A stretch of DNA of 11,020 bases, taken from NCBI GenBank assembly GCA_000388065.2, contig KB932211.1; one strand, 5' to 3'. Below, one piece after another: positions 1-11,020 of the stretch. The DNA comes from Fonticula alba ATCC 38817 (taxonomy: Eukaryota; Protista; Nucleariida). Numbering within the stretch: the first letter of the stretch is position 1; every line of letters begins with the position of its first letter. Both the position numbers and the translations under genes were made by a program. The notes beneath the pieces are model-generated. The model did not search any database, had not been told where the DNA came from, and saw nothing but the letters and a program-made list of their open reading frames with translations.

Positions 1-809
1 GCGCAGCCGGACACACAGGCGCCCACGCCGGGGCCGGCCTCCACCAGGTCCAGCCCGGCGGCACAGCCCGTGCACTGGTCGGCCTGGCCGCCGGCACAGG
101 CCGCACAGCTGACGTCGCACGGCTGGCACGACTCGCCGTTGGGCCAGGCCCCCGGCGGGCAGTCGGCCGCGCAGCCCCCGCCCGGGGTCAGCAGCAGCGG
201 CTGCTCACAGGCGAGACACCCATCCGCCATGCAGACCAGGCAGCCCGGGTCGCAGGGCACACAGGCCCCGGCCTCGCCCGGGGCCGGCCGCGCCAGCCAC
301 CGGAAGCCCTCGGCACACACCTGGCACCGGCCGGGCTCGCCGGTGCACAGCTCGCAGCTGGCATCGCACTCGGCGCACCGGCCGGCCCCGACATACTGCC
401 CCGGCAGGCAGGTGCTCCCGCACAGCGAGCTGGCCTGCTCATCCGGCAGGAGGAACACCATGCCCGGCTGGCAGGCCGAGCAGCTGCCGGCAGCCTGGCA
501 CTCGGCGCACGACCCGTCGCACGCCCGGCAGGAGGCGTCGCCGGACAAGAAGTGCCGGTCCATGCACCGGGTGCAGGCCGCGGCCTGGCCGGCCGGCGAG
601 CACTCCGCGCAGCCGGCCGGACAGGCAGCGCATGCCCGGGCCGCGTCGTCGGGCCAGGTGCCGGCCGGGCACCGGTCGACGCACGTGCCCCGGTGCAGGT
701 GCCGGCCCTGCGGGCAGGCCGTGCACGCCAGCGGATCGCCCGCGCGCCGGCACTCCGCGCACGTGCCATGGCACGGGTCGCACATGCTGCCGCCCATGCC
801 GGGCGGGCA
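1..809 (-). other. Array of at least 6 furin-like (FU/growth-factor-receptor) Cys-rich repeats in gene 1
   Basis: Units such as CDPCHGTCAEC..CTAC..CVDRC, CRACDGSCAEC..CSAC..CGSTC and CQPCDVSCAAC..CTGC..CVSGC match the CxxCxxxCxxC..CxxC..CxxxC pattern. Confidence 0.9.
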
Positions 810-3800
810 CAGCACCTCCAGCGAGACGGCCACCATGCCGGGGCCCGGCGCGAAGAGCACCAGCTCCAGGGCCTTGCCCGGCTGCAGGGTGGCCGCCTGG
901 AGGGCCACGGCGCCGGCCGGCTCGGGCGCCTGCCCGATGGCCGGCAGCCACAGCCCCGAGGTGCTGGGGATTTCCATCCCCGGCGGGACATCCACAAAGA
1001 CCGCCGGCAGGAGGACGCACGGCCCGGCGGCCCCGGCCGGGCAGTGCATCAGCGACGCGCCGATGAAGGTCCGCGTCAGCAGCAGCAGCACGCTCGGGTA
1101 CCGGGGGTCGCCGGCCGGCAGGGCCAGCCCCTGCATCACCCACTTCATGAGGGTGTGCTGGACCGGCTGCACGGCCCGCGGCAGGGTGCCCAGGCGCTGC
1201 TGCACCGAGCCCAGGTCGATGGACCGGCCGGCCGGCAGCATGTCCCCCGGCACCCGGATGGCCAGCCACTCCTGGTTGGTGACCCGCGAGAGGAACAACT
1301 CCCCCGGGGCCAGGCCCTCCGCCCCCCGGGGCAGGAACACCGGCTCAAAGGCATTGGCCCGGCTCGGCAGGCTCGGCACAAAGTGCCCGAGCATGGTGTT
1401 GGCCCGCGAGTCCCTGCCGGCCAGGCTCATCGGCAGGGCCGTCGCCTTGTAGGACTCCCGGGTCCAGAGGAGCCACTCCCCGGGGCCGGGGTCCGCCCGG
1501 TTGCCGGCGCTCCGCGCCCCCGGGAAGCCCACCATCCCATTGGCCTCGGTGATGACAAACTGCGCCCCCGGCGAGTGGTCCTCCACCCACACGGCCATCA
1601 GGCTGGTGGTGAACATGGCCAGCACCGCGATCCGGGGGCTCGCCCGCCGGAGCCCGGCACACGACCCGGTCGGCAGGTTGTCCAGCCTCGAGGTGTCAAC
1701 CGAGCAGGGCCCCACCCCGACGCACGAGAGCATGATCACCCTCGACTGGCCCACCTCATTGCACAGGGCCACCAGGTAGCGCGTCGTCCCCTCATAGAGG
1801 AAGGGCCCGATCTCGGCCGACGCCTTGACCGGGGACTCCAGCCCCGGCGCGAAGAGGACCACCTCCCGCGCGGGCGGCCCGCCCGGCCGGGCCAGGTCCC
1901 CGGTCGGCATGAGGAAGGTCCGTCGGTCGGCCGTGAAGAGCAGCACCTGCTGGCTGGCCCCGGAGGCCGTGTCCGCCGACGGGATGACCAGGCTCCCGGT
2001 GGCCGGGTCCACCGACAGCCAGCTCTCCGCGATGGAGGTCACCCGGTCGCCCGGGTCCAGCCCGAGCGCCGGCCGCGCGGCCGGCACCGACAGCCCGATG
2101 CCGGCCGGAGGCGCGGCCGCCGGCCGGCAGGCCCCGGCCATCGGCACGAAGCCGGCCGAGCAGCTGGGCACGCACACGATCCGGCCCTCCGGGCCGGTCG
2201 GCTCCAGCAGCAAGTCCTCCGTGCACAGGAGACAGTGCTCCGCATTGCAAGTCCGGCAATTGGCCGCCGCGCAGGGCCGGCACGCGTGGCCCGCCCCGGA
2301 GAAGGGGACCTCCCCTGGGTCGGCCGGGCACACGGGCACACGGGCAAGGAGCCCCGGGATGCAGGCACGTCAGCGCGGGCACACTCGCGCCGGAGCAGGC
2401 GCCGAGGGGCAACGGNNNNNNNNNNNNNNNNNNNNNNNNNNNNNNNNNNNNNNNNNNNNNNNNNNNNNNNNNNNNNNNNNNNNNNNNNNNNNNNNNNNNN
2501 NNNNNNNNNNNNNNNNNNNNNNNNNNNNNNNNNNNNNNNNNNNNNNNNNNNNNNNNNNNNNNNNNNNNNNNNNNNNNNNNNNNNNNNNNNNNNNNNNNNN
2601 NNNNNNNNNNGGGGGGGGGGGGGGGGGGGACATGCCACGCACCGGCCGGCCGGTCAAGATACCACCCCTCGGCGCACCCGGCGCACAGGTGATCCGGCGA
2701 TGTGAAGGGCGACTCGGCGTGGCCCGCGGCGCAGGTCCACCCGGCCGGCGAGCCGGTCGTCACGGTGTCACTGTCGCACCGGATGCTGCCATCCTCCTGG
2801 CAGCCAAAGGTCCGGGCCTCGAAGAGCACCAACTCCCCGAAGACCAAGGCCCAGATGCCGGTGGAGTTGAGGCCCACCCGGAGCTGGACCAGTTGCAAGT
2901 CCCAGACATTGTCCACAACCGGCGGCAGGATCACCCGGCGCCAGGACAGCTGGGCATCCTGGCTGGTGAGCCGCCACAGCCGGTCGCGCGGATCCCCCAC
3001 GTCGGGCACCACCAGGTAGACGGGCTGCGGGTGGTTGCCGGTGGCGGCCGCCGGGGCCGCCAGCAGCCAACCGCCGGACGCCGGCAGCCCGGTCGGCAAC
3101 TCGAGGAACACCGTGCCGGAGCCCTGCAGTATGCCGGCGCACGGCTCCATGCTCAGTTGGCCATTGGCCAGGAGCATGACCAAATCCCCGGACAGCTGGC
3201 AGTCGCCGATCGGCGGCACGACCCGCGTGACAACCGCGCTCAGGATGTCCGCCTCCATGGAGCTGGCGGACCAGGGCACCGACCCCTGCTGGTCGACTGC
3301 CAGCCGCAGGATGTTCGGGCCCCAGTACATGTAGAAGGAGCCCCTGATGCCGGGGACCGCCTGCGCCGAGCCCATGAAGGTCGGCAGTTCGTGGCTCACC
3401 GGGTCCAGCCCGTCCCGGTGCAGGGTGCCCAGGTAGATGGACTGGCTCTGGCCCGGCATGCCGGTCGCGCCCAGCAGCAGGACCTCCCCCTCCGAGAAGG
3501 CCACCCCGGCCAGGAGCTCGGTGTTCGGCACCGGCAGCGGGTGTTCCTCGGCGTGCGTCCAGAAGCCGACCGTGTGCGGCGTAACTGCCACCAGGGTCGG
3601 CAGGGTCCCGTCCAGCGGCGCCAGCGCCATGACCGAGAGGCTGCCGGGGCAGTCCGGCCGCCCGCAGGACAGGACGTATGACGCGCTGCCGAAGAAGACG
3701 CCCCAGCGGACCTCCGGCAGCTTGTCCAGCAGGTCAATCTGCGGCATGAGGTTGAACGTCGAATCCGACACTCGCGCCATGGCCATCGAGTGGCTCCCGG

Positions 3801-3984
3801 GCCCGGTGGGGAAGGTATACGGCCCGGGGGCCAGGCTGACCGGGCGCGGGGCCGCATGCAGGAAGAGGTCTTGCCCGTGCGAGGACCCCGCCGTCAGCAC
3901 GAGCTGCGGCAGCAGCAGCAGCAGCAGCGTGAGGAGGAGGAGCGGCGCCGGTGGCGCCCGCGGGGCTGGGGCTGGGCCCGGCAT
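1..3984 (-). CDS. Large secreted/cell-surface protein with furin-like Cys-rich repeats, 2 exons (3984-2643, 2314-<1), 3' end outside the window; possibly the ectodomain of a receptor kinase
   Basis: ATG at 3984 starts MPGPAPAPRAPPAPLLLLTLLLLLLPQLVLTAGSSHG. Exon 1 (1342 nt) ends G|gtgcgt. Exon 2 starts after cccag| with GG, giving in-phase ...YLDRPAG/EVPFSGAGHACRPCAAANC. Hand translation of exon 2 is stop-free to position 1 with strongly G/C-ending codons. The ORF track lacks this frame, probably because it has no stop inside the window. No TM or kinase domain is visible, so 'receptor kinase' is inference from family resemblance. Confidence 0.9.
2315..2642 (-). other. Phase-1 intron of gene 1, containing the assembly gap
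   Basis: Donor gtgcgt at 2642, branch-like gctgac (A at 2370), acceptor cccag at 2315. The flanking exon phases match. Confidence 0.8.
2416..2610. other. Assembly gap (195 N) next to a G19 homopolymer (2611-2629)
   Basis: Seen directly. Confidence 1.
3874..3984 (-). other. Signal peptide of gene 1
   Basis: Short N-region with Arg, Leu-rich core LLLLTLLLLLL, then small residues (LTA-GSSHG-QD). Cleavage is likely after A32 or G37. Confidence 0.85.
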
Positions 3985-4032
3985 GGGGGGGGGGGGGGCT
4001 ACCGGACCGTCGACGGGCGGGATCGCTGGCCT

Positions 4033-4213
4033 GTGCGTGTGTAGATGTGTGGATGCGTGTGGGTGTGTGTGTAGATGTGTGGATGCGTGTGTAGATGTGT
4101 GGATGCGTGTGTAGATGTGTGGATGCGTGTGGGTGTGTATGCTTATGTGTGTCCGCGTATGCGCGTGTGTCCGCGTATGCGCGTGTGTCCGCGTATGTGT
4201 AGGCGCGTGTGCG
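4033..4213. repeat. Compound GT-rich minisatellite: 20-bp unit GTAGATGTGTGGATGCGTGT x4 and 18-bp unit GTGTGTCCGCGTATGCGC x~2.8
   Basis: 20-mers at 4041, 4071, 4091 and 4111; 18-mers at 4147, 4165 and a partial copy at 4183. Confidence 0.95.
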
Positions 4214-5800
4214 TTCACCGGGGGAGGAGTCCAGCAGGAGGAGCCCGAGCCAGCGAGCAGAGGCCGCGCCGATGAACAGAGACCCGGGCTGGCCGGCGAC
4301 AGGGCGGGGCGAGGCCGGTGGGAGGCAGGGAGGAAAGAAGGGGGGGAGAGGGGTGCTTCAGCGCCTGACGAGCAAGGCCAGCGCCTCGCCGGTCCGCTTT
4401 CGCTGTCCCGCCATATGCCCCCCCCCCGGGAGAGGGGGCCCGGCCCGGGGTTCGTGCGGGCGCGCGTGTTCGGCGCGCGGAAAAATAGGCCCAGGCCGGG
4501 CCCCGGCGCCACGGGGCCGGCAGACCGGGCGCCGGGGCCCCGGCCCGGCGGCCGCGCATCCACCCCTAGCTGCTCGTCGGTCAGCGGAGTCGTTCGGGCC
4601 CGCGGCGCGCGCCCAGACGCAGAGGGGCACCGCGGACGAGTATTTTCCACCGGGCACCGCCACGCCGGCCCACACAGCGGGCTCCTGAAACATGTCTCTG
4701 CCTTGTTGCAGGCCGGTGCGGCGTGCGGGGTGCCACACGCGCACGCCCGGCTGTGCGGTGGCACCCGCCCGGGGGAGATGCCCACGGGCGGATGTCCCCC
4801 GGCCATGGGCCCGGGCGAGGGCCGGGCCGTGGCGGCCGGCCGGCATCGGGGCCCTCCATGCGGCCGCACGCTGGCGCATCGGGGGCGGCGCCGCGACGGG
4901 CGTCTCCTTGCCCGGCTTGCCCGGCGCCCGGCCAGCGGCGATTGGCGCTGGGTCGCGCCCCGGCCGGCCGGCCGGTGGATCGCCCCCCGTCCCCTGCCGG
5001 GACGCCGGCGCGAGGTGACACCCCCGACGAGGGGGGGGACCGCGCGGCCTGGGGCTGCCCGGCCGCGCCCCTGCCCACCGCGGTCCCCGGGGGCTCTTCG
5101 TGCCTGCCCGCCGGCGCCGGCCCGCGCCCCGCCAGCACCACCACGGCCCGGGGGGTGCCACGCCCAGGGCCCGGAAGCGCTGGACCGCCCCCGCCACAAA
5201 CAAGGGCACCTCCCCCCCCCCCCCCGTGTGGTCCGACGTCGGGGCCTCCGCGCCGGGCGGGTGTCCGCCCGTGCCGGCGCATGGTGCCCGGGCACTGGCC
5301 CACTGCCGCCGCCACGGACCGGACGCCGCTCACCGAATCCCCCCCTCACCCCCTCGGACGGCCGGCGTCACCGCACAGGCCCGAGCACGCGCGCCGCTCC
5401 TGCGGGCCGCCGGGCCTCCGTGAAAAGCGGCCAGGGCCCCACCGAGCGGCGGGAGGCGCAGGCGGCAGACCCGGGCCCGTCGCCGCCGGGCGCCCCCGTG
5501 AGCAGGGCATCCGACGCGGCGCCGGTGCCCCGGCCTGGGTTCGAGCCGCCCAGCGGCCCAGGATGCCGGCGGCGCCGCACGCCCAGACGCAGGCACCCCC
5601 CGCCGGGGCACGAGTGGGGCCCGCCCGGGCCGGGCGCCAGGGCACGAGGCAGGACCCCTCCCGCCGGGGCACATGCCCTCCGCGCCCTCGGAGGGCATGC
5701 CGCCGCTGGGACTTGGCCGCGGCCGCCGGGGCCCCCTCGCCGGCACACGGCACGACGGAAAAGCGAGCACGGCGACCGGGCTGCCCTCCGACAGTGGCGG

Positions 5801-5821
5801 CTGCTGCTGCTGCTGCTGCTG
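5801..5821. repeat. (CTG)7 microsatellite
   Basis: Seen directly. Confidence 0.95.
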
Positions 5822-6522
5822 GACCAGAAAACCTCCGGCCGCAGCCCTCCAGGACCCCTGCTGGCAGGGCCGCCACGCCCGGCAAGCCCGTCAAGAGGGC
5901 TCACGCCTCCGGGTCCGGCACGCCCCCCTGGCCCGGCCGACGAAAGCGCACCCGGCACATTCCGCCGCGAGGGGGGCCCGGTCGGCAGGCGGCGCCCGGC
6001 CACCAGGGGCACCGGGACCAGGCGAGCATGTGCCGCGCGCGCGCGCACACACACACATAGGACTCGGCGGAGGTGGCATCGGTCAAGGCAGGGGAGGGGC
6101 CCCCTCCCCGCGCACGGCCGCCGTCCGGGCTGGGGGGGCCTGTGGCCCCGAGCGGCCGTGCGCCGCCCCGGCCAGGTGCACGGTCTCCAGGCCGACCAGG
6201 CCGGGGCCGGGAATGCCTTCGAGCGGGGCCGCGCCGGGCCCTCCCTCCGGAAGGGACCCCTCCGCGAGGGCCGGCAAGCGCCAGCCGGCGAGCCGGCACA
6301 GCAGCCACGCCGGCCCGGTGTCCCGTCTTCCGGGAGGGGCACCGTGCCGGCCGCCGGGCCCGGGCTCCCCGACACACCGGCCGAAGGAAGCCACCCGGCC
6401 ACCGGCCCATCCGCCCGGCCCCGGGAGGCGCAGAGCACGACAGGCACCGGCATGGCAAGCATGCGGGCCCCGCATGGCCCCGCGGCAGCCCGCACGGCAC
6501 AAGGGACCCCGGGCGCCAGCAG

Positions 6523-6686
6523 CACGCAGGCAGGCAGGCAGGCAGGCACCGCGCCTCCGCACGGGTGACATTGTGTGTATTCCCGCGGAGGACGAAAAAA
6601 GCCACACACACAAACACACACGCAGGCAGGCACCGCGCCTCCGCACGGGCGACACCTACGTATCACCTTCTCCTCGCGGAGCCGAA
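6523..6686. repeat. Degenerate two-copy direct repeat with a 33-bp core (6538-6570 and 6622-6654, 1 mismatch)
   Basis: GCAGGCAGGCACCGCGCCTCCGCACGGG(T/C)GACA occurs twice, 84 nt apart. The copies are preceded by (GCAG)5 and (GCAG)2 respectively, and each is followed by GTAT..CGCGGAG..CGAA. Confidence 0.9.
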
Positions 6687-6724
6687 TCCCCAGTCTTGAC
6701 CTCCAGAACGAGCATTTGGCTTTG

Positions 6725-6775
6725 CCAATCGTTCCGAACCACCGGAGGGGGTATATTCTAACGTATAATAAATAT
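6725..6775. promoter_or_regulatory. AT-rich island with CCAAT, TATA-like and AATAAA words; promoter or 3'-end signal, function unresolved
   Basis: 6752-6775 is 21/24 A/T in a very GC-rich background. CCAAT lies at 6725-6729, TATAATAAATA at 6764-6774 and AATAAA at 6767-6772 (+). Confidence 0.4.
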
Positions 6776-7802
6776 CGGCTTTTCCGGTATCCGGCCGGTA
6801 TTTTGCTCGCGTCAGCCCCTTCCTCCGGCCGCGCCCCGCCGGCTGTCACTCGGGTGCGCCATTTGCGGATGGCCCCCCCCCCCTGTGCATTGGCCCTTCG
6901 CCGCAGGTCGTGTAGCCCTCGATCTCGCGCCCCGGCGCAATGCACCGGCCCCGGCCGTGGAGGGCTGTCCGCACGGGAGGGCCGGATGTGCCACCGGCCG
7001 CACGGCATCGGCCAGCGCCCGCGGGGGCCCAAGGTACGCGATGCCCGGCGCCCGGCGGCGCCATCCGCCGTGCCGGCCGATGTCCCTGGGCGCCCGGCAC
7101 CGGACGGAGCGGGCTGCATCTCGATGGCCGGGGCGCGGGTGGCGTCCCTCGCCATGAGGTGCCGACGGTGCGCGGCCGCCCGCCGGGGCCGCCCTGCCCA
7201 GCTCTGGGCACGCCTACACCCGCGCCCGGCCGCGCCCATGCACCCTCGCCCCCCGCGAGGCTGGTGCTCGACGGCGCACCAGTCAGGGAGGGGGGGCTCG
7301 AGCGCCCTCCGCCGCGCCCGTGGGCATGGTCGGCGCCCGGGCCCAATTCCCTGGATCGCCGCGGCGCCCGTTTCGCCGAACAAAACACGCCTGTGGGGCC
7401 GCGGCCCCGTGTGCTCCTCGCCGGGCGGCCGGTCACCGTGCCGGGGAGTTGGCCCGCCCCGGCTGCCCGGACCCTGCCCGCCGGGTCCCCCCGCCGGAGC
7501 CTTGGCGGGGGCAGCCTGGCATGTCGCCCATAGGGGCGGGGCCGCTCTCGCCCGGGTTGCACGAGCGTGGCCAGCCGCACACACGCCGGATGGCCGGTCG
7601 ACCGCAGGCCGGCGATGCCCTCGCGCCCTCTGGCCCCAGGCGCATCCCCGGGGCACGGTCGCCGGGCGTCAAAGCCGCCGCCCGGGCGCCGGGCTCGGGC
7701 GTCTCCAGCCCCGGGTGCTGGACCGGCGGCCCCGGCACCGCCGAGCACGTGGCCGGCCCGCTGGCCGCGAGCGTTCCTGCGTCCTTGCCGTGGATGAGGG
7801 CA

Positions 7803-7838
7803 GCCCGCCCGCCCGCCCGCCCGCCCGCCCGCCCGCCC
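7803..7838. repeat. (GCCC)9 repeat, i.e. (GGGC)9 on the minus strand, G-quadruplex-capable
   Basis: Nine perfect tetramers seen directly. Confidence 0.95.
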
Positions 7839-8367
7839 GGCCGAGCCACGCCGCTCCGAGCCGACGCGCCGGGCGGCCCTGCACACGCGCACGCGCGCGC
7901 ACACCAGCCGCACTGTCACTGCCCCCGGGCGCCGGCCGGTGCTCGCGCCAGGCACAAAATGAAACACCCACACACATACACCCGCACGCGGAAACACGCC
8001 CACCACTCCGCGGCCCGGGCACAGCGGGGCCCGCCGCGGCGGTCCGAGCCGGAGGGGCGACAGCCCTCGCGCCAGGGCCCAGGGTCGCGTCGCCCCGACA
8101 ACGAAAGGCACGCCGGGCGCATGCCGGCGCACCGGGCCCGGTGGCCCCCCGCCGCCTGCCCTCCGCGACCGAGGGCCCCCCCCCCATGCTCTTGGTGGCA
8201 CTGTGCGCGAGCTCGGCAGGCGAGCGGCCCGGCCGCGCCCCGTCGCGTCCCCCCCCCCCGGCCACAGGCCGGCACCATGATCGCGCAGGCGCGGTGTATT
8301 CGCACGGTAACTCACATGTGGGCGGCCTCCTGCCCCTTCCTTCCAGGCGCCCCGGCGGCCGGGCGGC

Positions 8368-10102
8368 CTAGGCATCGGCATCCATTTCCTGCGGCTCCAC
8401 GCGGAAGGACAGATACAGGAAGGTCGGGTTGTGGTTCTCCTTGAAGTAGATGCCGCGATAAAGCAGGTCCGTGGCCAGGGCGATGTGGATGCGGTTGAGG
8501 CGCTTGGTGGCCGTGCTGTACACCGACAGCGGGGCCGAGCCGGTGATGATGCTCATGATCTGGAAGCGCCCGGTGTGGTTGGCCACCCGCTGCAGGCGCT
8601 GGATGGCGAAGAGCAAGTAAACCAGGGCTGCGCGCCGCGGGCGGTCGCCCCACCGGCCGGGGTCGATGTGCCGGTCGCCGGCCCCCCCACGCCCCCCGGG
8701 ACCGGGCCGAATTCGGACGCCTGTCAGTACGTGCCGGCGGAGTGCCCGATGATTAAGGGGAGCCCCCCCCCCCCCGGCCCGGCCCGGCCGGCCGACAAGT
8801 GTGCGCACCCTCCACCAGGTGCAGCCCCTGGAAGTCCGCCACCCGGGGAAGCTTGTCCAGGATCCGCTCGAAGTCCCACTCGAGGTTGCGGCATTTGAAG
8901 ATCTCGCGCCCTGACTGCCACCGGGCGAGCCGCTGCATACGTGGTCGGGCAAAGGGGGCGGAAGCGGGCACAGTGTCAGGCATGCGGGCAAACAGGGGGC
9001 GCCGGGCCGGCCGCACGCACCAACTCCAGCCGGGCCTGCTGCAGGGCCTCCACGTCCAGGGGCTCCGTGTTGCACAGCTTGTCGTAGTTCTCTTGCATGG
9101 CCTCCAGCGGCTTGCGCAGCCTCGTGTACAGCGTCTGCACGGACGACGGCGAGGGCCGCCAGTGGAGCACCCGGTCGGGCAGCTCGGAGATGAGGCCGTC
9201 CGTGCGGCGCTGGTCCAGGAGCTTCAGGATGTGCTTGATGTTGCTCGCGGTGTAGCACAGGTACATGCCCGGGCTGTCGCGATTGTATGCCGTCATGATG
9301 AACCGCTCGAAGGAGGGGCCCAGGTGCAGCGGGGCTGGCGGCGGGTCGGCCTTCGAGTCGAGCTCCTGCGAGCCTGCCTCGCCGGCGTCGGCCGGGTCCG
9401 GCCCCGGCGGGGCCTTGGGGTCCGCCGCGCCGGGCAGCTCCCCCTGGTGGGGTTCCTGCACGTGGCCGGCCTCGGCCGTGGGGCCGGCCGGCTGCTCCTC
9501 GCCCGGGGGCCGGACCGCCGCCCGCGCGCCCCACGGCGACTGCCCGAGCACGGTCGAGATCGGCACGAACTTCTGGCGCCGGGCGGCCCGGGGTGCCAGC
9601 AGCGGGCTGGTGCCGCCCGGGGCCGCGGCCTCCGGTGTCGGCTCGGCCGCCGGCGTCGGCGACGCAGGGGCCGGGGGGCTGGCCGCCGGGGCCGGCTCGG
9701 TCTCGCGCGGCCGGGCCGGCCGGACCGTCGGCCGGCTGTCCTCCGCCTCCACCGGCAGCGTCTCATAATGTGTATACAGGCAGCGGTCCTCGAAGCGGCA
9801 CCATCCCTCGGTCAGGTAGGTGTGGCAGGGGTCTGCGCGCCGGGGGGCGGGTCAGCGGCTGCGTGCGGCTGCGGGGTCTATTTGTGCTGATGTGTGCGCG
9901 CGCGGGCGCGCGTAGCCGGGCGGCCCGGCGCCGGCGGAAGGGCGCCCCAACGTACTGCGCGAAACGTCCACCATCGAGGTGCTCCCGGGCACGCCCACCG
10001 AACGGGGGTCCAGCTTGATCTTGTGGTCGTACAGGCAGCTGTCCATGCGGTCGCACCATCCCTCCATGAGGAAGGTATTGCAGGGTTCTTCGTGGGCGCG
10101 AG

Positions 10103-10187
<85 letters not shown>

Positions 10188-10944
10188 CGGGTCAGTATGG
10201 CCGGCCGCGGCCGAGGGCGAGACAGCGAGCCAGGCCGCCCGGTGGCCCAGCCCCATGCCGGAGGGAGGCGCGGGCACCGGGGGCCGCGGCGAGATGGCCC
10301 GGCTTCCCGGCCCCAGGGGGACGTACTGCCGAGTTTGGCCCGGGGCGGGAAGAACACCGGCGGGGGGGCCGCCGGCGCCTCCGGGATGATGACCAGGGTG
10401 TTGCCCGAGCGCTGGGCCGGCTTGCGCGGGGCGGCCTGCCCCGGCTCCGGGCCCGGGGCCTCCGGGATGCTTGCCGGGCGCAGGGTGACCAGGTTGCTGG
10501 CGGCCGGCCGGCGGGCCACAATGCCGAAGGGCCGGGCCACGATGTTCTTGGCCAGCTCCTCGGCGTCGGCCTGGCCGCGTGCGAGGGGTCAGCACCCGGC
10601 TTCGGGTCGGGCCCTCGGGGCATGGGCGGCGGGCGCGTACCTGCGGGATGCCGAGCGGCGTCATGCACGAGATGATGGCCTCGCGCGCGGCGAGGGCATT
10701 TTTGCCGTCCTTCAGCGAGTCGAAGAGGCTCTTCCACACGTCCTCGAGCAGTTGCTGCCGGCGGCCGGGTGCGGGCGTGTGAGTGGCCGGCGGAAGGAAG
10801 CCCTCGGCCGGGCCCGGGGGCCAGCGGCCGCGGCATGTCGGCAGGCGCGTGCGAGTGCGTGTGTGCGCGTACATGGAAGGTGCAGCCCGGCGACAGGGTG
10901 TTGCCTGCCGGCACCAGGATGTCGAACAGCCATTCGGGAGCCAT
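8368..10944 (-). CDS. Tandem CCCH zinc finger / DUF1771-like / Smr-domain protein, 7 exons, 585 aa
   Basis: Exons 10944-10873, 10754-10641, 10570-10327, 10087-9956, 9832-9021, 8932-8809 and 8627-8368 sum to 1758 nt. All introns are GT-AG (118, 70, 239, 123, 88 and 181 nt) with matching phases and CTRAY-like branch motifs. The protein starts MAPEWLFDILVPAGNTLSPGCTFH/QLLEDVWKSLF and ends ..FLYLSFRVEPQEMDADA* (TAG 8370-8368). An unseen upstream exon cannot be excluded. Confidence 0.88.
8404..8842 (-). other. Smr (small MutS-related) domain with degenerate catalytic motifs (split by intron 6)
   Basis: VADFQGLHLVE/ALVYLLFAIQRL..IMSIITGSAPLS..LNRIHIALATDLLYRGIYFKENHNPTFLYLSF follows the Smr layout DLHGLHVxEAxxxL ... 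IITGxGxHS ... L..G..F...N.G.L.V. Confidence 0.8.
8885..9161 (-). other. DUF1771-like helical region (split by intron 5)
   Basis: WRPSPSSVQTLYTRLRKPLEAMQENYDKL..QQARLEL/RLARWQSGREIFKCRN. The W-x6-V-x2-LY-x2-LR start and IF-x2-RN end resemble the region preceding Smr in plant CID7-type and fungal CCCH-Smr proteins. This comparison is from memory; no HMM was run. Confidence 0.6.
9768..9827 (-). other. CCCH zinc finger 2 (C-x8-C-x5-C-x3-H)
   Basis: CHTYLTEGWCRFEDRCLYTH. This frame opens only after the 9833 acceptor and is not shown in the ORF track. Confidence 0.92.
10023..10082 (-). other. CCCH zinc finger 1 (C-x8-C-x5-C-x3-H)
   Basis: CNTFLMEGWCDRMDSCLYDH. Confidence 0.92.
10105..10182. repeat. 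(GT)39 microsatellite in intron 3 of gene 2
   Basis: 78 nt of perfect dinucleotide repeat, seen directly. Confidence 0.98.
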
Positions 10945-10995
10945 CTTGCAGTGTAGCGGGGACAGGTGGAGGGCGGGGGTGAGGCGGGGGGTTCG

Positions 10996-11013
10996 GGAAA
11001 TCCGGCGATTTCC
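10996..11013. promoter_or_regulatory. Perfect dyad GGAAATC-N4-GATTTCC about 50-70 nt upstream of the gene 2 ATG
   Basis: The 7-bp inverted repeat is seen directly; a regulatory role is inference. Confidence 0.3.
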
Positions 11014-11020
11014 TGGGGGT

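What the first reader, a model, noticed from the sequence alone, without database searches (positions are those of the whole stretch)
8404..8842. Smr domain with every nuclease signature residue replaced: probable pseudo-nuclease
Seen: DFQ where active Smr domains have DxH (Q codon 8830-8828), and IITGSAPLS (8550-8524) where they have TGxGxHS. The structural residues (GLH, EA..L, IITG, G..F...N) are kept and the frame is intact across two introns. Established: the DxH and GxG motifs mark endonucleolytically active Smr domains in no-go/nonstop decay. Inference: the fold is retained without catalysis, as an RNA or ribosome-binding module, a decoy, or a regulator of an active paralogue. I do not know of a described CCCH-guided dead Smr, but have not searched.
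Basis: partly seen in the sequence, partly recalled or inferred. Interest (0 to 1): 0.75.

Follow-up and report, generated by a model that had tools for sequence, protein, structure and literature searches.

The report
Smr-fold domain lacking nuclease motifs
A Fonticula alba gene encodes an RNA-binding zinc-finger protein whose C-terminal Smr nuclease fold is well conserved but lacks the key histidine and loop residues; it is one of four such altered copies beside one normal copy, so it is probably a non-cutting binder.

Summary
The gene is Fonticula alba H696_05434, 585 aa in 7 exons, annotated only as hypothetical.

- **Smr call:** Pfam and PDB sequence searches do not call an Smr domain. 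A confident AlphaFold model of residues 400-585 has Smr domains as its three best matches among 48,161 chains (Z 10.0, 9.1, 8.9). The ESM Atlas model agrees.
- **Overstated title:** "Every signature residue replaced" is too strong. The Asp, the first Gly and the Ser are kept. Lost are His (to Gln), the second Gly (to Ala), and Asn-His (to Pro-Leu).
- **Gene family:** the genome holds exactly five such CCCH / DUF1771-like / Smr genes. One is canonical (H696_02406: DLH, TGTGNHS). Four are altered: DFQ twice, DFM and DLM.
- **Constraint:** the Smr part is the best-kept region between the window gene and its twin H696_01010 (82%), while their introns are near shuffle-level identity. It is therefore not decaying.

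Loss of cleavage is inferred, not shown. Altered Smr domains are already known in plant PPR-SMRs and bacterial MutS2, as are CCCH-Smr fusions. The scan flagged a similar paralogue elsewhere in this genome.

The parts
8368..10944 (-). Whole gene H696_05434 (Fonticula alba), 7 exons, 585 codons. Exons: e1 10944-10873, e2 10754-10641, e3 10570-10327, e4 10087-9956, e5 9832-9021, e6 8932-8809, e7 8627-8368 (stop at 8370-8368).
   Evidence: Exons were read and sum to 585 codons. They are identical to public protein P0001 = XP_009497543.1.
10523..10944 (-). N-terminal four-helix domain (residues 1-78, across exons 1-3), shared by the paralogues. Function unknown.
   Evidence: AF2 model has pLDDT 76-85 over residues 1-78. 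BLASTP against H696_02406 gives 48.5 bits, E 5e-10. No informative PDB match.
10023..10082 (-). CCCH zinc finger 1 (C146-x8-C-x5-C-x3-H165).
   Evidence: Motif scan. Pfam zf-CCCH scores 25.5 bits against a cut-off of 20.5, in 2 stretches, and zf-CCCH_12 matches 139-166.
9768..9827 (-). CCCH zinc finger 2 (C190-x8-C-x5-C-x3-H209).
   Evidence: Pfam zf-CCCH at 187-209.
9522..9581 (-). Short conserved motif (RRQKFVPIS.VL.QSPWGAR) inside the Pro/Ala-rich linker. It is kept in the twin paralogue although the linker around it is only 49% identical.
   Evidence: Alignment; regional identities.
8888..9146 (-). Helical hairpin in front of the Smr fold (residues 417-473; DUF1771-like 'N-extension'), interrupted by intron 9020-8933.
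   Evidence: AF2 helices at 18-43 and 49-74 of the model. 2vkc aligns over model residues 19-178. Atlas structural matches to DUF1771/Smr clusters give TM 0.67-0.73. Pfam DUF1771 is not scored.
8395..8845 (-). Smr-fold domain (residues 488-577), with strand-helix-strand-helix-strand-strand order, interrupted by intron 8808-8628.
   Evidence: AF2 pLDDT is about 90 except in the loop. VIA-align gives Z 10.0 (2vkc), 9.1 (3fau, rmsd 1.6 over 71 residues) and 8.9 (2zqe). Foldseek gives probability 1.00 to the same entries.
8828..8836 (-). D491-F492-Q493, at the place of the DxH motif. Asp is kept and His is replaced by Gln.
   Evidence: A phmmer alignment to N4BP2 places DFQGLH on DLHGLH.
8524..8550 (-). 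I526-ITGSAPLS-534, at the place of (V/I)ITGxGxHS. The second Gly becomes Ala and Asn-His becomes Pro-Leu. The loop after it has low model confidence.
   Evidence: low pLDDT at model residues 135-143.

Best explanation
The gene encodes a 585-residue protein with, in order: an N-terminal four-helix domain, two CCCH zinc fingers, a disordered Pro/Ala-rich linker, a DUF1771-like helical hairpin, and a C-terminal Smr fold. It belongs to a five-gene, lineage-specific family in Fonticula alba that descends from the CCCH-DUF1771-Smr branch of the eukaryotic NONU-1/Cue2/N4BP2 group.

One family member keeps the canonical DLH and TGTGNHS motifs. This gene and three others have lost the His of DxH and have rebuilt the substrate loop.

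Shown here:
- the fold;
- the homology to the canonical paralogue;
- the motif states in all five genes;
- the Smr part being the most conserved region between this gene and its twin.

Inferred: the domain no longer cleaves RNA. It would instead serve as a binding module for RNA or for the small-subunit / collided-ribosome interface that active Smr domains recognise. The tandem CCCH fingers would supply RNA contact. On this reading the protein is a non-cutting adaptor, or a competitor of the single canonical paralogue.
For: Gene model and identity:
- The exon model equals public protein XP_009497543.1 of Fonticula alba.

Fold:
- The AF2 model of residues 400-585 has pLDDT 84.3 and pTM 0.79.
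- An exhaustive structure search puts three Smr domains first among 48,161 chains: 2vkc Z 10.0, 3fau Z 9.1 with rmsd 1.6 over 71/71 residues, and 2zqe Z 8.9. Further Smr or TusA-like entries follow.
- Foldseek agrees.
- The ESM Atlas's own alignment-free model matches DUF1771/Smr clusters at TM 0.67-0.73.

Homology chain:
- P0001 against canonical paralogue P0022: 84.7 bits, E 2e-21 over 195 residues, plus the N-terminal domain at E 5e-10.
- P0022 against P0023: E 4e-13.
- P0023 carries Pfam DUF1771 at 55 bits and Smr at 23.4 bits.
- The intron sits at the same place and phase in all copies.

Family: exactly five loci are found by profile search. Motif states are given.

Constraint:
- Exons are 75-83% identical to the twin, against 55% for shuffled sequence. 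Introns and the 3' flank are at 33-62%, against 32-56% shuffled.
- Both reading frames are open over about 590 codons.
- The Smr part is 82% identical, against 49-76% elsewhere. PRVADFQGLHL and IITGSAPLS are identical in both copies.
- Other-strain DNA contigs show changes in both flanking introns and none in exons 6-7.

Literature:
- DxH to AxA abolishes NONU-1 function.
- Combined D348/H350 changes abolish Cue2 cleavage.
- Bacillus subtilis MutS2 uses an Smr domain with an incomplete DxH motif to bind collided ribosomes without cutting.
Against: - No activity data exist. Single H350A or R402A changes in Cue2 only weakened function.
- The Asp is kept, and G-S-A still fits the looser 'small-x-small' loop pattern described for this fold. 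Residual or altered catalysis therefore cannot be excluded.
- Pfam does not recognise the domain at all. Sequence matches to N4BP2 are not significant (E 0.16-1.2).
- Simple Nei-Gojobori dN/dS against the twin is high: 0.47 in exon 7, 1.0 in exon 6 and 0.81 in exon 5. With GC3 at 0.92-0.95, synonymous change is capped and the ratio is inflated.
- Expression is barely documented. There is one 184-base contig in a run only guessed to be RNA, and no splice joints.
- No orthologue outside this species was found, so the age of the change is unknown.
Confidence: 0.6

Rival explanations
1. It is still an endonuclease. The retained Asp491, with other residues, does the chemistry on RNA selected by the CCCH fingers. 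Candidates are the invariant His496 of GLH, or His517 of the ANH(T/A)G segment, which is specific to the two DFQ copies. The motif change would then reflect altered specificity rather than loss of function.
For: - Asp and the GLH histidine are invariant in all five paralogues.
- The changed motifs are perfectly conserved between the two DFQ copies, as expected for a working site.
- Single-residue Cue2 mutants keep part of their activity.
- NONU-1 D579N remains functional, so the chemistry is not fully understood.
- CCCH-Smr proteins such as Leishmania CSBP are sequence-specific RNases.
Against: - Gln cannot act as a general acid or base.
- This copy lacks both the His350 equivalent and a basic residue at the R402 position, and the loop His is gone.
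- Combined loss abolished Cue2 cleavage.
- Four of five paralogues lost the His, to Gln in one pair and to Met in the other two loci, which looks like relaxed need for that residue.
Confidence: 0.22
2. It acts specifically as a decoy or dominant-negative partner of the canonical paralogue H696_02406. It would occupy the same ribosomal or RNA site, or pair with the paralogue through the shared N-terminal domain, and so tune mRNA cleavage. This is a sub-case of the best explanation.
For: - All five genes share the same architecture and the N-terminal four-helix domain.
- There is one canonical copy against four altered copies.
- In the tree, a long stem is followed by short tips for the DFQ pair. 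This suggests a burst of change and then conservation (weak tree).
Against: - Nothing tested here shows binding between the paralogues or competition. No complex prediction was run, because no binding claim is made.
- The altered copies have two CCCH fingers and the canonical copy has one, which suggests different RNA targets rather than pure competition.
Confidence: 0.15
3. It is a decaying duplicate (pseudogene in the making) or an annotation artefact with no function.
For: - The product is annotated as a hypothetical protein.
- RNA evidence is very thin.
- Crude dN/dS is high.
- No relatives were found outside the species.
Against: - There are seven exons with canonical splice sites and an open frame of 585 codons, and the same holds in the twin.
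- Introns are near shuffle-level identity while exons stay at 75-83%.
- The Smr part is the best-conserved region.
- Other-strain contigs show no changes in exons 6-7 while the flanking introns vary.
- The model is confidently folded.
Confidence: 0.03

Closest known systems
Human N4BP2 (B3BP) Smr domain with its N-terminal extension (PDB 2VKC, 3FAU, 2D9I); functional relatives C. elegans NONU-1 and yeast Cue2
   Same: - Best structural matches: Z 10.0 and 9.1, rmsd 1.6 over the whole 3fau chain.
- They are the only PDB sequence hits, and the motifs line up: DFQGLHLVEAL on DLHGLHVDEAL, and SIITG on SVITG.
- A helical extension (DUF1771) precedes the fold.
   Different: - The His of DxH is Gln, and TGRGNHS is TGSAPLS.
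- Sequence similarity is not significant (E 0.16-1.2), and there is no Pfam Smr or DUF1771 score.
- The targeting domains are two CCCH fingers, not CUE/UBA or a kinase domain.
Own paralogue H696_02406 (P0022), the canonical copy of the Fonticula family
   Same: - Same order of domains, same N-terminal domain and same intron position.
- 30% identity over the last 195 residues, E 2e-21.
   Different: It keeps VVDLHGLH and VITGTGNHS, has one CCCH finger instead of two, and scores weakly for Pfam Smr (17.6 bits).
Leishmania donovani CSBP and other CCCH-Smr fusions noted among NONU-1 homologues
   Same: A CCCH RNA-binding finger is joined to a subfamily-2 Smr domain (PMC3858433; bioRxiv 10.1101/674358).
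   Different: - CSBP has LDxH and TGxG and cleaves RNA, according to the review. The window protein lacks both motifs.
- No sequence comparison with CSBP was made here.
Bacillus subtilis MutS2 Smr domain and other MutS2-clade Smr domains that lost DxH
   Same: The Smr fold is kept while DxH is incomplete or lost. In B. subtilis the domain binds the collided-ribosome interface without cutting mRNA (PMC10897456).
   Different: - MutS2 is bacterial and is fused to an ATPase and a KOW domain.
- Its HGxG loop is conserved, whereas here the loop is changed as well.
Plant PPR-SMR proteins such as pTAC2, EMB2217 and AT2G17033
   Same: - An RNA-binding array is joined to an Smr domain that departs from LDxH and/or TGxG. 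Six of eight Arabidopsis members lack LDxH and three lack TGxG.
- A PPR-SMR chain of the plastid RNA polymerase is among the structural matches (9epc_G, Z 7.9).
   Different: The RNA-binding part is PPR repeats rather than CCCH fingers, the proteins work in plastids, and the lineage is unrelated.

Membership tests
Smr domain (Pfam PF01713) | Score at or above the Pfam gathering cut-off (25.7 bits) | tested here: not met
   - No Smr hit at E<=10 on exon 7, on the whole protein P0001, on P0001:380-585 or on the twin P0021.
- The six-frame genome search with PF01713 found nothing.
- Even the canonical paralogue reaches only 17.6 bits.
Smr domain (Pfam PF01713) | Strand-helix-strand-helix-strand-strand fold that superposes on solved Smr domains | tested here: met
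   - AF2 model with pLDDT 84.
- 2vkc Z 10.0, 3fau Z 9.1 (rmsd 1.6, 71/71 residues) and 2zqe Z 8.9 are ranks 1-3 of 48,161 chains.
- Foldseek gives probability 1.00.
- The Atlas model gives TM 0.67-0.73 to DUF1771/Smr clusters.
- These are predicted structures, not solved ones.
Smr subfamily 2 (eukaryotic N4BP2 / NONU-1 / Cue2 type) | LDxH motif at the end of the first strand | tested here: not met
   The sequence is ADFQ: Asp is kept and His is replaced by Gln493.
Smr subfamily 2 (eukaryotic N4BP2 / NONU-1 / Cue2 type) | TGxG motif (TGxGxHS) in the loop after the second strand | tested here: not met
   The sequence is TGSAPLS: the second Gly is Ala and Asn-His is Pro-Leu.
Smr subfamily 2 (eukaryotic N4BP2 / NONU-1 / Cue2 type) | Common descent with a member that has the motifs | tested here: met
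   - P0001 against P0022: E 2e-21.
- P0022 has DLH and TGTGNHS and matches P0023 at E 4e-13.
- P0023 carries DUF1771 at 55 bits and Smr at 23.4 bits.
- The intron position is shared.
Smr subfamily 2 (eukaryotic N4BP2 / NONU-1 / Cue2 type) | DUF1771 helical extension in front of the Smr fold | tested here: inconclusive
   - Pfam DUF1771 is not scored, either on the protein or in the genome.
- A two-helix hairpin is modelled at residues 417-473.
- 2vkc aligns from model residue 19, and the Atlas matches include DUF1771 clusters.
Smr subfamily 2 (eukaryotic N4BP2 / NONU-1 / Cue2 type) | Endonucleolytic cleavage of RNA at stalled or collided ribosomes | not testable with these tools
   This needs a biochemical or genetic assay.
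CCCH (C3H1) zinc-finger proteins | C-x8-C-x5-C-x3-H fingers scoring above the Pfam cut-off | tested here: met
   PF00642 scores 25.5 bits against a cut-off of 20.5, in two stretches. Both fingers were found by pattern.
Non-cleaving (pseudo-nuclease) Smr domains, as in B. subtilis MutS2 or plant pTAC2 | Smr fold kept with the catalytic motif lost, and the sequence under constraint | tested here: met
   Fold. Motifs. Constraint.
Non-cleaving (pseudo-nuclease) Smr domains, as in B. subtilis MutS2 or plant pTAC2 | Absence of nuclease activity, with binding to ribosome, RNA or a partner complex | not testable with these tools
   Inference only.

The most novel reading that the evidence does not exclude
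Fonticula alba has turned its single ancestral CCCH-Smr surveillance nuclease into a small system. One cutting enzyme remains (H696_02406). Four non-cutting derivatives keep the ribosome- or RNA-docking Smr surface and have gained a second CCCH finger. They would act as competitors or adaptors that decide which stalled or marked mRNAs are cut. This would be a eukaryotic counterpart of the non-cleaving bacterial MutS2 Smr sensor.
Probability: 0.2. Interest if true: 0.55.

Novelty: new variant of a known kind. Interest (0 to 1): 0.4.

Why it matters
Smr nucleases make the first cut in no-go and non-stop mRNA decay. How they dock on collided ribosomes, and how cutting is restrained, is still being worked out.

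This family offers a natural set of one canonical and four motif-altered copies of the same architecture in one small genome. That gives a ready comparison for separating docking from cutting in the eukaryotic Smr fold. It also extends the known cases of non-catalytic Smr domains from plastid and bacterial proteins to a cytosolic-type CCCH family in a close relative of fungi.

There is a practical lesson too. Neither the canonical nor the altered copies are visible to Pfam, partly because an intron splits the domain. Surveys that count Smr genes by Pfam would score this organism as lacking them.

Tried and rejected
- **My own error:** searches used window:8371-8626:- for exon 7, which is one base out of frame. 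Those three results are void. One of the two Atlas look-ups was lost this way. The correct reference is window:8371-8625:-, and the Pfam and PDB searches were repeated.
- **Pfam on exon pieces and on whole proteins:** no Smr or DUF1771 hit for the window gene.
- **Whole-genome six-frame searches with PF01713 and PF08590:** nothing found. This was misleading, because five family members exist.
- **Profile of three exon-7 sequences against the PDB:** not significant; N4BP2 scored E 0.93, below a chance cellulase hit.
- **phmmer of exon 5 against 1.84 billion representatives:** found only the gene's own protein plus unrelated CCCH and low-complexity hits.
- **Word-indexed homologue searches:** found only the twin, the canonical paralogue itself, and one outside relative, P0023.
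- **Metagenome scan with the DFQ-type exon 7:** 307 pattern matches, none confirmed.
- **Genome search with the P0023 Smr part:** nothing.
- **Nei-Gojobori dN/dS:** not usable as a neutrality test at GC3 0.92-0.95. I replaced it with an exon-versus-intron identity comparison.
- **Tree of six exon-7 sequences:** only the DFQ pair is resolved, so it cannot say whether the His was lost once or more often.
- **Apparent variants in exon 7 in a soil metagenome:** these are the twin paralogue mapping across.
- **N-terminal domain:** folded with moderate confidence, but no PDB match.
- **RNA evidence:** one 184-base contig in exon 5, from a run only guessed to be RNA, with no joints.
- **Exon joining:** The spliced protein used from then on is the public record returned.
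- **Complex prediction:** none was run, because I make no binding claim between named proteins.
Full report
**What is in the sequence.** On the minus strand the window carries a seven-exon gene. The exons are 10944-10873, 10754-10641, 10570-10327, 10087-9956, 9832-9021, 8932-8809 and 8627-8368. I read them, and all six introns are GT..AG. The exons sum to 585 codons.

A search with exon 5 returned a public protein of exactly this sequence and length (P0001). It is XP_009497543.1 / H696_05434 of Fonticula alba, named only 'hypothetical protein' or 'C3H1-type domain-containing protein'. From then on I used that public record.

The Gln of DFQ is at 8830-8828 and IITGSAPLS is at 8550-8524. Only one intron (8808-8628) lies inside the Smr part.

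**Is it an Smr domain?** Sequence tools alone say no.
- Pfam gives nothing at E<=10 on the exon pieces, the whole protein or its last 206 residues.
- A six-frame search of the 31.3 Mb genome with PF01713 or DUF1771 finds nothing.
- The only PDB sequence hits for residues 440-585 are the three N4BP2 Smr entries, at E 0.16-1.2. In these, DFQGLHLVEAL lies on DLHGLHVDEAL and SIITG lies on SVITG.

Structure settles it.
- An AlphaFold2 model of residues 400-585 has pLDDT 84.3 and pTM 0.79. It shows two long helices followed by strand-helix-strand-helix-strand-strand.
- In a search of 48,161 representative chains that does not rely on Foldseek, ranks 1-3 are Smr domains: 2vkc Z 10.0, 3fau Z 9.1 (rmsd 1.6 over 71 of 71 residues) and Thermus MutS2 2zqe Z 8.9. 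TusA/SirA-like proteins, a PPR-SMR chain and E. coli YdaL rank lower.
- Foldseek gives the same entries at probability 1.00.
- My alignment contained Smr relatives, so I also checked the ESM Atlas's own alignment-free model. It matches DUF1771/Smr clusters at TM 0.67-0.73.

**The family in this genome.** Searching the genome with exon 7 and then with the canonical copy's last exon found paralogues. Profile searches with both exon alignments find exactly five loci.

| Locus | Gene | DxH position | Loop position |
|---|---|---|---|
| C11 (this window) | H696_05434 | DFQ | TGSAPLS |
| C1 | H696_01010 (P0021, 611 aa) | DFQ | TGSAPLS |
| C3 | H696_02406 (P0022, 645 aa) | DLH | TGTGNHS |
| C19 | (L007) | DFM | TGLAGNAP |
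| C17 (L008) | not looked up | DLM | THASSGML |

Asp and the following G-L are invariant in all five, and the His of GLH is present in each copy.

All copies have the intron at the same place and phase, after the Glu that follows GLH. All carry at least one CCCH finger and a DUF1771-like stretch.

P0001 and P0022 align at E 2e-21 over the last 195 residues and at E 5e-10 over the N-terminal domain. P0022 in turn matches an outside protein, P0023, at E 4e-13. P0023 scores Pfam DUF1771 at 55 bits and Smr at 23.4 bits, and has DLH and TGTGHHS. The ancestral state is therefore canonical.

**Which signature residues are really lost.** Kept are Asp491, Gly529 (the first G of GxG) and Ser534. Lost are His to Gln493, the second Gly to Ala531, and Asn-His to Pro532-Leu533. 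The residue between the glycines, which corresponds to Cue2 R402, is Ser here, but it is Thr in the canonical copy too.

'Every signature residue replaced' is therefore too strong. G-S-A still fits the looser small-x-small loop pattern described for this fold (10.1101/674358).

**Is it under constraint?**
- Against the twin H696_01010, exon DNA is 75-83% identical (shuffled control 55%). The two introns and the 3' flank are at 33-62%, against 32-56% for shuffles.
- Both copies keep open frames and splice sites over about 590 codons.
- The Smr part is the best-conserved region of the protein: 82% identity, against 76% for the N-terminal domain, 57-74% for the fingers and 49% for the linker. PRVADFQGLHL and IITGSAPLS are identical in both copies.
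- In DNA contigs from another sample and another labelled organism, the two flanking introns carry three substitutions and one deletion. Exons 6-7 carry none. The apparent exon-7 variants in one soil contig are the twin paralogue mapping across.
- Simple dN/dS values are high (0.47-1.0). With GC3 at 0.92-0.95, synonymous change is capped, so I do not use them.
- A tree of the last exons resolves only the DFQ pair (100/100). It shows a long stem and short tips, which fits a burst of change followed by conservation. It cannot say whether the His was lost once or several times.

**How it most likely works.**
- *Shown:* two CCCH fingers above the Pfam cut-off, a confident Smr fold with its helical extension, loss of the His and of the loop motif, and constraint on that same surface.
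- *From the literature:* DxH to AxA abolishes NONU-1 function. Combined D348/H350 changes abolish Cue2 cleavage, while single changes only weaken it (PMC6598757). B. subtilis MutS2 uses an Smr domain with an incomplete DxH motif to bind the collided-ribosome interface without cutting (PMC10897456).
- *Inferred:* the window protein no longer cleaves. It uses the Smr surface to dock on RNA or on the small ribosomal subunit, while the CCCH fingers hold RNA. It would then act as an adaptor, or as a competitor of the one canonical copy. I put about 0.6 on this reading, about 0.2 on retained or altered nuclease activity, and a few percent on a decaying gene.

**Comparison with what is known.** The architecture (CCCH, DUF1771-like extension, Smr) is a described variant of the NONU-1/Cue2/N4BP2 group. 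Leishmania CSBP is a studied CCCH-Smr RNase (PMC3858433).

Smr domains without LDxH or TGxG are also described. Six of eight Arabidopsis PPR-SMRs lack LDxH and three lack TGxG, and the MutS2 clade has lost DxH several times. Lineage-specific, fast-evolving expansions of NONU-1 homologues are noted as well.

What has not been described, as far as my searches reach, is this Fonticula family and its one-canonical-plus-four-altered make-up. I therefore rate it a new variant of a known kind, of moderate interest. Another first-stage note flagged a similar 'both motifs altered' CCCH-DUF1771-Smr gene elsewhere in this genome, which agrees with the family picture.

**Limits.**
- There is no activity, binding or solid expression evidence. 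The only RNA hint is one 184-base exon-5 contig in a run guessed to be RNA.
- No orthologue outside the species was found.
- The structures are predictions.
- Three early calls (3, 8, 14) used exon 7 one base out of frame and are void.

Noticed in passing
G000 loci L007 (C19:76365-76880) and L008 (C17:291629-292168): Two further paralogues of the CCCH / DUF1771-like / Smr family. The DxH His is replaced by Met (VDFMGLH, VDLMGLH) and the loops differ (TGLAGNAP, THASSGML). I did not retrieve their annotated proteins.
   Followed up: partly
window 10523-10944 (-), residues 1-78: The N-terminal four-helix domain is shared by at least three family members (E 5e-10 to H696_02406). It has moderate model confidence and no PDB match. 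The precomputed record of the outside relative P0023 lists PF28536 (DUF8432), a family absent from the Pfam copy I could search. BLASTP between the N-termini of P0022 and P0023 found nothing.
   Followed up: partly
window 9522-9581 (-): A 20-residue motif (RRQKFVPIS.VL.QSPWGAR) is almost identical in the twin paralogue, inside an otherwise poorly conserved Pro/Ala-rich linker. It may be a short docking motif.
   Followed up: no
window 10105-10187: A (GT)41 microsatellite, read as (AC)n on the gene strand, fills much of the intron between exons 3 and 4. Reads appear cut there in the laid runs.
   Followed up: no
window 7803-7843: A (GCCC)10 tandem repeat lies about 500 bases downstream of the gene's stop codon, in a region with long G runs.
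   Followed up: no
window about 2410-2615, and 2662-3939 (-): An assembly gap (a run of N) sits inside a long minus-strand open frame (1792-5349). The protein-like part at 2662-3939 has no Pfam match at E<=0.1.
   Followed up: partly
runs X2 (soil metagenome), X11 (compost metagenome), X4 and X7-X9 (organism B): Near-identical DNA of this gene occurs in a soil metagenome and in runs labelled as another organism, and the soil sample also holds the twin paralogue. This suggests close relatives or strains of Fonticula in these samples.
   Followed up: partly
whole genome G000: Pfam-based six-frame searches report no Smr or DUF1771 in this genome, although five family members exist. The phase-1 intron after the GLH..E motif splits the domain, and the family is divergent. 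Pfam-based surveys would therefore wrongly score Fonticula as lacking Smr proteins.
   Followed up: yes
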